Source: an uncultured delta proteobacterium
Lineage (GTDB): Bacteria > Desulfobacterota > Binatia > Bin18
Direction of reading: 5' to 3'
Assembly: GCA_963733195.1 (NCBI GenBank)
Contig: CAVTCR010000080.1
Span: 1 to 14,258, forward strand
Length of the DNA: 14,258 bases
In this document: piece after piece, positions 1-14,258 of the stretch
How the letters are laid out: the number at the start of each line of letters is the position of its first letter
Numbering within the stretch: position 1 is the stretch's first letter
Position numbers and translations under genes: made by a program
Notes under the pieces: generated by a model
Database searches by the model: none
Told to the model about the DNA's origin: nothing
What the model saw: only the letters and a program-made list of their open reading frames with translations

Positions 1-95
1 GTGCGCGGTGTAAGCTCACACGTAACATCTCAGGCTTGTCATTGCTGAGTTATCCATAGCGCGGGCGCTAAGCATGGAGGCAGAAACTGGATGCT

Positions 96-180
96 CCTGG
101 ATTCCGGGTCGCGGCCTGCGGCCTTGCCCGGAATGACGGGCTAGTTGTTTTCGTCATTCCAGCGAAAGCTGGAATCCAGG
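96..180. repeat. Inverted pair of GTCATTCC...GGAATCCAG REP-like palindromes (REPIN-like doublet)
   Basis: The reverse complement of 96-138 reads CGTCATTCCgggcaaggccgcaggccgcgacccGGAATCCAGG, and 152-180 reads CGTCATTCCagcgaaagctGGAATCCAGG. Each unit is itself a hairpin and the two units are inverted relative to each other. Confidence 0.85.
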
Positions 181-205
181 GGAGGCAGTGGGCGGAGCAT
201 TTTGT

Positions 206-326
206 TTCTGAGCAGCGGAGCGAAGAATCTCTCTAAGAGACCCTTCGCGGAGTTTCTCCTGAGCGTCCTTCGACTTCTGAAGCTCCGCTACGCTCAGGAT
301 GAGCGGAAGCAAAGGGTTCAGGGTGA
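206..326. repeat. Composite/nested CTGAGC...CGAAG / CTTCG...GCTCAGG REP-like repeat cluster
   Basis: Shares the blocks TTCTGAGC..GCGAAGAATC, CTTCGC(g/a)GAGTTT(c/a)TCCTGAGC and TCAGGGT with 5451-5530. Contains an internal CCTTCGAC...CGCTACGCTCAGGA unit also seen at 14127-14164. Confidence 0.8.
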
Positions 327-391
327 TATGATCAAGGGGCCGTTCTCAGGCATCCTGCAAGGAGAAGCCTCTAAATCTCCTTAACCAATCT

Positions 392-928
392 TCATCTACT
401 CCCACTTGCCGCGGCACCACCAGTCTCCGCCTGTTTTCTCATCTTCGAGTCCGATTCGTAGTACCCTTGTGCCAAATACCGGTGTACGCTTCGCCTTCTT
501 CGGCATCCGCCAGGTTGTGACTTTTGCTTTAGTGAGTTCCACTCCTATAAGTGCACGAGGCTGGTCGATGGTTTCGGTGATGTAATAATGTACCGATTGA
601 TCATCGATGTAACGGCGCGAGATGCAACGGTAGGTATCACGCAGTGTCATCCTGACCCGGGACGTGGAGAATCTCTGCTTTCCCTTCACTAACACTTTAC
701 GATAGCGTCCGGCTTCTTCATCAATGGTAATCGCCACACGCGAGTCGCGCTGAATGTTCGCGTAAAAGGTGGAATACTTACGCGGGGCGATGAAGGTCTT
801 GCCGGCCTCACAGATAAACCACACCGGCACGACACTCGGGCGCCGTCGGCGTTGATCGTCTCAATACGGGCGAGGTGTCCGCGTTTCCGTAAAAATTCGT
901 TCATTTCAGCTTTGGTCAATTTCGGCAT
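392..928 (-). CDS. Pyridoxamine 5'-phosphate oxidase-like (PPOX/split beta-barrel, possibly F420-dependent) protein; split by several frameshifts
   Basis: Joined frames give MPKLTKAEMNEFLRKRGHLARIETINADGA / VVPVWF...FIAPRKYSTFYANIQRDSRVAITIDEE..YRKVLVKG / KAEILHVPG / ..YRCISRRY...PRALIGVEL..KVTTWRMP. PVWF and NIxRDxRVAI are typical PPOX motifs. SD GAGGAG lies upstream of the ATG at 928. The 3' end is approximate. Confidence 0.75.
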
Positions 929-1062
929 GTTCTTCTCCTCATTAGAGGCTGGATGCCTGTTTTACCTGGGACACATCAACATTACCATCGCCTGTGCTGT
1001 TCTCGTTATATCCCGTGTGCCATAGTGCGAAGCACTCAAGCTCACAGAAGGAGGAATGCACC

Positions 1063-2163
1063 ATGAAAGCCGCGGTGTTTTACGAAGACAACGCTCTCTG
1101 AAAATCGAAGAGATTGATATTGACAAACCCAAACGCGGAGATGTTCTGGTCAAAATTGCCGCCAGCGGCGTGTGTCATAGTGACCTGTCGGTGATGAACG
1201 GCACCCTGCCCTTTCCTCCTCCACCTGCAGTGCTTGGACACGAAGGCGCTGGTATCGTCGAAGAAGTGGGCGCTGATGTCACCAATGTACAACGCGGGCG
1301 ATCACGTGATTCTCTCCTGGCGTCCTTCGTGCGGGAAAGTGTGGCTACTGTGTCACTGGTCGTCCACAACTCTGCCAAACCGGAAGTATGGCACTCCTGC
1401 AAGGCCACCTGCCCGATGGCACTAGTCGCCTGCATAAGGGCGATACGGAAATCCGCGTCTTTACTGGCGTGGGGTCGTTCGGTGAATATGCCGTTGTTCT
1501 TGAGGCTGGCGTCGTACCGATTCGTTCGGATGTTCCACTTGATGCCGCAGCGCTGGTTTCGGCTGTGGTGTCATGACTGGCGTGGGCGCGGTCATCAACA
1601 CTGCTAAGGTTGAACCAGGTTCAAGTGTGGTGGTGATCGGCTGTGGTGGCGTTGGGCTCAATGTTGTTCAAGGCGCAGTACTCGCGGGAGCAGATAAGAT
1701 CATCGCGGTAGATCTCAACCTAAGAAACTGGCACTCGCCAAGCAATTTGGCGCCACACATACAGTGAATCCTACGGATGGCGATCCGATCACTCAAGTTC
1801 TCGGCCTCACCAATGGATTAGGCGCGGAGTACGCTTTTGAGGTTGTTGGCCGAGCAGACACCGTTGTGCAAGCCTATCATTCGATCTGCCCAGGTGGGAC
1901 TGCTATTGTCGTTGGCGTCGCTAAGCCTGACGACATGGTCATGATACCCGCCCTTTCCCTGCTGCAAGAAAAAACCCTCAAAGGCTCGATCTACGGCTCC
2001 GCCCGTCCGAGTGTCGATATGCTCTTGGTTGCTCGAACTCTACATGAACAAGCGTCTCAAACTCGACGAGTTGGTCTCCCGACGAATCAAGCTGGAACAG
2101 GTGAATGACGCCTTCGAGTGGATGGAAAAAGGCGAAGTGGCGAGAAGCGTGATCATCTACTAG
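1063..2163 (+). CDS. Zn-dependent alcohol dehydrogenase (MDR superfamily, class III-like); about 6 frameshifts
   Basis: ATG at 1063 (MKAAVFYE) follows SD AAGGAGG. Motifs across frames: GVCHSD, GHEGAG, structural-Zn [25 protein letters not shown] (NAD binding), [34 protein letters not shown] then TAG at 2161-2163. Frame changes near 1095, 1292, 1338, 1560, 1722 and 2026. Confidence 0.9.
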
Positions 2164-2320
2164 GGACCAGGTATTAGGGCCAGAGTCGTAGCCGGCGCGC
2201 CTGCCCCATCCCTCTGACTTCAAGTCAGACACCCCCCGCAAAGCGGGTGGCTTGATGAGTGGGGCCGCCTCAAAGGCGGTCACCCAAGTTTGTTGATCCA
2301 TGACCCATCAGCAGGGAAGC

Positions 2321-2746
2321 TTAGAACTTGCCCCCCTCGTCCGGGTCCTCGTCCTCTTGCTTGCGGATGTACGTGCGGATTTGCTCCAGCTCAAACCCGA
2401 CGGTAGAGACCGCGTAGCCGCGCGCCCAGAAGTGCTCGCCCGTGAAGTTGCGCTCCTTGCCCCCAAACTGTCGGGCAATGGCAATCGCACTCTTCCCCTT
2501 CAAGAAGCCGATCACTTGCGCCACCGCCACCTTGGGGGGAATCGCGATGCACATATGGACATGGTCCGGCATCAGATGGCCTTCGATAATCTGACACTCT
2601 TTCTGCCGCGCCAGCGCGTGGAAGATCGCGCCCAACTGGCGACGAATCTGCCCATACAACTGGCGACGACGACGTTTAGGAACAAACACAACGTGATACT
2701 TGCAGTCCCACCGGGAATGGGCCAAGCTTCGATAATCGTTTTCCAT
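2321..2746 (-). CDS. tnpA: IS200/IS605 Y1 (HUH) transposase TnpA
   Basis: MENDYRSLAHSRWDCKYHVVFVPKRRR...PDHVHM (HUH motif)...GFLKGKSA...FWARGYAVSTVG...IRTYIRKQ (catalytic Tyr). SD AGGAGG precedes the ATG at 2746. Confidence 0.96.
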   Translation of the reverse strand: MENDYRSLAHSRWDCKYHVVFVPKRRRRQLYGQIRRQLGAIFHALARQKECQIIEGHLMPDHVHMCIAIPPKVAVAQVIGFLKGKSAIAIARQFGGKERNFTGEHFWARGYAVSTVGFELEQIRTYIRKQEDEDPDEGGKF

Positions 2747-2750
2747 TGCG

Positions 2751-2788
2751 TCCTCCTGTGGTTGCCTCATCAAGCCTCCGCAGGAGGA
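2751..2788 (-). promoter_or_regulatory. Stem-loop sequestering the tnpA Shine-Dalgarno sequence
   Basis: On the minus strand TCCTCCTGCGG pairs with CCACAGGAGGA (10 of 11 bp). The 3' arm contains the SD and ends 4 nt before the ATG. Confidence 0.7.
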
Positions 2789-2866
2789 CTACTCCCGTAT
2801 CGGTCAAACCTTTTCAAGTCGCACTGGTCGAACCAGTGGCTTACCCTTCTGCTCAGTTATGCCGCA

Positions 2867-4597
2867 AAAACAGTTTCTGTTGAAAACACCGCCCAAGCAT
2901 ATCTCGAACTGTTACGTGCAATGGGCGTGAAGTATTTCTTTGGGAATGCCGGGACAGATTTTGCCTCGCTGATCGATGGCTTTGCCAAGTTTGCCGCTGA
3001 AGGCAAAACCACACCCTACCCTATACAAGTGCCACACGAGTTCTGCGCTATCAGTATGGCGCATGGCTATCATTTAGTGACAGGCGAGCCGCCGCTTGCC
3101 ATGGTCCATACCACAGTCGGTACGGCTAATGCCCTCTGCGGATTGATCAATGCCGCACGCGCGAACATTCCACTCGTTTTCTCTGCTGGTCGCACACCGA
3201 TAACCGAAGCAGGAAATCATGGCAGTCGCGACTTACTGATCCATTGGGCACAGGAATCGTTCGATCAAGCGGCGATGGTACGTGAGTACGTCAAATGGGA
3301 TTACGAACTCCGCTCGTTCGATCAACTGGAGACAGTCATCCGCCGGGCGTTTTCGATCGCAATGAGCGAACCACGAGGGCCAGTCTATCTCACATTCCCG
3401 CGTGAAGTACTCGCCAAACCTCACTCTGAGTTTACCTATGAGGATGGCCCGGCATTTATGCCGACCACTACCCCTTTTCCAGATCCTGATCGCCTCGCTG
3501 AAGCAGCCGCGCTACTTGCAGAGGCAAAGTATCCGCTGATTATTACGCGGACCTATGGTCGTAACGTGGCAGCAGTTCCAGTCTTAGTAACGCTGGCCGA
3601 ATCATTCGCCTTACCTGTGGTCGAGTATCCGTTTGCTGCGCACGTGAACTTTCCTGCTGGACATCCACTCCATTTAGGGTTTGAACCCGGTACCCTACTT
3701 CCGAAAGCCGATGTCATTGTTGTCATTGATTGTGATGTTCCCTGGGCACCAGCAGTTCACAAAGTGAACCCCGACGCCCGTGTCATCCATATCGGTGTCG
3801 ATCCACTTCACAGCCGTTATCCAGTGTGGGGATTCCCAACCACTCTCGCCATTACCGGAGATTCCGCGGTGGCGGTGTCTCAGCTGACGACGGCTCTGCA
3901 GAAACTTCGCCCCGGACACGAAGGAAAAATCGCCCAACGGTTCGAGCGATTGAAGAAAGAGCACGATATGCAGCGTACGGCCTGGAAACACGAGGCAGAA
4001 GAGAAAGGCCGCGCGCAGATATTAACCTTTGAATGGGTCTCGCACTGTCTCAATCAGCTCAAAGACGACAGTATGATCTTCGTCAACGAATATGATTTGA
4101 GTCTACGTCACATTGAGTTCAACACACCGGGATCGTATCTTGGCTTCTCCCCTGCAGGCGGGCTTGGTTGGGGCGTTGGTGGTGCACTGGGAGTGAAACT
4201 CGGCGCGCCAGACAAAACAGTGATTTCCGTTGTCGGCGATGGCACCTATATTTTTAGCGTTCCTAGCGCGTGTCACATGGTGTCAGCTATGCACAATCTC
4301 CCGATCTTAATCATCATCTGTAACAACGGCGGCTGGAATGCTACGCAGATGGCAACCCGCGGCGTGCATCCACAAGGGTGGGCGGTACGTACAGAAAATT
4401 TTCCCTTCGGGCGTTTTGGCGTCCAACCCGCCTATGAAATGTTTGCACAGGCTTGTGGTGGACATGGTGAAGTTGTCCACACACCACACGAACTCCCTAC
4501 CGCACTGAAGCGCGCACTCAAAGTCGTGCGCGAAGAAAAGCGCCAAGCGTTAATTAACGTCGATTGCGGAAATGTACGCGGGTTTGGGGTGTCGTGA
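2867..4597 (+). CDS. Thiamine diphosphate-dependent enzyme (acetolactate synthase/benzoylformate decarboxylase-like superfamily); start codon not evident
   Basis: KTVSVENTAQAYLELLRAMGVKYFFGNAGTDF; PHE (conserved Glu) ..AISMAHGY; GPVYLTFPREVL; ThDP-binding motif VVGDGTY...ICNNGGW; stop at 4595-4597. The first ~188 aa of the 765-aa track ORF are antisense IS200 sequence. Confidence 0.92.
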   Translation, partial: KTVSVENTAQAYLELLRAMGVKYFFGNAGTDFASLIDGFAKFAAEGKTTPYPIQVPHEFCAISMAHGYHLVTGEPPLAMVHTTVGTANALCGLINAARANIPLVFSAGRTPITEAGNHGSRDLLIHWAQESFDQAAMVREYVKWDYELRSFDQLETVIRRAFSIAMSEPRGPVYLTFPREVLAKPHSEFTYEDGPAFMPTTTPFPDPDRLAEAAALLAEAKYPLIITRTYGRNVAAVPVLVTLAESFALPVVEYPFAAHVNFPAGHPLHLGFEPGTLLPKADVIVVIDCDVPWAPAVHKVNPDARVIHIGVDPLHSRYPVWGFPTTLAITGDSAVAVSQLTTALQKLRPGHEGKIAQRFERLKKEHDMQRTAWKHEAEEKGRAQILTFEWVSHCLNQLKDDSMIFVNEYDLSLRHIEFNTPGSYLGFSPAGGLGWGVGGALGVKLGAPDKTVISVVGDGTYIFSVPSACHMVSAMHNLPILIIICNNGGWNATQMATRGVHPQGWAVRTENFPFGRFGVQPAYEMFAQACGGHGEVVHTPHELPTALKRALKVVREEKRQALINVDCGNVRGFGVS

Positions 4598-4613
4598 CCG
4601 CAACCAGTAATGT

Positions 4614-4637
4614 CTCTTTTTTTCGACAGAAAAGAGG
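4614..4637. terminator. Possible hairpin/terminator downstream of the ThDP gene
   Basis: CTCTTTT...AAAAGAG inverted repeat just after the stop codon. The stem is AT-rich and weak. Confidence 0.25.
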
Positions 4638-4903
4638 CCTGCGAAAAAACTGATATCTATCTAAAGGTAGAAATGCGACGCCACGAAAGATACTTATCAA
4701 ATTAGTAAATTTTCGTACATCGCCGTTTTCATTTGTCTTTCTTGAAACTCCGGTAAAATCTCACTTCTGGTGACTAATCTGCCGTACGATTTTGGCACAT
4801 CCCTTGCTCACAAACAGACGCTTTTTTTCCTTGACATGTTGCGCTACTCACGCTAGGAGATCACAACTTTCACAGCAACAGCCGGTTGCACGGGAGGAAA
4901 AAC

Positions 4904-5392
4904 ATGATCACGAAATGTGTGAAAGCGTGTCTTGTGAGCGGTGCACTCGTGAGCACGATAGTCCCGGGAAGTCTCGCTGTTAGACCTGAGGACGCAAAGA
5001 GCACCCAAGAAAAGCAGCACGAAGAGGACAAGGCGCTCTTGGCAAAATCCTCCGTGGCAAAAAGCTACCCCGCCACCCCGGAACCCACGGCTGTGAGCAG
5101 ACCGACCTCGCACCGCCACCTTGGTTATTTCAAAATGACCGCGTATACGCGATATGCTAAATCCTCCGGTCGTACCGCAAGTGGAACACGGCCGCACCAT
5201 CAGCGCACTGTCGCAGTTGACCCACGAGTAATTCCGCTCGGGACAAAACTTGAGATTGAAGGAATTGGCGTTCGTATTGCTGAAGACACAGGGCGGCTGA
5301 TCAAAGGGAAAAAACTCGACTTGTTCTTACCTTCGGTTCAGGCGTGTACAAGTTTCGGCGTACGTTCGCGGAAGGTGTACATCATCAATTGA
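4904..5392 (+). CDS. Secreted 3D (Asp-Asp-Asp) domain protein, MltA-like cell-wall lytic transglycosylase-type
   Basis: SD GGAGG, then ATG at 4904. Signal-peptide-like N-terminus (MITKCVKACLVSGALVSTIVPGSLA). Motifs MTAY, TASG, VAVDPRVIPLGT, AEDTG, IKGKKLDLF contain the three conserved Asp residues. Confidence 0.92.
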   Translation: MITKCVKACLVSGALVSTIVPGSLAVRPEDAKSTQEKQHEEDKALLAKSSVAKSYPATPEPTAVSRPTSHRHLGYFKMTAYTRYAKSSGRTASGTRPHHQRTVAVDPRVIPLGTKLEIEGIGVRIAEDTGRLIKGKKLDLFLPSVQACTSFGVRSRKVYIIN

Positions 5393-5450
5393 CGCGCTAA
5401 ATCGGCCCAAACGAGATTCGTACACTTTCTTACGGGACTACTTATTGTTG

Positions 5451-5530
5451 TCATTCTGAGCGAAGCGAAGAATCCTTCGACTTCGCTTCGCAGAGTTTAT
5501 CCTGAGCTTGACGAAGGGGACTCAGGGTAA
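5451..5530. repeat. REP-like repeat cluster between convergent genes
   Basis: TCATTCTGAGCGAAGCGAAGAATCCTTCGACTTCGCTTCGCAGAGTTTATCCTGAGCTTGACGAAGGGGACTCAGGGTAA, homologous to 206-326. Confidence 0.8.
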
Positions 5531-6713
5531 CAGACCTGATGTGCTCACCTCTTGTAGCCTGATTGAGGCAACCTCGCCCTTCATTTTTTTTCTTACTCAC
5601 TTTTTGTACTTTCGCTGACCGAGTCTGTACCGCTTCCCCTCTCGCCGGTGGCGTAAAAACCCCGCGATCCTGCATCAGCTGAATCTGTCGGTCAATCACC
5701 TCAGTCTTGTATTCCGCATGGTGCATCGGCTTCCGTTTGAGCCATAAATTCTTCGGGTAAATTGGCTTTTCATAGATCAGCGAGATCACTTCGGTTCGTA
5801 GATCCTTCATCCAATTCATCAGCGGGGAACGGGCCCGAAACTCGCGCAGAGCTTCAATGTCGATCACACCACCACAATACGACGAACCTGCACCATAATC
5901 ATGTCGGGCGACGATCAGTCCGCGATAATCGACAATCATTGAGTGACCACCAAAGGTGTCAACCGGTAGGGGCGATTCTGGCAAGAGATAGTATGTTCCG
6001 AGATTGGGCGCGACCATGTAGCAGGTGTTATCTAACGCCCGGGCACGGTTCTGAATCTCCCACGCACCGTTGCTCACATGCGGTTCTGGATACGCTGGTC
6101 GGCAAATAACCTCGGCTCCATTCATGGCCAGGCCACGAATGAGCTCTGGATACGACCCTTCATTGGCCATGCAGATGCCGATCTTGCCGATGTCAGTATC
6201 GGCGACAGGAAAGAAGGCATTCAGCGAGCGTCCATGAATTTCGATCCACTTGTCCCATACATCGTGCGGACACACAGAATGTTCTACAGGAAAGAGCGGA
6301 GAGTTTTTTCGATGGCGAAGGATGACCTTTCCCTGTGGGGAGATCATAAATACATTGTTAAAAAATAATCCAGGAAATTCTGGTTCACGCGATTTCGCTG
6401 TCGCTACCACGTAGGCATTGAACTCCTTGGCGAGCTTTCCGAGCATGTCGGTTTCGGGGCCAGGAATATCGATGGCAATCTCCTCGGCATACTTTTCGTG
6501 ATCCCAGTCAAATACCTCATCGGTAAATCCCTGTAAGGCTCCTTCTGGAATCACAATAAGTCGTACTGGAAGGGCCAAGCTAGAGAGCCAACATGCTCCA
6601 GCACACACTTCGTGAAGATGTTCGATGTTGGTTTTAATCTGCTGGCGCTTTAATACTCCGCGTACTGTCGGCGAAATGCCCACGGCGGTGTATGCTTCGA
6701 TTGCCTTTGCCAT
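5451..6713 (-). CDS. Nitrilase/carbon-nitrogen hydrolase superfamily protein (uncharacterised subgroup); true stop probably near 5581
   Basis: LIVIPEGALQGF (Glu), FNNVFMISPQGKVILRHRK (Lys), IGICMANEGSYPELIRGLAMNGAEV, NRARALDNTCY, GHSMIVDYRG. SD GGAGG upstream of 6713. The last ~40 aa read into the REP cluster after an A8 run; one extra A would give KKKK-stop at 5581-5583. Confidence 0.9.
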   Translation of the reverse strand: MAKAIEAYTAVGISPTVRGVLKRQQIKTNIEHLHEVCAGACWLSSLALPVRLIVIPEGALQGFTDEVFDWDHEKYAEEIAIDIPGPETDMLGKLAKEFNAYVVATAKSREPEFPGLFFNNVFMISPQGKVILRHRKNSPLFPVEHSVCPHDVWDKWIEIHGRSLNAFFPVADTDIGKIGICMANEGSYPELIRGLAMNGAEVICRPAYPEPHVSNGAWEIQNRARALDNTCYMVAPNLGTYYLLPESPLPVDTFGGHSMIVDYRGLIVARHDYGAGSSYCGGVIDIEALREFRARSPLMNWMKDLRTEVISLIYEKPIYPKNLWLKRKPMHHAEYKTEVIDRQIQLMQDRGVFTPPARGEAVQTRSAKVQKVSKKKNEGRGCLNQATRGEHIRSVTLSPLRQAQDKLCEAKSKDSSLRSE

Positions 6714-6829
6714 GCCCCCTCCTATCTGGCGAATGAAATCGCGGCGGACGATAGCACGCGCGAGGGGGGGAAGAAAGGCGCAGGCAAAGTCGCTATAAGA
6801 CTCAAGAAAAGTTTTCTATTGTAGGTGTG

Positions 6830-6968
6830 ACCGTTCATCTTTCGACTTCGCCGCTAGTGCGGCCGCGCTCAGGACGAACGGTAGTTCAACATATGCACTG
6901 AAGAGAACTCCGCTATAGCATGGGCTGAGGTTTGCTATGATGTGCTTCGACAAGCTCAGCGCAAACGG
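6830..6968. repeat. Two CTTCGAC...GCTCAG..AACGG REP-like units in the divergent intergenic region
   Basis: 6830-6882 reads ACCGTTC..TTTCGACTTCGCCGCTAGTGCGGCCGCGCTCAGGACGAACGGT, and 6945-6968 reads CTTCGACAAGCTCAGCGCAAACGG. Confidence 0.75.
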
Positions 6969-7035
6969 ACTTCCCTCTACCTCATCGCTGACTGAGTCTC
7001 CTAGAACTTATTGAAGAACGAGAAGAGTTTTCACT

Positions 7036-8514
7036 ATGACGCAGGCGTTACATCAGACAGAAACTCAGACGGCCACAAGCTCCCGTTTACCAGTGGTTGC
7101 GATTGTTGGCCGACCGAATGCCGGAAAGTCAACCTTGTTTAATCGGCTGCTTCGTCAACGCAAAGCCGTGGTTGATAACACACCAGGCGTCACTCGCGAC
7201 CGCAATTTTGCTCAAGCTGTGTGGCAGGGGCAACCGGTGCTTCTGGTTGATACCGGAGGACTCGATTTTCAGGATACCGATGGACTGAACTCTCGGGTTC
7301 AGGAACAAACGCGCCTCGCCATGAGCGAAGCAGATGTGATTATTTTTCTTTTCGATGGTCGCGAAGGGCTCAACCCAGCGGACGCAGAGGCGGTCGATCT
7401 TCTCCGCCGCACTGACAAGCCAACATTTTTTGCTGTTAACAAGATTGATGGAGACAAACAGGAAGCAGCCGCCACAGAGTTTTTTGCATTGGGGCTTGAT
7501 CCACTCTACACGATCTCTTCTGCCCACGGTCGCGGCGTCAGTGATCTCATGGAGGCAGTCGCCGAAACCTGGAGTCAGAAGGATTCAAGCACCAAACTTC
7601 GAGCTTCAAGCTTCGAGCCTGAACTCTCCAGCCCCCAGCCCTCAACACCCAACACCCCATTACACGTCGCTATTGTTGGCCGCCCGAATGTTGGTAAGTC
7701 GTCCCTCCTCAATCGCTTGGTCGGCTTTGAGCGGTCGATCGTCGATTCTACTCCCGGCACCACACGAGATGCAGTTGATAGCCTCATCGAATGGGACGGT
7801 AAACAGATTGTGCTGGTCGATACGGCTGGAGCACGGCGGAAGGCCAAGGTTTACGAGCGGATCGAACAGGCGAGTGTGTTCATTGCATTGAAAGCGCTCG
7901 AACGGGCGGAGATCGGGCTGTTGGTCATCGATGCAGTCGAGGGCATGACCGACCAAGAGGCACGCCTCGCCCGTTACGCCTGGGATCGCGGGCGGGCGTT
8001 GATACTGGTCGTCAACAAATGGGATGCTGTCCCTGCCGAACGAAAGAATCAAGCGCGCTACTTGCAGAATCTTCACGATACGATCCCTATTACAAACTCC
8101 CTCCCTGTGGTGTTCCTTTCAGCGCTGACAGGCTCCCGACTGAGCAAACTGCTCCCTGTCGTCATGCAGGTCGCACAAGCCCATGCGCTGCAACTGCCGA
8201 CGACACAGCTCAATCGTAGCTTTCAGGAATGGACCAGACGCACCCCACCACCAAGCTTCAAGGGCAAACAACCAAAGATTTTTTATGTCACCCAAGTCGC
8301 AACCAAACCACCGCAGTTTGTGCTGTTCACCGGCGTACCAGAAGGAATCACCCCAGCCTACGAGCGCTATCTCGAGAATCAGTTGCGAGCGACGTTTGAT
8401 TTACTCGGTACTCCGGTGAAGTTGAATTTTCGCGCACGGAGAAAAGACGAAGAGGTCCACATCAATGACGACGAGAGAACGCGCAACAATAAACGGAGAA
8501 CGAGAACCGCATAG
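7036..8514 (+). CDS. der: Ribosome biogenesis GTPase Der (EngA)
   Basis: Two tandem GTPase domains: GRPNAGKSTLFN/PGVTRDR/DTGG/NKID and GRPNVGKSSLLN/PGTTRD/DTAG/NKWD. C-terminal KH-like domain KIFYVTQ..KPPQF..YERYLENQLR..GTPV. Confidence 0.98.
   Translation: MTQALHQTETQTATSSRLPVVAIVGRPNAGKSTLFNRLLRQRKAVVDNTPGVTRDRNFAQAVWQGQPVLLVDTGGLDFQDTDGLNSRVQEQTRLAMSEADVIIFLFDGREGLNPADAEAVDLLRRTDKPTFFAVNKIDGDKQEAAATEFFALGLDPLYTISSAHGRGVSDLMEAVAETWSQKDSSTKLRASSFEPELSSPQPSTPNTPLHVAIVGRPNVGKSSLLNRLVGFERSIVDSTPGTTRDAVDSLIEWDGKQIVLVDTAGARRKAKVYERIEQASVFIALKALERAEIGLLVIDAVEGMTDQEARLARYAWDRGRALILVVNKWDAVPAERKNQARYLQNLHDTIPITNSLPVVFLSALTGSRLSKLLPVVMQVAQAHALQLPTTQLNRSFQEWTRRTPPPSFKGKQPKIFYVTQVATKPPQFVLFTGVPEGITPAYERYLENQLRATFDLLGTPVKLNFRARRKDEEVHINDDERTRNNKRRTRTA
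7584..7660 (+). repeat. Degenerate 7-nt tandem repeat tract inside the der inter-domain linker
   Basis: ttcaagc accaaac ttcgagc ttcaagc ttcgagc ctgaact ctccagc ccccagc cctcaac acccaac accccat (11 units, period 7). Confidence 0.7.
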
Positions 8515-8666
8515 ATTGTTTTCCGGTCAGTATTCCTCACTCGTTGAGACAGAAACTTCAACAAACATGTGAACAAATGGAAATCCAGTAACCAGCGTAT
8601 GCGCCGGTCAATCAGGTTGCGGTTTCCCAGAGCCGCTGCGGCTTCCTGTTTCCAGATACCGAAACA

Positions 8667-9788
8667 TCACCTTACGCGATAAGGGCGAAAAAGGGGTAAA
8701 CTTGCCGGTATGAAACAACAACCGATAGCCGATTTGTATTCCGATTACTTGCTGGCGTCGTTTGGAGCAACCACGGCGACGGGGCTGAGCGAACTGCTGG
8801 AGGGGGAACTCAGCCACGATCAAGTGAGCCGATACTTGGCGGGCCCGAAGAAAACCGCGAGCGATCTGTGGCGGACCGTCAAGTCGTTTGTCCGGGAGGT
8901 CCAATCTGAGCAAGGGGTGTTGATCATTGACGACTCGATCGAGGAGAAGCCGTATACCGACGAGAACGATATTGTCTGTTGGCACTACGACCACTCTAAA
9001 GACCGGATGCTCAAAGGAATCAACTTCCTGACGGCCTTGTATCACAGCCAAGGCGTGAGTGTTCCCGTGGGCTTCCACTTGGTGGCCAAGACGGAGAAGT
9101 ATACCGACCCCAAGACGCAGAAAGAGAAGCGGCGCAGTCCGGTGTCCAAGAATGAGGTGTGTCGGGCGCTGATCAAACAGGCGGTGACCAACCGGATTCC
9201 CTTTCGCTGTGTCCTCTTTGATGTGTGGTTCGCCTCGGCGGAAAATATGGTCTTTCTCAAACAGCAACAGCACCGCGACTTTATTTGTCCCCTGAAGGCC
9301 AATCGCAAAGTTGCCTTGAGTCAGGCCGACAAGCAGCAGGGCCGGTATGTCAGAGTGGACACCCTGGAGCTGGAGGCGCAGGCCACACGGGAAATCTATC
9401 TGGAAGGAGTCGACTTCCCGCTCATCCTGGTGAAACAAGTCTTCACAAACGAAGATGGCAGTATTGGCCTTCGCTATCTGGTCTCCAGTGAGACCACCTT
9501 GTCGTTTGACGACGTGACCACGACCTATCACACACGGTGGGGAGTGGAATGTTATCATAAGTCGCTCAAACAGAACGTCTCGTTGGCCAAGTCCCCCACC
9601 CAAACGGTGACGACGCAAACCAATCACTTCTTTGCCGCGCTGTGTGGCTTTCTCAAATTGGAGCGGTTGAAAGGGAAAACCAAGTTGAATCATTTTGCGT
9701 TAAAATCGAAACTCTATCTCAAGGCTCTGCACGCGGCGTTCTCTACCTTGCGTACGTTAACGCCTGTTCCAGTCACTGCGTAAGGTGA
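8667..9788 (+). mobile_element. IS701-like (IS4 superfamily, DDE) insertion sequence
   Basis: Perfect 11-bp terminal inverted repeats, TCACCTTACGC (8667-8677) and GCGTAAGGTGA (9778-9788), enclose a single transposase ORF whose stop lies inside the right IR. No flanking direct repeat is seen. Confidence 0.88.
8710..9783 (+). CDS. DDE transposase, IS701-like
   Basis: SHDQVSRYL; LIIDDSIEEKPY (D1); VLFDVWFAS (D2); YHTRWGVECYHKSLKQ (YREK-type motif with catalytic E). Intact, 357 aa. Confidence 0.93.
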   Translation: MKQQPIADLYSDYLLASFGATTATGLSELLEGELSHDQVSRYLAGPKKTASDLWRTVKSFVREVQSEQGVLIIDDSIEEKPYTDENDIVCWHYDHSKDRMLKGINFLTALYHSQGVSVPVGFHLVAKTEKYTDPKTQKEKRRSPVSKNEVCRALIKQAVTNRIPFRCVLFDVWFASAENMVFLKQQQHRDFICPLKANRKVALSQADKQQGRYVRVDTLELEAQATREIYLEGVDFPLILVKQVFTNEDGSIGLRYLVSSETTLSFDDVTTTYHTRWGVECYHKSLKQNVSLAKSPTQTVTTQTNHFFAALCGFLKLERLKGKTKLNHFALKSKLYLKALHAAFSTLRTLTPVPVTA

Positions 9789-9886
9789 GTTCTTGATTCG
9801 ACATGCGGTCCAGCTTGCACACCTTATGTGTGAATGAGTATATTCAGCAGACTTGTGTTGAGTTTTGGACTACGCTACCAGAAGCC

Positions 9887-10606
9887 ATGAGCGACGATAC
9901 AAAATTGCTCGATGTCGAGGATGTCACCAAGCAACAAGCTCTGCCTGCTGGTGGATTCTCTTCTTGGCTCCGTCGCACGCGGAACGCGCAGGTAGAAAAA
10001 GACAGCATCAACGTGCCATGCGGCGAGTGCAACGCTTGCTGTAGGTCGTCTTACTTCATCCACATCGGACCAGAAGAATCCCAAACCCTTAGCCGGATAC
10101 CGAATGAACTTTTGTTCCCCGCACCGGGGCTGCCCAAGGGTAATGTTCTATTGGGTTACGACGAAAAAGGACGCTGCCCCATGCTGGTGGACGACAAATG
10201 TTCGATCTATGAGCATCGGCCACAAACCTGCCGCACCTACGATTGTCGAGTATTCCCCGCCGCCGGAATTGAGGCAGGCAGTGACGATAAAGAACTGATC
10301 AATCGGCGCATACTTCGTTGGAAATTCAGTTACCCCGCGCAGATCGATCGCAAAGAGCATTCCGCGGTACAAGCTGCCGCAACGTTTCTACGAGAGCACG
10401 CTGATTGCTTCCCCGAGGGAGTAGTGCCGAGCAACCCTACGCAGTTGGCTATTCTTGCGATCAAAGTGTACGAGGTGTTCGTCAGTTACTCAGACGCGTC
10501 TGATGGCTCTAGCCGGGCACCTACAGATCTCGAAGTCGCCAAAGCAGTAATAGAGAAAAAGAGACAGTTCGAGGCTAGGCGTCCAAGAAAGCCTCACATC
10601 GCCTAG
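9887..10606 (+). CDS. YkgJ-family cysteine-cluster (CxxCxxCC; putative Zn/Fe-S) protein
   Basis: VPCGECNACC...GRCPML...KCSIYEHRPQTCRTYDCR is the characteristic YkgJ/CxxCxxCC pattern. Start at MSDD (9887) is preferred over 9803. Confidence 0.85.
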   Translation: MSDDTKLLDVEDVTKQQALPAGGFSSWLRRTRNAQVEKDSINVPCGECNACCRSSYFIHIGPEESQTLSRIPNELLFPAPGLPKGNVLLGYDEKGRCPMLVDDKCSIYEHRPQTCRTYDCRVFPAAGIEAGSDDKELINRRILRWKFSYPAQIDRKEHSAVQAAATFLREHADCFPEGVVPSNPTQLAILAIKVYEVFVSYSDASDGSSRAPTDLEVAKAVIEKKRQFEARRPRKPHIA

Positions 10607-10644
10607 GTCTTCGTCTTAATGTCACTCTGATCTCTCGCGGGCCG

Positions 10645-11076
10645 GTGCCCGTGCTGTTCGACATTCGAGGCACACAATGGGTGCGCGGCCTTAGTGCCCC
10701 TGTGGCAGACCACACCCTCTACATTGTCCGAATTACCGGTGCCGAAGTGATCGCTGCCCTGACCCGACGTACCCGGACGGGAAGTCTCACGCAAAGCGCA
10801 GCGCAGAATCCCATGGCCGCGTTTCGTAGCGACTTCGGCGGTTCCTACCTCATTTCTGAGTTGACCCCGGCACTCGTTGAACGCACGATGGACTTAGCGC
10901 AAAGATATGGACTCCGCGGCTACGACGCCGTACAACTTACCGCATCCCTAGATGTGAACACCGAACGGCGCGGATACGGACTTGCTCCGCTCACACTGGT
11001 CTCAGCAGACACAGATCTCAATCAAGCGGCGATAGTAGAGGTGTTAGCTATTGAAAATCCCAACGACAACCCGTGA
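10645..11076 (+). pseudogene. vapC: 5'-truncated PIN-domain (VapC-type) toxin
   Basis: GTQWVRGL...ITGAEVIAALTRR...AQRYGLRGYDAVQLTASL...LVSADTDLNQAAIVEVLAIENPN matches PIN/VapC proteins. The usual N-terminal (Y/F)xDxSALxKxY segment and an upstream antitoxin gene are missing. Confidence 0.75.
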
Positions 11077-11160
11077 TGCTTGATTACAAGACTGAAGCTC
11101 TTTTATCTAACGGCATCAACCTTTGGGCTAGGAAAGCGAAGAATGTAGTCTTGACTTCCC

Positions 11161-11466
11161 TCATAGAGAGCTGTGCGCTGGCCCGTAGCCTGTAGGCGCT
11201 ACGTCCGATATGCAAACGTCGTGCAAAACGGCCAAAGGCGGTGTAGGATGTAGGTCGAGAGGCTCGGCAGTCTTGCGTTCCTTCGTGCTCCATACGTTCG
11301 ATGTACGCCGAAGTAATAGAATACCTACGCCGTCATACCAGCGAGCCTGCGCCTTCTGAAGTCGCCTAAACGAGGTGGCTCGTGTGACCGACGCGCGAAG
11401 GTTTTGTTTAGCGTGGGGCATAAGAAGGCAAAGAAAGTCAAGGCTTGCATTCCTGTATGTTGTCAT
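11161..11466 (-). other. Possible hypothetical ORF or gene remnant
   Basis: 101-aa ORF with a protein-like middle section (LQKAQARWYDGVGILLLRR). No recognised family and no clear SD. Confidence 0.15.
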
Positions 11467-11597
11467 GCCGATTACTCGTCCTGGACATGTTGTGAAGTCG
11501 CGAGGTGTTAGTCTAAGCCTTGACCCTTATAGCGTTCTTTTGTTAGAGGAGCTCTTAAGTCTTTTTGCGTTCCAAGGGGCGATTAGGGGGGTGACTC

Positions 11598-12689
11598 ATG
11601 GCTGAAACTGTTCCAGAGATTCGTCTCGCCTTATTCGGACGCAGCGGATCGGGTAAGACTACGCTATTGTCAAGTTACTATGGGAACCAGCAAAGGAACA
11701 GCTTTGAGGAGTCACATGGCTATCGCCTTGAAGCTGAAAACACTTCAGACGGCAATCAACTTCTCAGCCGCTACTACCAAATGGAGAAATCAGGGAGTTT
11801 TCCTTTAGGAACCGAGTTGTTTTCAGAATATGGCTTTGCATTTAAAGTACACGGTCTAGCCAGTCCGAGCCTTCGCATCGTGTGGTACGATTATCCCGGT
11901 GGCTGGTGGGAGAGGGAACCTCGTGATGCTGAAGAGCGTAATGCGCGAAAGCAAGCGCTCGCGAAATTACTGGCCAGTCATGTTGGTATCCTCTTGGTAG
12001 ATGGATCAACGTATCTCAGCGATGGTCTGCCATACGTTCGACAGCTCTTTGACCAGTTCCGTAACGAAGCACGCAAGATCGCAGATGAATTTGCTCCAGC
12101 GGGACAACCCTTGGATGCTCTACCACAGCAGTGGCTCATCGCGGTCTCCAAAGCAGACGTGCTGCCCAATGGGACGACTGCTGAAGCTGTCTGCAAAGAC
12201 ATTGTTGCTGGCGCGAATGATCAACTCGCCGGCGTTGCACGGGTGTTCAATCCTCGCGCATTCGGTTCACAGTATTTGCTGCTTTCCTCAGTCCGTGGTG
12301 ACGGCAATCGAGTCTTGGACGCGCATGCGTACGTTGGGCTTCCACTCATTGCGCCCATAGCGCTACTTTCCATCCTTGATGAACTCGCAAAGAAGTCGAG
12401 CAAAGGGCAAGGATATGGGACTCTACGTGCAATCTTAGAACGCTTGGCTGCTTTGGCTTCCCTCATTGATCGACTCGATGATCTTCTGCCGCCAAAGTAT
12501 CAACTCCTAACGCAGTTATTAAAGGCATTAGCTCTAAAGGAGGGGCTCGATAAAGGTGTAGATTACTTCCGAGACAAACAGCAGCGGGCGGCTGAAAAGG
12601 GACAGCATTTGGAAGCCGCTGTAGCGGCCATGAAGGCTGAACTCTCGAACGAGGATGCGCAGCGGGCATATTTCCGAAATCAAGGTTGA
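11598..12689 (+). CDS. P-loop (TRAFAC-like) GTPase-domain protein with helical C-terminal extension
   Basis: G1 LALFGRSGSGKTT, putative G2 FPLGT, G3 WYDYPGG, G4 AVSKAD, G5-like LLSSV. The C-terminal ~90 aa are amphipathic/coiled-coil-like. G-rich SD upstream of the ATG. Confidence 0.85.
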   Translation: MAETVPEIRLALFGRSGSGKTTLLSSYYGNQQRNSFEESHGYRLEAENTSDGNQLLSRYYQMEKSGSFPLGTELFSEYGFAFKVHGLASPSLRIVWYDYPGGWWEREPRDAEERNARKQALAKLLASHVGILLVDGSTYLSDGLPYVRQLFDQFRNEARKIADEFAPAGQPLDALPQQWLIAVSKADVLPNGTTAEAVCKDIVAGANDQLAGVARVFNPRAFGSQYLLLSSVRGDGNRVLDAHAYVGLPLIAPIALLSILDELAKKSSKGQGYGTLRAILERLAALASLIDRLDDLLPPKYQLLTQLLKALALKEGLDKGVDYFRDKQQRAAEKGQHLEAAVAAMKAELSNEDAQRAYFRNQG

Positions 12690-12706
12690 GTACAACGAGG
12701 ACAGCT

Positions 12707-13788
12707 ATGAGCGAGGATTCGAGCCCCGTTCGAGTGCAGCTAAAGCTTGAGCATCTCTTGTGGCGTACTCGTGGTCGTCACTGGGATTATTTGTTCCTAG
12801 TTGAGCCACATGCTCGGTACGGTCAGGGTTGGTACTCGCTGCACAAGGAAGTCTTCGCAGATTCAGAGCCCCGTCCAGAAGGTGAGCGTTACGTTCTTGG
12901 TGAACTGCTTGACGAGCAAAGTCGGCAACGCATGGTGTTCGTGGGCACCGTCTTTCTAGATGATCACCGGAGAGATGCATTCGGTCGCCCAATTGCACAC
13001 TATATGGTGTGGTTGCGCCCAGATAAAGACCATACGAAGTGAAGAAGAGCATTCCTCAAGACTGGGGTCATGCGGTGCTAAGCCGCGTAGGGTATGCTTT
13101 AGATACCGACGATGTCTTCAACGCTGTCAGTGATGATTATAGCGAAATCCGACGTGCTTTCGAGCGTGCACTCACTGCGACCAATTGGACGATAGAACTT
13201 GAAGGGCCTAATGTAGATCCCACTGAGTACCGGGACGTCGGAGTGATAAGAAAAAAACCAAGAGACATTGTCAACTCGGCTTCTAGTCCACCCTCTGGAG
13301 ATCCTGAACGGTATTTTGTTCATAGCTCTATAGTCCTAAATCTGGTGTTGCTTCCAGCGAGAGAGATTGGGAAGCGAAGTAAATCGTGCCATTACCCAAG
13401 GTGAAGCATGGGCGCTACTCCAGGACCAGGGATCGTTAGCACAAATATTTCCGACTCCGGCGTTGTTGCGGCAGAAGATAAATAATATGGATCATGGCGA
13501 GGTTTTGAGCCGACTCAGAGATTCATTTAGTGGTACCTGGATGATAAATTCATCCAGTCCCAGGCCGAGTTTCTGATAGAACGTGTAATGAAGAGACGAC
13601 TTCCAAAACGATCCAAAGGATTCGACGCAATTATTGATACTTTTGTACAGCATGGCCAGCATACAGTGCTTAGTAAAGTAGCGCCTGATGAGGCACATGC
13701 AAAACTAGCAAAGCAGATCGAGTCATGGGGCGGCAAAGGACGATCTCTTTATTCACAATGTATACGTTCGTCTTTGCAAACAGGCTGA
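12707..13788 (+). CDS. Hypothetical GTPase-associated protein, probably one gene split by about 3 frameshifts
   Basis: SD GAGGA, then ATG at 12707 (alternative TTG at 12686 overlaps the GTPase stop). Consecutive overlapping frames: LLWRTRGRHWDYLFL...RRDAFGRPIAHYMVWL (to ~13035), EVKKSIPQDWGHAVL... (to ~13370), GSEVNRAITQGEAW... (to ~13530), WYLDDKFIQSQAEFLIERVMKRR...SLQTG-stop at 13788. Confidence 0.6.
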
Positions 13789-14054
13789 AAATCAATCGCC
13801 CCCTGAAGACGCATCTAATATCAACGCAGATCAAGAGGACAGAGACAACTCCTGAGCGACCGAAAGTCGGAGTTGTGGGAGCAGGTTTTGAGTCATGAGT
13901 GGAGTTAGTGTCGTCATGGTCTCAGACTTGCCTCACATGCGCCATCTTTTCTCTTGTAGCAATATCTAGCCATAAAACATAACTGCCAGTGGTTACGTGC
14001 GCAATCGGACCACACGATATTGGCGCACTGCCGACCACAACCACTCATGCAGAG

Positions 14055-14164
14055 CCTTTCGACTGTGCTCAGGATAGACTACGCGTACAAGGCGAAAGCG
14101 AAGCACGCGAAGGCCCTGATGTACCGCCCTTCGACTCCGCTGCGCTACGCTCAGGACGAACGGG
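14055..14164. repeat. Two CTTCGAC...GCTCAGGA REP-like units
   Basis: CCTTTCGACTGTGCTCAGGATAG (14055-14077) and CCCTTCGACTCCGCTGCGCTACGCTCAGGACGAACGGG (14127-14164), the same family as at 267-300 and 6840-6882. Confidence 0.78.
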
Positions 14165-14258
14165 ACACTGCTCCACTACAAATGAGGACGGGTGCGAATC
14201 TTCTGTGGTCCGATTTAGTCCACTTTATCACCGTCTCCGTCGAGACCGTGGCCCGATC

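Follow-up and report, generated by a model that had tools for sequence, protein, structure and literature searches.

A two-gene module of one GTPase and a short partner protein, apparently related to the predicted DO-GTPase/GAP1 conflict systems

The closest described systems to which the present locus can be compared are the predicted DO-GTPase/GAP1 ("double-GTPase") conflict systems (Kaur, Burroughs, Iyer and Aravind, 2020, eLife, PMC7159879), represented in Pfam by PF19975, PF19993, PF20012, PF20013 and PF20014. DO-GTPases are TRAFAC GTPases with a conserved Walker B glutamate, and their genes are followed by GAP1 genes; two paralogous GTPase genes occur in 38% of the systems, an N-terminal zinc ribbon in 60% and a transmembrane (TM) segment in 13% (PMC7159879). 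GAP1 proteins are described there as having three globular domains, N, M and C (GAP1-N1/N2, GAP1-M, GAP1-C), with TM segments or variable domains, FGS among them, at the C-terminus, and the third component is a GASH or FNIII-repeat protein, with linked variable effectors (PMC7159879). These systems are known only from computation, and they are large, multi-component and hard to test. Two further groups of proteins bear on the comparison. TagF (PA0076, ACIAD2683; Pfam TagF_N, PF09867) is an accessory repressor of type VI secretion, whose S-x-D-x-x-x-R-x-x-P loop is needed to bind Fha; TagF is not known to act on a GTPase, a word that does not occur in that paper (PMC5995506). Longin and Roadblock domains serve as GTPase platforms (PMC3521125).

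The window analysed here, that is, the whole stretch of 14,258 nucleotides from an uncultured delta proteobacterium, contains an intact GTPase gene followed by a partner gene, and all of the features first described in it by a sequence-only reading are present. The pair reads as a copy of a widespread and strictly paired two-gene module related to the DO-GTPase/GAP1 systems. We consider it rather probable that the locus represents a self-contained module which has spread horizontally and forms a single-GTPase branch of these systems. The features are listed below; L002 is the locus of the closest relative, and n=29 refers to the alignment of GTPase family members.

11598..12689, + strand: TRAFAC GTPase, DO-GTPase2-like, intact, 363 aa, ATG start (ORF, Pfam)
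11634..11663, + strand: GTPase G1 / P-loop FGRSGSGKTT, aa 13-22 (GRSGSGKTT, aa 14-22); F13, G14, G19 and K20 invariant (n=29)
11799..11813, + strand: GTPase G2 / switch I FPLGT, aa 68-72; T72 invariant (n=29)
11889..11903, + strand: GTPase G3 / Walker B DYPGG, aa 98-102; D98, Y99, P100, G101, W103 and W104 invariant (n=29)
12147..12158, + strand: GTPase G4 SKAD, aa 184-187; K185 and D187 invariant, S184 at least 90% conserved (n=29)
12279..12293, + strand: GTPase G5-like LLSSV, aa 228-232, read off the sequence; L228 at least 90% conserved (n=29)
12686..13042, + strand: partner piece 1, start TTG 12686 or ATG 12707, ending at TGA 13040-13042; most of the head; 86% identity over 108 aa to the L002 partner
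13039..13404, + strand: partner piece 2, in the other frame; last helices and strands of the head, and linker; L002 aa ~112-200 (tblastn, 62% over 90 aa)
13367..13576, + strand: partner piece 3, same frame as piece 1; helical C-terminal domain begins here (tblastn, 51% over 55 aa to L002)
13588..13855, + strand: partner piece 4 (ORF 13588-13788) and tail, to TGA 13853-13855 (tblastn, 56% over 36 aa; DNA alignment with L002)

The GTPase carries the full G1-G5-like set that had been proposed for it, and because the motifs are invariant at their key residues in the 29-member alignment, they are marks of the family and not a product of chance. The protein consists of a G domain (~aa 1-245) and a helical C-terminal region of ~110 aa (~aa 248-357). 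Its match to the Pfam model DO-GTPase2 (aa 10-209, 189 of 226 profile positions, E 4.7e-5) scores 23.6 bits, short of the cut-off of 27, and the same model is matched by 27 of the 29 family members (E <= 1e-3; best E 1e-13), DO-GTPase1 by 7 of the 29. The GTPase thus lies in the DO-GTPase2 neighbourhood, with the window protein just below the cut-off, which agrees with the kinship to double-GTPase systems suggested earlier. The AF2 model of the protein (pLDDT 85.0, pTM 0.86) was matched by Foldseek to EF-Tu, Gtr1, atlastin, GIMAP7 and YcjX, and a GTPase profile searched against PDB sequences gave P-loop-level matches only. No form longer than 636 aa was found, which is weak evidence. The residue that follows the G3 glycine is E in 55 of 80 loci, G in 23 (the clade of the window), and S and R in one locus each.

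The partner family comprises at least 466 representatives at 50% identity (E <= 1e-3), united by an N-terminal head in which the motifs W-x-T-R-G-x-x-W and D-x-x-G-R-x-I-x-H are nearly invariant. In the window, the first is found as LLWRTRGRHWDY (aa 17-28; TRG..W motif at 12761-12790) and the second as RRDAFGRPIAH (aa 88-98; 12968-13000). Both had been noted before, and they lie within the first 111 aa, with residues T21, R22, G23, W26, D90, R94 and H98 conserved in at least 90% of 63 partners. The head has no Pfam match in ~210 members (0/63, 0/60 and 0/89 in three sets; E <= 1 or 1e-3), and a partner profile retrieved nothing from PDB sequences at E <= 10. An NCBIfam search gave no meaningful match. 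In the AF2 model (pLDDT 86.5) the order of the head is beta-beta-alpha-beta-beta-beta-alpha, and in the Foldseek comparison that the earlier reading had recommended, the best match was TagF 9t0n (E 6e-5, probability 0.98), with further TagF matches to 6iz8_D (0.95) and 2qnu_B (0.80), all at TM-scores of 0.18-0.34. The other matches were FLCN-FNIP2 (6ulg_N), a Lokiarchaeal longin domain (8yqg), TRAPPII (7u05_D) and GATOR1 (7t3b_B), the longin-type ones having probabilities of 0.54-0.84 and TM-scores of 0.2-0.44. As the Foldseek TM-scores are low, the assignment rests on probability and topology; a TagF/longin-like fold is predicted for the head (~130 aa).

Behind this constant head the partners differ, as had been supposed. 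Their lengths range from 106 to 389 aa; the actinobacterial ones (106-128 aa) are the head alone, while elsewhere the C-terminus is, depending on the clade, either a soluble helical domain, as in the clade of the window, or a membrane anchor that may be followed by an outer domain. A hydrophobic segment follows the head in 72 of 151 partner representatives, and a few partners bear FGE-sulfatase, rhodanese or CarboxypepD_reg domains. The C-terminus of the window partner had been suggested to be a helical effector region; the helical part of this suggestion holds, a helical domain confined to a small clade being present in the L002-type AF2 model, but nothing marks it as an effector. An atlas search with this domain returned scores of 0.75-0.76, below a useful level.

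The pairing of the two genes is strict. Lack of consistent adjacency had been named beforehand as grounds for abandoning the idea of a module, but 78 of 80 related loci have a partner next to the GTPase, and in the two misses the DNA continues downstream for 0 and 53 nt. Where flanking DNA is available (78 loci), the partner lies downstream of the GTPase in 77 and upstream in one (L023), and in 36 of the 74 loci with an assignable start there is a 4-nt overlap between its start and the stop of the GTPase gene. The TTG 12686 start of the window partner shows this same overlap, as in L002, and its alternative start, ATG 12707, is 18 nt past the GTPase stop, within the 20 nt first reported. Only one GTPase of the family was found within 6 kb in 79 of the 80 loci; L065 has a second module. 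Paired loci are known from Actinomycetota, Myxococcota, Planctomycetota, Verrucomicrobiota/Lentisphaerota, Cyanobacteria, Desulfobacterota and Gammaproteobacteria, most of them from Actinomycetota, and cultured genera such as Micromonospora, Microbacterium and Agromyces are included. The spread is patchy, at 312 stretches among the 185,579 species of the collection searched. Of 41 related genomes two carry the module, G000 among them, and of 2 from the same genus neither does; it is accessory, as the region had been judged to be from its sequence. That this region follows an insertion sequence (IS) was also confirmed (DDE_5 transposase, 8710-9783, Pfam E 7e-15), but the "broken toxin" said to lie there amounts to a weak PIN match (Pfam, E 0.044). 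Promoter, terminator and repeat scans found nothing exceeding shuffled expectation.

The likeness to the DO-GTPase/GAP1 systems extends to several levels. The module GTPase is of the TRAFAC class and most of its family is matched by the DO-GTPase2 model; the partner is encoded directly downstream of it, like GAP1, and similarly joins a constant N-terminal head to a variable C-terminus that may be a TM segment or an FGE-sulfatase (FGS) domain; the patchy distribution again takes in actinobacteria, planctomycetes and verrucomicrobia. At the equivalent place GAP1-N2 has a D-x-x-(G)-R motif, and the D-x-x-G-R motif that the sequence-only reading had named was indeed found there in both TagF_N and GAP1-N2 sequences. 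In a language-model search, the head came nearest to clusters with GAP1-N2 in 23-66% of their members. In contrast to the described systems, the module has a single GTPase without N-terminal TM segment or zinc ribbon, for which there is no room since the P-loop begins at residue 14. If the Walker B glutamate is taken to be the residue after the G3 glycine, an assumption on our part, then the clade of the window has Gly where Glu would be expected. Unlike GAP1 (~560-990 aa, three domains; true GAP1-N2 proteins sit in open frames of 563-987 aa), the partner has 106-389 aa and one conserved domain. Nor is there, in the flanks surveyed, a conserved third component or linked effector genes: no third gene is conserved, no cluster beyond the pair is common to the clades, no Pfam family appears more than three times among 148 flanking ORFs of 42 loci, and FN3 and GASH are absent among the 25 listed of the 117 Pfam families flanking these loci.

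Profile comparisons kept the head apart from GAP1. The GAP1-N1, GAP1-N2, GAP1-M and GAP1-C profiles have no match in ~210 partners. In hhalign runs with 62 and with 209 head sequences, the probability was below 1% against both 7 GAP1-N2 sequences (score 13.9) and 9 TagF_N sequences, the scores across the TagF_N and GAP1-N2 comparisons being 13.6 and 13.9 compared with 11.5 for an unrelated control; in global mode, the head aligned with nothing. No profile test upholds the suggestion of a GAP1-type partner: ~210 members lack a Pfam match and hhalign stays at background. GAP1-N2 was found neither in G000 nor in any of 4 other genomes with the module, nor in any of the 81 genomes sampled from the class to which G001 belongs. 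A GAP1-N1 profile could not be built because the domain is too rare in the sampled genomes (1 of 121, a fragment match). Our own GTPase and head HMMs found nothing in 16 TagF/GAP1-N2 loci, a search made uninformative by flanks of only 1.5 kb. Literature on DO-GTPase1 and DO-GTPase2 (PF19975, PF19993) and on TagF with longin or DENN, mostly open-access and without supplements, gave no account of the pair; the branch may be listed in the source-data tables of PMC7159879.

TagF structures (9t0n, 6iz8, 2qnu) are the top matches of the partner model, and the two have in common a similar domain size (~135 residues) and a conserved D-x-x-G-R loop two-thirds along the domain, the loop that TagF needs to bind Fha (PMC5995506). 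The modelled order of secondary-structure elements also resembles that of longin/Roadblock platforms (MglB, FLCN-FNIP, GATOR1 Nprl2/3, DENN, TRAPP), and, as in these, the partner gene is dedicated to a GTPase, and its conserved arginines could serve as a finger; however, no sequence relation to them was found, and the module GTPase is not of the Ras, Arf, MglA or Rag type. Longin-domain GAPs use an arginine finger. The head might dock on the GTPase via its two conserved loops, T-R-G..W and D-x-x-G-R-x-I-x-H, and either tune GTP hydrolysis, with one of the two near-invariant arginines acting as the finger in the manner of longin-domain GAPs, or report the state of the variable tail to the GTPase switch. 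The output would be the GTPase's own helical C-terminal region, since the minimal actinobacterial form encodes nothing else. A predicted complex of the GTPase with partner residues 1-185 scored 0.00 in both runs, made without controls, and speaks neither for nor against binding. A more speculative and rather doubtful extension is that the head, TagF_N and GAP1-N belong to a single superfamily of longin-like docking domains centred on the D-x-x-G-R loop, with the strictly paired single GTPase and head as the minimal ancestral core of the DO-GTPase/GAP1 systems. If so, TagF would descend from a GTPase regulator, and the module would be a stand-alone, GTP-gated switch for defence or membrane stress with its output via the helical C-terminal region of the GTPase.

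What the module does is the weakest step of our reading: by analogy with the role predicted for DO-GTPase/GAP1 systems, it would most likely be conflict- or defence-like. The earlier claim of a defence module gained nothing from PADLOC-DB 2.0.0, in which the GTPase has only P-loop-level matches (mad3, E 0.011; mad8, E 0.02) and the four partner pieces match 0 families, nor from neighbours that mix housekeeping genes (OpuAC, BacA, HemD, UbiA) with a few defence genes. The absence of a PADLOC model for the pair and the many housekeeping neighbours suit a cellular signalling switch, for instance in envelope or membrane sensing, where an anchored partner would sense the outside and set the GTPase state. 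The TM-like segment behind nearly half of the heads, the outer domains of some partners and the lack of any nuclease, protease or other toxic effector encoded by the pair point in the same direction. However, the sparse occurrence of the module even among close relatives, the unrelated neighbourhoods of its loci, the copies adjoining an IS (window), a DNA methylase (L002) or a RES toxin (L003), and the matches to GmrSD, NERD-UvrD, HEC-06 and PDC-S48 among neighbour genes are all traits of mobile accessory genes, and we therefore regard a signalling switch as unlikely. The same mobile, patchy spread, with toxin-antitoxin and IS genes as neighbours, would suit a toxin-antitoxin-like couple, a growth-inhibiting GTPase neutralised by the small overlapping gene downstream, to which it appears to be translationally coupled. 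This is very improbable: unlike antitoxins, many partners are large proteins with a membrane anchor or fused outer domains, the partner lies downstream and not upstream, and the GTPase has no toxin-type domain according to Pfam and Foldseek. Hardly credible at all is that the partner would regulate a type VI secretion system (T6SS) in the way of TagF. TagF structures are the best Foldseek matches, and the D-x-x-G-R loop resembles the S-x-D-x-x-x-R-x-x-P loop of TagF, but TagF_N matches 0 of ~210 partners and nothing in G000, and the partner is paired with a GTPase and not with T6SS genes; no T6SS family stands among the window ORFs or the listed neighbour families. The loci are moreover mostly from Actinomycetota, which are not known to have T6SS.

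In the window copy of this accessory module, the partner reading is divided among four ORFs that lie in two frames (12707-13042, 13039-13404, 13367-13576, 13588-13788), while the L002 partner is a single ORF of 367/374 aa in one continuous frame. By comparison with L002, the full-length reading ends not at 13788 but at TGA 13853-13855, a stop that the two share. Four breaks can be placed in the same way: a base is missing between 13031 and 13032; 38 nt are extra at 13288-13325, with a base missing after 13378; another base is missing between 13535 and 13536; and an extra base at 13721 restores the frame of piece 1. Since rpoB (3 ORF pieces) and rpoC (4) are split in the same assembly, and since a soil-metagenome contig near-identical over 13455-13681 (227 nt, 2 other letters) has the missing base, an extra G behind 13535, most or all of the breaks, which the first reading had meant to correct, are probably assembly or sequencing errors. 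The organism therefore probably has an intact partner of ~380 aa. The alternative is that the partner is a true pseudogene in the window strain, part of a decaying module with an orphan GTPase and a truncated head of 111 aa. Real decay may be possible because frame changes are more frequent here (four in 1.15 kb) than across the 7.7 kb of rpoB and rpoC (about 5) and the GTPase and four other window genes, including Der, the TPP-enzyme and nitrilase, are whole; the locus also adjoins an IS, its closest relative retains one partner ORF, and GTPase or partner genes are split by frameshifts in records L008, L013 and L022 too. On the other side, rpoB, rpoC and two aminoacyl-tRNA-synthetase paralogues split in the same assembly cannot be pseudogenes, an alcohol dehydrogenase of the window is split in a like manner, the soil contig lacks the break at 13535, and each piece still reads as protein, at 51-86% identity to L002. 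We thus find decay unlikely and keep to an ordinary copy whose record is marred by assembly frameshifts. No sequencing run contained more than 0.11 of the sampled words, and the parts of the stretch without cover are uninformative.

The window copy itself is of smaller value than the branch that it represents. In this branch, two genes make up the switch, in the actinobacterial form a GTPase of ~390 aa and a partner of ~115 aa, and as this form occurs in cultured genera, binding, GAP activity and a phage phenotype are directly testable. It also brings to light a head family of at least 466 clusters without a Pfam model, whose predicted TagF-like fold hints that TagF, GAP1 and the longin-type regulators of GTPases could be functionally connected. 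A protein of 514 aa (P0154) had seemed to be a fusion of GTPase and partner, aligning with the GTPase over aa 6-281 and with the partner over aa 389-511, but was rejected as such, its aa 282-388 having no alignment to the GTPase C-terminal region; the likeliest account is a frameshift or a mis-called ORF, by which the reading continues into the partner frame that overlaps it.

The GTPase and the gene directly behind it, the partner, stand by themselves as a pair, with one GTPase only. When 185,579 species, each represented by one genome, were scanned with a sequence pattern, 368 stretches matched; 312 of them encode a relative of this GTPase, and the best 80 of the 312 serve here as related loci. 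The first piece of the window's partner was found by tblastn right behind the GTPase in 33 of the 80; with an HMM built from the partners so found, the conserved N-terminal part of the partner (the head) adjoins the GTPase in 78 of 80, and at the two loci without a head the DNA ends 0 and 53 nt behind the GTPase. Only in L023 does the partner lie upstream of the GTPase; in the other 77 loci it lies downstream. Where a partner start could be assigned (74 loci), a 4-nt overlap with the GTPase stop is seen in 36. Besides the pair, no gene cluster common to several clades was found at the related loci; the 148 flanking ORFs taken from 42 loci matched 117 Pfam families, each at most three times. 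A second GTPase occurs in L065 only, as part of a second module; in this Kocuria genome the two copies (254-1573, - strand, and 5977-7487, + strand) lie about 4.4 kb apart on opposite strands. It is the adjacency of the head, the lack of any other shared cluster and the restriction of a second GTPase to L065 that define the module as a pair.

In the window, which is an entire 14,258-base contig of a 6.9-Mb genome in 87 contigs, the two genes are placed as follows.

11598-12689, + strand: GTPase ORF, 363 aa, with the five motifs named in the sequence-only reading
12707 (ATG) or 12686 (TTG, overlapping the GTPase stop by 4 nt), + strand: partner start, from the ORF reading

These GTPase motifs are real and not a chance match, since every one of 29 aligned relatives has their key residues: P-loop G19 and K20, T72, the D98-Y-P-G101-x-W-W block and K185-x-D187. 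A search of 5.8 billion proteins gave 113 relatives at E <= 1e-3 among 8,000 candidates scored, nearly all of 355-400 aa. The top Pfam match of the window's GTPase is DO-GTPase2 (E 4.7e-5, aa 10-209, 23.6 bits against a cut-off of 27), a model matched at E <= 1e-3 by 27 of the 29 aligned members (best 1e-13), and DO-GTPase1 is matched by 7 of 29. The AlphaFold2 model (pLDDT 85.0, pTM 0.86) consists of a G domain followed by helices at 248-357, and Foldseek relates it to generic TRAFAC GTPases (EF-Tu, Gtr1, atlastin, GBP, GIMAP7, YcjX); the space N-terminal to its P-loop is too short for a zinc ribbon, and no form longer than 636 aa was found, which is weak evidence. Kaur et al. (PMC7159879) place DO-GTPases among the TRAFAC GTPases and give a conserved glutamate in Walker B as one of their marks. 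Directly behind the G3 glycine, 55 of the 80 related loci have Glu and 23 (the window's clade) have Gly, with Ser and Arg in one each. A stretch of moderate hydrophobicity at aa 242-262 (Kyte-Doolittle 1.6-2.0 in most members) is conserved, and G247 and P253 within it are invariant. In a soil metatranscriptome run (X8), two contigs of 151 nt fall on the GTPase gene (window 12062-12212 and 12397-12543, with 4 and 3 differing letters) and hint that the gene of a close relative is transcribed, DNA being possibly present in such libraries.

The partner family lies outside every Pfam model. Both motifs ascribed to the partner from sequence, LLWRTRGRHWDY and RRDAFGRPIAH, are indeed present within its first 111 aa, and the nearly invariant residues of the family are T21, R22, G23, W26, F50, D85, D90, R94 and H98. 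In the closest relative, L002, whose GTPase is 85% identical to the window's, a single ORF encodes the partner, with 367 aa counted from the ATG; the L003 partner has 368 aa. Over the related loci, partner lengths range from 106 to 389 aa. Actinobacterial partners have about 106-128 aa, those of Polyangiales about 172 aa, and those of the window's clade 335-374 aa. When 1.84 billion cluster representatives were searched with the partner profile, 466 family proteins were found at E <= 1e-3 (358 at 1e-10, 63 at 1e-30), with the head almost always at the N-terminus. The suggested survey for variable C-termini bore out the expectation: a tail may be missing, or consist of a TM-like segment (behind the head in 72 of 151 representatives examined), an FGE-sulfatase domain (2 of 60 long representatives, and L028), a rhodanese domain, a CarboxypepD_reg domain (one representative) or a helical domain. 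Two related loci illustrate such tails.

L028, 3753-4865: partner with head, TM-like segment from aa 182, then FGE-sulfatase domain at aa 216-294
L038, 1034-1951: partner with head, then rhodanese domain at aa 206-296

The FGE-sulfatase domain corresponds to the 'FGS' effector of the Kaur et al. systems. A family protein of 514 aa (P0154) was considered as a natural GTPase-partner fusion and rejected; aa 282-388, in its middle, match neither GTPase nor partner, and it is probably a frameshifted ORF from a high-GC genome that reads on into the overlapping frame of the partner.

For the fold of the head we turned to the AlphaFold2 model of the L002 partner (pLDDT 86.5), in which the head (beta-beta-alpha-beta-beta-beta-alpha, aa 8-182) is joined by a linker of low confidence (187-201) to a C-terminal domain of helices (206-356). 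Its sole Foldseek match below 1e-3 in the PDB is TagF of Acinetobacter baylyi (9t0n, E 6e-5, prob 0.98), followed by Pseudomonas TagF (6iz8, 2qnu), FLCN-FNIP2, a Lokiarchaeal longin domain, TRAPPII and GATOR1, all with low TM-scores (0.18-0.44). At the sequence level, homology to TagF or GAP1-N2 is not supported, since hhalign against 9 TagF_N and 7 GAP1-N2 sequences gave probabilities below 1% and scores (13.6 and 13.9) barely above that of an unrelated control (11.5). Pfam GAP1 or TagF models matched 0 of 63, 0 of 60 and 0 of 89 partners, and the partner profile found nothing at E <= 10 among PDB sequences. The sole local alignment in both comparisons places the partner's D-x-x-G-R-x-I-x-H on S-x-D-x-x-G-R-x-x-P of TagF and G-x-D-x-x-x-R-x-G-N-x-F-x-H of GAP1-N2, and in all three domains, each of about 135 residues, this D..R motif stands some two-thirds of the way in. 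The D-x-x-G-R link to GAP1-type partners proposed from the sequence holds for the equivalent place of the motif, but not as a profile match. In TagF, residues S79, D81, R85 and P88 of this loop are reported as required for Fha binding and secretion repression (PMC5995506). In a language-model search, the clusters closest to the head consist of short proteins, 23-66% of them with GAP1-N2 and 11-41% with GAP1-N1 (top score 0.90, 163 shared features), by the tool's own figures a lead only.

We consider the pair a real, conserved, predicted two-gene branch of the DO-GTPase/GAP1 kind, which may already be contained in the source-data tables of PMC7159879: a GTPase strictly paired with a partner that has conserved loops and a head of predicted TagF/longin-like fold. 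Longin and Roadblock domains are described as docking on GTPases (PMC3521125), and the head would dock on its GTPase in like manner. One invariant partner arginine (R22 or R94) may complete the GTPase active site, which would fit the missing Walker B glutamate of the window's clade. The role of input or localiser would fall to the variable tail, which may be absent, a TM anchor, an outer domain or a soluble helical domain, and that of output to the helical C-terminal region of the GTPase.

Aligned with L002, the partner gene of the window differs by the following insertions and deletions.

between 13031 and 13032: missing base
13288-13325: 38 extra bases, then a missing base after 13378
13489-13497: nine extra in-frame bases
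between 13535 and 13536: missing base
13721: one extra base

Its reading therefore requires four frame switches before it ends at the stop common with L002 (13853-13855), and its pieces are 86, 62, 51 and 56% identical to the L002 protein. Four frame changes in 1.15 kb exceed the rate in rpoB and rpoC, which leaves room for gene decay. Against decay stands the state of other genes of the same assembly: rpoB lies in three ORF pieces and rpoC in four with an in-frame TGA (C71:133111-141235), two aminoacyl-tRNA-synthetase paralogues in at least three ORFs each (C31:21084-23237; C70:111445-113038). In the window itself, a zinc-type alcohol dehydrogenase (1056-2108) is split into ORFs 1056-1607 (ADH_N) and 1764-2108 (ADH_zinc_N), in the same frame, with a 64-aa ORF in another frame (1573-1767) between them, the same paired-frame-change pattern as in the partner gene. 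A soil-metagenome contig over 13455-13681, with two other differing letters, inserts a G behind 13535, exactly the L002 base, and a second, more distant contig leaves the window after 13020 with a length that, counted from its loose end, fits the L002 frame. Assembly artefact is therefore the probable cause of the partner breaks and decay the less likely one; the window's copy is an ordinary one, poorly recorded. The genes secA, gyrA and ileS are whole; indel errors seem many in this assembly and unevenly spread over the contigs, so that 'broken genes' anywhere in this genome need cautious reading. Frame changes also divide the GTPase gene into two or three ORFs in three other public records, L008 (5935-7093), L013 (521-1628) and L022 (5902-7457, where the partner is split as well), from either decay or sequencing error.

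The family is accessory: of 41 related genomes, counting this one, only 2 have the GTPase, and neither of two genomes from the same genus (84% and 100% complete) has it. Upstream of the pair lie, among others, the following ORFs.

8710-9783, + strand: IS-type DDE_5/DDE_Tnp_1 transposase, 357 aa
9803-10606: 267-aa protein with CxxCxxCC zinc/iron-chelating domain (E 5e-8)
10645-11076: 143-aa ORF, weak PIN match (E 0.044, profile positions 29-118 of 120)

Of the IS and broken toxin gene proposed here earlier, the IS stands, with its DDE_5 transposase, and the toxin comes down to the weak PIN match. An antisense ORF of 361 aa (8608-9693) lies opposite the transposase, and a 19-nt inverted repeat (8597-8615/10295-10313, 84% complementary), a candidate for the IS ends, would have the transposase and the first part of the next ORF between its arms. 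There are some hints of a mobile, defence-rich setting: besides the IS and the weak PIN match of the window, L002 has a DNA methylase as neighbour, L003 a RES toxin and an RNase T-type exonuclease, and the 148 flanking ORFs include defence-type matches to GmrSD_C (2), NERD-UvrD (3), HEC-06 (2) and PDC-S48 (2). These flanking genes (42 loci) are mostly of ordinary metabolism and transport, and the suggested PADLOC check came out negative, neither GTPase nor partner being covered by a model; a conflict role of the module is putative, drawn from its kinship with DO-GTPase systems and from its mobility. At the contig end (last 270 bases, 13989-14258), two overlapping open frames run off the contig and a 22-nt inverted repeat is present (14003-14024/14194-14215, 82% complementary); this end may be a repeat where the assembly stopped.
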